IMG/VR virus record: IMGVR_UViG_3300021405_000009
Span: 34,240-98,239 of that record
DNA length: 64,000 bases
Origin: a virus
Reading direction: 5' to 3' (one strand)
This document shows, in pieces, positions 1 through 64,000 of the stretch (positions are counted from its first letter, which is position 1; every line of letters starts with the position of its first letter). Under the pieces are notes generated by a model, which saw only the letters and a list, made by a program, of their open reading frames with translations, did not search any database and had not been told where the DNA came from. A program made the position numbers and the translations under genes.

Positions 1-1775
1 ACGCTGGCAGAGGTTAGTACCACGCCATCGGTAAGGTTGCTTCCAGAGTCCGGTACGCCAGCCGTGAAGATCGAGGTCGAGTTCGATTCGCACTTCTCGA
101 TGTCGAGATAGCCCGCGTTCGGGTTGGTCGCGAAAGTGGTATTTAGAGCTACCCAGCCGCAATCGCTGATCTGTTTGATCGGTGCGGTCCAGGCCAACGC
201 CGAGGTCGAACCTTCATAACTCGCGGCGTATGGGTTGGTAACATTGTTGACCGGAAAGAGAAGCGCCAAGGGCGGCTGTGAATACGAGCTGCCACTCTGA
301 CCACTCCAGGTCCACTGATCGAAAAATGCAGTCGGAATGCTGACCGTGCCGCTGCCCGTGGCCGCCGCAAAGCCGCTGCCGAAGGCTACGCTCGAAGTGC
401 TCGAACAACCGAAGCTGATGGTGCTGTTGTTGTAGCTCAGCCCAGTCGCGCAGTTCGGAACCGTCGCAGCCTTAAAGACGCCCGACGAAGCTCCAATCAG
501 AAGTTGGCTGGCAGCGATCGCAGTGGCCGTACCCGCGCCCGCGCCCGGAACTGCGGCGATCTCGCCCCAGCCCGCGTTGGCCACGTCATCATAGAGATTG
601 CCGTCGCCTGAAACCGCCATGCCAGAGTTGCCCGTCCCGGCTGCCGCTGGTGTGCCGCTGGCCGCGATCGGAACCGTCGTCATGTAATACGGGCCGGTGA
701 GCGTGAACTTCGACGCCACGATCCCGCCAGACGGCGTGTAAGTCAGGGTCGAACTGTTGTCCGATAGGTTGGTATCAAACGCGCACAGGCCGGAAGAGTT
801 GGTGTAAAGAAAATTGCCGATGGAGGCCGTGACCCATGTAAGGTTGGTCGCTCCGGAGTTCACGCACGGTACCTGCCCGGCCGTTGGGGAGCCATCGTTC
901 ACCTGGCTCAAGCTGACTGGGTTCGCGCCCACGAAGGCGTCGGTGGCAACGTCGGCCGAGGTATCTCCAGGCGTCTGCGTTACCGCCTGCGTGCCGGTGG
1001 CCAGGGTCGAGCTGACTGACCATGTGCCGGTGCTAACCTGCGCTACGCCGTTGGACGCGGAAGTACTGATTCCCGTCCCGCCAATCGCAGTGCCGATCGT
1101 GACCAGGCCGCTGTTCGGAATCGAGCCGTTGGTAATGTGCGAGCCATTCACGACAGTAGGAGCCGTCGCGCTGCCGCCCAGGTCGGTGTTTAGCTCGATC
1201 AATCCGAGCGTGCCCACGGCCGCGCTGGCCACGTTGAACTGGACGTTTGAACCCGATGGGTTGGTGGCTGTAGTGTTCGTGCCACTCTGAAAGTTAATGG
1301 GCGACAGAAGCGACGAGCCGCCGTTCACAGTGATAGCCGTGCTGCTGCAAGGGATCGCGCCCAGGACGCCGCCCGAGGAGAAACCAAAACAAGGCGTCGT
1401 CAAGGTGGGGGCGGTGCCAAAGGTGAAGGGCGATCCGCTGATGGTAAGGCCAAGTACAGTCGCGGCGTTCGAGCCCGAAGTCGTAACCTGCCCGCTCAGC
1501 TCTGAGGCTGCAGGCGTGGTGCCGTCGCGCAAGATGCCGGTCCCGGCGCTGGTCGAGTTCAACCCGCCGTTGGCGCGCGTGACTGGCGAGGTTAGGTTCA
1601 CCGTGACCGTGCCGGTCGTACCACCGCCACTTAGCCCCGTGCCCGCCGTAACTCCAGTGATCGTGCCACTGCCGCCGCTGCCGCCACCCCGCCCGGTGTA
1701 ACTCGGGGCCTGGCCAAACAGCATTGCCGCAGATAGCAGCCATAAGGCTGCGAGGAAGCTTAGTTTCCTGACCAT
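1..1775 (-). CDS. Gly/Ser/Thr-rich putative virion fibre/adhesin-like protein with N-terminal signal-peptide-like sequence (runs off the window end)
   Basis: Hand translation from ATG 1775: MVRKLSFLAALWLLSAAMLFGQAPSYTGRGGGSGGSGTITGVTAGTGLSGGGTTGTVTVNL...; open to position 1; the GTITGVTAGTGLSGGG motif is typical of phage fibre proteins; absent from the ORF track because no stop lies in the window. Confidence 0.7.
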   Translation of the reverse strand, partial: MVRKLSFLAALWLLSAAMLFGQAPSYTGRGGGSGGSGTITGVTAGTGLSGGGTTGTVTVNLTSPVTRANGGLNSTSAGTGILRDGTTPAASELSGQVTTSGSNAATVLGLTISGSPFTFGTAPTLTTPCFGFSSGGVLGAIPCSSTAITVNGGSSLLSPINFQSGTNTTATNPSGSNVQFNVASAAVGTLGLIELNTDLGGSATAPTVVNGSHITNGSIPNSGLVTIGTAIGGTGISTSASNGVAQVSTGTWSVSSTLATGTQAVTQTPGDTSADVATDAFVGANPVSLSQVNDGSPTAGQVPCVNSGATNLTWVTASIGNFLYTNSSGLCAFDTNLSDNSSTLTYTPSGGIVASKFTLTGPYYMTTVPIAASGTPAAAGTGNSGMAVSGDGNLYDDVANAGWGEIAAVPGAGAGTATAIAASQLLIGASSGVFKAATVPNCATGLSYNNSTISFGCSSTSSVAFGSGFAAATGSGTVSIPTAFFDQWTWSGQSGSSYSQPPLALLFPVNNVTNPYAASYEGSTSALAWTAPIKQISDCGWVALNTTFATNPNAGYLDIEKCESNSTSIFTAGVPDSGSNLTDGVVLTSAS

Positions 1776-2533
1776 GTAACCGTAGCTCCCGTCGTCGAGG
1801 CGACGACAAAAATAGCGTTGGAATTACTTACGGCTGGACAGTAGCCCGCTCCAGGAGGTATCTCAATGCCGGTCGAGGTAGTAACTCCACTCGGTCCGAC
1901 AAACACGCTGATCGTGTTGGTACTCAGTCCTTCAATACACAAACCCTTGGCCAGTAAGTTCGAGGCCAGGGCCGCCGCCGTGCCAGTTACTGCCTGCTGA
2001 CCGGAAACAATCGTGGTCGGCACCGTCAGCACTACCACCTGCGGACTGGGAAAGTTACTCACCGTGACCGCACCGGCAGCCGCTGAGGCCGGGTTGTTCA
2101 CGAAGCCGAACAGGAAGACAGTCACCGAGCCTGAGCCGGTAACGGTTGGGGTGATCTTGCCCTGGGTCGCGAAGACCGCCGAGCCGATCGTGTTCGAACC
2201 GGCGCTGGTACAGGTCTGAGAAGTCATCAGACTGCCGGTGGTGTAAGCCGTGCCAGCCGCGTTCAGTCCATCGACCGTCAGCGTACATCCCGACACCGTG
2301 CCTTGCGGTACCCAGATCATCTGGTACCAGCCAATGCCCTTGGTGTTGAAGCTCGCAGTCTGCACTGAGCTGCTGGTGAAGGTGTAGGCCAGGCCAAGCT
2401 GGTAAGGCACCGCCACGGGATAGATGATCTGGCTGGGACCACCTGTCTGCGAGAGCGCCGGGGGCGCGACCACCAGACTCAGTAGACCGACCATGAAAAG
2501 GATTACTAATAGGTTGCGCACGAGCTTCTTCAT
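1760..2533 (-). CDS. Putative structural/secreted beta-rich protein with signal peptide
   Basis: MKKLVRNLLVILFMVGLLSLVVAPPALSQ... followed by Thr/Ser/Gly/Val-rich sequence; overlaps neighbours (translational coupling). Confidence 0.65.
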   Translation of the reverse strand: MKKLVRNLLVILFMVGLLSLVVAPPALSQTGGPSQIIYPVAVPYQLGLAYTFTSSSVQTASFNTKGIGWYQMIWVPQGTVSGCTLTVDGLNAAGTAYTTGSLMTSQTCTSAGSNTIGSAVFATQGKITPTVTGSGSVTVFLFGFVNNPASAAAGAVTVSNFPSPQVVVLTVPTTIVSGQQAVTGTAAALASNLLAKGLCIEGLSTNTISVFVGPSGVTTSTGIEIPPGAGYCPAVSNSNAIFVVASTTGATVTWSGN

Positions 2534-2850
2534 TACTCTTCGTCCTCGTCCTTGCGGCCGATCCGCCACACATACTCACAACAGCCCTCGGGATCAACCT
2601 TGACTTTCCCGTCAGGCAGGCGCGGCTGCTTCGACTTGGCTTTCATATCTTTTTGGTTACAGGCTCCCGGCTTCGAGAACCACTTACAGTTCTCGCACTC
2701 AAACTCGCCGAGATTCTTCGCCGCCTCATAGCCAGTGCCGGGCTCACCGCGAACGGCGGCCTGGTTGATGCTCACAAGTTTGCTGTGGCCGGAGCCGAGT
2801 TCGTCCTTAGCTGGCATAGGTGGGCAAAGTTGCGGGGCGTCCTCGGTCAA
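2533..2850 (-). CDS. Small Cys-rich protein, HiPIP-like Cys spacing
   Basis: CENCKWF-x5-C-x17-VDPEGCCEYVW resembles the HiPIP pattern CxxC..C..VxPxGWCxxW. Confidence 0.45.
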   Translation of the reverse strand: MTEDAPQLCPPMPAKDELGSGHSKLVSINQAAVRGEPGTGYEAAKNLGEFECENCKWFSKPGACNQKDMKAKSKQPRLPDGKVKVDPEGCCEYVWRIGRKDEDEE

Positions 2851-2868
2851 GAGAACGCCCCGCTGGGG

Positions 2869-3504
2869 TTACACGCGATCGATGGAGAACTCGGTCAACT
2901 GCACCGCGTTCGGGGAAGTCCCGGCCGAGAAGGTGAAGGTGAGTTCGAAGTTCAAGTCAGCGAACTTCAGCCCCGAGCCGATCGTGCCGCCAGAGAGCAC
3001 GGCGTTGATCGTGTAGGCGGGAGTGGTGGTGAAGTTCGTCCACGACGTGGAGCAGAAGCCGCCCAAGCTGCCAGCGGTCGAGTTGAAGAGCAACTGCCAC
3101 TCGTACATGAAATCGACGGTCGCCACGTTCGAGCTGGCGATGGTCGCGCAGGTGTGGAGCAAGGTGCAGCCGGTGCCTACAACGCCCGTCGAGGTCACGC
3201 TGCCCGCAGCCCCAATCACGCCCACGGCAACGCCGTTGACTTGGTAAAGGATGGGGATAATCGTGGCCGCGCCACCAGTCGTGGTCGCCTTACCGCAGGC
3301 GCGGATCTTCAGCGGGTGGACATCAGAGTAGCCGGAAGCGATATCCGGAGTGGGCGAAACCGTCAGGCCAGCGCCTGCAGGAAGCACAGGAGAGGGAAGG
3401 CCGGGATAGCCGGAAGCGGGAACAAGAAACACGTTGGCGGTGGTGCCACCGGCCAACTGGGCGGGCAGGTTGTAGAAGCCGTAAATGGTGTTGACGTTAC
3501 TCAT
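2869..3504 (-). CDS. Putative virion structural (decoration-type) protein
   Basis: 211 aa, small-residue and beta-rich; AAAGGA RBS upstream; lies in the minus-strand structural block. Confidence 0.5.
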   Translation of the reverse strand: MSNVNTIYGFYNLPAQLAGGTTANVFLVPASGYPGLPSPVLPAGAGLTVSPTPDIASGYSDVHPLKIRACGKATTTGGAATIIPILYQVNGVAVGVIGAAGSVTSTGVVGTGCTLLHTCATIASSNVATVDFMYEWQLLFNSTAGSLGGFCSTSWTNFTTTPAYTINAVLSGGTIGSGLKFADLNFELTFTFSAGTSPNAVQLTEFSIDRV

Positions 3505-3591
3505 GGAAAGTTTCCTTTAGAAAATTGAAGGTGGGGATGGACTGCGGGTGCCGGGAATACGTTCGCCTAGCGGCGCACTATCAATCCCGTT

Positions 3592-3891
3592 TCATGCGAA
3601 AAGCGTCTGGAGGGCCGCCCTGAGTTTGGCGCGGAAAGTGGGTGGAGGCGGAGGCGGCTCAACAATCTTAGCGGTGACGCGGTACACTTCGCGGCCTTCG
3701 CCGTTGCAATACAAGTCGGTGAAGTAGCGCTCCACTGCAGGGCCTGCCACGGTCTCGGTCGAGAAGTAGCGCGCGACCATGTACTGGCCGGTGGCCTCGA
3801 CTGAGAACAACTCCATGTCTTCGCCGTTCCTGGCCTTGGGGGCTGCGAAGTCCGGGTTTGTGCTCTTGATTCCGACGAGCTGGATGAGCAT
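3592..3891 (-). CDS. Hypothetical protein
   Basis: 99-aa ORF, same strand as the block, plausible composition. Confidence 0.5.
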   Translation of the reverse strand: MLIQLVGIKSTNPDFAAPKARNGEDMELFSVEATGQYMVARYFSTETVAGPAVERYFTDLYCNGEGREVYRVTAKIVEPPPPPPTFRAKLRAALQTLFA

Positions 3892-4280
3892 CTTTACTTA
3901 AAATCCTTCTGAAGGCCGCGTCTGTACGCTACCGCACAATTTCACTTGACACGGCAGAGTACAGTCAAAGTTATCCATGCCGTAGAACCAGCCTGACGGA
4001 GTGGATCTGGGCTCCCGCACTCGCTCGGTCATAGAGGTTGGCTCCTCTACAAAAACCCTGGGGGCGGGAGTCCTTAATTTCGATGAAAGAAAAAAGTGAA
4101 CGCTTAGATGCACTGCGCGAGATGGAGCGGCACGGGGCATCGAAGCTAGCGATCGCGGCCATGCGGGCCGAGATGGAACGCGGGCGAAAATCAGGCCGGG
4201 CGGTGGTGAAGAAAAAACCGAGGAAACGGTAGGAGCCCCGCGACTATTACGGGAGCTGTTCTGACTTTCACAGATTTACA

Positions 4281-4376
4281 TCGCGGACAAGGGATGCGGC
4301 TGGAATTTGCAGGAGTCGAACCTGCGACGCTTTTTGAGCGTTTCATCAGGATAACCAGCTCACTTCGGCCCGCGAA
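4281..4376 (-). ncRNA. Y-RNA-like (Yrl) RNA, remote copy carrying a T-arm
   Basis: Minus strand: TCGCG-GGCCGAA-GTGAGCTG-GTTATC-...-GCAGG TTCGACT CCTGC-...-CCAGCCGC-ATCC-CTTGTC-CGCGA; same scaffold as the 53.6-54.3 kb array. Confidence 0.8.
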
Positions 4377-4394
4377 CTTTTTAGGAGGACAGGA

Positions 4395-4643
4395 ATGCCA
4401 AACTTGGGAGACAAGGTACGCGATAAGATCACGGGCCACGAGGGTATCGTCATCGCCCGCACGGAGTGGCTCTATGGCTGCGTGCGCTATGTCGTTCAGG
4501 GCCAGACGCTGCATGAAGGCAAACCCACAGAGCCCCACACTTTCGACGAAGACCAACTCGTCGTCCTCAAGGCCGATGCTCTCAACGACAGCGAAGAGAA
4601 GCCTGCCGGTGGCGATCGCGATTATGTTGCCACGCGGCGCTGA
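4395..4643 (+). CDS. Conserved small phage protein (KOW/SH3-like)
   Basis: LGDKVRDKITGHEGIVIARTEWLYGCVRYVVQ; AGGAGG RBS. Confidence 0.7.
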   Translation: MPNLGDKVRDKITGHEGIVIARTEWLYGCVRYVVQGQTLHEGKPTEPHTFDEDQLVVLKADALNDSEEKPAGGDRDYVATRR

Positions 4644-4791
4644 CGACTTTATGGGCGCTACGACTGCATGTTCTTTACATCTAGCAGTGGGGAAGAAATC
4701 ACCAAAGAACCACTGCGGCGTGGAGGCGGCTAGCGCCCGCCAAAAAGCACTTGACACGGGCTACTAGAATAAAATCCAGGAGAGGATCACG

Positions 4792-5283
4792 ATGCGACAT
4801 TTTTACTTACGCGACCGAGATACATTGTTTCCTGTAGCCTGTATCGCCACCGAACGACAAACCAACGACACCAAAATTGCTTACGCCCTGTCCGTGTTCC
4901 ATGAGGGCGATGACATGGACATCCGAATAGCCCGGCGCATCGCGCGCGGAAGACTTGAGGAATACATCAAGGGTCGGTACGACCAGAAGAACGAGGGCTG
5001 GGCCAAGTTCGGCGTCGTGGTGCTGGAAGATCCAAAGTCCAACGCCAAGGTGAAACTGTTGGCCACCGTTGCGGCCGATCCCGAAGTCCCGAGCGTGGCA
5101 CGCAAGGCCGCCAAGGAGTGGCTGAAGAACATGACCGGCACACCTGAGCAACAGGCGGTGCAGCGCAAGCTCGACAAGGAATGCCGCATCATCAACGGCA
5201 CGCTCCAGGTGCAAGACTGGTGGCGCGCTAAGGCCGTCGCGCTGCAGATGGAGCTGGACGAACTAGTGAAGGCCGTGGCTTAA
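4792..5283 (+). CDS. Hypothetical phage protein
   Basis: 163 aa; AGGAGAGGA RBS. Confidence 0.65.
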   Translation: MRHFYLRDRDTLFPVACIATERQTNDTKIAYALSVFHEGDDMDIRIARRIARGRLEEYIKGRYDQKNEGWAKFGVVVLEDPKSNAKVKLLATVAADPEVPSVARKAAKEWLKNMTGTPEQQAVQRKLDKECRIINGTLQVQDWWRAKAVALQMELDELVKAVA

Positions 5284-5850
5284 CGGGTGTCGTCACTCGT
5301 CCGGGGTGGCGGCTCGAAGGGGGTCGCTACGCCCCGAGTGTGGCGGCCTCCGACGAAAGGGGACCCATGCTGGTCGTCGAAGTCCCGATGTCAAGTTGGC
5401 AACTGCTGCCACCGCGACCGGATGTTTGTCAGGAGTGTGCCACGAATCATCCTGCAGAGCATCCGCATAACCAGCAGAGTCTGCATTACCGGTACCATTT
5501 CTATCTCAGGACTGGGCGCTGGCCAACCTGGACTGACGCGATGCGGCACTGCAGTCTTGAGACGAGGAGCGCTTGGACGGCGGAGCTGGAGAAGCTTGGC
5601 GTCCAGGTGCGTGAGGTCTACAGAAATTGGGGGAACCCTGAGCGATGCTGACTGAAATCGAAGAAGGCGACAAGGTAGTCCGGATGATCGCTGGGACGAT
5701 CCCGCATCCGCTCACCGTCACCAAAGTGACTGCGCAGGTGATCGAGTGCGGCCCGTGGATGTTCGATCGCGCCACCGGTGCTGAGATCGATGAGGATCTC
5801 GACTGGGGTCCGCCACCGAGAAGGACTGGCAGCTTTATCAAGGAGCAGGA

Positions 5851-6300
5851 ATGAAATCGATGAAGGCCCGCGTGCTCGCTGCCTGCGACTGCTGCGGCGA
5901 TCTCGACGTGAGGCACCCGATCACCGGCAAGCGCGAACGGCTGGAGAGTCGTAGCCCTAAGCTCGCCGCCAACCTCATGGCCAGACTGGCTCGACGTGAG
6001 CCGGTCGAAATCAGCGTGACGATCGGCGAGACCGTCGAAGAGTGCGTGCAGGCTCACCTGAACTTTGTCGGCCAACTGGCCGCTCAGCTAGGGCAGCGCT
6101 TCGTGCCGGAGTACTCTGCGGCTAAGGAACTTGCTCAACAGACCGGGCTCGGATATGTCAACCTGAACGAAGGCTACGACCAGTGGCTGCTGAAGACGCT
6201 GCAGGCCAACCTGGGCGATATCGAGGGCAAGATTGCCGAAGCACTGGAGGCCGGGGTCATGCCGATCATCCACTGGGATGTGGATGAGGAGACGAACTGA
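5851..6300 (+). CDS. Hypothetical phage protein
   Basis: ATGA coupling with 5645-5854 and a 1-nt TGATG overlap with 6300-6557. Confidence 0.6.
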   Translation: MKSMKARVLAACDCCGDLDVRHPITGKRERLESRSPKLAANLMARLARREPVEISVTIGETVEECVQAHLNFVGQLAAQLGQRFVPEYSAAKELAQQTGLGYVNLNEGYDQWLLKTLQANLGDIEGKIAEALEAGVMPIIHWDVDEETN

Positions 6301-6557
6301 TGGCCGCGAGCATCCACGATCTCCGGCAGTGGTTCCTCGACGGCGTCGCCACCGGCGCTACCCACGTGATTGTCGTGTGCGATACCTACGACTACTCCGA
6401 CTATCCCGTCTACGTCTACGTCAACGATGACGTGCGCAAGGTGGCGGGAAAGTATCAGCTCCGCTCAGGCAATATGCAGAAGGTGATGGAGGTCTACAAT
6501 CTCAGTATGGACATGGAGCAGCAACTGGCGTCGGAAGAGCTGGTGTTCAATTACTGA
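6300..6557 (+). CDS. Conserved small phage protein
   Basis: GATHVIVVCDTYDYSDYPVYV...MEVYNL; GAGGAG RBS. Confidence 0.65.
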   Translation: MAASIHDLRQWFLDGVATGATHVIVVCDTYDYSDYPVYVYVNDDVRKVAGKYQLRSGNMQKVMEVYNLSMDMEQQLASEELVFNY

Positions 6558-7542
6558 CTACCACAAGTGGGCGGAGCGCGTGCGAACACTGAACGACGTG
6601 TGGGCTTTTGTGCTAGTGACGGCGCTGATCGGGCAATGCGCGGCGCTGATGTTCGGCCGACGAACCCTACTCTTTATCGCCTGGGTACCGACCGTGATCC
6701 AGACTGTAGGGACGATTTGCTTCCGGGGTTGCCCGCTTAGGAAGCTGGAGAAATGGTTGCGAAGGCGCGGGAACGGGAGGAGTGATCTATAAGCGTACCT
6801 GTTCGAGTGAGTTATGGATAGCTTCGCCTTCTATCGAGTGACCGGCCCCTTCGTGCAGTTCGAGGCCCTGCTGGGCGAGATCCAGATCGAGTTGCTCTTT
6901 TACAAGCACTACGTCCGAGGACGAATCGTCAACAGGGTGTACCAACCCGCAAACCAGGAACGCCGGAGAGTAGCTCATGGAAGTTAACCGCGCGATCGAC
7001 AGCATAGCCGACATGAAGCCGCGAGGAGTAATCGCACTCGCGAACGCTGTCGCCTGGACGCCATGCCAGCACTTCAAGCAGTGTGTTGGCCTCTGCCCAG
7101 TCTGCTGGGCGCTCTACCTATTCCGGCCCGAGCCGAGTAAGTGAATGCGGACCCTGAGCCGTAGCTTTATCGTGATGCACCTGGCCATCTCGCTGGCCTA
7201 CACCTACATCGTTACCCGCCTCGGATACATGACCCGGCCCTGGGTCCTCTTTATATTCGGCGCTTACTGGGCAGGCGTTATAGGTCGGTGGATACAAGAT
7301 CGCAGGTCCGGCCGGTGAAGGAGAAAGAAGAATGCGGACCCTGGGCCGCTTACAGGAAGCACTCCAAGTGCTGAGCACTAACTTCACCCAGAAGGCTGGA
7401 GTCTTCCGGCGCAACGACCCGACCTATATTCCGACTCCGCTCGAATCTGACGCCATCGACTACCTGTGCTACGAGTGGGACTATGGCTATGAGGGAGGTT
7501 TGGTAAGCGAAGAAAAGGGACCCGGTACCTGCTAGGTGACTC

Positions 7543-7579
7543 GGGGTACTTGGGGGTAGGCCAGGGGGTAAGGCCGGGG
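7543..7579 (+). repeat. Four GGGG(G)TA tracts (G-quadruplex-capable)
   Basis: GGGG TACTT GGGGG TAGGCCA GGGGG TAAGGCC GGGG. Confidence 0.6.
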
Positions 7580-8003
7580 TATAAGCCTCGACAAAAGCGT
7601 AAAGTAGTACTCCGCCAGACGCGAAAAGAACAACACGAGTTCCCACCGAACCCACCACAAACGAGCTAAGTGCATGAAAACAAGCGCAATCGGCAAATAG
7701 CGGCGAGCCGATTGCTAAGCTTTTGTCTAGGTCAGCGTTGCCGTTGCCGTTCGTTGCCGACCTGTGTCAGGATTGACACACTGCCAACATGGTGCAGCAT
7801 CGGCCGCGCCATGACGGCGAACAAACGGCGAACGAAAAACTGCTAGCGAACGAACGGCGAAAGCGAAGCAAAAGCGAAACAAACTTTTTTCGCTTTGTTT
7901 TCAAGTACTTGCCGACTATTTAAAAAATTGTGTTGACAAACTGCGGCAATTCGTGAAATACCGATCATGCAAGCCGGGGTTGCAAACGCACCCCGAGATA
8001 GCG

Positions 8004-8015
8004 GCTCTTTGACAA
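8004..8015 (+). promoter_or_regulatory. boxA-like antitermination element
   Basis: GCTCTTTGACAA versus rrn/lambdoid boxA GCTCTTTAACAA; about 65 nt downstream of a TTGACA at about 7934 and ahead of a long co-oriented gene array. Confidence 0.6.
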
Positions 8016-8024
8016 CCCAACAGT

Positions 8025-8445
8025 CCGACAGTTCGGCGTCGGCGCTTAGTTCAGCCCAGCCCAGATGTGGCACGGCGTGAGCGGAGGGATAGCTTCTAAG
8101 CGCGGGCAACGGTGATTCTGTCGGCACGATTACTGGGATACTCCGCGTCGTGAGACGTGAGCGAGTCCTGACACGGTAATCGTCTGACCCATGGCTCTGA
8201 GAAACCTAGCGCATGTGGTCAGTCTAAGCCGGGACCATGGTCAGCGTTCAGCCTAGCGAGGCAATGCGAGCACGGACACAGCAACGAATAGCTAGAGCGC
8301 AGCATGTTATGCCACCATGGCACAGCGAAACCCAATGCTAACTCTTGTGGGGCACGACTAATCACCGTGCCCTACTCTTTGAGCGCCTAGGTAGCTAGGC
8401 GTTGAAAGAGTAACCAAATAGGCTTGCGGATAGCCCTAAGCCGCA
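8025..8445 (+). ncRNA. Long structured leader / candidate ncRNA
   Basis: Nested and serial stems: CCGACAG/CTGTCGG (8025/8118), GCGCTTAG/CTAAGCGC (8042/8096), ACGATTAC/GTAATCGT (8126/8176), CTGACCCATGG/CCATGGTCAG (8184/8235), GGGCACG/CGTGCCC (8350/8366), GCGCCTAG/CTAGGCGT; no credible plus-strand ORF. Confidence 0.5.
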
Positions 8446-8459
8446 GATAGGAATACACC

Positions 8460-8798
8460 ATGAAAAACCCGAACAACAACGTCGTCACGTCCGCTGTCCC
8501 CACACCCGAGGAATACGCCGCTCTGTTGGCCAAGGTCACCGAACTCCAGTCCAAGGTGGACCGGAAGAAACGGCAGGACTCTGGCTCAGTCACCCACAAC
8601 GGATTAAAGCAAGTCGTGTCCGAGAAGGGCGGGGTCAGCGTGTATGGATTAGGGCGCTTCCCGGTCACGCTATACGCTGAACAGATGCTCAGACTGTTGG
8701 ATGCTGGCGCGGACATCCGCACGTTCATCGCCGAGAACATGGCCAGCCTGAAGTTCAAGCCCGCGAAGGATGAGCAAGCTGAAGCGGCTGCCGCCTAA
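8460..8798 (+). CDS. First early gene; conserved small hypothetical protein
   Basis: Short coiled coil followed by VSEKGGVSVYGLGRFPVTLYAEQ motif. Confidence 0.75.
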   Translation: MKNPNNNVVTSAVPTPEEYAALLAKVTELQSKVDRKKRQDSGSVTHNGLKQVVSEKGGVSVYGLGRFPVTLYAEQMLRLLDAGADIRTFIAENMASLKFKPAKDEQAEAAAA

Positions 8799-9701
8799 TC
8801 GTTGCCGAGGTCACTAGCAAGCCCATGAGCGTAAGGCTGGTGGGCTTGCCTAGCCATCTAGGCTATGGAGGACTGGTATGTCCAGAGCATTCGATCTATC
8901 GCAGGTAGTCCAGTTCGTGCCCACGTCTAATCTTTGCGGCGTGGACGCGATTGTTTGTCACCCAGACGATACCATGCGCGTTGCCACTGAGAGCATGTGC
9001 GTTAGCTTTGGCGGGAAGGAGAAGGTCGAGTTCATCCTTGCCGCCCTAGAGTACTACCGCAAGCACGTCATGATCCATGCTGAACCGGGGCAGGTGGGCG
9101 GATGGTTGCAGTTGCCAAAGCATTAAAGCGCATGGCCAACTAGGCTCCGGCCTAGCAATGGGCTCACCCGAGTCTGTTGCTAGTCCGGATCACGGGCTAA
9201 TCCGCCGCAGGGCGTTAACCTGGGAGTAGAGTTATGCAACGAATTGTCCGCAAACCAAAGTTCAACCCGCGCAACAGTGACGGTTCATTCAAGTCCATCG
9301 ACCAGATCATGCGCGCAACCATGACCGTATTAGAATATGGGCGTATGCTTGCCCAGACTCGGAGGCCAGGGTATTAATGCGCAAGCCCAAAGTGCCTGAC
9401 TATGTGCCCCAGCAGTCCATACGCTGGCTGATGGGGCGAGTGCATGTCGGTACGCCTGATGCTGAGGTTGAGGCCGATATGCGTAAACGGTGCAGTAAGG
9501 CCACCGAAGAACAGGCGGCAGCTTGCGTGGAGTTTGCGCTGGCTTGCCACCATGAGAACCAAGGGCTGTACAGGTCTGTGATGTCTGGGAGGCTGTGATG
9601 TTATCCCAATTCCACGCTGCGCATCCAGTGCTCTACGCCATTGCACTGTGCTGCGTCTACGTCGAGGCCATGCTTATTTCGATGGCCATGAGGAGGTGAC
9701 T

Positions 9702-10151
9702 GTGCCTAACTATGTGGTCAGCGAAGAACACGCCGCGAAGATAGCGGAATGGATTAAAGCGCGCGGCGGTATCGCCATCTGGGAGTCGATCAGCCTAAAC
9801 TGTCCGGGCGAGTCGATGACTACGCCTGTCCGCAAAGCGGACGGAACTCCAACCACCAAGCCAGACTGGAAGCTGGGGAACACTCCAGCGCGGATCATTA
9901 CCGACATGGCTGAGGTTACTGTGTCGCAGGATGTCGAGGTCAAGCGCTTTCATGTGGCCGTGCGTTTTGGAGCGCAGGGCCTAGCTCTCAAGGTCACCGA
10001 TGGCGGCACACGCCGTATTCAGCGTGAGGTTGCCAAGGCAGGCGAGGGAGCGTATTACGTGTTTGACTATGGCAGCGAGGAGAATGCTGTCATCATGAAG
10101 CCAGCGAAGCTGATCCCGCTGACTGAGTGGCTAACCGCCGTGGGGCGTTAA
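9702..10151 (+). CDS. Early hypothetical protein
   Basis: GAGGAGG RBS then GTG; 149 aa. Confidence 0.65.
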   Translation: MPNYVVSEEHAAKIAEWIKARGGIAIWESISLNCPGESMTTPVRKADGTPTTKPDWKLGNTPARIITDMAEVTVSQDVEVKRFHVAVRFGAQGLALKVTDGGTRRIQREVAKAGEGAYYVFDYGSEENAVIMKPAKLIPLTEWLTAVGR

Positions 10152-10234
10152 ACCTGGGGGATGTACAATGCAGAGCTTTATGGAATGGGTGCATGAATAC
10201 CTTGCATCCAAAGACCGCCGTGGGGCGTTAAACC
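10134..10234 (+). repeat. 21-bp direct repeat ACCGCCGTGGGGCGTTAAACC (two copies; member of a hairpin-TTAAAC-RBS motif family)
   Basis: Identical copies at 10134-10154 and 10214-10234; variants at 9202, 13392 and 16626. Confidence 0.8.
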
Positions 10235-10605
10235 ATGGGAGCACACCAGCCAATGCCAATGACGCTACAGCAAGCTGCCAAGGAAGCGATCGACTGTCAG
10301 AACGCAGCCAACCTGTCCGGAGTATTGGACAGCTTTCACCGGGTAGTGATGGAAGTGATCTGGCCCGAGGCCCGAAGGCAGGGTAAGGGCACAGACTTCG
10401 TGAATACCCACCCCGTTGTCTATCTGTTCCTCGACAAACTCACCAGCCTGAATCACAGGCAATGCCTGTGCCACGACAACATGGACAATTACCACGAGGC
10501 GTACACTCAGGCGCAAGAGATGGCGGCCGAGATCTACTGCGACGCCAGTTAGCCGCGAGCATGAGGCGTAGGGCACAGCCTATGCCGATTGCTGGAGGCT
10601 TAACT

Positions 10606-10974
10606 ATGCGATACGGCAAAACAGTACACGTGTCAAAACTACACGTTGGCGATGTGGTGCGCCCAGTTCGCGGGCCATCATTCCCAACGGCGTCCAAGGC
10701 TGGCGATGCGGATGACTTCCGCGAAGGCTACGATGCCATGGTTGTGGTCTTTGAGGACGATAAGTACCTCACGTTCCACAGACCGCACATCGAAGTCTAT
10801 CAGGACGGCATTCCCAGCGTGAATCACGTCACAGTCGGGGTTGAGATCGTGAACATGGTGCCCAGAGACCATACGGGGCTGTACTACGAAGTCCTTGCCT
10901 ACGGCCCGGCTCACGTGGACGACAAGGGCCACCAAGTCAGCCACTGGCAAGTCAGCCACTGGGAGAAGGTGTAA
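10606..10974 (+). CDS. Early hypothetical protein
   Basis: GGAGG RBS; MRYGKTVHVSKLHVGDVV. Confidence 0.6.
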   Translation: MRYGKTVHVSKLHVGDVVRPVRGPSFPTASKAGDADDFREGYDAMVVVFEDDKYLTFHRPHIEVYQDGIPSVNHVTVGVEIVNMVPRDHTGLYYEVLAYGPAHVDDKGHQVSHWQVSHWEKV

Positions 10975-11501
10975 GCTACCCTAGCCTTGACTGGCTAGGT
11001 GGATGCTGGGATAACGGAACTTATGGACCCGTGGGCTGTTATGAGCAGCCTGTCCCAGTGTCCACTTAGCTTGTCCGGTAAGCGGACAGGTGAGGAGGAG
11101 TTATGGCACAGTTCGAGTGTCGTATCATCGAACGCCTAGTTCGCGTCTATCGGGTTGAGGCCAAAGACGCGGATGAGGCGGATATGTTATTGCAGATCGG
11201 AGACAGTCGGTTGTATCAGGTCGATAGCTTTCCGATTGACTCCGAAGACGGCGAAGCATGGCACGAAGTGGCTGGGGAGTACGGGGAGGCGCAATGCCTG
11301 TAGTGATCGAGCGTGACCACATTGCAGGTGCGCGACTACTGACGCTGAGGTCTGCGTTTGGATTAGAGCTGAAAGGCATGTCCAGACGCGGGCGCTCGGT
11401 GTACAGCATCGTGAAGCGGGAGTTTGGGCTTCGCGGGAATCAACAGCGGGTATACGACCAGTTCGATACGCTCGTTACTGAGCGGACAGGAGTGGCGCGT
11501 C

Positions 11502-11903
11502 ATGGCGAACCAACTGGACCACGCCCAGCTCTACGCCCTTGAAGTGTATGCGCGTGAGCATGGGCGCAACTGGAAGTCTAAGCTCAACCTCGACTGGATG
11601 ACTGGCGGCACTACTGGAACACTCCAGCAGATACGCAATTCATTCGGCCCAACCTGGCTCACGCGATTCAATCTCAAGCGCGAGCTGGCGTCAGACTGGT
11701 ATCGGCGCGTATCCTGCGACCAATGCCAGATGCTGGCCATTAATGGGGTAGCCTGTCACGAGACAGGTTGCCCAAACATGGGCGCGCGATGGGATCGGGA
11801 GAATCAGGTCTGGGTGAAACAGCGCAAATGCTTCGACTGTGGCTATATGGTCGATCTGGATGACATGTGCTGCTCTGCGCCCATGGAGGGAGAGGACGAG
11901 TAG
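11502..11903 (+). CDS. Early hypothetical protein with Cys-rich C-terminus
   Basis: YAREHGRNWKSKL...CDQCQMLAINGVACHETGCP. Confidence 0.65.
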   Translation: MANQLDHAQLYALEVYAREHGRNWKSKLNLDWMTGGTTGTLQQIRNSFGPTWLTRFNLKRELASDWYRRVSCDQCQMLAINGVACHETGCPNMGARWDRENQVWVKQRKCFDCGYMVDLDDMCCSAPMEGEDE

Positions 11904-12395
11904 CAGAAGGGATTGCAGTATTCTTCGGGATGGCCCTTGTCCAGCAAGCACGCCAGTATCCCCTCGGGCGTAGGGCAAGGCTTCCCGCATTTAGTGGTCC
12001 AGATAATCATGAGAGGACGGGAGTTGAGATAACGCGCGGCATTAAAGCGCGTCGATGCCAAGGTACTACAGCCGGGCCGCAATGCCCCTAAACTAGGAGG
12101 AGAGAAATGAAGCGAGCAGGCAAGCCTGAGATCATCAACGCGGCTGCGAATGTTGTGGAAGCGCAGATCGCCGTTGACCATGCGGAGAAAGCTGGCGACG
12201 ATGCCAAGCGCTATCGCGATGCACTGGCAAGTTGCGTTTACAGCTTGCGGTGGCTGATAGAGCGCGACAGGCCGGAGATTACAGCACGCTTCCGCAGTGC
12301 CGAGGCCGTAACCAAGTAGCGCGGCAGTCCTGCCTTACTCGCTAATACAGGAGCTGGGCAGGGTCAGCCGTACTAATGGCTGGGAAGGAGTAATC

Positions 12396-12959
12396 ATGTC
12401 CGAGTACACGGAGCAAGCGGAGGAATTCATGCGCAAGCATGAGCTAACATTCCGCGTCGTTCACATCGGCAGCGATTGCCCGACGTTCTGTGAAGATAGG
12501 GTCAAGGGAATTGCGATGGACAAGCTCGACGAGTTCCCGCGCAAGTCCCACATTCATGGCCATCACTATCTTTGCACGATTAGCGGGAAGGAGCGGAGTG
12601 CATTCCAGATTGACTTCTGGAATAGCTATGCCGACGAGTTCCACAACTGGGCACTCAAGCATCGCATAGCAGCGATGCCGTGGGCTACAACCATCTCCAG
12701 CATGTCCTATAAGCTACAGGACATGATTAAGGCGGAGCTGAAGAAGGGCAAGCAGCGCTCCGAGCCCACTCCCTACGATGTCCTGGCTTGCATCACAAAA
12801 AGCGAGCCGGGTAGCTTTGAAGAGTTTTGCGGAGAGTTCGGCTACGATACCGATTCCCGCAAAGCCGAACAGGTCTATCTTGCCGTGCAGGCCGAGTGGT
12901 CGAAGGTCCGCAGGTTCTTCACGGCGGAAGAGATCACCGAGATGCAGGAGATCTCATGA
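12396..12959 (+). CDS. Conserved early phage protein
   Basis: PTPYDVLAC...SFEEFCGEFGYDTDSRKAEQVY motif; AAGGAG RBS. Confidence 0.7.
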   Translation: MSEYTEQAEEFMRKHELTFRVVHIGSDCPTFCEDRVKGIAMDKLDEFPRKSHIHGHHYLCTISGKERSAFQIDFWNSYADEFHNWALKHRIAAMPWATTISSMSYKLQDMIKAELKKGKQRSEPTPYDVLACITKSEPGSFEEFCGEFGYDTDSRKAEQVYLAVQAEWSKVRRFFTAEEITEMQEIS

Positions 12960-13424
12960 AGTTGAAGCTGGTCATCACGATGGACAACGCAGCCTTCGAG
13001 CCTAACAACGGCGTAGAGGTTGCTCGCATCTTACGCCAACTCGCCGACCAAGAGGAAGGTAACCAACTGTCGCCCGGCGATAAGTGGAAGTTGCGCGACA
13101 TCAACGGCAACACAGTCGGCGAAGCTGTTATTCGTCAAAGCCGCCGGAGGTAGCATTGAAAACAGTAACGATCAGCGAGCGGAGTAAGCACAAACTACTC
13201 CACATCGAAGCACCGGGCTGCATTGTCAACATCACAGTTGGGCTAACTGACAGTAGCCATCACGCTATAACTGCGGTCCACATCAAATGCGATGAGTCAG
13301 GCGAAGAATCGAGTCGCTTGCCTGACTTTGGCGACACAACCCATCTCGGCGTCCGCGTGAGAATGCTGAAGCCGCGACAGTAAACCCACTAACCGTGCAT
13401 GGCACGTTAAACAGGAGAGCGCCT

Positions 13425-14282
13425 ATGGAGAATGCGAAGCCAAGGTGCCCGTATCTCGCGATCAACATCCCCGGTGAGCGTCCCTTTGTGGTCGAACGAC
13501 GGTTGTACGAATCGGCCACGCGGGGCATTCACATCGTGGACACCACGCTCACCAAAGAGCTGGTGAAGGATCATGGCGAAATATGGGTGCTGACCGTGAA
13601 GCACGACAGCGGCAGGGTGCGCGGAACACTCAAGTTCTACAGCCTGCTGCAAACCAAGTTCAAGGGTACCTACTGGATATTCAAGCGCGACTTGGCCGAT
13701 TGGGCCGCGCGCGCGTTCAAAAAGAAGTGCGCCAGTGTGGCTGGTCCGCCAAGCAAACACGCGAAGCAGATTGCCCGGCTGGAACGTGAGCTGGCAAAGC
13801 TGTATGCTCATCAGCCAAAGAATCCACTGCTGCGGGAGCCCAGCGTGTACCACATGGGCCGCGAGTATACCGAGCGATGGTACGGTGATCGAAGCCAGCG
13901 AATGCAGTTGGCTCTAATCGGTGGCTGGGTTCTAAAGGGAGTGATTACGCCTGTTAAGGCGTATGAGCTTCTGGAAGAGGCTGGCTACAGCGTGCGGCGA
14001 TTCAGTAAAGTCACGCCCAACACGCGCAGGCACTACGATGTCCACTTCGACGTGGACTATTGGAAGAAGCTGTACTGTTTTGCGTCGGGGCTGGAGGACA
14101 GGCGCAGAACGTTTGTAGATACGCCGTTGCCGCAACAGCTCACCGAGCACCGTGAGCACCTGATCCAGTTCATCGAGAAGAGACGAGAGATTGTCTCCAT
14201 CGAGAACCAGATCGCATCGATCAAACTGTTGGCCGAAGCTGTTGTACCAGCGGCTAACGAGACTGGGGTGGTGTACGCATGA
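13425..14282 (+). CDS. Early hypothetical protein
   Basis: AGGAG RBS after a hairpin-TTAAAC motif; 285 aa. Confidence 0.65.
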   Translation: MENAKPRCPYLAINIPGERPFVVERRLYESATRGIHIVDTTLTKELVKDHGEIWVLTVKHDSGRVRGTLKFYSLLQTKFKGTYWIFKRDLADWAARAFKKKCASVAGPPSKHAKQIARLERELAKLYAHQPKNPLLREPSVYHMGREYTERWYGDRSQRMQLALIGGWVLKGVITPVKAYELLEEAGYSVRRFSKVTPNTRRHYDVHFDVDYWKKLYCFASGLEDRRRTFVDTPLPQQLTEHREHLIQFIEKRREIVSIENQIASIKLLAEAVVPAANETGVVYA

Positions 14283-15581
14283 AGCCGGACAAGGTCAAGA
14301 TCACAGTGCAGGTACTAAACGGTGCCACGGGCGAAGTACGCGAAGTGGTTGCCAATGTCACAGCCGTCAGCGAGCAGCACGCGGTTAACGTGTTGTTTGC
14401 TCGGGCGCGGCGTGACGATTACTACTACCGCTTTCTCGCATCGTCCGGCATCATCGGCCCACAACATGAGCACGCAAAGGCCGTGGAGCATGAGTCGATG
14501 ACGTATTGGGCGCTGGAAGGCTAGGGGGTTAAGTGGAGGATAAAGTCACCACGATCACCGTCACGCCAAACTACGAGGCGATCTTCGAGCAGTTCAGGCG
14601 AGATGCACAGCTTCACCTGAACTCCTTCACCTACAACCAGAAGAAAACTTTCACGCGCAGCGAGGTCTATGCATTCGTAGCCGCAATGCGTATTGCACTC
14701 GGAGCGGCTACCACCATCCCGAACATCGAAGCATTACGCACGGTGTTGGACGATGGCGGGGAGAAGATGTTCGCCGTGCTGCAGGAGGAGCAAGAGCCAG
14801 TCGAGACGGTCTGCGTTGTCTGCAACGAAACCAACCTGCTAGAGCATGGGGAAGACCTGAAGACTCGCGTCTGCGATGACTGCAAGCGCGTGGGTTCGGT
14901 CATGCTCATGTCCGAGTACAACCTGCTCCCTGTGGCAGAGCTGGAGCCATTGCGAAGGAGGACGATTGAGCAGAACAAGCGCTGACGTGTACTTAGGCGG
15001 TCGCCTAATCGACGGCTACGACTACGCGAATCAGGCATGGGTCGTAGACGGGAAGTATGTGCGCTGCGGGCATCCGGAGTCGATGGCTTGCGGATGCTAT
15101 GGGCGCGTTCATGCCGGAGAGGAGACTCGTGCCAGTGCGGGATAGAAAGTGGTATCTCGTTGGGTATGGCGGTATCGGATGCGGCCATTACCACAAATCA
15201 GCAAGCACAGCACGGCGGTGCTTGCTGCGCTTCCGCGCGTGCGTTAGCGACCGAATGCGGAGATATTGGGGCGTCTACGCGATGTCGCGCAAAGGCGGCA
15301 AGTTGCATCATGTTAGGCTGAAAACTGCATCACGCAAACCTTGAGCACTCATCCAGCGCACTGGCCAAGCAGTGCTCTGGAGTGGCTGCTCCACAGCCAG
15401 AAAGGAGGACCTAAATGAAGGCTAGCGATGTAGTCTACAAGCTACAGCGCATGATTAAAGCTCACGGTGACTTGGCGGTCGAGGTTGAGACCGATCAGGC
15501 CATTGTGCCCGCACAAGGGATTCGTCTGATGCGTTCCGATTCGGAGCGCGGGGATACCATCATCATCAGGGGAGGCCAACA

Positions 15582-16181
15582 GTGAAAAAGAAAACTAAGG
15601 CGCGTATTAAAGCGCAACCAAAACCTGCCACGGTCACCGTCACGCTGTCATCGAATGACTTCGGTCAGATGATGGACGGACTACGCGAGCGGCAGACCGC
15701 GTGGAGGATCACTGCCGAACACTGGCGCGGCGAGGAAGATCATGCCGAGGCCATGGAGTACGGGATACAAGAATGCTCAGGCGAAGACGAGGCCCAGAAG
15801 ATCGCGGATCATTACCAGAAGCTGATCGCCGATCTGGAAGGGCAGCAGAAATGGCGCGGCGACTTCGATCTGCTCGAAAACGTTGCCGCCATCTCCGCCG
15901 AACTATGGGGTGGAGATACCAAGCGCAACTTCTACGTCCGCTTCGGCGCGGAGCTGAGCGGATTCCCCGGCGTGTGGGCGTATTCCGTTCAAGCGGCGCG
16001 CGCTTTCACGAAGGCGGAGGAACGATTCGCGAAGGAGATCGGCAGGAAGCCGGAACACTCCTACGAATATCTCGACGCGATCCTTCACTTTGCCGAATGG
16101 CTGGCCACAGCGGAGACGCTGCCAACCACTGCCGAGCTTGAGGCGAAGGCATGGGGAGCATTACTGGCAGCGCGCAACTGA
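15582..16181 (+). CDS. Early hypothetical protein
   Basis: GGAGG RBS then GTG; 199 aa. Confidence 0.6.
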   Translation: MKKKTKARIKAQPKPATVTVTLSSNDFGQMMDGLRERQTAWRITAEHWRGEEDHAEAMEYGIQECSGEDEAQKIADHYQKLIADLEGQQKWRGDFDLLENVAAISAELWGGDTKRNFYVRFGAELSGFPGVWAYSVQAARAFTKAEERFAKEIGRKPEHSYEYLDAILHFAEWLATAETLPTTAELEAKAWGALLAARN

Positions 16182-16199
16182 AGCCAGAAGGGAGAAGAA

Positions 16200-16622
16200 A
16201 TGACGGAGAGCCAGGAACAAACCATTCAGATGCTCAAGTGGTTCCGCGACTGCCACGCCAACAACGGCGTACCGCAGAGCTGGTTCTATAAGGGGCCAGC
16301 GGACCTGTTGCTGCGCGAGGGCAAATGGTACGACGAGGGCCATGTGATTGACTGGAAGCGCAGCGTACCGCAAGCATGTTTCCGCAACGCGGCTCTGTAC
16401 GCCATGCTGCACCGCCTGCCTTACATCGAAGGCTACGCGACCGGCATTATTCCAGTGCATCATGCGTGGTGCCTCGACGCCGTGGGCCGCGTGTGCGAGG
16501 TCACATGGAAGGAGTTGGGCACCGATTACTTCGGCGTTGCGTTCAAGCCGAATCTGGTCACGCGCGGCGCTGTGCTGTTCAATGAACAGGATTGCTCGGT
16601 ATATACGCGAAAAGTGCGGTAA
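16200..16622 (+). CDS. Putative transglutaminase/papain-like fold protein
   Basis: QACFRNA...YIEGYA...PVHHAWC (Cys...His-Ala-Trp pattern). Confidence 0.5.
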   Translation: MTESQEQTIQMLKWFRDCHANNGVPQSWFYKGPADLLLREGKWYDEGHVIDWKRSVPQACFRNAALYAMLHRLPYIEGYATGIIPVHHAWCLDAVGRVCEVTWKELGTDYFGVAFKPNLVTRGAVLFNEQDCSVYTRKVR

Positions 16623-16968
16623 AATCCGTCCGTTAACCGGACGTTAAACTGGAGAACCGAATGCCCGTTGAAATCACGTGCGAGTCGCCGAAGGGTGGCG
16701 CTGCGAAGCTGGGGAAGGATGTGACTGTGAGCTACGCCGTAGCTTCGGTCGCCGAATACCCAGCCTCTGAGCTTTTCTACGCCTGGGTCAAACTGCCCAA
16801 CGGAAAGACTGTATCGCTGTTCGTCAACCGCGAGACTGGGCTGGTCGTGGTGGACGTTGTCCGCAAAGATGAGCGCGGGGGGAACGAGATCCTGCGCACA
16901 ACCGTGGACAGGGTAGTCATGCCAACCAAGCGCCAGCTCGACGCAGCGGAGGTTGTGGACCCTACCTC

Positions 16969-17361
16969 GTGACCCTCGCTGAATTCATCGCGGCGCACAC
17001 TCTGGGGTTCACCTGTGAAAGGGTGAGTCCCAGGCTGTGGCGTTGCCGCATCACGTGCGGGGTTACCAAAGAGGCGGAGCGCGGGATGAGTTTCTTTCAT
17101 CTCAGCTCCACCGAGCCCACCTTGGCCGATGCGCTCAGCCGTCTGGCGAAGGTGTCTCACCAGCACGTGGCCACGAAGCTGCCAACCGGACTGGCTGCCA
17201 GTCGGGATAAGGCGTCATTCCAACACTGGTGCGTGCTGTACGATCACGATCCCGAGTCGCGTAAAGATCGGGCGCACTATCTCACTATCCGGCGACGCGC
17301 CGAGCAGCTTAGGTATGTGCTCGGTACTGCCGCGTTCAAACAATTACTGGAGGTCGCGTGA
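16969..17361 (+). CDS. Early protein, probable paralog of 12396-12959
   Basis: EPTLADAL...SFQHWCVLYDHDPESRKDRAHY aligns by eye with EPTPYDVL...SFEEFCGEFGYDTDSRKAEQVY. Confidence 0.55.
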   Translation: MTLAEFIAAHTLGFTCERVSPRLWRCRITCGVTKEAERGMSFFHLSSTEPTLADALSRLAKVSHQHVATKLPTGLAASRDKASFQHWCVLYDHDPESRKDRAHYLTIRRRAEQLRYVLGTAAFKQLLEVA

Positions 17362-18572
17362 CGGCGCTAAAGCGAACCCGAACCTGTAAGCGTTGCAAGC
17401 GCGAGATGGATAAGCACCACTACTTCTACTCGCCGACTGACGACGTTTGCATCGAATGCGGTCCTGATGTCAACTTCCTTAAACAGTCAAAGAGGCTGGC
17501 CCGAGAGCACGGTACTGGTGCGCTCGAAGCCAAGTTCCTCGACTACATCCGCCGCGCACGATTAGTGCGCGAGGTCATGCGCGGCCTTAGAAGGGAGGCT
17601 AAAGACGGATCATCCACACCCAGACAAACGACACGTCGTCCGCCAAGTGCGTAGATACCTACTGGCGGCGAAGATGCGGTTTAGCTCTGACAAACTGCCA
17701 CAGCCGGGCGGGAAACGAATCCCAAGACGTGGGGCTAGAAGTCTCGTGCATTACAGGGATCTCATAGCCACATACCAGACGGCCAAGCGGCAGTTGCTGA
17801 CCGAGAAAGGGGGGAACAGTTGAGACTACTGAAGATGATCGGTCGCTGGGCGAAGTGGCTCTATGAGGAGACCTTCAACACTAGCGAAGCCAAGCGCCGC
17901 GACTTCGAGCGGCGAAGGAATCAAACCCCGCTGTAGAGTGCGATGCGCATCGCGTCCGGTCCATTTAGAAAAAGTAGTACACAATTTCTTAATGGCCTTG
18001 GCGCGGTGCGGAGTGCGCTTTATGCCCGTGGCGGCAAGTCGTAGTTCGGTCGCGGCTCGGTGCGCCCTTCGCGCCGATCGTCGGGCGGAATTACATTCAC
18101 GGGCTCCAGGTTGATTGAGTTGTGGGGCTCGGCGGGCGCGGTCAGCACCATGTCGAGCATCTCCGATAACTCTCGCGCGTAGCTGCGGACGGCCGGGTTG
18201 TTGTGGCCCATCATGCGCCACAGCACGATCTGATCCTGCCCCCGGTAAGCTTCTTCGATGGCTGCGCGCTGATCCTCGGGCATCCGGGGGCCGCCTACGG
18301 GCAGCGCAGCCGGATGAAGGAGCCGGTGAGCACAGGAGACGCTCTGTCGCGACTCGTCGAAGTAGTCTAAACACGCGGGGCATTTCATCGGGGTGGAATC
18401 TCCGCATTTTCTGCGGAGAATAGGGCCGATAATTCACGCATCACCGACCGTTCCGCTAGCAGCCCGGCCTGCTCTTCTTCTTCGGTCATGCGCCTGCAGC
18501 CTTCGCAAGCTTGATCGAACCAAGGATGAGACGCGGCGTGGTGCCGACCGGTATGGGATGGGCTATAGGCCA

Positions 18573-18938
18573 TTAGACGCCCAAGGCATTCGGACCCTCG
18601 GGCTTAGGCAAATCCCGTGGCGCTTTCGGCTTAGCTACGCCGAGCACGCGCTTGGTGATCTCAGCCTGGGCCTTGGCCATGCGGGCGGCGCGAATGCCGC
18701 GCTGCTCTTCGAGCTTGGTCTGCTGCTTAATTTCTTCGGCCTTGGTGTCGGCCCGCTCCAGCTCCATGAGCTGCTCTTTGGCCTTCAGGATTTCTAAGAG
18801 CGGAGTGCTGGGGCTTTCGGCGATCCGCAGCAGGACAGCGAATAGCCTGGCGCGTAGCCGGTTGCCAGGGTTGTTGAGAGTCTTCAAGTTTGTCGATCGG
18901 CCGGTGAGTGTGCCACGCGGAGTTAAAGGGGCTGCCAA
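18573..18938 (-). CDS. Hypothetical basic helical protein
   Basis: 121-aa ORF at the head of a coupled minus-strand trio (18020-18938). Confidence 0.5.
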   Translation of the reverse strand: MAAPLTPRGTLTGRSTNLKTLNNPGNRLRARLFAVLLRIAESPSTPLLEILKAKEQLMELERADTKAEEIKQQTKLEEQRGIRAARMAKAQAEITKRVLGVAKPKAPRDLPKPEGPNALGV

Positions 18939-19548
18939 AATGTGGGCGGGTTTTATATCGTGCCCGCCCGATCACGCTCAAGTCTAAGTAGCCTCGCCGG
19001 TGAGGGCCTACGGTCGGTTCGCCACAGTGTGGGCTGAAGTGTAGGGCATCAGAAGGAATGCGCGAGAGCGCGGGGCAGAGGCTAGGGCTTGGAGTCCTCG
19101 GTGTAGTTGTCTTCGGCTACACCATAATTGTCGGAGAGGGGTTTGCTTTGCGGACCAGTTTCGGGGCCATGTTCTTCGCCTAATGGACACTCGGGCGAGG
19201 CCCTGGCCAGCGGCTGTGGAACTACCGTGCTGGGCGTGTTGCTCTGGTCATTGCGCGGGTCGGTGTCGTGGTAGTCCCAACCATAGCTGTTGCGCTGCGG
19301 GTACAGGCCGCGCGTCATGGCCAGCCCTTCGCGTTTGAGTATCTCTTCCCAGTACTCTTGCGAGTTGGGGTCCAGCGTGCTTAAGTCTTTCTGTGGCTTA
19401 CGATACCGAGATCCGGCCAAGTACACCCTCTATAAGTATAAATTTCCCCGTAAGTCGTTGATAATGCGTAGAGGCGACGCTCGGCGGACTTGCAACGCTT
19501 GCAAAGATGCATAAGATATTATACCATAGACTGAGAGGAGGATACAAG

Positions 19549-19836
19549 TTGGCGACGTTTATCGATCAAAACAGCAACGCAGTGAACGTGACACCGGCAA
19601 ACCAGAAGCGAGGTTTCACTCTTCAGGAGCTTTACTCCATCATCGACTGCAATACCGTGCAGGCAGTTCAACTGGCTGACGGCCGGACGATGTGGATGGA
19701 TGAGGACGCCAAGCTTCGCGAAGGGCTCCAGTTCGTCAATCTCAAGGCCACCATACTGCTGGCTGAAGCTGGCGGCATCCCTGGGGACGAGGTTATCGGT
19801 CACGTCCTCATCACCCAACCTGGAGAAGTGAAATGA
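19549..19836 (+). CDS. DUF3846-like small phage protein
   Basis: GAGGAGG RBS then TTG; FTLQELYSII...MWMDEDAKL...VNLKAT...DEVIGHVLI. Confidence 0.6.
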   Translation: MATFIDQNSNAVNVTPANQKRGFTLQELYSIIDCNTVQAVQLADGRTMWMDEDAKLREGLQFVNLKATILLAEAGGIPGDEVIGHVLITQPGEVK

Positions 19837-20612
19837 AACCCACCAAGGCCGACATCGGCCAGCAAGTTCGCTACTGGGAGAATGGCTGGCACTTCGCCAA
19901 GCTCGTCGAGCTGGGCAGGCGCTGGGCCAAGGTCTCACACCCAACACGCGGGCGCAAGAGTCCCAAGACCGGACAGCGCCTGCCTTACCGCATCCCCGTA
20001 TCCAGCGTCCAGAGCCTGGGGACTACAGCCTCCGGCTCTGCGGCTTAAACCCTTTCACCCTTGACACCGTGCGGCTCCAAGCGCACGCTAATCTCAATGA
20101 AACGAGGCGACACATGGCAACACCCGAGACAAACTCACCCGAGGGAAAGCCAAAGCAAGCCAAGCAACTCACGGAACGCCAACTAGCTACCATCTTGCAC
20201 GCCCTGCGCATGTTGCAAGAAAGTGAAAGCCACACCACCAAGGCTTGCACCACAGGCCACTGTGAACATTTCGCGGACGTGAGCGAGATGGATAACGATG
20301 AAATCAACGAACTGTGCGAGTCGCTGAATGTTGACTTCGAGATCAAAGAAGGGGAAGAGGACCAAGGCCGTTACACCAATCACTATCTCTGCCCTAACGA
20401 CAACACGCGCTGGGATGATGACTGGTCCTCGACCTGCAATGACCGCTGCCCTGACTGCGACGCCGAGATCGAGCCTTACGCTTCGACCGACAACCGAGAC
20501 CAGAAGGTTACCATTTACGCTCAGGATGTTTACGACCGAGCTAACTCAGTTGATCCCGAACAACCAAAGGGGTAGAATCCCACTTATCCTTGAAAGGAGC
20601 ACCACTCCACTC

Positions 20613-20954
20613 ATGCAAGGTATGCAAAACGTAGTAGCCAGTATCCGCAAAGCAAGAGACGAACACCATCGCGAATGCCAGCGCCTCGACCAGGCGCTCG
20701 TCGCGTTAGGTGTAAACCATTCAATCCACCGGGGCGTTCGCAGGCTGTCCAAAGATGCTCGCGAACGGATCGCGGCGGCACAACGCGCGCGCTGGGCTAA
20801 AATTAAAGGCAAGTCAAAGCTGCCTTCCACGAGCACCGCCAGCAAGTCCAAGTCGGCCGGGATTGCGGGCTACTGGGCAAACATGACGCCAGAAGAGCGC
20901 AAGGCCGAAGTAAAGCGAAGGCAGAAGTTGGCGGCGAAGAAGAGAGCCGCGTAA
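20613..20954 (+). CDS. Small basic putative nucleoid-associated protein (acidobacterial type)
   Basis: N-terminal coiled coil QRLDQALVAL followed by RRLSKDARERIAAAQRARWAKIK. Confidence 0.6.
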   Translation: MQGMQNVVASIRKARDEHHRECQRLDQALVALGVNHSIHRGVRRLSKDARERIAAAQRARWAKIKGKSKLPSTSTASKSKSAGIAGYWANMTPEERKAEVKRRQKLAAKKRAA

Positions 20955-20957
20955 CCA

Positions 20958-21056
20958 GTTCCCCGGCTGGAGTTCCTCCCCGTCACTTTATCCAGCCGGG
21001 AACCCGCACAGGGAAGGGGGAAAGAAGCAGTCTCCCCTGTGCGGGCTTAATTTTTT
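20958..21056 (+). terminator. Tandem GC-rich hairpins followed by a T-tract
   Basis: GTTCCCCGGCTGGA/TCCAGCCGGGGAAC, then CCCGCACAGGG/CCCTGTGCGGG-CTTAATTTTTT. Confidence 0.6.
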
Positions 21057-23014
21057 GGAGGGGAAACAATGCAGACGCCAGTCCGAGTCTCCCTGCTTGA
21101 GTTCGCACTAAAGCGCAATGAGTGGATCAAGGCTCATTGCCTAACCGATGGCGAGCGCCAGCTATGCGTGGACTGCAAGACGCCAATCGAGATTACCGGC
21201 CCGTACATGTCGATCCACGATGCCCGCTTCGGCAATCATTGCGCCGGGCCAGGCGCAGTCATCCGGCTGGCAGTTCCGTTCTGTCCGAAGTGTGAGGCCA
21301 GCCCCCAGGAGCGGGGCTGCCTTCATGAGGATCTTAGCCAGTGGCTTAGCGCCAGGCTCGCGAAATCAACCGCAGACACTGGGATGCTCTGTTAGTCCTT
21401 GTTGGATTCCCACACCGCGTCGAACTTCGCTTCGGGGATGAAGTAAACTGCGCGCAATGCGCCGTCGAAGCGCCGCGCAAAGATCAGCATGGTGGAGCAA
21501 TCGCACTTGAACGCGAAGTTCTCCCCCTTGCCGCCGCCGATGGCGTAACTCTTCCCGTGGTAGTCGGTAGAGGTTAACTGCGCCCCGCATAGTGGGCAAT
21601 GGATGTTCATACTCCCTCCGGAACGTCATCCACCGGGCCGTCCGTGAATCCCACCACGCCGTAGCCTTCGAGGATTACGATGTAGGTGTCCCACCCAGTC
21701 CTGTCATCGTAGCCGTAGTAAGATTCGATCTTCAGTTTGTCCACGCGCACGCCCCACGGAGCCAGCAACCCCCGCACATGCGTGAGCAGCGCGGGGTAAC
21801 TGTAGAGCCGGACCGTGGTGGCCAGCGACTCGTCCAATCCCCCGCGATGCTCACGAAACCTTGAGAATGACATGCGCCTCCGCGATGTGCTTGCGCACGA
21901 CTTCAATGTCGGTCGGCAGGGCGTGAACGTCAGAGCCATGCAGGCCGGTCCTACTAAAGCAGAGGCGGCAAGCGTAATGTCGCTTGCCGCCAAACAGACT
22001 GACTCCGAGGGGCTCGCTCCACGGGAAGGCCGGGAACTCCCGCTGTATCCAGTCGTCAAACTCCGCCTGCGTCACAAAGCTAACTCGCCCTGGCAGAGTC
22101 AGAGTCGATCATCTCTGGCAGGTAATACTTATCGTCCACATAAAGCAGGTCAACGCCCTTTTTCCCGAGCCCCAGGACGGCCTGATAAATTGTGCCCTCG
22201 TTGCGGTCGGGATGCGCCTGGCAAAGGGCTGCGACCAGTTGCTTTCGGGTCATGGGGACTTTCATTATCGCACGGACTTCTCCCGCCCAATAACCGTTCG
22301 GCATCACGACCTTCTTGCCGTTCCCGTTAGCGTGTCCGTTGCCGTTCGGCCTGGCGACCGGGCCGGTGGTGAGTTTCATCACATCGCGCAAGCCGCTGGC
22401 CACCTGGTCCCAGCGCGCCTGTTCCTGCTGACAACGCAGAACCTCAGAGGCGTAGTGTTTCGCTTTAGCCTCGGCGTCTCGTAGAGCGTTTTCGAGAGTA
22501 CCCCCGACTTCGACAACAGACCTAGGTTCCGCTGCGCGCGTGAGGGTTTCAGCCATATCAGTGTGCATGGTCACTGTGTTGTTCTCCTTAAGTTGTTGCA
22601 GATAGTCGGAGACAGCTCGCTCTCCGCCGTTGGTTCGTAAGACGTTGATGGTGCGGATAACTTCGGGACTGTACTGGAAACAAATTCCAGCCTTGTGCTT
22701 TCGACGCTTAGGTAGGATGGGAACGACGAAGCGCATATTCAAACCCTCCACCGTCGATAACCGGGGCGCGCCTTCGATAAAATCGCGAGGCCGACTCAGG
22801 TGAAACATCTTTGGCTGGGGTCGATTTAAGGCAGGATCAAGTGCGGCTCGCGCACGGCCACTATGGGGCCGCGAGGTTCTCACTCTGGTGGGACATGGGC
22901 TCCCAATCACATCGCGAGCTTTTTCTCTCAACAGTTGGCTGGCGTTGAAAGTTTTCTTCTTACTCATTGAGACAATTGTAATAGGGCTTGTCAAGTGAAA
23001 ACCGACAAGCCCCC

Positions 23015-23653
23015 TCACCGGGACAACTTACGCCTAACCAAGCCCGCGATGGCCAGCAAACCGGTCCCCATCGTGACCAGGGTCCCCGGCTCTGGCGTCA
23101 CCGTCCCAAGGAAGCGCTCGCTATTCATGTTAATCTGGCCCACGCCCGTGGTACCGCATAGATCGCCACTGCCATAGAACCCTGAGTTCACGCCGCACAC
23201 CCCCAGGCTGTCCAGGTTCAAAGATTCACTAAAGCTTCCAGAGACGAGATAGACGGCGAACGCCTGCGTGTGACCAGGCAGCCGGACAAATTCCTCGCCG
23301 GTAAACGTGCCCGAGAAAATCCCGGTGCTCGGGTTGTATATCGTGCTGGTCATGGTGAACACCGGCTGGCCGAAGGCGGACTTGTAGCCCATGGAGTAAG
23401 CTTCAGGGCCGAACGGCGCGTTCAGGAAAATGTGGTTGGCGCTCAGGTTGGCGCTGCCGCCAGCGAATGCCGCCCCAATGCCAACGCCCTGACCGCCCGG
23501 CCCAATCGAGCCTTCCAGTTCGACAAAGGTGCCAGAGCTTAACGTGATGGAAGTGATGGGACTGGGCAGGTCGCGCATCGAAGAGCCGACCATCTTCTGT
23601 GGAGTTACCGCCAGCGTCAAGAAAAGCAAAGCCAGAACAGAGTAGGTTCTCAT
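23015..23653 (-). CDS. PEP-CTERM exosortase-target surface protein
   Basis: Signal peptide MRTYSVLALLFLTLAVT; C-terminal VTPEPGTLVTMGTGLLAIAGLVRRKLSR (PEP motif, TM helix, basic tail). Confidence 0.85.
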   Translation of the reverse strand: MRTYSVLALLFLTLAVTPQKMVGSSMRDLPSPITSITLSSGTFVELEGSIGPGGQGVGIGAAFAGGSANLSANHIFLNAPFGPEAYSMGYKSAFGQPVFTMTSTIYNPSTGIFSGTFTGEEFVRLPGHTQAFAVYLVSGSFSESLNLDSLGVCGVNSGFYGSGDLCGTTGVGQINMNSERFLGTVTPEPGTLVTMGTGLLAIAGLVRRKLSR

Positions 23654-26127
23654 GTTGAGTTTCCCCCGGCAGCTCTTATACCACAAAAACCAGGCCCGGA
23701 AGGGAGCTTCCGAGCCTGGAGCGAAGAAGTAAAGCCGCCAACTCTTCCCCTCTAGTTGCGGTTACGCCCCGCGTTAGAGTTCTCATTGTCCTCGCCTTCG
23801 AGGTCGATCTTGGTGCAGGTGTAGGGCAGGTTGGTTCCGGGGCTCAGCGTGACCGCTTCGATCGACCCCACCGGAGTCCAGGACTTGATCGAATGGCCCT
23901 CGGCAGCCACCACAATCGCGGACTGTCCGCCGCGCTGCACCAGGAAGGTTCCGTGCTCGCCCCGCAGGGTCAAAGCAACGTCGTAGGTTTGGACGGGCTG
24001 GTTGAACTTCATCATATTTCCTCTTTTCCGGCTCCCCTACATTCGCGATCTTCCCGCTTCACTGCCTGTGATGTCAAGTGATAATATTCCGTGCATGAAC
24101 GAAGAAAATCGTCCCAACTTAAATGCGGTCGGATTGCTCACTGACATCCTGCAGGCCATCGACAAGCGGCGGCGCGGCAAGGCTGGCGGCGCGCCCATGG
24201 CAGAGCTGATGGGCCTGGTGTCGGAGGACGTGAAGAAATTCGTGGAGCTGATCGACTCGCTGCTGGATGACCGCTTCGGCGACTCGCACGACATCGTCAT
24301 CCGCAATCCGGCCGACAGTGAGATGTTGTTTATGGTCGCAGCCACCAACAAATTCTTCGAGGATGCGATGAACAGCATAGTCGCTCCCGCTACGCGAGCC
24401 TGGACTGATTACAAAGTCCAGAAGGTGGAGCAGATCATCGTGAAGCCCGGCGACATCGAAGAGAATGAAGCGCGCTTCACCGTGGTGTTGCACGCCAAGC
24501 GGAGGAACACGTGAACAAAGAAGCAGTCGCGGCCTCCTGGTTGAAATTGCTTAAGTCTTGGCAGGCGCTGGCGTTGATGTCAGCCGAGCACATCGCAAAC
24601 TGCGATATCTGCATCGCGGCGGGATTGTTTCTAGGCAGCTATTGCAGCGTCGGCAACGCGGCATGGGCGGAACTAAAGGCGATGGAACTGCGCGTCACTG
24701 CCATCCTGCCAGAGTTGCGCGCGGCCGGGATTGACGTGGACCAGGCGATCCAACTCATCGCAGACGGAGCAGCGATAAAATGACGCCCACACGGAAGGAC
24801 GTGTTTAATCAGTTCTTGGAGCTGAACGAACTACAGCGCAACGCATTCTTCGCGCAGCTCATGATGTGGACCGATCTCAATCTGCCAGACGGCACATTCA
24901 TGGTCATCACGAAGGACCAGTACCGGCGCGCCACCCAGGGCGTCATGATCCCGGAAATTCCAGAGCTGTACGAAGTAGCGAAGCAGGTGATGCACTCCTT
25001 CGGTCTGACCTACACGCATCCTGTAACCGGCAAGAAATTCCCGCCGCCAAGGAAGAGGAAAAAATAATGAGACACGGTGTAGTAGCTGCAGCTCTCCTGT
25101 TAGCCCCCATCCTGCTGGGCGTGCCCCTGCAACCTGGCGATCTGGTGGACGGCAAGGTTGAACTGATCCCCGTCGAAGACGCGAAGACGTTCCAGCTCGC
25201 CATCCGTGTGGCCAAGGGCGTGGACGCGGATCAGGCCGTCGTCACCATCCACTACAAGGCCGACGTGCCACAGCTCGGCGAACTGTGGCTGACCAAGACT
25301 TCCGTCGTGGACGTTATTCCCGACGTGGCCGTCATGGCCGATGGCGTTCCGGTCCCGCGCGAGAGAGTGCAGCGCATCGAAGTGACGCTGGTGAAGAACG
25401 TGGAGTCGCACACCTTCCAGATGGCGGAGAAGAAGTGATGCTCGGCCCGCAGTTCTGGAAGGGCTTTTTCTTCGGCGCGATCTGGGGCCTGGTCGTTGGC
25501 GGATTCCTAACCTGGTTCTGGTTGATGCTGAAGCACGGCAGGCGGCTATGAAACCAGAAGGAGAAATAGGGCGCGAGCTGAAGGCGTCGGAACTCAAGCC
25601 GGGCACAGTCGTGATCGTCGCGCCTTCATGTCATCCACGCGCAATGCTGAGTGTGTGGGTGAAGGCCGTGGATTCGAAGCTGGTCGTGTTCTACGCTGGG
25701 GAACTGAATCTGCACATTATCAACTTCGTCCAACCGGATGGCTCGATTCAGGATGACCATGGAACGGTCGTCCGGGTGTACGAGTACCTGGGGCAAGCAT
25801 GACAGAGGAGATACACAAACTGCGCGACATGGCACCAGAAGATGCGCAACGCGAGTTCCGTGGACTGATCGTCCACCTCGGCATCGTAACCGAGCAGCAG
25901 GCGGCGGCCGTGACCTTCACGCGCGTCAATCCCGCCGATCATCCGGAGATCCCGCGTTGCACCTGTGAAAGCTGCAAGAATGACACGTCGTTCATGGCGT
26001 TCGGTATCGACCAGGAAAAGCTGTCGCCGATTCAATTTAAGCTCATCGTGGCGACCTACAACAAATACGCCGGACCATTTATTCCAGCATCCGCTGATCC
26101 TTCCGAGTGGACAAGGAAGAAGCCGCA

Positions 26128-26508
26128 ATGAAGAATGTATTCATCGAAGTAACCAACGGCCCGCAGAACTGGGGCAAGTTCATGGTCGCCCAGTTCGACG
26201 ACGAGTGGCGGCGTGGCTCGAAGATCAGCGAGTCCCGCTCACTGCTCCGCACCATCGGCTGGGGCGCTAACGACATCGTTGTCTTCGATCTGCAGACGCT
26301 CGAAGGCGCAGCATTCTCTCCACATGGCGGACACGGCAACGCGCACTGCGACCTGGAGAAGCATAAGGTCTGGGTATGTCCAATGTTCGAACCGTTCCTG
26401 GCCTGGCTGTACAAGCAAGACCTCAGCGACCTCGACAAACTGCCGAACCACGTCGATCTGCCGGACGCGCCGTTCGCGATGCACGGCTACCGCCGCGAGG
26501 GAAAATGA
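26128..26508 (+). CDS. Conserved hypothetical phage protein
   Basis: NWGKFMV...VFDLQTLEGAAF...DLEKHKVWVCPMFEPFLAWLY. Confidence 0.6.
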   Translation: MKNVFIEVTNGPQNWGKFMVAQFDDEWRRGSKISESRSLLRTIGWGANDIVVFDLQTLEGAAFSPHGGHGNAHCDLEKHKVWVCPMFEPFLAWLYKQDLSDLDKLPNHVDLPDAPFAMHGYRREGK

Positions 26509-26698
26509 CGATCAAGCTTACTCCAGAGCAGCGCGAGCGCGTGATCGCAGAACTGCAATCGCGGACGAAGCCTGTCGCGGAGATGACCGACGAAGAGATT
26601 ATGGGAATGATCCAGCGCGGCCAGGGCCTGATGATCGAGTGTGATCCAGAGTACGCGGCCAAGTACGCGCCAAAAGAGAGGAAAAAGAAGGGCGCAGC

Positions 26699-27274
26699 AT
26701 GAAAACCATGAACTGGCAAGACAAGTTCCGCATTTACACCCTCCTGCTGCTGATGGTGCTCGGAATCGTCCCCAGCCTCCAATGGCACCAGGTGATCAAG
26801 CAGCGCGCGAAGCTGAATGCCGACATCAAGGCGTTCAATGCCGACGTTAACGCGAAGCTGGCACAGATCAAAGAGCTGCAGAAACATACCGTCGAGCTGC
26901 AGAAACAGACCGGCCAACTCAGCGGATGTCTGGCGGGTCCGAAGCCAGAGATCGGCGGCCCACACTGTCACGCGGTCACCGTGAAGAAAACCAATGGAGG
27001 TTGCGCCCAGCACGACGGCGCGTTCTCCTGTCACTACGACTTCCTGCAGCCTCAGACCTGGGGTCGCTGCCTCATGGAGGTTGACAACAGTCTCGACTGC
27101 GAGAAGGGTGGCGTGTTGTCCCACTACGAAGACGGCGCGGCAATTCCAGCCTGGAACCTTGAAGCCAAGAGTTGCCCGTTGTTGAAGGACCAGATCGCCA
27201 AGTTCGGCCAGGACCCGACGATGACGATGCCAGTGACGATCGAGATGCCGCACAAGGAAGCGCCGAAGACATGA
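26699..27274 (+). CDS. Membrane-anchored coiled-coil/Cys-rich protein
   Basis: N-terminal TM helix, coiled coil, multiple Cys. Confidence 0.55.
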   Translation: MKTMNWQDKFRIYTLLLLMVLGIVPSLQWHQVIKQRAKLNADIKAFNADVNAKLAQIKELQKHTVELQKQTGQLSGCLAGPKPEIGGPHCHAVTVKKTNGGCAQHDGAFSCHYDFLQPQTWGRCLMEVDNSLDCEKGGVLSHYEDGAAIPAWNLEAKSCPLLKDQIAKFGQDPTMTMPVTIEMPHKEAPKT

Positions 27275-29211
27275 GCGAAGACGGTCTCGTAAAAGTATTC
27301 GGCGGCGAGCATCCCGACCTGGAGAGCATCCCGGTTCCGGTGGGGGAGTTGTGCTTCCATTGTGAGGAAGTGATTGCCGAAGGCGAGCGCGGGTTCAGCA
27401 GCATGTACATGGGCGAGCAAGGTTCACGCCGTATTTATTTCCATCGCGACTGTTTCCTGCGCGGCATCACCGGCAGCGTGGCCCACATTCAGCACAAGTG
27501 CTCCTGCTATGTGCCGGGCGCAGAAGAAGGCGATCCTCCGGGGATGACGAGGCGGGAAGCGGCGCAGGCAGCGGTGCTGGAGTGGGAGTTCTTCCAGAAG
27601 CGGGTACAGTGACTATGCTGCGAGCTGAGATCATGCTGCTGACCTTCGGGCGCGCGCGCATCGTCATCACCGATGACCACTCGGTCTATAACGCCTGGTG
27701 ATACGACACTCCCGAGGCGGCGGTCGCCGCTTTAGCGAAGTGGGACCGGAGCGTGCAGCCTGAGCCCGAAGGCTGGATGCGTAATCCCCAGACGGGACGG
27801 CGGCGGCCCGGTGGAGATCCCGCGAAGGAGTATGTGGACTGGTGAAATGATTAGCGGCCAGAAAGTTCGCTTCACCATGGGCAGTCAAACGCTGGACGCT
27901 GTGGTCGAGTTCGGTTCCGGCAATGGGCGGGCCTTATTCCTTCGCTTCAACGGAGCGGCACGCACGAACGACGGCGGGTTGTACATTGGGACGATGGCAG
28001 TCCTGCGCGACGAAAACGATCGGTGGATAGATTTACGCGGCGAGGAGATCGCGCTCGAATGGCTCTCGGAATAGAAACCTGGGTGATCTACTGGAGCCCG
28101 CGAGACGTTCCGGGCTACTGGGTAATGCGGCGCTGGGATGGGTTGGTGCCAGATCGCATCGGCTCCATCCATAACACGCTCGAAAGCGCGCGAGCAATGA
28201 TCCCGGAACATTGCGTCAAGCTGCACCGATCTCCCAATGACGATCCCGCGATCTACGAGGTATGGTTATAGCCATGGGGCGACCGAGGAAACGCTTCTGC
28301 CCTTACGGGCACGACAAAGATGCTCCGGGCGGGTCTGCCTGGAGCCGGGCCAAAACCTACAAAGGCGTTTACATTGCGAAGCGGGTCTGCGCGGAATGTA
28401 AGCGGCGGTGGGACCGGGAACACAAGAGAACGAGAAGTGCTGCCAAGATGTCGATTTACCAGAGCCGATATCGAGCCAAGAAACGGGCGCAGATGGTCAG
28501 CAATGTCCTCCATCTGGACTGTGCAAACCCTGATGAGTAGAGAGCAGTACAACGATTCCTGCCCCGGCTGCCGACCCGTCTTGATCGACACGACAACGGG
28601 ACAGGTTTTTGCCGACGATTCACCGACGATGCAGGCGGTGAAGCGCGCGTGGAACGGAACGACCGTGGAGGAGCGGCAGGCATGGCACCGCGTCACCTGT
28701 CTGAACTCGCGGCGCATCTACGACCTGAATGTCGTCGCACGGTTCAGTGAGAGGATCAAGGAAGAGCTGGAGAAACTACCCAGAGGAGGTATGGATGACG
28801 GAACAAGTAAAGACATGGGTTGAGGCGCTATTGGCAGAAGTGCAGGAGTTCGATTTCAAGATGTTCCCGCCGACCGGCAAGATCAAAAAAGGCGAGACCG
28901 TTCTGGGTAGCTGCCCGGAGAACGCCAAGCCGCTTTTCTCCCTGGCGCAGTATTACTTGCGCGAGTGCCAGCGCATAAAGCTGGAAGCGGAGTACCAGCC
29001 CGGTGGAATGTCTAAGGACGATCAGGTCCGGTTCAAGCAGATGGACCAGAAAAACGACGCGCTGATGGAGTTGTTCTGGGGCATGGTCTACGACGGGTTG
29101 GGTATCTGGGGCACCAGGGGTATTGGCGTAAGGGAGGAATGGAAGATCATCGAGACCAAGGCAGACAACCCACTCCAAATGCTCGCCGGTATCCTGGGGA
29201 CGGGGTAAACA

Positions 29212-29241
29212 TTGCAACCGATGCAAGCGATGTGGTAGAAT
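29212..29241 (+). promoter_or_regulatory. Phage promoter/operator, family TTGCAA-18-TA(T/G)AAT
   Basis: TTGCAA CCGATGCAAGCGATGTGG TAGAAT, just upstream of the excisionase. Confidence 0.7.
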
Positions 29242-29250
29242 GTTTACATC

Positions 29251-29466
29251 ATGGTTCCCGAAACCGAACGCCCCTACAGCATCCAGGACCTCTGCGTCCT
29301 GCACAATCTCAGCCCGGCGACGATCGTGAAGTTATACGAGAACGAGCCCGAAGTGGAGAACACGCAGGCGGCACTTCCGCCACGAGGGAAGTGCCGCCGT
29401 TACCGCACGCTCAACGTCCCCAGGCACGTGTACCTGCGAGTGCGGGCAAAAATGCGCAGCCGTTAA
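29251..29466 (+). CDS. Putative excisionase (winged-HTH)
   Basis: YSIQDLCVLHNLSPATIVKLYENEP...RYRTLNVPRHV; converges on the integrase. Confidence 0.65.
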   Translation: MVPETERPYSIQDLCVLHNLSPATIVKLYENEPEVENTQAALPPRGKCRRYRTLNVPRHVYLRVRAKMRSR

Positions 29467-30617
29467 TCCCAGCAGCGGACGGGGAGTTTACCGAAGCGCT
29501 CTTCCGCCCGCTTGCTGGCCGTCGTCTTATAATGCTTCTCGACCACAGCCACGGTGTCACCCAACGCATCGGCCACATCGGTCAGCGTCCAGCCCTGTCC
29601 CAGCCAGAAGTCCACGGCCGTATCGCGAAAGCGATGCGAGAGGTTGCCCTTGATGTAGAGCCCGGCGTCCTCCATGAGAGTTTGCAGGTCGCGCTGCCAC
29701 AACCCCGTCGCCGACTCGGCCAGGCTCGTGCCGTTCCAGAAGACATAGCGCGGGTTGCTGTTGGCCACGGCGATCAATTCCTTATGGAGCGATGGGGCCA
29801 GGCGCTGGCGCACGGGGCGATTGGTTTTCTTGCGCTTGATGCGCAACCAGCCATCCGCAATGCTGGCCCGTTCGAGCAGGGCAACATCGACGATGGCCAT
29901 TCCGGTCGCCACCTGGCAATGAATGAGCGCAGTCATGGGAGCGATCTTATGCGACGCGTGAGCGAACGTGATCGGCACCTGCAGAATGAGTTTCGCGATC
30001 TCCTCTTCGGTGTAAGGCTGCGGTTCCAGGCGTTCTTCGTCCTGGCGGCTGAGCTTAATGGCTTTGAGCGAATCGAGCAGCCGTTTGAGCTGGTTGGCGT
30101 CCGTGCAATAGGCGCGCAGGAAGCCGCGCAGATTCTGCTGCGCTTTCTGTCGCGTGGTGCCTGCTGGCCAGTTGGTCCAGGATGCGCGGAACTCGATCAG
30201 GTCCTCGCGGGTGAGTTGATGCGCGAAGAGTTTCCCTCGCGTCTCCAGAAAAGTTTGCAGACGGTCGAGATGGTAGGTGAGCTTGCGCAGCGTCGCCTTA
30301 CTGACCCCCTCGCCTTGCTTGCCCAGGAGATAGGTTTTGGCGGCAGCGTCGATCGACGTGGAGGGTTCGGCGGAGACGACGGTGGCCGAGTTTGGGTCGA
30401 GCAGGATTTCCCGCTCCCGCTTGGCGCGCTCGGCACCGGCCCAATCTCTGGCCCGAGCCGGAGCCTGGTGAACGAGACCCTTCACCGACCAGCGCAGATG
30501 CTTCCAGCATTTGCAGCGGCTGGAAAAGCTGTCGTCGCTGTAGGGGCAATCTTTCTTGTGGCGAACGAAGATGGTGACGGTGGGACCGAGGTAAATGTGC
30601 TGCTGAGCGGTTCTCAT
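29463..30617 (-). CDS. int: Tyrosine recombinase/integrase
   Basis: SAM-like domain, TGMAIVD (box I region), RKKT, SHRFRDT (HxxR), LGD, KHY (catalytic Tyr). Confidence 0.85.
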   Translation of the reverse strand: MRTAQQHIYLGPTVTIFVRHKKDCPYSDDSFSSRCKCWKHLRWSVKGLVHQAPARARDWAGAERAKREREILLDPNSATVVSAEPSTSIDAAAKTYLLGKQGEGVSKATLRKLTYHLDRLQTFLETRGKLFAHQLTREDLIEFRASWTNWPAGTTRQKAQQNLRGFLRAYCTDANQLKRLLDSLKAIKLSRQDEERLEPQPYTEEEIAKLILQVPITFAHASHKIAPMTALIHCQVATGMAIVDVALLERASIADGWLRIKRKKTNRPVRQRLAPSLHKELIAVANSNPRYVFWNGTSLAESATGLWQRDLQTLMEDAGLYIKGNLSHRFRDTAVDFWLGQGWTLTDVADALGDTVAVVEKHYKTTASKRAEERFGKLPVRCWD

Positions 30618-30681
30618 GTGACAAATACTCGACAATTTTTATCATTTTGTCAAGTTTTATTGATTCTAAACGACTTAAGTA

Positions 30682-30700
30682 TGGCGGAGAGGGTGGGATT
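30682..30700 (-). mobile_element. attP core matching the 3' end of a tRNA (Ser-type)
   Basis: Minus strand AATCCCACCCTCTCCGCCA is the 3' half of a T-arm, the acceptor strand and CCA; 65 bp from the integrase start; no 5' half of a tRNA present. Confidence 0.8.
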
Positions 30701-30728
30701 TGGAGTCTTGCAGCGTTTTTAGCGTTCC

Positions 30729-30743
30729 TTGCAACCGTTGCAA
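30729..30743. promoter_or_regulatory. Perfect palindromic operator TTGCAAC-C-GTTGCAA
   Basis: Idealised version of the motif overlapping the -35 of the phage promoter family. Confidence 0.6.
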
Positions 30744-30958
30744 ACGCAGGACATCCGCGTATTCATTGGCGATCAACAATGTGACCGAACATCCCAGAAC
30801 TAGCAAAACTGACACAACAGCAAATCGGCTCGACAAAAATGTGACAAAAATCACGCCCTTGACGTGAGCATTTTACCGCCCTCGAAAAGATCACCGCTTG
30901 ACCGCGATGGTAGACTGTCCTTACCGTCAGGCGACGAAACCAAAACAGGAGGACGATC

Positions 30959-31543
30959 ATGACACTGCTCAATCTATTGCAAAGAGTTCGCGGAACCGAA
31001 CGCTCAGCGCCCCTGGCCAGACTGCTCGCCGAGCTTGACATCCAACCGTTCGACACGAAGAGTGTCGAACACTACAAAGCGGAAAAGAAGGAGAAGACGT
31101 TCCTCTCCATCCTGACCACGATGCCTGGGTCCGGGTCCTGGCAAGAGATACACACTTCCACTTCCAGAAGGTTCGTAAGCCCATCGATTACCGATCCTGC
31201 TGGGCTTCTCCTCACAGAGGAAGTTGAAATGGACGCGCAGGCGCGCCAACAGGGTTGGGATCTTCGATTTTTCCACGACCGCTGTCGATTGACAGTTCCC
31301 CATGCCATATTCCTGCGCTGGCGGCGTATGAGCATCGCTGAAGCCGTGGCCACGATTGGCGTGCCTGAATACATCGCCAACAAGGCCGCACAGATTCTTG
31401 ACAAATCACCCGAGGCCGTCCTGGAAGTGGACGCTCTCGAATCGAAGGTCCGGCCTTACGATCCGTTCCTGATCGTGAAGCAGGGCGAGGAAGAGTATTA
31501 CGTCGAAGTGTGGGGCGACGACGAACGCGAATTCAGCCACTGA
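30959..31543 (+). CDS. Hypothetical protein
   Basis: AGGAGG RBS; C-terminal DPFLIV...YYVEVW. Confidence 0.65.
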   Translation: MTLLNLLQRVRGTERSAPLARLLAELDIQPFDTKSVEHYKAEKKEKTFLSILTTMPGSGSWQEIHTSTSRRFVSPSITDPAGLLLTEEVEMDAQARQQGWDLRFFHDRCRLTVPHAIFLRWRRMSIAEAVATIGVPEYIANKAAQILDKSPEAVLEVDALESKVRPYDPFLIVKQGEEEYYVEVWGDDEREFSH

Positions 31544-31567
31544 GTGTCCAGCAAAGAGGAGCCAACC

Positions 31568-31604
31568 AAGCCACAGGGATTTCACATCTTGTGGCTTTGT
31601 TTTT
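31568..31604 (+). terminator. Intrinsic terminator between convergent genes
   Basis: AAGCCACAGGGAT-ttcac-ATCTTGTGGCTT-TGTTTTT. Confidence 0.6.
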
Positions 31605-32401
31605 CACAGTCGATACCTCATCTCCCAGTGGCGGCGATACGCGTCGGCAATCACGCGCGAGACGAAGTTGCGATCGATCTCCGGCTGCAGCGGCGAGCTG
31701 GCTTCGGCCGCACGGCAAATCTCCGAGCGCTCGGTCGCATTGCGGATGACCCAATCCTCCGTGTACTCGCCGTTGCGAATAGCGATCAACAGATCTTTCT
31801 GCGGAGAGGGTAGCGTGATGATCCCGCTGCGCATCAGTTCTTCGCACTCGATCAGCAGCCGGATGATGTGCATGGCGAACTTGGTGTCGTAGCCGTACTT
31901 CGCGACCAGGTCGGGCCGATTCACGTTGCGGCTACGCTCGCCCGTCATGCGCATCAACTGCGCGGTCGCGAAGCCCAGGAATTGTTTGTAGTGCTTCCGG
32001 CACAGGAACTGCAGACGATATTTCTCGACGGCATGGAACCAGGTGTCGAACGCACCGGCTGGCACCGGCAGCGCATTCTTCGCGAAGATGGCGTGCAGGA
32101 TGCTGGGGTTCCCCTTGCAGGCCAGGTGCGCCCATTTCTGCAGCCCGTAGAGCGTGATGTCGATGTCGCTGGAATCGTTCTTGCGTTCATTCGTGCTGGT
32201 GGACCAGACGAAGTGTTCATAGCTATCGACGCCGATGATTTTTTCTGGCGGCTCGACGTAGACGCCATAGATGTCGAGATCGTCATAGCCGGAGACTTTC
32301 GCCCCGTGCAGGGCGGAGCCACCCACGAACAGGTGGATGATCTCCGTCCAGTACGGGAACTTCGCTGCCTTCACGTGGTCGAGCAGTGCGCTATCGACCA
32401 T
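31604..32401 (-). CDS. RlaP-like DNA polymerase beta superfamily nucleotidyltransferase
   Basis: GGSALHG...DDLDIYGVY, DITLY, KGNPS, GYDTKFAMHIIRL motifs of the YcgL/RlaP family. Confidence 0.8.
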   Translation of the reverse strand: MVDSALLDHVKAAKFPYWTEIIHLFVGGSALHGAKVSGYDDLDIYGVYVEPPEKIIGVDSYEHFVWSTSTNERKNDSSDIDITLYGLQKWAHLACKGNPSILHAIFAKNALPVPAGAFDTWFHAVEKYRLQFLCRKHYKQFLGFATAQLMRMTGERSRNVNRPDLVAKYGYDTKFAMHIIRLLIECEELMRSGIITLPSPQKDLLIAIRNGEYTEDWVIRNATERSEICRAAEASSPLQPEIDRNFVSRVIADAYRRHWEMRYRL

Positions 32402-33047
32402 TGCCGTTCCCGTTCTCCAGCAGCAGCATCACGCGCTCTACGCCGATGGCGAAGCCGAAGCCCCGATCGTAGGGACCTCCGGCGCACACCTGCTTCTGGG
32501 CTCCCAGTTGGTCGCAGTTAATTTCAAAACCGTCGCCGGTGTAGTAGGCGTAGCGGGGTTTGACGGCGGTGTTGAGGTTGAATTTTTTAGTGAAGACGGT
32601 CATCATCCGCGTGGCTAACTCGATGAAGAGTTCGCGCTGAGCGTCGGGATTGGTCGGGTTTAGAATCTCGACGCCGAACTGCGTGAACTCATGATACCTG
32701 CCCATCTGGGGCCGTTCATTACGCCAGCATTTCGTGATATAGAACACTCTCACGTCGCGGCGAGCCTTCCAGAGCGTGCTGGCAATCAGTCTGCATGTGA
32801 TGGTTCCTTCCGGCCGCAGACAGATACTTCTGGCAGTGGACGGCTCCGGGAATGAATACATGTGACGAAGCGCTTCTTCCTCGCCCTGGTACAGCTCGGT
32901 CAGATCGAGGATGGGGAGTTGGATTTCGCGCGCCCCGAAAACTTCGGCGATGGGGGTGAGTGTATTGCATATTCTGCGGTACCTCTCGGCGTGTTCGTAT
33001 ACCAAAACGCGCGTGCCGCGCGGCGCAAGCTTCAGATGTAAGTCCAC
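32391..33047 (-). CDS. Minimal histidyl-tRNA-synthetase-like protein (class II catalytic core only)
   Basis: PRGT, motif 1 (EIQLPIL), LRPEGT, motif 2 WRNERPQMGRYHEFTQFGVE, YYTG, GGPYD, motif 3 GFAIGVER; only 218 aa, no anticodon-binding domain. Confidence 0.85.
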   Translation of the reverse strand: MDLHLKLAPRGTRVLVYEHAERYRRICNTLTPIAEVFGAREIQLPILDLTELYQGEEEALRHMYSFPEPSTARSICLRPEGTITCRLIASTLWKARRDVRVFYITKCWRNERPQMGRYHEFTQFGVEILNPTNPDAQRELFIELATRMMTVFTKKFNLNTAVKPRYAYYTGDGFEINCDQLGAQKQVCAGGPYDRGFGFAIGVERVMLLLENGNGNGR

Positions 33048-33162
33048 GTTCTACGTCCCCTTCCAGGATTTTTTGCGGTGAAGAGAAAAGCACTTGACAT
33101 GCCTCTCTATACTGACAGGTAAGATTATATTTAGCACTGTCAAGTGCTCCGGAATTTACCCG

Positions 33163-33612
33163 ATGGAACGCCATTACAAGCTCGACGACAATCACGAACT
33201 GGTGCCGTGCGATCTACTCACCTGGGCTGAATGGCTAGAGACTGCCGGAGAGAAGCGGGTGGTTGGGCAACAGGTCGTGGGCCGCTTCTGGGTCTCAACC
33301 GCCTGCCTTGGCCTCGATCACGACTTCTCGGCGATGCACCTGATCCGCGAATACGGCGGCGGCATTCCGGTTGATTTCTACCGCCCGCTGGTATTCGAGA
33401 CCATGGTCTTCATGGCCGCCATCTCAGAGATTGAAATGTCCAGCTCGAAAAAGAAGATGAAGTATCACGAGCCGCAAGGGTACCAGACCCGGTACCGCTC
33501 CTGGGATGACGCCAAAGCGGGGCACGAGCACGCCGTGAAGCTTATGACGCGGTACGACCGGATGCTAACGCACCACCAGAATGTGCTGGCCAGACTTGAA
33601 GGTGATTTGTGA
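33163..33612 (+). CDS. Conserved hypothetical phage protein
   Basis: DLLTWAEW...VSTACLGLDH...PLVFETMVF...RYRSWDDAKAGH. Confidence 0.65.
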   Translation: MERHYKLDDNHELVPCDLLTWAEWLETAGEKRVVGQQVVGRFWVSTACLGLDHDFSAMHLIREYGGGIPVDFYRPLVFETMVFMAAISEIEMSSSKKKMKYHEPQGYQTRYRSWDDAKAGHEHAVKLMTRYDRMLTHHQNVLARLEGDL

Positions 33613-34036
33613 CCAACCTCGCAGTACAAATATTTGCCGACGTTATTTTGTTCAGCGTGATCGGATTCAACATCGCCATTACGCGGAAACTCAGGCGCAG
33701 TGCGCGCGAGATGAAAGCCGAGTGCGCCGAACTGGCGCAGTTTAATCGCGACAAGTTCCCCATGATGGTTTCCGCGCTGGAGCGGCTGGCGGTGGCCGTG
33801 TGCCCACTGTGCGCGTTGGCGGCCGGAGAAGGTCGCGGAGAATGCGAGGGCGAGGCCATGGCCGCCGACGCCGAGATCGATGGCCACCACGCGGTCTATG
33901 TGCGGGGCGGGTGCGGCACGACGCCCTGCCGGGCAGCAAGCATTCGCGCCGACGCCCGTAGGCTCTTCGCGGAAGCGTTTGGGGAAGGCGAGGACTTCAC
34001 TATCGTGGGCGCGCCCGTGAAAGAGGGTGAACCGTC

Positions 34037-34468
34037 ATGAAGCAGATTCACGGCAATCTTTGGAGCTGGTACGGGAAGCCCTCCATCATCGTGCTCATCA
34101 CCACCAATGGGATCGTGACTGCGGGCGGGCGGGCCATCATGGGGCGAGGCTGCGCGGAAGAGGCCAAGCTGCGGTTCAAGGACATCGACCTTGAGCTGGG
34201 CCGCAACATCCGCATCCACGGCAACCAGATGTACTCGCTGGGCGGCGGCCTGATCTGGAGTTTTCCGGTGAAGCGTGACTGGCGCGACCAGGCTGACCTC
34301 GGGCTGATCGGCGAGTCGGCCAGCCAGCTCGAAGCCATGGCGCTGAAGCGCGCCGAGGAACATTTCATCCTGCCCCGGCCAGGCTGCGGCAATGGCGGAC
34401 GAACCTGGGATGAAGTTGAGCCGGTGATCGACTTCCTGCCTGACAACGTGCTGGTCATTTCCAAGTGA
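34037..34468 (+). CDS. Macro-domain (ADP-ribose-binding/hydrolase-like) protein
   Basis: ITTNG...MGRGCA...FPVKRDW...LPRPGCGNGGRTWDEV. Confidence 0.75.
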   Translation: MKQIHGNLWSWYGKPSIIVLITTNGIVTAGGRAIMGRGCAEEAKLRFKDIDLELGRNIRIHGNQMYSLGGGLIWSFPVKRDWRDQADLGLIGESASQLEAMALKRAEEHFILPRPGCGNGGRTWDEVEPVIDFLPDNVLVISK

Positions 34469-34746
34469 GGCCGGAGATTAGCAGCGGCTTCGCGCGTGCC
34501 CGGCGAGCCGCGAAACGCTTCCACATCTGCACCCGCTGCCTCACCAAGAAAGCCGAGAGAAAAGGGAAGCGATGGTTGACCAAGTGCAGCGATTGTAATC
34601 AGCACGAGCGAGACACCGCGCCCGCGCGCCTGCGAAAAAAATATAAGGAATCCGATGCAGCCGGGCTGTGCGTGCGCTGCAATAAAAACGCGCAGCAGGA
34701 CACTAATAAGCGGTGCGAGCCCTGCGAAGCGAACCACCAGAAAATA

Positions 34747-34771
34747 AAAAAGGCGTCCCGAAAGGACGCCT
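34747..34771. terminator. Hairpin between convergent genes (likely minus-strand or bidirectional terminator)
   Basis: AAAA-AGGCGTCC-cgaaa-GGACGCCT. Confidence 0.55.
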
Positions 34772-34792
34772 GAAAAGCAACAGGGGTAAGAG

Positions 34793-35473
34793 TTAAAACT
34801 CGGCCGTACCGCGCCGCGTTCTGGGGGCGCGAGGGATCTCCACGGGGACGAACTTCTCCGGCTTCAAATCGAAGTACTGCATGGTGACGCCAATCAAGCG
34901 ACGCGCGAACTTGGTCCGCGTACCCGGATGCGGAGGCAAGCGCTTGTCGATGGCCTTAAGCAGGCGGCAGCATTCCAGAAGCGCCTCCTCCGGGCTTTTC
35001 GGCAAGCTGTGGGCCAGCGTCCCGGTCATGCGCTTGGGCCTGCGGGCCACGATCTGTTCCACCCACGTGGCATAGGTTTCCGGCGTGCCACTCTTGGGGG
35101 GCGGGAACTCCGCAATGGGCCTGGTCCATTCTCCCAGGTTGCCCTGTTTGGGGCTGGGGGTGATGGTCAGCCGACGATTCATCATGGCCACAACCGCAGC
35201 CGCAGGCAGTTCCTTGGTGGCATTCCGGTACCCGTACATATACCCGTAGGCGGTCCGCAGCACCAGACCCAGAGCGGTGAGGGCTTTAAGGAAATAGCCA
35301 TACGGGTGCAGGATGGTGTGCAACTCGGCGACGCGCTTGCCGATGTACAGCGGGTTCGGCGGGTTGACGGAGGCAATTTCCTTTAGATTGCGCTGCACCA
35401 TCCGGTAATTGTCGTCATTCAGAAAGTCCAAACTGCTGCGGTCAAATCCTTCAAATCCTTCGCGTTCGATCAA
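34793..35473 (-). CDS. Hypothetical protein divergent from the RHH gene
   Basis: GAGGAG RBS then TTG; 226 aa. Confidence 0.55.
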   Translation of the reverse strand: MIEREGFEGFDRSSLDFLNDDNYRMVQRNLKEIASVNPPNPLYIGKRVAELHTILHPYGYFLKALTALGLVLRTAYGYMYGYRNATKELPAAAVVAMMNRRLTITPSPKQGNLGEWTRPIAEFPPPKSGTPETYATWVEQIVARRPKRMTGTLAHSLPKSPEEALLECCRLLKAIDKRLPPHPGTRTKFARRLIGVTMQYFDLKPEKFVPVEIPRAPRTRRGTAEF

Positions 35474-35674
35474 GGTTGGCTCCTCTTGGTTTCGCTGGCT
35501 GCGTGCGTTACTACCGAGAGATTAGCAAACGTTGCCAGTTGGCGTCAAGCGGAAATACTCGCTGCATCCTGCTACAGGTTGCATCGCTATTTCTGGAATT
35601 TCAATGTTTTCACTTGCAACGGATGCCAATAAAAGCCTAGTCTCTGTCTTGTTGGCGAGAGGCAGGCAGTAACC

Positions 35675-35872
35675 TTGGCAACACAGAAAGACACGCGAGC
35701 GTTAATCCGCGTCGATCGCGGGCAGGCCGACGAGATCGACAGCTACTGCAAAATCACCGGAGTCACCAGGGCCAACGCAATTCGTCAAGCCATCGCCCTG
35801 TGGCTCACCGAGGCAAAACCACAACGCCTGGCCGCCTTCGCAGGCAAACGCAAACCAAAGGCTGAGGAATGA
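35675..35872 (+). CDS. Ribbon-helix-helix (CopG/Arc-like) regulator
   Basis: ALIRVDRGQADEIDSYCKITGVTRANAIRQAI; preceded by a TTGCAACGGATGCCAA operator at 35614. Confidence 0.65.
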   Translation: MATQKDTRALIRVDRGQADEIDSYCKITGVTRANAIRQAIALWLTEAKPQRLAAFAGKRKPKAEE

Positions 35873-36241
35873 AAACCAAGAAGCGCACGGCACCGACGCA
35901 AGGCGTGAACGGCCGGATGCACGCCGTGCTGCATCGCAAGACCAAACGCCAGCACTGGCTGGCCAACCTGATCCGGAAGATCAAGAGATAAAACGACACC
36001 GTCCGCCCACCCGGCAAGCGTTTGGGTAGACAGTCTCCGGGGGGATCGTCGCTGCCCCCAGTCAGCGCCCCCCGGAGCCCTCCAATTTCGAGGACGCAAA
36101 TGAAGATCGAAGAACTCGCAAACGACATCGACCGCCGTCACGCCACTCGCGCCGAGAGCGCGCCCAGCGTATCCGCCAGCCGACCAACCTTCAACGCGAT
36201 CAGGATTGAGCGCAAGATGTGGACCTACAGAGAGGCACGCG

Positions 36242-36526
36242 ATGAATTCTATGATACCGACCGGCGCAGTCCAATTGCGCAGCCAGCTTCGTAGCCTGGC
36301 GCGTCACTGCATCCGGAATTCGGTCGGCTTCCATCTAGCGAGGCAGTGGTTCAGGCGGGCTTTGCTGGAGGAGCTGCTAGAGGTCCACGGCAACAACCAA
36401 GTGGTCATCGCCGAGATGATTGGGATGCACCGCAACACCGTGGGCCGCTTTATGCGCGATCACCACCTGGAACCGGGCAAAGCGCGGCGAAGGGGCCAGG
36501 AACCGAGAGAAAGGAGGACCCATTGA
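36242..36526 (+). CDS. Fis-family HTH protein
   Basis: LEELLEVHGNNQVVIAEMIGMHRNTV. Confidence 0.65.
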   Translation: MNSMIPTGAVQLRSQLRSLARHCIRNSVGFHLARQWFRRALLEELLEVHGNNQVVIAEMIGMHRNTVGRFMRDHHLEPGKARRRGQEPRERRTH

Positions 36527-36673
36527 CAAACCTCATCTGTGCGTTGGCGATTGTATGCTCTATCACGATTCCCCACCCGCATTTGATTGGCCGCGCCTCG
36601 TAGGCACCGTAGCGAGGGCGGAGCGGTAACCACGGTGCGGCAAGGTCGCGCGGAACAAAAGGAGGTCACTCGG

Positions 36674-36994
36674 ATGAAAACGTTTTTCGCCGCGCTCGCA
36701 ATCGTCAGCGCAGCGCTTGCCATGCCAGCCGGGCAGCAAGATCATCCATGCGGAGACGGATATGTCCGCGCCTGGGAAGATGGCAGGTATGTGTGCGATC
36801 CAGAGGAAAAGACCGTGGCCGTCTTCGAGGCCGACTGTATCGATAAAGTTGAGGTGACGAAGGGCTCTCGGATATATATGACCATCGGCTGGGACGGGAA
36901 ACCAGACAAGAACGATTGGCGCAGCGAGCACCTTCAACTCACGATCAAAGACAACTGCCAGCCGCATTACGAGAAAGTGAAGGTACACCAATGA
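36674..36994 (+). CDS. Secreted hypothetical protein
   Basis: GGAGG RBS; signal peptide MKTFFAALAIVSAALA. Confidence 0.6.
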   Translation: MKTFFAALAIVSAALAMPAGQQDHPCGDGYVRAWEDGRYVCDPEEKTVAVFEADCIDKVEVTKGSRIYMTIGWDGKPDKNDWRSEHLQLTIKDNCQPHYEKVKVHQ

Positions 36995-39702
36995 AACGCC
37001 TGCATAAACTCGCGATGGTCGTGGTGGCGCGGGTGCTAGAGCTGCTGCGGGATTACGATCGGCAATGCTATATCTGCTGGGTGCCGATCACTGACCTGGC
37101 TGGGAGGGCCTACGATCACCATCTCTGCAGTGAGTGCCACGCCTCGACTCGTAAGCTAGCGAAGCGCCGCCGCAAGGAGTGGCGGCAGCGCGCAAAAAGA
37201 TTGGCAAGGGTGTCCGGCACAGCTCCGGCCCCGGTAGACAGCGGAGTTGGGCCGTAGCCAAGCACCCAACCTGAGCCTTCGGCGAGCAGAAGCCATAGCT
37301 ATACGCCGACGTGGCGGGCAACGGTCCCGCCGTTTCACTTGACATCATTGGTTACAATATACTGATGCCAAGGCGTAATCCATTCGACAATCCAGACGCT
37401 AAGAAGTGGCTCGCTGATGTCGAACAAGACATGCTGCCAAAACTGGAAGGCTCAGCGTTTATGATGGCCGTGTTTGATGGCAAAGTGACAGCCGAGTTCG
37501 CAGTGCAGATCGGCGCGGCGATCATGCTCGACAAGCCAATCGTGTTGCTGGCGCTGGAAGGCGCGAGCATTTCGCCAAAACTCGAACAGGTAGCGGATGC
37601 GATTGTGCGCGGCGATCCTAAGCTCGACCCAGTCAAGAAGCGCCTCACCGAGGCAATTCAGCTCGCGCTCTTGAAGCGCGGAATTTCCACATGACCGCAG
37701 CGCACGCACTTCCACCAGCGCCCCAGGCGTTCCCACTTATGCTTGAGTAGCAGACAGACCAGGAAGCGCACTCACTTGGGCCAATAGCAGACGCCAGACT
37801 TATCGCAGTCGGTCGGGCAGGGCGGGGTGCCGTCGTAGTAGACGCCGTTGATGTAATGCGAACAACTGTGCCCATGAAGAGCCAGGCCCACGCTCACTCC
37901 TACCACCGAGCCGACGATGAGCGCGGTGGCCTTCGGATGCCGGTGGATGGTGGCACAGCCGCCGAGCGGCGCGATGAGCAAGAGGGCGACGAGCTTTCGC
38001 AATAGAGAGTTCATTTGCCCCCACACGTGCCGCAAACGCTGGAAAGGGGAACGGGGATGTTGGCCTCAATCCACTCGGCAGCGGCTTCGGCCGCGCCATC
38101 GCGCGTAGGCGCGCAAACGACATGGCCCTTCGCGGTCAGGCAGGTATCACCAGTGTGTTCCAAGTTCTCGCACGCGTTCATCGAACGCGACTTAAGCGCG
38201 TCCATCAGGTGCCGGTAGCCTTGCTCGGAAGCGGGCGTCATTATTGTCCAGTTGCCCGGCACCGGCGAGCCTGTGGATGGTTTATGAACTGGCCCCCGCG
38301 CAAGTGAGATCGCCATGCACGCTACAAGGCATAGTACGACCACGATAGCAATAACTTTCATTGGTTATTCCTTGTCACAAAACTCCCCGATTCAGGGGGT
38401 TTTGATGAAATGTTTGAGGCGGACTTTCCTCCGCCCAATTTCCTTCTGGGCACGCACAAACTCCGAGCGAAAATTGGTCATGATCTCGATCACCTTGTCG
38501 ATCTTTTTCAAGCCATCGGCATCAGACGAGAAATACCAGTTGATCTTCCGGTTGCAGTCTGACAGGTCCATATTGGCCGAGAAACGGCGGCGGCGAGAGT
38601 TTAAGCGCGAGACAATGGCGTAGGCCACGATCGATTCGCACCCGCCAGGATCGATATAGTCGGCCCGAGAGGTGTGGACCTTAAGGGTGCGTTTCATTGG
38701 TCACCTCCTACTGGCCCGAGCGGGATCGCCGTGGTATGGCTTCCCAGCATAATCACGCGGCGCGCGATCCGCGCCGCAGCCTGTACGCGTTCTTCGTAGA
38801 TGTCAACCTTGATCTCGGCCGGGTAGTAACTCCCGACCGGGCCGCCTAGCAGGTGCGAGATTTCAATCAAAGCTTCGACGGCGATGTTCATGACACCGCC
38901 TGGTCGGCAGAGATATAACGCACCCTTACCCCCCTAAAGACGCCAGGATGGCCAGGGTGATTATTCTCAGCCCACTTCAATCCCAGCGCACTGAATGCGT
39001 TCTTGGCGTGCCAGATGAAATGCGTCGGAGCCAGCTCCTCCACCATCTTCCGAACCTCAACAGCTCGGTCTTCATCAGGGCCAATCACCAGGCTGTCGGT
39101 CTTTAAGCCAATGGCGTGACGGATCACGGCGGTAGTCGAGCACTTCAGCGCTTCCATGCGGTCGTCCTCATCAGGACCACGCAGGGCCGAGAGCACGTTC
39201 CATAAAGCGCTAGTGGCAACGTCGTCGCCATACCCGTAGTTCAGGAACTCAACGATGCGATCCAGTTCGGCTTTCCAGTCGCGGGGAGGTTTCGCCTCTT
39301 TATACATATCGCTAAACGTTGCGGACATGGGTCTGTCTCCTATCGGGGATCTCCCGAATCATTAGTCCGGTGTCGGTGCGGCCCTGCCAGTGTCCCTTGG
39401 GGCAGCGCCAGAATTCCCCGTCGCTGACCAGCATCAGGTCGCAGTCCTCGCCGAGGTTCATCGCTTGCACGTTACAGATCAACTCTTTCGGGATGGGTAC
39501 TTCTTCAACGGACATAGTTAGTCACTGAACTTCGAATGCGCCGCTTGCCATGCCAAGGCATCGCAGTAATACGACTGCCGCCCATCGGCAACGCATTGCT
39601 GATAAATCTTGTCGTGATACGCCTGCTCTTGTTTGACCGAGTAACTTGCGAACAGGCCGATGGTCCACAGAATCAGCGCAATCCAAACTACGAAGCGAAA
39701 CA

Positions 39703-39921
39703 TTACGCGTTGTCCTTTTCGAGGAACGAATTCGACACGATCTTCAACTGCACGCGGCCGAGGCCACGCTCGTGGCGCTCAATCAGCGGCTCGATCACTA
39801 CACCCTCGCGGATGTTGGTTGCGCCCGCCACCATCGACTTACCTTCCGCCAGAGCCTTCACCATGGCCGAATCGAACGGGCCGATATGTAGAACGGGAAC
39901 TACTTCGATGCCGTCAGACAT
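39703..39921 (-). CDS. C-terminal part of the RNA ligase (motifs IV and V), in a different frame
   Basis: GIEVVPVLHIGPF...IREGVVIEP...GRVQLKIVS; has its own GGAGGA and ATG at 39921. Confidence 0.7.
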   Translation of the reverse strand: MSDGIEVVPVLHIGPFDSAMVKALAEGKSMVAGATNIREGVVIEPLIERHERGLGRVQLKIVSNSFLEKDNA

Positions 39922-40997
39922 TCGAGCTTCTCCTCCAGAGGGGCGGAGCGAATGCGGCCCACTAACATCGGGTCCACTTCTTCCTGCCACAGATTGTTAA
40001 TGTTGACGGTGGTCATCTTCGGCGCCCAGCCGTGCGGGCCGAGAATATCGAAGAGGAAGAACCGCACCTTGCCCGGCTCAGCGCCGTAGCGGAACTTGTC
40101 GCCCTGGGTTGGCACCACTTCGCCATAGAGCGTGTAGCCAGGATGTTCGCGGCACCACTGCTCGATGGCGGGATTCTGTTCGAGCGCATCGCGCCACACA
40201 CACTTCGCGCCGGGGCTCTTCCACATGGTGCGCGAGCCCACATACATCACGCCGTCTTCGAAGGTGTAGCGGGCGTTCGAGCCGTGGATCTTCTCGGTCA
40301 CGATTACCTGCTCGCCTTCGTGCAGCGCGTGTGGATAATTCTTGAAGCCTTCCACGTCATAGACGCGGCGGTCTTCCTTGGGACCGCGCTGGCTATGGCC
40401 GCCAGTGTTCCCGTTCGGGCGAAAGCCCAGCAACTCCAGCAGCCAGTACCACCAGCCCATCAGCGAACGAGGCCAGCCGGTGCGCTGCTGGCGCGCCTGC
40501 CGAGTGTCGAGACTCTGGGGCTCGGGCGGCTGATAGTGCGAGATGCCCATGGCGGTAGAAAGGTCATCGCCTTCCTTGGGGCTGCGAACGGTCGAAGCAT
40601 CATAGATGCGCACCCAGTTCGGGATCTGAACCAGCAAACCTTCCGACCATTCCTTGCGAAACTTGCGCGGGATCACACGCCGGTGCTTGACGGGGATGTC
40701 GTCGTTCTCGGTAAAACCCTTACCAGCCCACATGAAGGCGAATTGCTCGGAGTTCGGCACCACGCTGTCGGGCTGTACATAAACAGCCAGGTCGCCGACT
40801 TCGAACTCACCCAGCTTCACAACGATCTGGTAGCCGTCCACCTGCACAATGCCCAGGGTGTCGGCGTTGGGGTGTTTCAGAATCTCCGCAATGCGGACAA
40901 CGGGGGCCTGGTGACTTTTTTTCTTCGTCTCTTTGTCCTGGTCGCGATCCAGCTCTGGGATCTTGCCGTAAAGGCCGTCAATGGCAACGCTGCTCAT
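39900..40997 (-). CDS. ATP-dependent RNA ligase, DRB0094/Rnl2-like (N-terminal and central part)
   Basis: N-terminal OB domain (HPNADTL...GDLAVY..PDSVVP), motif I TEKIHGSN, GSR, YGEV, FFLFDI; motifs IV and V are missing from this frame. Confidence 0.85.
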   Translation of the reverse strand: MSSVAIDGLYGKIPELDRDQDKETKKKSHQAPVVRIAEILKHPNADTLGIVQVDGYQIVVKLGEFEVGDLAVYVQPDSVVPNSEQFAFMWAGKGFTENDDIPVKHRRVIPRKFRKEWSEGLLVQIPNWVRIYDASTVRSPKEGDDLSTAMGISHYQPPEPQSLDTRQARQQRTGWPRSLMGWWYWLLELLGFRPNGNTGGHSQRGPKEDRRVYDVEGFKNYPHALHEGEQVIVTEKIHGSNARYTFEDGVMYVGSRTMWKSPGAKCVWRDALEQNPAIEQWCREHPGYTLYGEVVPTQGDKFRYGAEPGKVRFFLFDILGPHGWAPKMTTVNINNLWQEEVDPMLVGRIRSAPLEEKLECLTASK

Positions 40998-41164
40998 GCC
41001 TTACTCTCCAAACTCGATCGCGGCGTCGATGCCCTCTTCAAAAGCGTCGCTGAACGTGCCCAGCACAAATCCGACCACAAAGCAGAGGGTCACTGGAACG
41101 ATCAGAAGAACCATGACCGGAATGCGGTAAACGTCGCGCCAGGGAAGCGCCTCATCGTTTAAGT

Positions 41165-41572
41165 TCATTTCTTTCTTCCTCTCAGTTGCCGGTCGAGTCC
41201 AACCAGCAGTTCGGAGTTCACGTTGATGACTTGCTCCTCGACCGTGTCTCCGGCTGGGTCCGGGCCTTTGATGGCGTCGCGCATCCCGCACATCTGAACG
41301 TGCAACAGCTCATGCACGATGGTGGACTCAATCTCGTCGCGACCGTCTTCGTCGGCGTAGTCGTCGGGATGAAGGATCAGGATGGTGGCCCGCAGGTGGT
41401 TGTCGTTCAACATGCAGCGCCCCCAGGAGATGGTCCCATCGTCCGGGATCAGCATCTCGCGCGAGCGGGCGTAGCGAATCTTGATGTGCCATTGCTGCAG
41501 GCGAAGCAACTTCTGCCAGCGCTCCAACAGGCGGCGCAGGTCCGCTTCGCTCGGGGGTGACGTTTTCTGCAT
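41165..41572 (-). CDS. Zincin-type metallopeptidase-like protein
   Basis: ESTIVHELLHV (HExxH) with a downstream EE. Confidence 0.65.
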   Translation of the reverse strand: MQKTSPPSEADLRRLLERWQKLLRLQQWHIKIRYARSREMLIPDDGTISWGRCMLNDNHLRATILILHPDDYADEDGRDEIESTIVHELLHVQMCGMRDAIKGPDPAGDTVEEQVINVNSELLVGLDRQLRGRKK

Positions 41573-41578
41573 GTAAAG

Positions 41579-41640
41579 ATTATACCAGATACCGTGGACA
41601 GAATGCAAGCTTGCAACAGATGCCAATGATCTGGTATAAT
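41579..41640. promoter_or_regulatory. Back-to-back divergent promoters
   Basis: Plus: TTGCAA-18-TATAAT (41611-41640); minus: TTGCAT-18-TATAAT (41608-41579); centred on the palindrome TGCAAGCTTGCA. Confidence 0.75.
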
Positions 41641-41647
41641 ATTTGCA

Positions 41648-42403
41648 GTGGAGAACTCGATGCACGAAGCAGGAACCCCCGAACAGATCACCGCACTATA
41701 CGCAGCTCTCAGCCTGGCCCAGGCGGAATTCCCCAAGATCGAAAAGACCAAGAGCGCCTACAACTACAAGTACGCCCCCATGGACGAGATCGAACTCAAG
41801 ATCCGTCCCGTCCTCATCAAGCACGGCCTGGCCGTCTTCCACCCCATCAACCACGTCGGCGAGAGTGGCAAGCAAGCCGTGGGAGCGCTCATCGTCCATG
41901 CGCTGGGCGGCCGGTTCTGGTGCGATGGGCTCATCATCCAGGAAAGCGCCAAGCCGCAGGACCAGGGCGGGCATATCACTTACGGCCGACGCTATGTCTA
42001 TTGCTCCATGCTCGGCATCACCTCGCAGGACGACGACGAGTCAGTCCTTGCGAAAAGCCCTCGTCGCAGCACCGTGACGAGGCGGGACGGCGTAGCTCAA
42101 GATGGTCGAGCGCCGATCGCTGGACGTAGTTCGGTGCCCCCAGCGCCAGTCGGAGATTCCGGTTCGATTCCGGACCCGTCCCTACCCACTAAACAAGAGC
42201 GCATTGAGTATGTCGCGCGCCTGGGCAACTACCGCAAACAGGTCACCGACGATGCGCTGCGGGCATTCCTTCTGCGCGAGTCGGGCGCATCCGAGACGCG
42301 GCTGATCGCGAAGAAAGACTGGCTCAAGCTACTCACGCAACTCGACGACGCCCTGGCGAAGGGCAAGCTTCTGGAGGCCGTCAGTGAAAATTTCAACCGC
42401 TAG
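41648..42403 (+). CDS. ERF-family single-strand annealing protein
   Basis: ALSLAQAEF...YKYAPMDEI...KHGL...PQDQGGHITYGRRYVYCSMLGI..DDDE. Confidence 0.85.
   Translation: MENSMHEAGTPEQITALYAALSLAQAEFPKIEKTKSAYNYKYAPMDEIELKIRPVLIKHGLAVFHPINHVGESGKQAVGALIVHALGGRFWCDGLIIQESAKPQDQGGHITYGRRYVYCSMLGITSQDDDESVLAKSPRRSTVTRRDGVAQDGRAPIAGRSSVPPAPVGDSGSIPDPSLPTKQERIEYVARLGNYRKQVTDDALRAFLLRESGASETRLIAKKDWLKLLTQLDDALAKGKLLEAVSENFNR
42084..42182 (+). other. tRNA-like cloverleaf embedded in-frame in the ERF gene
   Basis: GGGACGG(C)G-TA-GCTC AAGATGGTC GAGC-G-CCGAT[31-nt insert with CGCTGG/CCAGCG stem]GTCGG-AGAT-TCCGG TTCGATT CCGGA-CCCGTCCC. Confidence 0.7.
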
Positions 42404-43154
42404 CAAGATGGGCCGTCGCACCTACCAGGAAGATCGCTATGTCGTCCATCACACCGGCGCTGGCGTTCTCCTGGCCGTCATGGACGGGCACGGCGGTGAA
42501 GATGTCGCCGATGTATGCAAGGACTACGTCGGCCACTTCTTCGATTTAACACTCGTCCCTTTAGACAATGGCGACCCGCGCGCATTTGACAAGGCGCTGG
42601 CACTGACCATCTGGGAACTCAACTGCATCACGAACGAGTATCACTCCGGCTGCACCATCTCGCTAGCCTTTATACCGAAGAGTGAGGACAAGGTCTTCAT
42701 CGCCACCCTGGGTGACTCGCCGGTCATTGTCCGATCGCCAAGTGGAGTTACCTGGATATCTGAAAGCCACAACGCGCGCACCAACCTCGAAGAGCGCGAA
42801 GCGGCCGAGAAGCGTGGCGGCATCTACCACGGCGGTTATATCTGGTGCGCGCCACACGGGCTCTATCCCATGGGCGACAGCGGCCGTGGCCTGCAGATGA
42901 CCCGCAGCCTCGGCGACACCGAGATGGGGCCGGTAATCTCCCGCGATCCCCAGATCGAGATTCACGCGCTGGGAAAGTTTGTCCTCGTGGCCACCGATGG
43001 ATGCTTCGATCCCGGCCATGAGAATGAATCGCAGGCCGTAGCCGACGTGATCGCCCTCATCGACCAAGGCGGAGACGCCAAAGCCATCGTCGATCGCGCC
43101 GTCCAACTTCCCACCGAAGACAACGCAACCGCAGTCTTACTAACCAAGGAGTAA
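42384..43154 (+). CDS. PP2C-family protein phosphatase
   Basis: GRRTYQEDR, VMDGHGG, SGCT, LGDS, GLQMTRSLGD, LVATDG, EDNAT. Confidence 0.85.
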   Translation: MKISTASKMGRRTYQEDRYVVHHTGAGVLLAVMDGHGGEDVADVCKDYVGHFFDLTLVPLDNGDPRAFDKALALTIWELNCITNEYHSGCTISLAFIPKSEDKVFIATLGDSPVIVRSPSGVTWISESHNARTNLEEREAAEKRGGIYHGGYIWCAPHGLYPMGDSGRGLQMTRSLGDTEMGPVISRDPQIEIHALGKFVLVATDGCFDPGHENESQAVADVIALIDQGGDAKAIVDRAVQLPTEDNATAVLLTKE

Positions 43155-43159
43155 CACCC

Positions 43160-43564
43160 ATGTCCATGTCAGTCAATAAGCACACCATCCTCGGCCACGT
43201 CGGCAAAGACCCGGAGTTCAAGGTCACACCGGGTGGCACCGCTGTCGCCAAGTTCTCCATCGCCACCAACCACCGCCAGAAGGACGACTCCGGCAACTAT
43301 CAGGACAACGTCGAGTGGCACAACGCCGTAGCCTTCAGCCGCACGGCCGAGATCGTCCGCGACTACATCAAGAAGGGCGACCCGATCTACATCGAAGGCC
43401 GCAGCCAGACCCGGTCCTGGGAAGACAAAACGTCGGGCAAGAAACAGTACATGACCGAAGTCATCGTCAACGACCTCCAGCTCCTCGGCACCAAAGGCGG
43501 CAACCGCACGGATAACTCCAGCGCCGCACATAAGCCGATCGGGGACGAAGACATCCCCTTCTAA
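43160..43564 (+). CDS. ssb: Single-stranded DNA-binding protein
   Basis: VNKHTILGHVGKDPE...EWHNAVAF...KGDPIYIEGR..TRSW; acidic C-terminus DEDIPF. Confidence 0.95.
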   Translation: MSMSVNKHTILGHVGKDPEFKVTPGGTAVAKFSIATNHRQKDDSGNYQDNVEWHNAVAFSRTAEIVRDYIKKGDPIYIEGRSQTRSWEDKTSGKKQYMTEVIVNDLQLLGTKGGNRTDNSSAAHKPIGDEDIPF

Positions 43565-44449
43565 GTGGCGGAGAGGAAGCCCACAGTGGACACGCCCGCC
43601 TACCAAGGGCGGGCGACCATCCACTTTCATCCGGGCAAGCACTACTACACCGTAAGTGTGCCATCGCTCAACCGTGAGCGTGTGTACCAACCCGGTGTCA
43701 CGTCCATCATCAAACTCAAGGATAAGTCCGGGCCTTTGATGTGGTGGGCGGTCGAACAGTGCGAAGCCTATGCGCGGCAAAAGATCTCCGAGCAAGAGGA
43801 GGATGGCGAGGTATCGCTCAAGCTCATCTACGACACGCTGCACGAGATGCGCTTCCATTACCGCGATGTGGCGCGCCGGGCAGCCGACATCGGCACTGCC
43901 GTGCATGACTACCTGCACCGGTACCTGGTATGGAAGGCGTTCGGCGGCGATGAGCCTGAGCGGCCAGAAGAGATCGAAGCCAACGTTCAGACCAACAACG
44001 CGATCGACGCCGGGCTGCAGTTTTTCGGCGAGCACGACATGAAACCGCTGACGATCGAGCAGCCGGTGTGGTCGGCAACTCACGGCTATGTCGGCACCGA
44101 TGACTTCATTGGCTATGTCGATGACGAGCTGTGCGTGTGTGATTACAAGACTTCCAAGAACTTATACCCCGAGGTCTGGCTGCAGACGGCCGCGTACCAG
44201 CACGCTTACCAGGAAGAGCACCCGCGAGCTGAGGTCAAGGCCCGGTGGGGAATCAACGTCGGCAAGGATGGCGTGCTGCGAGCCGAGCGGCGCGGACCAG
44301 AGTGGTTCGCGGATGATTTTAAGGCGTTCCTGGGCCTGGTGGAGATTTACCGCTGGGACCGAATCCATGGCGGTGGTGAAAGCAAAACCGCCACGGAAGT
44401 AATAGGCCCACTGCCTGACGTTGGCTGGGTCGAGGAGTTGGCGGCGTGA
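43565..44449 (+). CDS. PD-(D/E)XK exonuclease (recombination partner of ERF)
   Basis: PGVTSII, GTAVH, IEQPV, GTDD, DYKTS, QTAAY. Confidence 0.8.
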   Translation: MAERKPTVDTPAYQGRATIHFHPGKHYYTVSVPSLNRERVYQPGVTSIIKLKDKSGPLMWWAVEQCEAYARQKISEQEEDGEVSLKLIYDTLHEMRFHYRDVARRAADIGTAVHDYLHRYLVWKAFGGDEPERPEEIEANVQTNNAIDAGLQFFGEHDMKPLTIEQPVWSATHGYVGTDDFIGYVDDELCVCDYKTSKNLYPEVWLQTAAYQHAYQEEHPRAEVKARWGINVGKDGVLRAERRGPEWFADDFKAFLGLVEIYRWDRIHGGGESKTATEVIGPLPDVGWVEELAA

Positions 44450-45129
44450 CGGAGGAAGAGTTGGGTCAAAACAACGTGTGGACGGCATTCTACTGGAAGG
44501 ACTATCTGGCTGACACCGGTGGCCTGAGTGCCCTAGAACATGGCATGTACTTCCAGCTCATGGCGAACTACTACGCCAGTGGCCAGCCACTCCCGTCTGA
44601 CCGGAAGGTTCTGCGGAGGATGTGTAAGGCTATCAATAACGCAGAAAAACACGCTTTAGAAATTATTTTAGAAAAATTCTTCACTATCGACAGCCTCGTT
44701 TTTCGTCACAAGCGAATCGACGAGGAAATAGCTAAGCGCATTGAAATCAGCAGGAAGCGCAGCGAGGCGGTGTCCACCAGATATACAAGTGAACCTACAA
44801 ATGTACCTACAAATGTAGAACAAGTGAACACACATACACATACACATACACAAAGAGCTAGGCGCGCACCCAAAATCGCCACCACTTATCCTGAAGATTT
44901 CCAGCCCAGCGACGCCAACCGCGCTCTTGCCAGCAAGATGGGCGTCAACCTTGAGAACGCACTAGCCGCGTTCAAGGCAAACCATCTCAGCAAAGGTTCC
45001 GCCTTCAAAGACTGGCACCAGGCGCTTACCACCTGGCTACTGCGAGAGCCATCGTTCAACCGGGCTCCGGCGAAGAAACAACCCCTACCCACCTTTGATG
45101 CCGTCAAGGCGTTTCGGGAGTCCAAGTGA
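44446..45129 (+). CDS. DUF1376/YdaU-like replication initiator
   Basis: WTAFYWKDYLADTGGLSALEHGMYFQLMANYY...HKRIDEEI; C-terminal DWHQALTTWL. Confidence 0.8.
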   Translation: MTEEELGQNNVWTAFYWKDYLADTGGLSALEHGMYFQLMANYYASGQPLPSDRKVLRRMCKAINNAEKHALEIILEKFFTIDSLVFRHKRIDEEIAKRIEISRKRSEAVSTRYTSEPTNVPTNVEQVNTHTHTHTQRARRAPKIATTYPEDFQPSDANRALASKMGVNLENALAAFKANHLSKGSAFKDWHQALTTWLLREPSFNRAPAKKQPLPTFDAVKAFRESK

Positions 45130-46439
45130 CCGACTTAGTTGAGATCAACGCACCCTTCGGCCAGATCGCCAGCCTCGAAGCTGAGCGCGCCGTACTTGGC
45201 GGCATCCTGCTGGAGAACACTGCCTATCCAGAAGCTGCGGGCTCTTTGAAGCCGCAGGACTTCTCGCTCGACTCACACCGCATTCTCTATCGGCGCATGG
45301 CTGACCTGGCCGAGGCTGATCGCTCGATCGACCTAATCACCATGATCGACGAGCTGTCGCGCCATAACGAGCTGGAGAAGATTGGCGATGTGGGCTATGT
45401 GTCGAGCCTGGTCGATGGCGTGCCCGACCGCCCGAGCATTGCCAACTATGTCCGCATCGTGAAGGAGAAGGCACAGCTCCGCTCCCTGATCGTTGCTTCC
45501 AAGAACAGCATCGAGCGCGTCTTCGCAGGCGAGGCCCCGGTCGATGTGGCCGGTGCCATGGTCGATGCCGCCCTCGACATCCAGGCGTATTCCACCCGCG
45601 CGCAGGCCGTGCGCCCAAAGGACTTCATGTTCGAAGTGAAGGAAGAGTTGGAACGCCAATCGAAGATCCAGGGGTTAGTCGGCCTGCCCACCGGCCTCGA
45701 CAACCTCGACGAGGTTACGGGCGGCCTCCGGCGCGGCGAGCTGGTCTGCATCGGTGCGCGGCCAGGAGCAGGGAAGAGCGCTCTAGCCTGTCAGATGGTT
45801 GCGGCCAACTCCGAAGCCAATACCGACTCAATTTTCTTCTCCCTGGAAATGGGGCGCACCGACATTGGCCGCCGCTTCATTGCCATGACCACCGACGTTA
45901 CCTCAAAGCAACTCCGGCATCCGCACCTGATTCAAGACGCGGGCTGGAAGACGATCGGCCGGGCGCTCGGCGACATTGCTTCCTGGCCAATGGTGATCGA
46001 CGACAACGGCAGCCTCTCGATCAACGAACTGCTGGCGCGGGCCAAGCTGGCGATTAACCGGGGCGCGCTTTTGGTGGTGGTCGATTACCTGCAGCTTGTG
46101 CGCGCCGATGGCCGCGAACTGCGTGAGCGCGTCGGCAAGGTAGCAAACGCGCTGCGCCTGCTGGCTAAGCACGAGAAGGTCGCCGTGGTCATGCTGTCAC
46201 AGTTGCGCCGTCCGCACGATGTGAATGACGAGCCTACGCTGATCGACCTGAAAGAGTCGGGCGACATCGAGGCACACTCCCATGTGGTGCTGCTGATCCA
46301 TTCCCCGATCGCCGATGACGGCAGCCCGAGTGGTGAAGACCGGATCATCATCGCCAAGAATCGCAACGGCGTGCGCGGGTCGATCCCGGTGAAGTTCGTA
46401 GGCGACAAGATGAAATTTTATTCGAGGTACTTGGGTTAA
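45126..46439 (+). CDS. dnaB: DnaB-like replicative helicase
   Basis: EAERAVLGGIL, Walker A GARPGAGKS, FSLEM, VVDYLQL, LSQLRR, DLKESGDIE, IIAKNRNG. Confidence 0.95.
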   Translation: MTDLVEINAPFGQIASLEAERAVLGGILLENTAYPEAAGSLKPQDFSLDSHRILYRRMADLAEADRSIDLITMIDELSRHNELEKIGDVGYVSSLVDGVPDRPSIANYVRIVKEKAQLRSLIVASKNSIERVFAGEAPVDVAGAMVDAALDIQAYSTRAQAVRPKDFMFEVKEELERQSKIQGLVGLPTGLDNLDEVTGGLRRGELVCIGARPGAGKSALACQMVAANSEANTDSIFFSLEMGRTDIGRRFIAMTTDVTSKQLRHPHLIQDAGWKTIGRALGDIASWPMVIDDNGSLSINELLARAKLAINRGALLVVVDYLQLVRADGRELRERVGKVANALRLLAKHEKVAVVMLSQLRRPHDVNDEPTLIDLKESGDIEAHSHVVLLIHSPIADDGSPSGEDRIIIAKNRNGVRGSIPVKFVGDKMKFYSRYLG

Positions 46440-46442
46440 CTT

Positions 46443-46946
46443 ATGCAAATCGGAAGACCCAGGACGAAGAACCTGCTCGTGGCAGCCCCGTGCCGCGCGT
46501 GTGGTTCTACTGAGCGTTATCTGAACGGTAAGTGTCCAGAGTGTTCGCGGCGCGCCACTGCCGAGTCCTACGATGTCGGTTCCGACTTTGCACTTAGCTA
46601 TTACGGCCCCGGTTGTAGGTGTTGCGGCGAATCTGATCGCAGAATGCTGGCCATCCACCACATGAATGATGACGGTCAGCGTGAATCTCAGCTCGGCAGG
46701 CCGTTCTACGCACAACTCTACCGCATTTACCAGAGGGATGGAGCGGCTGGGATGCCGACCGATCTAGAAGTACTCTGCTACAACTGCCACGCGGCGCACC
46801 ATAAGAATGGCGGGATCTGTCCGCATCGATCTCGTGGCTCGCGCGTTCTGGCCTGGATGCGGAGGTTCTCCTGGTTCGGCGCGCGCCCTCATCAGGCATA
46901 TTATCCGTTTCCGGTACTTGCAACCGTTGCCAATGTTGTGGTATAA
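46443..46946 (+). CDS. HNH-like endonuclease
   Basis: CRCCGE..LAIHHMNDDG...LEVLCYNCH. Confidence 0.7.
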   Translation: MQIGRPRTKNLLVAAPCRACGSTERYLNGKCPECSRRATAESYDVGSDFALSYYGPGCRCCGESDRRMLAIHHMNDDGQRESQLGRPFYAQLYRIYQRDGAAGMPTDLEVLCYNCHAAHHKNGGICPHRSRGSRVLAWMRRFSWFGARPHQAYYPFPVLATVANVVV

Positions 46947-46947
46947 T
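46918..46947 (+). promoter_or_regulatory. Phage promoter/operator
   Basis: TTGCAA CCGTTGCCAATGTTGTGG TATAAT. Confidence 0.75.
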
Positions 46948-46958
46948 ATTTACAGAGG

Positions 46959-47681
46959 TTGAGATTGGTAGACGCATTCACCCCCGAGCAAACCCAGGAA
47001 GCCGAAGTCGTCCGTTCCCAGATCCAGTCCTACATCGCGGCTAACCGCGACCACCAGGCTGATCTTGAAAGCAACTATGTCGAGATCGGCGACCGGTTGG
47101 TCGCGGTCAAGACGGCGCGTTACTGGCGGCTGTGGCAGTTCAAGAACTTCTCAGCCTTCATGGAATCGCTCGACTCGCGCACTAAAAACTATCACAGCAT
47201 GGGCGTAGCCCGCGACTTGTTGCCAGTCGTTACCAAGGCTGACTTAGTTGTCATGGGTATTAGTAAAGCCGCCCTGCTGCGCAAGATGATTAAGGGCGGC
47301 AAGCCGATCTCGGCCGAGCTGGTCGAGATGGCGAAGTCGAAGACCAAAGAAGAGCTGGAAGGCGCTGTGGCGGTTGAGCTTGGGCTAGTCGCCAACGAAG
47401 AGAAGGGCGACTGGTTCAGCTTCGGCGGCGCGCGCCTCGATACGGCTGAGCGCGAAGAGTTTCTCCGGACCATGAACACAGTCATCCGGTCCGCCGAGAT
47501 TGAAGGCGAGGAGATTACCAACTGGCAAGACACGCCATCCTCGCGCAAGAAAGAATTGCTATTCCTGCTGTTTGCGGAGTTTTTGAGTACCTATGCCGTA
47601 TACGCGCAAGAACAAACGCCGAGTCCACCGAGTGCTGGTGGAGATGAAGAACGGCCAGCCTTTCCGGATCTTTCGCAGTGA
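46959..47681 (+). CDS. Hypothetical helical protein
   Basis: YVEIGDRLVAVK...YW....FKNFSAF; 240 aa. Confidence 0.6.
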   Translation: MRLVDAFTPEQTQEAEVVRSQIQSYIAANRDHQADLESNYVEIGDRLVAVKTARYWRLWQFKNFSAFMESLDSRTKNYHSMGVARDLLPVVTKADLVVMGISKAALLRKMIKGGKPISAELVEMAKSKTKEELEGAVAVELGLVANEEKGDWFSFGGARLDTAEREEFLRTMNTVIRSAEIEGEEITNWQDTPSSRKKELLFLLFAEFLSTYAVYAQEQTPSPPSAGGDEERPAFPDLSQ

Positions 47682-48003
47682 CAAGGCGGCGGTGCTGGCA
47701 TCCCTGGCCGGATGCCGGGTGCAGGAAATGCAGCGCTGGCTCGCCATCGGCTCCATACGCGAGCAAGTCAGGATGCGGGCGGGTGACGCCTGTGAGCGCT
47801 GCGGAACGATGTTGACCAGCGCCACCGGCGAGATGCACGAGACCAACCCGCGCGGCAAAGGTGGAGAGATCAGTCTCGTAAATTGTGAATGGCTGTGTCA
47901 CGACTGCCACCAAGGCAAGGCGGACTCGGCGCATGGCGATCGTAGATTGCACTTCGGAGAAGTGACCAATGTCGATACCCCGGTGTACTCATGGCGTCTA
48001 TAG
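47593..48003 (+). CDS. HNH-like zinc-binding nuclease
   Basis: CERCG...EMHE...GG...NCEWLCHDCH. Confidence 0.6.
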   Translation: MPYTRKNKRRVHRVLVEMKNGQPFRIFRSDKAAVLASLAGCRVQEMQRWLAIGSIREQVRMRAGDACERCGTMLTSATGEMHETNPRGKGGEISLVNCEWLCHDCHQGKADSAHGDRRLHFGEVTNVDTPVYSWRL

Positions 48004-48613
48004 CCCTTATGGCGATGGTCAACCCTCCGAGTACTGTACCGGCTGTACGGTGCCGGTCATGCGCATTACCTTCATCCTGACGCCCGCCGAGGAAGACGAA
48101 CCGGAGCCGGTGTCGTGCCCCGCTTGCGGCGAGCTGATGGACGTTACCGACGAATACGACCTGGAGTGTTTTAGCTGCGGGTTTAACGATTTGAATTGAA
48201 CACATTATGACGAGTGTACTTACCAAATCAGCCATCATCACCTGTGAGAACGGGGATGAGATTGAATTCACCGAGGCGGAGCTAGAGACTCTCCGCTCCA
48301 ATAACACGGCAGTCATTACCTGCGACGGCCCGCGCTGCGCAACGCATCACGGAGATAAGGCCGCCTCGTTCAGCCTCAACGATGAGGCGATGCGCAAAGC
48401 TCCAGACTCCGTGCCCGACGCGACCTTCAAGTGGTTCCGGGTCGGCCAGTCCCAGGGCCAGGGCGAGATGGTGCTTGAGTTCTGCAGCCCGCAATGCAAC
48501 AAGGATTGGCTTAGCTACAGCTATGTTGAGCCATTATCACCGCGCGAGAGAGCGGCGCAGATGAAGAACAATTCAAGCCTAGGTGCGGTCAGCCAGGCAG
48601 ACGGAGAAGCATT

Positions 48614-49684
48614 ATGAAACAGTACATCGGCATCAGTCGCGACCACTCAGGTTCCATGGCCACTCTGGCCAGCCTCGCCAAGGCGGACTACAACGAAAAC
48701 ATTGACGCCATCCGCAACGCCGCCACCAAGGAAGGCATCGACACCATTGTCACCACGGTGAAGTGCGGTGTGGGCTCGGGCCTGGTCGAGCGCGAGTCGG
48801 TGAACTCCAGCGTCGCGGCCTTGAAACCGCTGACCAGATATGAAGCGTCCGGCCAGACCCCGCTGTTCGACAGTGTCGGCGAGCTGGTCGAGTTGCTGCA
48901 GAAGTCCCCCGACGCCGAAGATCCCACGGTCTCCTTCCTGGTCATGACTATCACTGACGGCCAAGAGAACGCGTCGCGGCGCTACACCGGCGCAGCTCTG
49001 GGCAAGCTCATCCGCGAGAAGCAAGCCACCGACCGGTGGACGTTCGTCTTCCGCGTCCCACATGGCTACAAGCGTGAACTCGCGAGCCTCGGCATTCCCG
49101 AGGGTAACATCCAGGAGTGGGAGCAGACCGAGCGCGGCTTCAAAGAGAGCACGGCGGTTCTGCCACAGGCGATGGCCGTCTACTACAGTGCCCGTAGCGC
49201 TGGCGTGCGCGCGACTGACAGCTTCTACGCCAACCTTACCAATGTCAGCAAGTCGCAGATCAAAGGTGCTATGACTGACATCTCGGGCCAGGTTAAGTTC
49301 TGGCCGGTAAGTCAGGTCGATCAGATCCGTCCCTTCGTCGAGACCAAGCTCAAAGGCAAGGGCATGATCCTGGGCGCGGCCTTCTACCAACTCTCGAAGA
49401 TGGAGAAGAAAGTCCAGAGCTACAAACAGATCGTGATCCGCGACAAGAAGTCCGGCGAAGTGTACGCCGGGGATTCCGCGCGCGACTTGCTCGGGCTGCC
49501 GACTGCGGGCTCGATCACGCTCTCGCCGGGCAACCACGGTAACTATGACATCTTCGTGCAGTCGGCCAGCGTCAACCGCAAGCTGGTGCCGGGCACGAAT
49601 GTCATGTACTGGGATCAGTATGCGGCCACGCTCGGCGCGCACTGTCCCGCGACCTATGCCGGGCCGGTACGGGGCATGAAGTGA
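48614..49684 (+). CDS. vWA-domain protein
   Basis: MIDAS DHSGSM, TPLFD, ITDGQENAS. Confidence 0.85.
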   Translation: MKQYIGISRDHSGSMATLASLAKADYNENIDAIRNAATKEGIDTIVTTVKCGVGSGLVERESVNSSVAALKPLTRYEASGQTPLFDSVGELVELLQKSPDAEDPTVSFLVMTITDGQENASRRYTGAALGKLIREKQATDRWTFVFRVPHGYKRELASLGIPEGNIQEWEQTERGFKESTAVLPQAMAVYYSARSAGVRATDSFYANLTNVSKSQIKGAMTDISGQVKFWPVSQVDQIRPFVETKLKGKGMILGAAFYQLSKMEKKVQSYKQIVIRDKKSGEVYAGDSARDLLGLPTAGSITLSPGNHGNYDIFVQSASVNRKLVPGTNVMYWDQYAATLGAHCPATYAGPVRGMK

Positions 49685-50112
49685 CAGTAGCGGACTACGA
49701 GAAAGCCCTCGCGTCGTTGCTGGCGTGGCGTGAAGAACGCAGTAACGGCACCAATGGAATGCTGGGCGTCTTGTTTGTCGTGCGCAACCGGTCGAAGGCC
49801 ATGTGGAGTAGCGGTGACTGGTCCAAGATCATCGAAGGCCATAATCAGTTCTCTTCGATCAGCGTACTCGGCGACAGCCAGACCGTAACTTTCCCCGACG
49901 TGCGCGATCCGTCGTTCCTGGCCATTCTGCAGGCGGTTGACTCGGTCTACGACGACGAGCGCGTGGATGTGTTAACCAATGGCGCGCTGTACTACGCGGA
50001 CCTGGGGTCGAAGGGATACACGGTGGGCGGGTGGTTTGACCGGAACATCGTACAAGACCCGGCCACTCACCCGCGCATTGCGCAGATCGGCACCACAACT
50101 TACTTCAAGTAG
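49681..50112 (+). CDS. SleB-like cell wall hydrolase (putative endolysin)
   Basis: AWREER...GMLGVLFVVRNR...NQFS...TNGALYY. Confidence 0.75.
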   Translation: MTVADYEKALASLLAWREERSNGTNGMLGVLFVVRNRSKAMWSSGDWSKIIEGHNQFSSISVLGDSQTVTFPDVRDPSFLAILQAVDSVYDDERVDVLTNGALYYADLGSKGYTVGGWFDRNIVQDPATHPRIAQIGTTTYFK

Positions 50113-50319
50113 GAGCCAGCAGATGAACCCGGTCGATCAGAAGTGGCTCGACGCACTCACCGCGAAGTATCCCGTCGAGGGAATCACGTTGCCGTTCTGG
50201 CGGAACACTGACGGCTCAGTCAACGCCGTCGTAACCATTACCCACTATCTCACCTTGATCGGCGTCAAGCTCCAACCAGGTGGACGCATCGCCGATCCTG
50301 GGGAGCATGGAGAGTAGTT

Positions 50320-50616
50320 ATGGCCGACAAGCGCTGGAAGCAGTTCGAGCGGTTCGCGGCCGACCTGATTGGCGGCAAGCGCTACTGGGCCAACTCGGGC
50401 GAAGCCATCGACTGCGAGTCGGAAGACTTCGTAGCCCAGTGTAAGTTAGTGGCATCGCTCTCTCTGGCCGCGCTGTCGAAGCTGTGCCAGGTCGCGGCCG
50501 ATCAGGCTAAGGCGAAGGGCAAGGTCGGCGTAGTCGTCACCAAGGTCTCGAAGCGCCAGCTCCCGGCCATCATCAGCATGACGGCGGAACAGTTCCAGAG
50601 CCTGGTCGAAAAATAA
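50320..50616 (+). CDS. Putative Holliday-junction resolvase-like PD-(D/E)XK protein
   Basis: WKQFERFAA...D...AQCK. Confidence 0.5.
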   Translation: MADKRWKQFERFAADLIGGKRYWANSGEAIDCESEDFVAQCKLVASLSLAALSKLCQVAADQAKAKGKVGVVVTKVSKRQLPAIISMTAEQFQSLVEK

Positions 50617-50619
50617 CAC

Positions 50620-50649
50620 TTGCAACGGTTGCCAGTGTTCTGGTAGAAT
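50620..50649 (+). promoter_or_regulatory. Phage promoter/operator heading the Ro60-Y RNA operon
   Basis: TTGCAA CGGTTGCCAGTGTTCTGG TAGAAT. Confidence 0.7.
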
Positions 50650-50700
50650 ATTTATAGATCAAACGAGCAACGAGTATCAGCACACGGAGAAATAAAGTTC

Positions 50701-51363
50701 ATGGATTTGAAACGCGGTTTCACTGCAATCGTTCTGTGCATCACCCTGGTCCTCGCAGGCTGCACCACGGCCTGGATCACCGAAGTCGAGAACATCATCA
50801 CGGCCGTCATTCCGGCCGTCGTGAATATCATCACCCTGGTGGGCGAGTTGGATGGCAGCGGAGTTTCAGCCACGGACCTCAACCTGGTCCGGAACGTGGG
50901 CACGCAGGCCACGGGCGATCTGCAGCTTCTGCAGTCCTTGATTGCGCAGTACCAGAAGGCCGACGCCACGGCGCAGCCTGGCCTGTTGCGCGAGATCTCC
51001 ATACTCGCAGTCACCATCCAGACCAACCTTACGGCGCTGCTTCCGGCTTTACATATCAGCGACGCTGCGACCGAGGCCAAAGTTGTGGCAGTGGTCGGCC
51101 TGGTGGTCTCTGAAATCGATTCACTCGTCGCCGTGCTGCCTATCGTCAATACAGGCAACACCGGGGTCATCGGCGGGGATATTCGGCTTCCGGCGTATCA
51201 ACTGAAGTCTCCGCCGCTTTCCGCCAGCGCCTTTGTCAGTAGCTACAACTCCACCATGACAGCGAAGACGGGCAACGCAGCGCTCGACAAGGCCACGTCC
51301 GGCTTGAAGATCCACCTGCATGGCCGGTTCATGCGGTTCGTTACGGTCGGAATTCTGAAGTAG
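50701..51363 (+). CDS. Lipoprotein with amphipathic helices
   Basis: Lipobox LVLAGC after a hydrophobic stretch. Confidence 0.7.
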   Translation: MDLKRGFTAIVLCITLVLAGCTTAWITEVENIITAVIPAVVNIITLVGELDGSGVSATDLNLVRNVGTQATGDLQLLQSLIAQYQKADATAQPGLLREISILAVTIQTNLTALLPALHISDAATEAKVVAVVGLVVSEIDSLVAVLPIVNTGNTGVIGGDIRLPAYQLKSPPLSASAFVSSYNSTMTAKTGNAALDKATSGLKIHLHGRFMRFVTVGILK

Positions 51364-51378
51364 TCCAAGGAGACATAC

Positions 51379-51705
51379 ATGCCAGTCGAGAACGTGAAGC
51401 TCGTAACCGCTGCCAAGAAATTGCTGAAACTGTTCGGCCCCAAGGGCGAGCACTGGACGCTCCGTAGTAACGCGCGTGATGCCAATGGCGACGAAGTCCC
51501 GGTCATGTCGCGCAAGGCTATCCAGTGGTGCCTCAGCGGGGCTACGCAAAAGCTTAACCTGCCGTCGTTAGTGCGGGGTGAACTTCGGCAGGCCGTTCCC
51601 ACGGCATCCTTCGTGGGTTTCAATGATTCACACCGCACCTACACCCATGTGCGCAAGTTCCTTGAAAAGATCGTCAACCGGAAAGAGCTGAAGACTAAGA
51701 GCTAA
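51379..51705 (+). CDS. Small conserved phage protein (DUF6197-like)
   Basis: HWT...ARD..G...WCLSGA...FND. Confidence 0.55.
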   Translation: MPVENVKLVTAAKKLLKLFGPKGEHWTLRSNARDANGDEVPVMSRKAIQWCLSGATQKLNLPSLVRGELRQAVPTASFVGFNDSHRTYTHVRKFLEKIVNRKELKTKS

Positions 51706-51720
51706 GGAGCTGCAACCCCC

Positions 51721-53313
51721 ATGCGATATCTCATTCACCGCGCAGTAGCGATCGGTAACCCGCCCCAGAGTCAGCCGCTGAACGACCGTCAGTCGAAAAA
51801 CAGCGCTGGCGGTTACAGTTTCACTCTGGATAAGTGGGGCAAGCTCGACCGTTTTCTCATCCTAGGCAGCGAAGGTGGCAGTTACTATGCCAGCGAGCAG
51901 AAGCTTACCGAGGAGAATGCCACCAATCTGGCAGCGTGTGTGAAGGAAGATGGCATTAAGGTGGTCAAGCGCATCGTCGAGATCAGCGATGCGGGCCGGG
52001 CTCCGAAGAACGACCCGGCGCTGTTCGCTCTGGCTTACGCCTCGGCGAAGGGCGACGACGACACGCGTAGTGCGGCTCTGGCTGCACTGCCCAAGGTCGC
52101 ACGCATCGGCACGCATCTGTTCCACTTCACCGCCTTCGTCAACACCATGCGAGGCTGGGGCCGTGGACTGCGGAAGGCCGTAGGTAACTGGTATGCCCAA
52201 GCTGGCGAAGAAGATTGGGATCGCCTGGCCGAGCAGGTCACAAAGTACCAACAGCGTGAGGGCTGGAGCCACCGCGATCTACTGCGCCTGGCGCACCCCA
52301 AGCCGACCTGCCGTCCGCACCAGGCAATCGCTAAGTGGGTAGTCAAGGGCGGAGAGTTGAACCAGACCGCGCCCGAGAAGTTGGTGGGCCACGTTGAACT
52401 GCAAGAGGCCACGACGCCGAAGCAGGCCGTGAAGCTCATCACCAAGTACGGGCTCGTGCGCGAGTCCGTGCCCACTGAACTGCTGAAGTCTCCTGAGGTA
52501 TGGGAGGCCCTGCTCGCGCGGATGCCCATGACGGCGATGATTCGCAACCTGGGCAACCTGTCGAAGTGCGGGTTGCTGACTCCATTGAGCGAAGCCTCGA
52601 AGATGGTAGTCGAGCGGCTGAGCGAGGAAGCGCTGCTGAAGAAGGCGCGCGTACATCCGATTCAACTCTTGATCGCGCAAAAGACTTACGGCTCCGGCCA
52701 TGGCAACAAAGGCAAAGGCGAATGGACGCCCGTGCCCCAGGTAGTTGACGCATTAGACGGCGCTTTCTACTCAGCCTTCCAGAACATTATCCCGTCAGGC
52801 AAGCGCTTCTACCTGGGGCTCGATGTGTCGGGCTCGATGTCCTGCGGCGAAGTAGCCGGAGTCAACGACTTCACGCCTCGCGAGGCATCGTCCGCCATGG
52901 CCATGGTCACGGCGCGCAGCGAGCAGAACTACTACGTCGCTGGCTTCCAGGAGCGCATGATCCAGCTCATGATTACGCCGAAGTCGCGGCTCGATCAGAT
53001 CTGCTCTGCTACGGCGAAGCTGCCGTTCGGCTCTACCGATTGCGCCCAGCCCATGCTGGACGCGCTGGCAAAGAAGTTGCCGGTGGACGTGTTCGCGATC
53101 TACACCGACTCCGAGACCTGGAGTGGAACAACGCACCCAACCGTGGCCCTGGAGCGCTACCGCCAGCAGACTGGCATCCCGGCGAAGTTGATTGTCGTCG
53201 GCATGGTGGCCAATCCGTTCACGATCGCCGATCCGAACGATGCTGGCATGTTGGACGTGGTCGGATTCGATTCAGCGACGCCGCAGATCATCTCACAGTT
53301 CGCGGAGGCGTAG
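51721..53313 (+). CDS. rsr: Ro60/Rsr TROVE-domain RNA-binding protein
   Basis: NSAGGY, RFLILGSEGGSYY, GRAPKNDPALFAL, GWGRGLRKAV, KYQQREGWSHRDLLRLAHP, MPMTAMIRNL, RVHP, vWA DVSGSM, TDSETW, DAGMLDVVGFD. Confidence 0.95.
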   Translation: MRYLIHRAVAIGNPPQSQPLNDRQSKNSAGGYSFTLDKWGKLDRFLILGSEGGSYYASEQKLTEENATNLAACVKEDGIKVVKRIVEISDAGRAPKNDPALFALAYASAKGDDDTRSAALAALPKVARIGTHLFHFTAFVNTMRGWGRGLRKAVGNWYAQAGEEDWDRLAEQVTKYQQREGWSHRDLLRLAHPKPTCRPHQAIAKWVVKGGELNQTAPEKLVGHVELQEATTPKQAVKLITKYGLVRESVPTELLKSPEVWEALLARMPMTAMIRNLGNLSKCGLLTPLSEASKMVVERLSEEALLKKARVHPIQLLIAQKTYGSGHGNKGKGEWTPVPQVVDALDGAFYSAFQNIIPSGKRFYLGLDVSGSMSCGEVAGVNDFTPREASSAMAMVTARSEQNYYVAGFQERMIQLMITPKSRLDQICSATAKLPFGSTDCAQPMLDALAKKLPVDVFAIYTDSETWSGTTHPTVALERYRQQTGIPAKLIVVGMVANPFTIADPNDAGMLDVVGFDSATPQIISQFAEA

Positions 53314-53523
53314 ATGCAGGTGCAGATCCCGCAGGTCACGCTCGAAGACACCAAGGGGTTCGCCGAGGCGTGGAATAAGTCGAGGCCCATCGTGGTGATC
53401 TTCGATCCGCACGACCTGGCGTTCGCCCAAGCATTCGCGAACTTCGCAGTGCAACGAGTTTTCGCTGGCCTCATCGCGCAACAGGAAGCAGAAGCGAAGA
53501 GGCTGACGGTTGTGGAACCATAG
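53314..53523 (+). CDS. Small hypothetical protein between Ro60 and the RNA array
   Basis: ATG abuts the Ro60 stop; 69 aa. Confidence 0.55.
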   Translation: MQVQIPQVTLEDTKGFAEAWNKSRPIVVIFDPHDLAFAQAFANFAVQRVFAGLIAQQEAEAKRLTVVEP

Positions 53524-53578
53524 CTCCAGTACGAGAGGAGAACAACTATAGGAATACGCACAGGCTAACACACGCAAC

Positions 53579-53648
53579 TGACGGGCCGATAGCAGATCGT
53601 TATCATATGCTTGAAAAACAATTACGGTCTGCGACAACTTGTCCGTCA
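53579..53648 (+). ncRNA. Y-RNA-like unit A (short)
   Basis: TGACG-GGCCGAT-A-GCAGATC-GTTATC-loop-CGGTCTGC-GACAA-CTTGTC-CGTCA. Confidence 0.75.
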
Positions 53649-53657
53649 CCTACTTAC

Positions 53658-53729
53658 ACCGTTGGGCCGCAGTTGGTTCGTTACCTACATTGATTGGAAT
53701 ATACGGACCGACACATTTTGTCTAACGGT
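53658..53729 (+). ncRNA. Y-RNA-like unit B (short)
   Basis: ACCGTTG-GGCCGCA-GTTGGTTC-GTTACC-loop-CGGACCGAC-ACAT-TTTGTC-TAACGGT. Confidence 0.7.
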
Positions 53730-53737
53730 AAATATAT

Positions 53738-53878
53738 GCGAGGGCCGAAGAGAATTGGTTATCCTCCACCTAAGCCGTACCGGGGGAGTAGCTCAATGGT
53801 AGAGCGCCGGACCTGATCAATCCGGAGGTTGCTGGTTCAAGTCCAGTCTCCATACCGATTCTCGTACCTTGTCTTCGC
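53738..53878 (+). ncRNA. Y-RNA-like unit C enclosing a non-permuted tRNA-like fold
   Basis: GCGAG-GGCCGAA-GAGAATTG-GTTATC...[D arm GCTC/GAGC, anticodon arm CCGGA/TCCGG, T arm GCTGG TTCAAGT CCAGT]...CCGATTCTC-GTAC-CTTGTC-TTCGC. Confidence 0.85.
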
Positions 53879-53887
53879 TTCATTTCT

Positions 53888-53952
53888 GCGAGGGTCGAAG
53901 TCGGTCTGTTATCACAATGCAAACAGAGACGGACCGCGTAACTTATCTTCGC
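53888..53952 (+). ncRNA. Y-RNA-like unit D (short)
   Basis: GCGAG-GGTCGAA-GTCGGTCT-GTTATC-loop-CGGACCGC-GTAA-CTTATC-TTCGC. Confidence 0.8.
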
Positions 53953-53971
53953 TTCATGTTTCACTTGTAAG

Positions 53972-54110
53972 TGCGAGGGCCGAAGCTAGCTGGTTATCTT
54001 GGAACTCTATGTCGTTGGTTCGATTCCAACCGTCCTGGTTCTCCAGGCGTAGTTCAGTGGTAGAACAAGAGTGGCGAAAGCCATTTCCGGCTACATCACT
54101 TGTCTTCGCA
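53972..54110 (+). ncRNA. YrlA-type Y RNA unit E (circularly permuted tRNA mimic)
   Basis: Scaffold plus ACTCT..T arm GTTGG TTCGATT CCAAC, closed acceptor CCTGG-ttct-CCAGG, D arm GTTC AGTGGTA GAAC, AGAGT, and an extra TGGC-GAAA-GCCA hairpin. Confidence 0.9.
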
Positions 54111-54158
54111 TGAAATCCCTGGCCGGGTACTATCTGAGGCATCCGGCCAGTAAAACAG

Positions 54159-54303
54159 AAAGAGAGCGGGCCGAAAGCTGGTTGGTTATCTACTGCTAAT
54201 AGAGAGGTCGCGGGTTCGAGTCCCGCTGGCACCTTCGGGTGCTATAGCTCAGTTGGCTAGAGCGCTAAAACACCGATTGGCATAGAACTTGTCCGCTCTC
54301 TTT
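54159..54303 (+). ncRNA. YrlA-type Y RNA unit F (permuted tRNA mimic retaining an anticodon hairpin)
   Basis: AAAGAGAGCG-GGCCGAA..GTTATC; TCTA CTGCTAA TAGA; T arm GCGGG TTCGAGT CCCGC; acceptor TGGCACC TTCG GGTGCTA; D arm GCTC AGTTGGCTA GAGC; CTTGTC-CGCTCTCTTT followed by a T-tract. Confidence 0.9.
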
Positions 54304-54342
54304 TTATTTTACCTCTAACGGTCAGCGTCAGGTGTTTCTCTT

Positions 54343-55158
54343 ATGCCAACTCTCTGCTTTGTCGGCGACGTGCATGGAAACTTAACGCAGATGTACGCCG
54401 CTCTGATGGCGTGGATGGAGCGTAGTTACACTAAGATCGATGCCGTCGTTCAGGTTGGCGATCTCGGCGTATACCGCCGTGGTACCACCTGGTCTTCCAT
54501 GTTCTTCAAGGGCGTGCCCTCGCCGATCCCGACCTGGGCCTGCATGGGCAACCATGAAGATCCGCTCGCGATCCGCGACTGGCAGAACGAGCCCGACCGA
54601 ATTCCTAACATGCACCTGATGCCGGATGGCGAGATCACCAGCGTTCTCGGCGTCCAGATCGGCGTTGTGTGGGGCAACTACAGCCCGATTAGTTGGCTTG
54701 ATCCTGGCCGTGTACACAAGGCGCGCGCTGTGGGCGGCGAGTCCGCGCGGATCGCTATGCACATCGACCACGCTGCTGTTACCCGCCTGATGGATTTATA
54801 CCAGCGCTGCGGCGATCACATGGATGTGCTAGTCACGCATGACTCTGCGGCGTCCACACTGCCGGTACAGTTTCGCGGCAAGGGCATGGACTCCTTCATC
54901 AAAGGGCAGCTCGGCCTTACTGATAACGAAGAGTCTGGCGGCTGCCACGGCTTCAACTCGCTGCTCAAGGCATTTCAGCCCGATGAATATTTCTTTGGCC
55001 ACCTGCACTGTTATGACGAAGGCATGATTGGCCGCACGCATTACACCTGCCTGAACGCGATCGGCTACGAAGGTGGCCCGTGGTTCAAGGTGATGGAGTT
55101 CCCAGACGTGGCGGGGCCGCTGTCTGGGGGTATCAACATTCTCGGGGGAGGTTCTTAA
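54343..55158 (+). CDS. Calcineurin-like metallophosphoesterase
   Basis: GDVHG, VGDLG, GNHE, THD, GHLH motifs. Confidence 0.9.
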   Translation: MPTLCFVGDVHGNLTQMYAALMAWMERSYTKIDAVVQVGDLGVYRRGTTWSSMFFKGVPSPIPTWACMGNHEDPLAIRDWQNEPDRIPNMHLMPDGEITSVLGVQIGVVWGNYSPISWLDPGRVHKARAVGGESARIAMHIDHAAVTRLMDLYQRCGDHMDVLVTHDSAASTLPVQFRGKGMDSFIKGQLGLTDNEESGGCHGFNSLLKAFQPDEYFFGHLHCYDEGMIGRTHYTCLNAIGYEGGPWFKVMEFPDVAGPLSGGINILGGGS

Positions 55159-55390
55159 TGTTCAACGAAGTGCAGAGAATCATTGAACTCGATTACGAAG
55201 ATGCCAAGGTCGCAGACCGGCTGCACAGTAAACAGGAAACGTGCTGGGAGGAGTACAGTCGCGCGACTAAAGAGTACGGCGCGCAACTCGAACTATTCTA
55301 CAGGAAGCACTGCCCGTTCAAGCCTGGCGACCGAGTCGATCCGGAACTCAGCTTCAAAGATGGCTATCTCGTAGTTCTTCGGAGCTAACC

Positions 55391-55783
55391 ATGACCCAAG
55401 TCTTTATCAGTGCAGCGTGGAGCAGGCGCGAGGAAGCTCGCAAGTTGGCCGAAGAGATAGAGCATGATGGCGGAGCTTTCGTCAGGGCCGACTGGCTCTA
55501 CTGCGATAAACCGCCGATAGACTCGATCTATCAGGACCTCCGCGACCTCAAGAGTTGCGACGTATTTGTCCGCTTGGCGGACGATCTATCCGAGCCTACT
55601 GTGCCGTCGCATCTGGCCACCGGCGCTCGCATGTTCGAGCAGGGCATCGCGTGGGGCATGGGCGCAGAGATCATCGTAGTTGGTGGTAAGCAAATGTTGT
55701 ACGACCACATGCGGAGCGTGCAGCACGTGAAGAACACTTTGGAACTCAGGAGCGTGTTATGCCCGATCCCCACGCTGCAGTAG
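55391..55783 (+). CDS. Nucleoside 2-deoxyribosyltransferase-like / nucleotide N-glycosidase
   Basis: VFISA...DLRDLKSCDVFV...GARMFEQGIAWGMGAEIIVVG. Confidence 0.7.
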   Translation: MTQVFISAAWSRREEARKLAEEIEHDGGAFVRADWLYCDKPPIDSIYQDLRDLKSCDVFVRLADDLSEPTVPSHLATGARMFEQGIAWGMGAEIIVVGGKQMLYDHMRSVQHVKNTLELRSVLCPIPTLQ

Positions 55784-56217
55784 CGCCAGTCCTTAAGGAC
55801 TCCGGACAGCGCGAAGAGTTTGCCACGGGCTCGGTGCGCGATAAGCAGAAGGGCAAGGGCGCACTTGACCTGGTGCCAGACTGGGTGATCTGGGTTGTGT
55901 CCCGCGTGTACGAGGAAGGCGCGCACAAGTACGCCGCCCGTAACTGGGAAATGGGACAGCCGCTTTCGCAGTACATCAAGAGCGCCGGGAATCATTTGGC
56001 GAAGTTGAAGGCCGGAATGCGTGACGAGCCGCACGCCTCACAGGTGATCTGGAACATGATCGGCTACATCTTCACCGCGTGGCTGGTAAAGACTGGCAAG
56101 CGCCCGAAGGAGTTGAGCGACATGCCTGACCAGTTCAACGCGAAGCCGGGCACGATCGCCGAGCCGCTGTCGCCGTTCGAGTACGAGAGCCTGGAAGTGT
56201 TCACCAAGGGGGCGTGA
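55759..56217 (+). CDS. DUF5664-like dATP/dGTP diphosphohydrolase domain protein
   Basis: KDSGQREEFATGSVRD...KGALDLVP...GAHKYAARNWEMG...HL...DEPH...WN. Confidence 0.75.
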   Translation: MPDPHAAVAPVLKDSGQREEFATGSVRDKQKGKGALDLVPDWVIWVVSRVYEEGAHKYAARNWEMGQPLSQYIKSAGNHLAKLKAGMRDEPHASQVIWNMIGYIFTAWLVKTGKRPKELSDMPDQFNAKPGTIAEPLSPFEYESLEVFTKGA

Positions 56218-56429
56218 TGGATGAAGCCGTAACCTGTGAGCGACTGACCAACGCCAAGCGCGAAGGCGTGAAACATTACCCGCACAAGTGCGGTCTGCCA
56301 GCCGTCCGGTACCGGGTAACAGGTACCGCGTTCCTGGCCTACGCCGTGCTCTGCAACCGGTGCAGGGGGTTGGCGGCAAAGGAAGGTTACATCCTGGAGG
56401 TTGCGCCCCTGCTGTGAGGAGGCCGCGAC

Positions 56430-56915
56430 ATGGCTGGCCAAAGATCACCGCAGCGCGCAAGGCTGATTGCGCCCGGTTGCTGCGATTGTTGGGACTGTGG
56501 CCCGGCACCATGGTCATACGCGTATCCAGACGACGGAGACGAAGACGGAGACGAAGAGATGAAAGACATCGACCAGTACGCGGAGTTCACCGAAAAGATG
56601 TGGTTCTCGGGCGCGCTGCCGGAAGGCGCTGAGAATTGCATCATCCCTGTCGGCCCTGGTCGCGACCTTGCGATCATGTGCTTCGGCCTGGCCGGTGAGA
56701 CCGGCGAAGTGATGGAGCACATCAAGAAGCTGGTACGCGACTGCCATCTCGATAGAGCCGCGCTGAAGAAAGAGTTGGGGGACGCCGCGTTCTACTGGGC
56801 GCGCATCTGCAAGTTCTTCGGGATGCTCCCATCGGACGTGTTGGCCACCAATGTAGAGAAGCTGGAATCACGCCATGCTCGCGGCAAGATGAGAGGCGAC
56901 GGCGATGATCGTTGA
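56430..56915 (+). CDS. MazG-like nucleotide pyrophosphohydrolase (possible start at 56559)
   Basis: GLAGETGEVMEHIKK...KKELGD...NVEKLESR..RG...GDGDDR. Confidence 0.8.
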   Translation: MAGQRSPQRARLIAPGCCDCWDCGPAPWSYAYPDDGDEDGDEEMKDIDQYAEFTEKMWFSGALPEGAENCIIPVGPGRDLAIMCFGLAGETGEVMEHIKKLVRDCHLDRAALKKELGDAAFYWARICKFFGMLPSDVLATNVEKLESRHARGKMRGDGDDR

Positions 56916-58319
56916 GATCACGGTCCGCAGTAAAGACGGCACAGTAATCTCGCAGCACATACAAGACGCGCTGCAGCCCTGTGAGTGGAAGACACATCCC
57001 GATCACCCGGAGCGCGAGGGCGATTACCAGTACTTCGGTTTCACTTACCAGCCGCGTGTCCGGCTCAACTCAAAGGCGGGCGGATTTTGAATTTCAGTGA
57101 TGCGGAGCTTGAGAAGCTAGCGAAGATAATGCGGGAGTGGCTGCAGCTTTACTATGTCCGCAGGATGCAGTTCACTGCCGCTGCTGCGAAGAAAAAAACG
57201 CAGGACGACTGCCCGCACCTACAGGGCTGCCTGGGACCGGGACCCTGGGGTCCACGCACCTGCATCATCTGGCACACGTTTGAAGATGACATTAAACATC
57301 CGGTCGGGATCTGTAATAGCTGCCAGCGTATCTGGCGATACACCGACTCCGACTACGCCGAGTGGTTCAGGAAGCCGAGTTGCAACACGCCATCTACTGG
57401 CGGGCTGCCCGTGGCACCGAGCACTTATCCGGTGGGCACCACTGGAGCTTCCTCGATGGTGCGTGAGGTCGTCATCACCAATGGCGAGCTGGCCATGAAC
57501 CCGCCGGTCGAGCCGCCGATCGCTGGTTCACTGAAGGATTTCGTCAAACACCATGAGCGGTCGTATCTGGAATTGAAGGAGGAGCGCTATGAAGACAACT
57601 GTGGAGACGCAGTCCGGATCGATCTATGAGTTAGACAACGTGAAGATGACCTGGCGGCGCTCGTTCGAGAACACGGGGCTGTCCGGCGTGCTGCGCAGTG
57701 ATGGCGGTGAGATGTCAAGTTTTCCTGCAATAAAACTTGACAAGCCGATGGTCATCCAGTGTCCGCCGATCGTGAGCCATGCCATCGGCCGCGCCATCGT
57801 CACGACACCAGTAGTCCAGATTTCACATGAGGCCACGGGCTTCGCGAACGGCGCGCCGAACTCCAGCGGCCGAACGACCTATGGCTTCATGGCAGGATTG
57901 GCGGCGGGTGGGAAGCGAGCGGTTGACCAGGCGGGAAGAGGATGCGCTGCCAGAAACGCCCGCATCCGGGCGTCATGCAATGGCGAACCCGCAACAACGG
58001 ACGAGGCTAAGGCCGCCGCCAATGTAGTTAAAGACTGCACCCGGCCTCTGCCTCATGTCTGTAAACAGAACGGGCCATGCAATGGATGGCCGAGACCTGA
58101 CCGCTTCAATGTCGATGCCATCATGAGGAATGGTGAAGAGTACTGCCCAGACAGCCATGGCGGCAAGTATGACGGCTGTTCGACTTCAGCTATCGGGTCC
58201 AACCGGACACCGCGCGTCACAAGTGAACAAGCGGATGGCTGCGACCACCCCAAGAGCGTTGGATGTGATGGCTGGATTTGCGTCCGTTTCTACCGTCCTT
58301 AAAACACGGCCGCAAACAA

Positions 58320-58363
58320 GAACGCCCCACTCGACAGAGATGTCAGGTGGGGCGTTCGCTTTT
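58320..58363. terminator. Terminator at the convergence of the plus- and minus-strand modules
   Basis: GAACGCCCCAC...GTGGGGCGTTC-GCTTTT. Confidence 0.7.
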
Positions 58364-58377
58364 ACTGGTGTTGTTTG

Positions 58378-58923
58378 TTACGGCGTAAGGCTGATGACGC
58401 TGACGATGTTCTGCGTCTGCGGGTACGAGGCCACGGTCATCGTGTGCTGGCTGGCCCAGGCCATGGTGCCATCGTGCGCGTGCAGGGTGAGTTCGTAATA
58501 CGAACCTGCCAGCACGCCGCCGTCGTTCGGCGAGACCGTGGTCCCGCCAATCACGCTGCCGTCCTCGTCGAGATAGATCTTCGACGTGCCTGCGATCGCG
58601 CCATTCATAATAAGGTTGGCGGTAAGATACCCGTAGGCGATACGGTTGCCCTCGAAGTCCTGGAAGTCTCCGCCCGTCAGGGTTACCGGCAGACCCAGGA
58701 TCTTGCCGGTCTCCAGGATCAGGTAACACTGGTTGGCTTGCAGCAGATGATGGGGAACGATCCCAGGGCTGATCTCGGTGAGCAGGTTGGCCTGCTCGAC
58801 GCGTAAATGTCCTGCGCCGGGTGGCACGTGGACTTCAATGACCAGCGCCGCCTGGTGGGCTCGTACCCCAACACTGAGTTGGGTTTCGGCCAGCAGTGGA
58901 GCTTGCTCGACCCGCAACGCCAT
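58378..58923 (-). CDS. Putative virion/tail-associated protein
   Basis: Beta-rich 181 aa; last gene of the minus-strand structural block. Confidence 0.5.
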   Translation of the reverse strand: MALRVEQAPLLAETQLSVGVRAHQAALVIEVHVPPGAGHLRVEQANLLTEISPGIVPHHLLQANQCYLILETGKILGLPVTLTGGDFQDFEGNRIAYGYLTANLIMNGAIAGTSKIYLDEDGSVIGGTTVSPNDGGVLAGSYYELTLHAHDGTMAWASQHTMTVASYPQTQNIVSVISLTP

Positions 58924-58926
58924 GGT

Positions 58927-59976
58927 TTAGGTAACTTCCTCGTGGTAAAAGTGCGCCGCATCCGCGCCTGCCGCTGTCCAGGCAATGCCGGTGGCAGGGT
59001 CGTTGGGGATACAGTTCTGCACCCAGGTTAATCCCGAGTTCGCGGTAAAGGTTGTGCCCGTGGCGGCCGAGCCGCTGCTGAGCACTCCGTTCGTATAGGT
59101 GCGCGTGGCGGCGTCATCCTTCTGGTAGTAAGACACGGCCACAACCTGCGAGGGCGCAGTAGTCAGGCTGGCGCTGGGCATGGCGTAATCGTCAATCACA
59201 GCCGAGCCGTTGGCGCTCACATAGTCCGAGGAGTTCGGCGGCACGACGGCAACGCAGGCGTGGTTGGTGCCAAGACCGTTCGGAGTCCAGTTGGTGTTCG
59301 TGCCCGCGCCGCTGGGTAACTTGGTTACGGGCTGGCGGTCGGTGCCGATGGGCGCGTTCTGGGTCGAGCCGGTTGCGTCCCACACGCGCAGGTAGTCGGT
59401 GTACATCGACTGGTTAGTGTTGCCGATCGCGCCGATCTCCACCTGGTTGGCGTAGGCGTTGCCGGTCTGACTGGTGTTCAGACTGGCGGCGCTGTTGATG
59501 ACCTGCACGCCATCGAGCCAACACTTCACCTGGCCTACAGTGGTCGAGAATGTGACCTGCACTTCAATACCATGAACGGGCAGAGTCGCGGTGGTAATCA
59601 ATCCATTCGATGACGCGGGGCCAACGGCCGTGCCGCCCGATCCACCACGATAGAACTGCAGTGAGCCCGTAGCGGTGAGCCCCAGGTAGCACTGGATGGT
59701 ACCAGCATCGCGGAAGCCGAAGACTCCGGAGTTTGAGCTGGGCGGCAGTGAGCCCGCGCCGAAGCTGCAGAAGCCGATCAGCGTGGCCTGGTTGCTGGTC
59801 AGGTTTTTGCGCAGGGCCGCGTTGGTGGCAATGAGCACACCGCCGCCCTGGCAGCCACTGGGCGGGGTAAAGCGCGCAAAGGCTGAAGAGTAGGTGATGG
59901 TGCCAGTCACCAGGTCGTAGGGCGACTGAGCCGAAGTGGTGATGGTGCAGTAAGTGTCGGTGAACTGAAAGGCCAT
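58927..59976 (-). CDS. Putative virion (tail/lectin-like beta-sandwich) protein
   Basis: 349 aa, Thr/Ser/Gly-rich, C-terminal NDPATGIAWT motif. Confidence 0.6.
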   Translation of the reverse strand: MAFQFTDTYCTITTSAQSPYDLVTGTITYSSAFARFTPPSGCQGGGVLIATNAALRKNLTSNQATLIGFCSFGAGSLPPSSNSGVFGFRDAGTIQCYLGLTATGSLQFYRGGSGGTAVGPASSNGLITTATLPVHGIEVQVTFSTTVGQVKCWLDGVQVINSAASLNTSQTGNAYANQVEIGAIGNTNQSMYTDYLRVWDATGSTQNAPIGTDRQPVTKLPSGAGTNTNWTPNGLGTNHACVAVVPPNSSDYVSANGSAVIDDYAMPSASLTTAPSQVVAVSYYQKDDAATRTYTNGVLSSGSAATGTTFTANSGLTWVQNCIPNDPATGIAWTAAGADAAHFYHEEVT

Positions 59977-60009
59977 AGGGTGTATACTCAGCGATCAAAG
60001 GAGATCGCA

Positions 60010-60300
60010 ATGCCAAAAGGTATGGGGTTGATTCTGTCCGCTGCCGGGCTATTCATAGGCTTCACGTTTGGCTACTTCTTCGACCTGGCCAAGTGCGACC
60101 ACGACTATCACCCGTTCGGTACTACGCCGTATCTCTACGACACGCACACGGGAAGGGTGTGTGCCCCGCTTCGGGAGTCAGAAGACGCGTACAAAAAAGC
60201 TACCGTGAATCCAACCCCCGGCAGCCCACTCGGAGACGTGTTCGACCAGGCAGCCAAGTTGCCCCATGGGGCGGCCGACATGATCCCGGCCTGTGAGTAG
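60010..60300 (+). CDS. Small membrane protein inserted antisense within the structural module
   Basis: AAAGGAG RBS; N-terminal TM helix; fills the gap between two minus-strand genes. Confidence 0.6.
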   Translation: MPKGMGLILSAAGLFIGFTFGYFFDLAKCDHDYHPFGTTPYLYDTHTGRVCAPLRESEDAYKKATVNPTPGSPLGDVFDQAAKLPHGAADMIPACE

Positions 60301-63300
60301 CTACCATAGCGGCATGTGCGGCGAGAGATCGCGCAGCAGCCGGTTGTAAGTGGGGTCGGCCTCGCGGTCTTTCTTAATCATCGAGGTTAGCGCCTTCTTG
60401 ACGTATGCCTTGCCCTTCTCTTGAAGGATCGGCAGCAACAGCTTCTTCTCCTGCGGCGTGGCCACGTCGTAGACCTGCAGCAGCTCTTTCACCGGCAGCC
60501 GATTCGAGCGCGTGTAGAGGCGCGCGTCCCAGTCGCTCATCGGCTTACCTTCAGCGCCACCTTTCGAGGTAGCCTTGAAGTTGTCGTAGATCTGTTTGGC
60601 CTCGTCCTGGGTAAGCTCTTCGTCGTGAACTTTCTGGTTGATGTCCGGGCCTTTCAGTTTCCCGCTTCTCAGGTCGTCTTCCAGTTGCATCACATACTGG
60701 TGGCGGTTCAACTTCGCGGTATCCACCGGCCCAGACTCCGAGTTAGAACTCGCCAGCTTCGAGGCCGTCTTGTAAGCCGTGGTTGTGTCAGGCTCGACGT
60801 TAACGCCTAATGAGCGCGCCACGCCGGTGCCAATGCCTTCACCCTCGCGCCGGAAGGTTGGCACAAAGTTCTGTGAAGAGATGGGCAAGACGTTGCGCAA
60901 CAGGTCGTGAACTTGTTTCTCGGCCGTGACCTGCTTGCCTTGCTCGTCGCGGCCTTGCAGGTACTCTGCGCCCGTGCGCATGGTAAGCGGGTTCAGACGG
61001 TTATAGATAAATCCGCGCGGGTCGGTCATGGCGTGGAAGATGTCCTGCGGCATGGTGCGCACCGACATCACATTTTTGCCATCCGGCGAGACCACCGCAA
61101 AAGGGTGCTCGGGATGGATCTTGCCGTTGACTAACAGATTCAAGGCTTGCGCGGCGGCGAAGTTATACAGCGCAATGCGTCCCAGGCTCTGGGCAATGAC
61201 CGATCCGCCAGGCTGGAATCCATACTTAGCGAAGGCGACCTGACTTCCGGTGAAGTCGGGGGCTAGCAGGAACAGCCGCAGGGCGTCGCGCGTGTTCATA
61301 CTGGTGCCCAGCATCTTCCAGTTGAGACCGCCGAAAGCTGCATCCACAATTTTAGACGCGGCGAAGTCTACCTGGTCTGGGCTCCAGTTCTTATTGCGCT
61401 CGCCGAGCTGCTTCGATACCTTCTCGAAGGCTGCACCTTTGAGGCGATCGATGTAGCCATTCGCGCCGAACAGCTTCTGCTCGATGTTCTCCATCGCCTT
61501 GCCGAAGACTGGCACCTTACTAAGCAGTCCGCCGCCGCCGCCCAGGCCCTCAGAAAATTCAAGTCCAGCCTTGGTCGATCCGCCAAGGATGGTGGGGCCG
61601 AATTTCTTCGTCACGGCCGCCGAGTCTGCGGCCAGTCGTGGCGGCCGGAAAGCTTCCATCGGCCCCAGGCCCATCTGGAGTCCGCGCAGATATTCCGTGG
61701 TCCAATGGAAGGGGCTGAGGAGTGGGTTGAGTAAGCTGGTCTTCGCCGTTGAAGATAACTTGAGCAGCGGACCGAGGATTGAGTTCTTGCGCAGCCATGA
61801 GCTGTCTTCGCCGAAGGCGGTCTTCACCGGCTCGACATACTTCGGGTGAATCAGCAGCGGCTTTGCCTCGGTGATCGGAATGCTTTTGGTTGAATCGTTC
61901 GGATCGCGCGCGTCGGCGAGCCAGCGCCTGCGGGTAAAGGTATCCGGCCCATCCTTGTAGTCATGCACGTCGAGATAGAGCTTGCCATCCTGGCCCTGGA
62001 ATAGGCGCTCTGGTGGAACCTTATTCAGATCAACACCTGCCGCGTCGGCAGAAACGGCCGTGCGCGTCTTGCCCGGCATCAATCCAGTGCCGCCATTAGG
62101 ATCTGGGATCACTTCCTTTACGCCGCGAATGGTAGCCGGGCTTACGGCCATCGGCATCCCGTCTTGAACGCGCTCCGCCAGTAGCGCTTTTTCGGCTTCG
62201 AAGTGGGCCATTTTCTGGCCAACCTGACGGATATATTCTGCGTGCGCCGCTGCGAGCCCGCGCGTTGGTTCCAGTCCTGCCTTCAGGGCATCGACGGCGG
62301 TCGGGAACTCGCGCGCCTTCAGGTGCTGTGGTGTGCCCACCATTCGCCGCGAGCGATCAAGCAAGCCGGAGTTCATGCCGTCTTGCGGATCGTAGATGTG
62401 CGGCCCGGCGTAGTTCTCACGGCCTTCGTTCGAAGCGCCGCCAGGCAACGCCTCGCGGACGATCTTCCTGTCTTTGTAGTCTTCCCAGAACTCGCGATAC
62501 CGATCCGCCAAGCCAGACGACAGGTTCTTCACTTCGTCGGGCAGCTTCTGGGCCTTGTCGAGCAGGTCGGCCCAGCGCTGGCGAATCTGGGGTTGAATGT
62601 TCTTGTCGGCCAGCACATCATCGTGCCAGGCTTTGAGTTGGTCGGTGGTAGTCAGTCTGGGCGGAGCGTTGGGGCCGAACGGGCCAACGGGCGCGGCTTC
62701 CCCCAGCTTCCCGCCAGCTTCGTGATACAGCATGGCAGCCATGTCGGTGGGCTTGTCTTTGATAAGGTCGAGATGGTCGTGCTCGAACTGCTCGGCGCGC
62801 TGGTTGAACGAGCGCTCCTGCTGCTGCGCGATGCCGATGATTTCCTTGTCGTGCTCAACCACCGGCGAGTCTGGAGTGCCGCGCAGTAAATGCGCCGCGC
62901 TCAGCCCGGCCGCGACCGTTCCCAACGCAGCCGAAGTAATCATCTCTGCGGCCGTGTCGGTGTCCCCGGCCTTGATGGCGTCGCCAATGCGCGGCACGGC
63001 TTTGGTAACGTCGATGATCTGGTTCGCGGTGAAACCGAAGTTAGCCAGCTTCTCAATCGTACCTGAAGCCGTGGCTACCTTGGCCGCAACGTCTGGGCTA
63101 AGTCGAGATAGCAGTGAGGCTCCGGCCCGCCCAGCCACACTCAGTCCGCCTTCAGTCACAGCTTCGCCAGCCTCGGCGGCAGCCGTAGATGCACCGGCTT
63201 CGGCGATCCCACCCAGGCCGCCAGTTACTAACATCAATCCGATGTTCAGCGGGCTAGTTAGGCCAGAAGCAAACTTCTCTGCGGCGCGCTCGATACCACC

Positions 63301-63600
63301 GGCACCTTGCCTGTATTCGGGAATACCGAAGTAGGTAGAGAGCGGGCGCGTGAGTGCCGACTCACCTTCGCCCATGTTGCCGGGTCCGCCGCCAGAGTCC
63401 TGGCCAGAGCTTCGGGCGGCTGCTGCCAGGGGGCTCAGCGATTCTCCGCCAGGCGCGGCGGATGGCGACGCAGTATCCTGCGTGGACATTGCCTGCTGTA
63501 GCGGGCTACTGGAGGCAATGGGCGTGTCGGGTGTTTGTGCCTGAGTACGACTGGCGGCTAGAGCTTGTGCCAGCGGACTGCCCTGCGTGTCGTCTGCCAT
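60301..63600 (-). CDS. Large putative internal virion (DNA ejection-type) protein
   Basis: 1099 aa, Ala/Gly-rich helical, with hydrophobic patches, like podovirus ejection proteins; function inferred. Confidence 0.55.
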   Translation of the reverse strand: MADDTQGSPLAQALAASRTQAQTPDTPIASSSPLQQAMSTQDTASPSAAPGGESLSPLAAAARSSGQDSGGGPGNMGEGESALTRPLSTYFGIPEYRQGAGGIERAAEKFASGLTSPLNIGLMLVTGGLGGIAEAGASTAAAEAGEAVTEGGLSVAGRAGASLLSRLSPDVAAKVATASGTIEKLANFGFTANQIIDVTKAVPRIGDAIKAGDTDTAAEMITSAALGTVAAGLSAAHLLRGTPDSPVVEHDKEIIGIAQQQERSFNQRAEQFEHDHLDLIKDKPTDMAAMLYHEAGGKLGEAAPVGPFGPNAPPRLTTTDQLKAWHDDVLADKNIQPQIRQRWADLLDKAQKLPDEVKNLSSGLADRYREFWEDYKDRKIVREALPGGASNEGRENYAGPHIYDPQDGMNSGLLDRSRRMVGTPQHLKAREFPTAVDALKAGLEPTRGLAAAHAEYIRQVGQKMAHFEAEKALLAERVQDGMPMAVSPATIRGVKEVIPDPNGGTGLMPGKTRTAVSADAAGVDLNKVPPERLFQGQDGKLYLDVHDYKDGPDTFTRRRWLADARDPNDSTKSIPITEAKPLLIHPKYVEPVKTAFGEDSSWLRKNSILGPLLKLSSTAKTSLLNPLLSPFHWTTEYLRGLQMGLGPMEAFRPPRLAADSAAVTKKFGPTILGGSTKAGLEFSEGLGGGGGLLSKVPVFGKAMENIEQKLFGANGYIDRLKGAAFEKVSKQLGERNKNWSPDQVDFAASKIVDAAFGGLNWKMLGTSMNTRDALRLFLLAPDFTGSQVAFAKYGFQPGGSVIAQSLGRIALYNFAAAQALNLLVNGKIHPEHPFAVVSPDGKNVMSVRTMPQDIFHAMTDPRGFIYNRLNPLTMRTGAEYLQGRDEQGKQVTAEKQVHDLLRNVLPISSQNFVPTFRREGEGIGTGVARSLGVNVEPDTTTAYKTASKLASSNSESGPVDTAKLNRHQYVMQLEDDLRSGKLKGPDINQKVHDEELTQDEAKQIYDNFKATSKGGAEGKPMSDWDARLYTRSNRLPVKELLQVYDVATPQEKKLLLPILQEKGKAYVKKALTSMIKKDREADPTYNRLLRDLSPHMPLW

Positions 63601-64000
63601 TTATTGGAGAGCTTGCCGAACCGCGCCAACCGCTTTCTTCCCGGCTTGGTATATGTTCTTGGCCCCTGATTCAAGGATCGGCGTAACGTCGCCCCTTGAC
63701 GGAGCGGCCGGATGCGCAGCAGGATCGTCTGCGTAGCCTTGGTCAACCAACAACTTGTTAGCTTTCACCATATCGCCGCCGCTTTGAGAGAGCGCTCTCT
63801 TAGCCACATCCACGGGAGCTGTCATCCCCTGCGTCGTAGCCTTGGGGATCGCCGTGGTCGCATTGATCCCGAGCGCCTGGGTTTGCAAGCCGCGCAGAGT
63901 TTCCTGCTGCTGCTTCAGTTCATCGGCGCGCGCCTGGTCGTTCTGGTTCTTGGCTTCGATGATGCTTTTCTCCAGGGAGTCAATCTCTTTGGTCAGAGTC
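63601..64000 (-). CDS. C-terminal part of an upstream virion protein (partial)
   Basis: Reading frame open to the window end; stop abuts the start of the 1099-aa gene. Confidence 0.55.
   Translation of the reverse strand, partial: TLTKEIDSLEKSIIEAKNQNDQARADELKQQQETLRGLQTQALGINATTAIPKATTQGMTAPVDVAKRALSQSGGDMVKANKLLVDQGYADDPAAHPAAPSRGDVTPILESGAKNIYQAGKKAVGAVRQALQ

What the first reader, a model, noticed from the sequence alone, without database searches (positions are those of the whole stretch)
54159..54303. Permuted tRNA mimic that keeps all four arms, including a canonical anticodon loop (CU-GCU-AA, Ser)
Seen: the order is anticodon hairpin (TCTA-CTGCTAA-TAGA), variable loop (GAGGTC), T arm, a 7-bp acceptor sealed by a cUUCGg tetraloop, then D arm. 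The tRNA is opened between the D and anticodon arms. In unit E, as in the usual YrlA model, the anticodon stem is the connector to the Ro-binding stem and no closed anticodon loop exists. Inference: an unchargeable tRNA-Ser(GCU) look-alike exposing an intact anticodon loop would suit a decoy for anticodon nucleases or tRNA-modifying enzymes. Alternatively it is a permuted precursor that the phage ligase could mature.
Basis: partly seen in the sequence, partly recalled or inferred. Interest (0 to 1): 0.8.

Follow-up and report, generated by a model that had tools for sequence, protein, structure and literature searches.

The report
Phage Y RNA with anticodon-like arm
This is a phage copy of a known small RNA (a YrlA-type Y RNA, partner of the Ro60 protein) that imitates a rearranged tRNA. 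Its extra hairpin, drawn in the literature as a "variable arm", looks in this RNA and in dozens of relatives like a genuine anticodon arm.

Summary
Window 54159-54303 is the last of six Y-RNA-like units, starting 846 nt downstream of a phage Ro60 (TROVE+vWA) gene.

It reads: Ro-binding stem, GGUUAUC box, hairpin UCUA-CUGCUAA-UAGA, G-AGGUC, T arm, 7-bp acceptor closed by UUCG, U8-A9, D arm, an 8-9-nt linker, then back into the stem.

The hairpin is not chance. Among 90 non-identical Ro-linked permuted tRNA-like units from phages and bacteria:
- Stems of at least 4 bp peak sharply at a 7-nt loop placed 4-5 nt before the T stem (28 units against 5.9±2.2 in shuffles).
- The loops read Y32-U33-NNN-R37-A38.
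- G37 occurs only after G36, as I recall for bacterial tRNAs.
- The stems covary.

The family is known: YrlA (Chen et al. 2014). That paper drew this hairpin as a less-conserved "V" stem-loop. M. smegmatis YrlA, which is Rsr-bound, RNase P-cleaved and CCA-tailed, shows the same layout.

So this is a new member of a known kind, with a better-supported reading of one arm. About 57% of the units are of this "closed" type.

"Ser" is nominal: the body is class I and the triplets vary freely among relatives. The decoy and ligase-maturation ideas remain untested. The scan has flagged YrlA-type mimics on other DNA before.

The parts
51721..53313 (+). Phage Ro60 orthologue (TROVE + Ro60 vWA), 530 aa
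   Evidence: Pfam PF05731 1.4e-43 and PF25045 3.8e-63
54161..54171 (+). 5' strand of the outer (Ro-binding) stem. It overlaps the GNCGAAN(0-1)G motif GCCGAAAG at 54170-54177.
   Evidence: Direct reading. Pairs with 54291-54301 in all folds. Motif as defined in PMC4201824.
54177..54185 (+). 5' strand of the upper Y stem, GCUGGUUGG
   Evidence: Pairs with 54273-54281. The pairs are kept through one-sided and two-sided changes in six relatives.
54184..54190 (+). GGUUAUC box (the conserved YUAY motif of YrlA). Its last bases start the hairpin stem.
   Evidence: Conserved in nearly all units; PMC4201824
54189..54203 (+). Anticodon-arm-like hairpin: UCUA / loop CUGCUAA (54193-54199) / UAGA. A54188 and G54204 form an A·G mismatch at position 27·43.
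54205..54209 (+). Variable loop AGGUC (positions 44-48), ending in C48
   Evidence: Base 48 matches base 15 as a Levitt pair (G:C or A:U) in 45 of 51 closed units
54210..54226 (+). T arm: GCGGG UUCGAGU CCCGC
   Evidence: cmscan alignments to YrlA and tmRNA
54227..54244 (+). Closed acceptor stem: 7 bp (UGGCACC/GGUGCUA) with a UUCG loop. RNase P is predicted to cut between 54237 and 54238.
   Evidence: Direct reading. The RNase P site is inferred by analogy with M. smegmatis YrlA (PMC4201824).
54245..54263 (+). U8-A9 and the D arm: GCUC AGUUGGCUA GAGC
54264..54272 (+). G26 and the unpaired linker CUAAAACA, which leads out of the tRNA core. This is the break between D arm and anticodon arm.
   Evidence: This linker is mostly 5-13 nt in closed units, against 1 nt in open units
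54273..54281 (+). 3' strand of the upper Y stem, CCGAUUGGC
54291..54301 (+). 3' strand of the outer stem, GUCCGCUCUCU, followed by a U run (to about 54310) that probably ends the transcript
   Evidence: Direct reading. The consensus terminator scan did not list it because the stem is long-range.
53972..54110 (+). Unit E, the neighbouring 'open' YrlA. Its anticodon stem (ACUCU/AGAGU) is formed between the two connector strands.
   Evidence: RF02553 35.4 bits

Best explanation
Unit F is a phage-encoded YrlA-type Y RNA, probably made from one transcript with the Ro60 gene and five other Y-like units.

Its basal stem, with the GNCGAA motif, docks on the phage Ro60 ring. This is inferred from the family.

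The rest folds as a circularly permuted but complete class I tRNA body: T arm, 7-bp acceptor closed by UUCG, U8-A9, D arm, a 5-nt variable loop, and a closed anticodon-arm-like hairpin. The Ro-binding stem is inserted at the 26/27 junction instead of in the anticodon loop.

The hairpin is a conserved, selected part of this 'closed' YrlA class. It is the same element that the literature drew as a 'V' stem-loop.

By analogy with M. smegmatis YrlA, host RNase P probably nicks the acceptor loop 5' of G54238, and a CCA end may be added.

The module most likely presents a faithful whole-tRNA shape, including a U-turn anticodon loop, to tRNA-binding host or phage factors tethered to Ro60 in RNA decay or repair.

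Shown here: sequence anatomy, conservation, covariation and loop rules. Inferred: Ro binding, L-shape, processing and effector recruitment.
For: Context and family:
- The Ro60 gene lies 846 nt upstream on the same strand.
- RF02553 (YrlA) matches at 41.2 bits, E 2e-7.
- The GNCGAAN(0-1)G and YUAY motifs are present (PMC4201824).

The same layout next to Ro genes elsewhere:
- Gordonia, Mycobacterium and Xanthomonas phages; Microbacterium phage Big4 has the same layout, but its Ro gene was not located.
- 42 IMG/VR loci and 80 bacterial loci.

The hairpin:
- Sharp peak at a 7-nt loop and a 4-5-nt spacer: 28 of 90 units against 5.9±2.2 in shuffles.
- Covarying stem.
- Loop frame Y32 86%, U33 84%, R37 95%, A38 86%.
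- G37 only after G36: 10 of 13 against 0 of 30.
- 15:48 Levitt-compatible in 45 of 51 closed units.
- The D-to-Y-stem linker is mostly 5-13 nt in closed units.
- The un-permuted unit is called a tRNA by ARAGORN.

Precedent: M. smegmatis YrlA is Rsr-bound, RNase P-cut and CCA-tailed, and its primer sequence shows ..CA-CUUCUAA-UGG-AAUGGUC-GC.. (PMC4201824).
Against: - The unit scores below Rfam's gathering threshold (41.2 against 69).
- The hairpin adds only -1.1 kcal/mol and is absent from the MFE fold.
- RNAalifold on six close relatives places the hairpin in a shifted register because of GA repeats.
- Only 3-4 of the 5 stem positions pair, and 27·43 is usually A·G.
- As a secondary structure, the five-helix junction is the same as a class II tRNA with a variable arm. 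Which helix stacks on the D stem cannot be decided from sequence.
- The closed set was picked by pairing, so its percentage of paired cells is circular. Relatedness was not corrected for in the Fisher test.
- There are no expression, binding or processing data for this RNA.
Confidence: 0.8

Rival explanations
1. Decoy or sensor. The exposed, authentic-looking anticodon loop competes with host tRNAs for anticodon nucleases or anticodon-loop modification enzymes, protecting translation during infection. This would add to the best explanation rather than replace it.
For: - The loops obey tRNA-specific rules (U33, R37, G36 with G37), as if read by the same enzymes.
- Many loops equal canonical isoacceptor loops, such as CUGCUAA, CUUUUAA, CUCAUAA, CUGAUAA and CUUCUAA.
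- The phage carries RNA-repair genes: an Rnl-like ligase, RlaP, a metallophosphoesterase next to the array, and a HisRS-like core.
- Competitive inhibition of an anticodon nuclease was proposed for S. Typhimurium YrlA (PMC7790460).
Against: - No nuclease, host or target is known for this virus.
- The triplets vary widely (27 in 43 units). They include A34 triplets and UCA, which match no normal bacterial tRNA.
- The stem is shorter than a real anticodon stem.
- The same class is common in bacterial chromosomes, where a phage-style decoy role is less obvious.
Confidence: 0.2
2. Published reading. The hairpin is a variable-arm equivalent (V), the upper Y stem is the anticodon stem, and no anticodon-arm mimic exists.
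For: - Chen et al. 2014 modelled YrlA this way (PMC4201824).
- In the S. Typhimurium crystal structure the connector is the anticodon stem (bioRxiv 10.1101/312249).
- The helix order around the junction is the same as in class II tRNAs.
Against: - As I recall, variable arms have 3-5-nt loops and 1-2 nt before the T stem. Here the loop is 7 nt with Y-U-NNN-R-A, and 4-5 nt of AGGUC-type variable loop follow.
- The D stem is joined to the Y stem by 5-13 nt rather than 1 nt.
- S. Typhimurium YrlA is of the open type and has no such hairpin.
Confidence: 0.15
3. Alternative fold without the hairpin. UGCUAAU (54194-54200) pairs with AUUGGCA (54276-54282), as in the Rfam alignment.
For: There are 7 complementary bases in the window, and cmscan aligns them this way.
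Against: - This fold is 6 kcal/mol worse than the cloverleaf model (-47.0 against -53.2).
- It competes with the conserved upper Y stem.
- The complementarity is absent in BearBQ, L007, L027, Big4 and L023-L026.
Confidence: 0.04
4. Permuted pre-tRNA. The Y stem is excised, the phage ligase joins 26 to 27, and RNase P opens the acceptor, giving a decoding tRNA(GCU).
For: - The un-permuted sequence is a clean cloverleaf.
- The phage has an Rnl-like ligase.
- Permuted tRNA genes exist in algae and archaea (discussed in 10.1101/312249).
Against: - The record has no splicing endonuclease and no RtcB.
- A GCU anticodon on a class I body would not be a Ser tRNA.
- The triplets in relatives include ones not used for decoding.
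- The Ro-binding motifs are conserved, which shows that the Y stem is itself functional.
Confidence: 0.03

Closest known systems
Mycobacterium smegmatis YrlA and mycobacteriophage (cluster C, e.g. ET08) YrlA RNAs (Chen et al. 2014, RNA 20:1715, PMC4201824)
   Same: - Encoded beside Ro60/Rsr on the same strand.
- GNCGAA motif and YUAY box.
- T arm, then closed 7-bp acceptor, then D arm.
- A hairpin just upstream of the T arm. The M. smegmatis primer reads CA-CUUCUAA-UGG. Cluster C phage Asterius has CUC-AUUGCAA-GAG, and the unit aligns at 82% identity over bases 12-71.
   Different: - The paper labels the hairpin a less-conserved variable arm, not an anticodon arm.
- Here the unit lies downstream of Ro60 as the last of six Y-like units.
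- Processing and Ro binding are untested for this RNA.
Salmonella Typhimurium YrlA (Rfam RF02553; crystal structure 6CU1, Wang et al. 2018, bioRxiv 10.1101/312249)
   Same: Same family: a permuted tRNA-like domain with D, T and acceptor elements and the same tertiary-contact nucleotides, on a Ro-binding stem.
   Different: - S. Typhimurium YrlA is the 'open' type. The anticodon stem is the connector, there is no anticodon loop, and the acceptor has 6 bp and is not cut by RNase P.
- Unit F scores only 41 bits against the Rfam model, whose threshold is 69 bits.
Circularly permuted and split tRNA genes of red algae and archaea (as discussed in 10.1101/312249)
   Same: The 3' half is encoded before the 5' half, the acceptor is initially closed, and a long helix is formed by the transcript ends.
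   Different: - Those are matured by a bulge-helix-bulge endonuclease and a ligase into decoding tRNAs.
- Here there is no such endonuclease, the helix carries Ro60-binding motifs, and the triplets are not those of decoding tRNAs.
Thermus phage phiLo Ro60 with Yrl1/Yrl2 (NAR 2025, PMC12135203)
   Same: A phage Ro60 with several phage-encoded Y-like RNAs next to the gene. A proposed role is hijacking host PNPase.
   Different: As I read the passages retrieved, those Yrl RNAs are described as stem-bulge-stem Y RNAs, and no tRNA-like domain was mentioned.

Membership tests
YrlA (Y RNA-like A; Chen et al. 2014; Rfam RF02553) | Encoded within about 4 kb of a Ro60/TROVE gene on the same strand | tested here: met
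   Ro60 lies at 51721-53313 (+) and the unit starts at 54159 (+)
YrlA (Y RNA-like A; Chen et al. 2014; Rfam RF02553) | GNCGAAN(0-1)G motif near the 5' end, within a stem formed by the 5' and 3' ends | tested here: met
   GCCGAAAG at 54170-54177; 11-bp terminal stem
YrlA (Y RNA-like A; Chen et al. 2014; Rfam RF02553) | T-arm-like and D-arm-like stem-loops in the order T, closed acceptor, D, with the tRNA tertiary-contact nucleotides | tested here: met
   cmscan alignment. U8, A14, G15:C48, G18G19 and the UUCGAGU T loop read directly. 15:48 compatible in 45 of 51 closed units.
YrlA (Y RNA-like A; Chen et al. 2014; Rfam RF02553) | Score at or above the Rfam gathering threshold (69 bits) | tested here: not met
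   41.2 bits, E 2e-7. The Rfam model has the open architecture and forces mismatched pairs on the hairpin segment.
YrlA (Y RNA-like A; Chen et al. 2014; Rfam RF02553) | Bound by Ro60/Rsr in vivo | not testable with these tools
   Needs immunoprecipitation or a gel-shift assay with the phage Ro60
Canonical tRNA (RF00005) | Continuous acceptor-D-anticodon-T order with free 5' and 3' acceptor ends | tested here: not met
   ARAGORN and Rfam tRNA call nothing at 54159-54303. Only the computationally un-permuted sequence is called a tRNA.
Canonical tRNA (RF00005) | 5-bp anticodon stem, 7-nt loop with U33 and R37, and a 4-5-nt variable loop before the T stem | tested here: inconclusive
   The loop and the spacer are met. 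The stem has only 4 bp plus an A·G mismatch.
Bacterial tRNA-Ser | Class II body with a long variable arm (established knowledge) | tested here: not met
   The variable region is the 5-nt AGGUC. Only the triplet GCU is Ser-like.
Permuted pre-tRNA genes (algal and archaeal type) | A splicing endonuclease and ligase pathway that rejoins the halves | tested here: not met
   No tRNA_int_endo and no RtcB in the 98-kb record, which is 77% complete. An Rnl-like ligase is present.

The most novel reading that the evidence does not exclude
Most YrlA Y RNAs, this phage copy included, are complete four-arm tRNA mimics. Their anticodon loops are kept tRNA-like (U33, R37, G37 only after G36) because anticodon-loop enzymes read them. 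Each closed unit would then imitate one isoacceptor, here tRNA(GCU). It would serve as a Ro60-tethered decoy or sensor for anticodon nucleases or modification enzymes in phage-host conflict.
Probability: 0.15. Interest if true: 0.8.

Novelty: new member of a known kind. Interest (0 to 1): 0.4.

Why it matters
YrlA RNAs are described as mimics of only the D, T and acceptor arms, and their effector is still unknown.

In my sample of 90 Ro-linked units from phages and bacteria, 51 also carry a conserved hairpin at the anticodon-arm position that follows anticodon-loop sequence rules. If that holds in a wider sample:
- The candidate partners widen to proteins that read the anticodon stem-loop, such as anticodon nucleases, TsaD, TrmD or MiaA-type enzymes, and repair ligases.
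- The idea that YrlA arose from tRNA dimers gains a concrete footprint: positions 27-76 of one tRNA plus positions 1-26 of the next.
- It becomes clear why genome annotators keep calling spurious tRNA genes at these loci.

For this window itself the result is ordinary. It is one more phage YrlA beside Ro60.

Tried and rejected
- **Single-sequence folding**. The MFE fold pairs UCUA with the D-arm UAGA and does not show the hairpin, so thermodynamics alone is uninformative.
- **Rfam at gathering thresholds** finds only tRNA-Ile. YrlA appears only with the E-value threshold.
- **MAFFT alignment anchored on GGUUAYC** (A1) put the hairpins out of register and was not used for counting. I used 17-nt ungapped segments instead (A2). 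Those rows were selected for pairing, so only the pair-type diversity is informative there.
- **RNAalifold on six relatives** gave a shifted register in the GA-repeat subgroup.
- **Loops compared with ARAGORN-called tRNAs in the same loci**. 23 of 49 were identical, against 15.2±2.7 in a column-shuffled null. I discounted this because the ARAGORN set is contaminated (U33 in only 83%).
- **The rival pairing UGCUAAU/AUUGGCA** was rejected as not conserved.
- **Maturation machinery.** The record has no RtcB, AAA_33 kinase, splicing endonuclease or CCA-adding enzyme.
- **Two reviews were not held**: Sim & Wolin 2018 and Sim et al. 2020. I cannot exclude that they already call this hairpin anticodon-like.
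- **No covariance model was built.** The register matrix answered the question without fitting sequences to a structure.

Full report
**What is there**

The window comes from a 98-kb uncultivated virus record. ORF 51721-53313 (+) is a Ro60 orthologue: TROVE 1.4e-43 and Ro60 vWA 3.8e-63. From about 53580 to 54303 it is followed by six tightly spaced Y-RNA-like units. Each has a terminal stem carrying GNCGAA, an inner stem and a GGUUAYC box.

- Outer stem 54161-54171 / 54291-54301.
- GCCGAAAG at 54170-54177.
- Upper stem 54177-54185 / 54273-54281.
- UUA, then the hairpin UCUA-CUGCUAA-UAGA (54189-54203).
- G + AGGUC (54204-54209).
- T arm (54210-54226).
- A 7-bp acceptor closed by UUCG (54227-54244).
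- U8-A9 and the D arm (54245-54263).
- G26 and the 8-nt linker CUAAAACA, then back into the stems, and a U run.

All the classical tertiary-contact bases are present: U8, A14, G15:C48, G18G19, G26/A44, C13-G22-G46 and the T-loop bases. ARAGORN and Rfam tRNA do not call the unit. Rfam YrlA matches at 41.2 bits (E 2e-7), below the gathering score of 69. Its alignment forces the hairpin segment into mismatched long-range pairs.

**Is the hairpin real?**

On its own it is weak. It adds -1.1 kcal/mol, and the MFE fold uses other pairs. A rival pairing, UGCUAAU with AUUGGCA, is 6 kcal/mol worse and is not conserved.

The comparative evidence is decisive. I fetched the following:
- Annotated actinophage relatives: BearBQ, Cashline, prophiT37-1, the cluster C phage Asterius and Big4.
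- 42 viral Ro60 loci.
- 80 bacterial Ro60 loci from many phyla.
- A Xanthomonas phage group with an unannotated, divergent Ro60.

A pattern scan for T arm, closed acceptor and D arm gave 90 non-identical units. I counted units with at least 4 contiguous pairs for every combination of loop length and distance to the T stem. The count peaks sharply at a 7-nt loop and a 4-5-nt spacer: 12 + 16 = 28 units. Every other cell holds 0-10, and composition-preserving shuffles give 5.9±2.2, with a maximum of 14 in 500.

Close relatives keep the hairpin through compensatory changes: CUA/UAG here, CUC/GAG in BearBQ, CGC/GCG in Big4, and CCG/CGG, CCA/UGG and CCU/AGG elsewhere. The three loop-proximal pairs each show 3-5 pair types (that set was selected for pairing, so only the diversity counts).

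**It looks like an anticodon arm, not a variable arm**

In 43 closed units that carry the GGUUAYC box, the loop reads as follows:
- Y32 in 86%.
- U33 in 84%.
- Free at positions 34-36, with 27 different triplets.
- R37 in 95%.
- A38 in 86%.

G37 occurs only after G36: 10 of 13 against 0 of 30, Fisher 1.5e-7, not corrected for relatedness. As I recall, this is the rule for bacterial tRNAs (m1G37 by TrmD needs G36-G37).

Further points in the same direction:
- The 4-5 nt after the hairpin are typical class I variable loops (AGGUC, UGGUC). Their last base matches D-loop base 15 as a Levitt pair in 45 of 51 units.
- The D stem is joined to the Y stem by mostly 5-13 nt in closed units. In 'open' units such as unit E it is joined by exactly 1 nt, and there a 5-bp anticodon stem forms between the connector strands.
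- When the two halves are swapped in silico, ARAGORN calls unit F and almost all closed units standard tRNAs.

One caveat applies. As a secondary structure the five-helix junction is the same as a class II tRNA with a variable arm. Only linker lengths and loop features favour the anticodon-arm reading. Which helix stacks on the D stem needs a structure.

**What is known**

Chen et al. 2014 (PMC4201824) defined YrlA in more than 250 bacteria and 22 phages. [quoted passage not shown]

Their M. smegmatis primer reads CAC-UUCUAAU-GG-AAUGGUC-GC, which is the same layout. That RNA is Rsr-bound, cut by RNase P (7-bp acceptor) and CCA-tailed in vivo.

The crystal structure (10.1101/312249) is of the open S. 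Typhimurium type, and the paper states that YrlA 'lacks the anticodon loop'. Later papers that I could read describe mimicry of the D, T and acceptor arms only (PMC8394870, PMC10424219).

So the RNA family and the hairpin are in print. I did not find the reading as a canonical anticodon arm, or the loop rules, but two reviews were not available to me.

In my sample the closed type is the majority: 51 closed, 24 open, 15 unclear. It occurs in both viruses (18 closed, 9 open) and bacteria (33 closed, 15 open). Several loci carry one of each type. So do this window (units E and F) and its nearest relative L007, whose last unit keeps the loop CUGCUAA on a changed stem.

**How it probably works**

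The best-supported account is a Ro60-docked scaffold RNA that displays a whole-tRNA shape. Host RNase P probably nicks it at 54237/54238, as happens in M. smegmatis. These steps are inferred from the family, not shown here.

The phage also encodes an RNA-repair-type set of genes:
- An Rnl-like ligase at 39900-40997 (-).
- An RlaP nucleotidyltransferase at 31604-32401 (-).
- A truncated HisRS-like core at 32391-33047 (-).
- A metallophosphoesterase right after the array, at 54343-55158.

This fits the proposed role of Ro/Y RNPs in tRNA damage and repair (PMC7824862, 10.1101/312249).

Against it, the triplets vary widely and include A34 triplets and UCA, no nuclease or host is known, and the class is common in bacterial chromosomes.

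'Ser' is nominal, because the body is class I. Maturation into a decoding tRNA is unlikely: the record has no splicing endonuclease and no RtcB, and the Ro-binding motifs are conserved.

**Verdict**

This is a new member of a known family, and the conserved hairpin is better read as an anticodon arm. That reading applies to the 51 closed units of 90 in my sample, not to this unit alone.

Earlier notes of this scan record many YrlA-type mimics beside Ro60 on other DNA. One of them is a D-loop-permuted form that keeps an anticodon arm.

Noticed in passing
window 53738-53878: Unit C is a Y-RNA scaffold whose loop holds a whole, non-permuted tRNA-Ile(GAU) (ARAGORN 53782-53856; Rfam tRNA 46.9 bits). 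It has a 5-bp anticodon stem and a 9-nt loop, CCUGAUCAA.
   Followed up: partly
window 54118-54150: An 8-bp GC-rich hairpin (CUGGCCGG...CCGGCCAG, 16-nt loop) lies in the spacer between units E and F, with no U run after it. It may be a processing signal. No match in Rfam.
   Followed up: no
window 31604-33047 (-): An RlaP-family nucleotidyltransferase (PF10127, 1.7e-20) overlaps a 218-aa HisRS-like class II core that lacks an anticodon-binding domain (PF13393, 6.6e-21). Given that related YrlA RNAs receive a CCA end, the pair might act on the Y RNAs.
   Followed up: partly
window 39900-40997 (-) and 54343-55158 (+): An Rnl-like RNA ligase with a PHA02142 OB domain, and a calcineurin-like metallophosphoesterase directly after the Y-RNA array. 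Both are RNA end-healing and sealing candidates.
   Followed up: partly
L132:1960-3968 (Xanthomonas phage 10KY502B, OQ622092.1): About five Y-like units, both open and closed types, lie upstream of a 'hypothetical protein' that is a divergent Ro60 (TROVE 1.1e-10, vWA). The annotated 'tRNA-Thr' is a miscall that uses the closed hairpin of a YrlA unit as its anticodon arm. About a dozen related Xanthomonas and Xylella phages gave the same BLAST hit.
   Followed up: partly
L004:1090-2640 (Microbacterium phage Big4, ON637770.1): A long array of Y-like units is interleaved with tRNA genes. The annotated 'tRNA-Ser(cga)' at locus 2499-2566 overlaps a closed-type YrlA unit (UCGC-CUUGUAA-GCGG). I did not locate the Ro gene.
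   Followed up: no
L007:4640-5215 (IMG/VR UViG, Ro60 64% identical): The same kind of array lies downstream of Ro60: five units, with the open type second and the closed type last. An inserted ORF sits between Ro60 and the array. The last unit keeps the loop CUGCUAA.
   Followed up: partly
window 53972-54109: Unit E also gives a weak match to the nematode stem-bulge RNA family ceN72-3 (RF01656, 15 bits) through GGUUAUC and ACUUGUC. The scaffold motifs of these phage units therefore resemble those of animal Y and sbRNAs.
   Followed up: no
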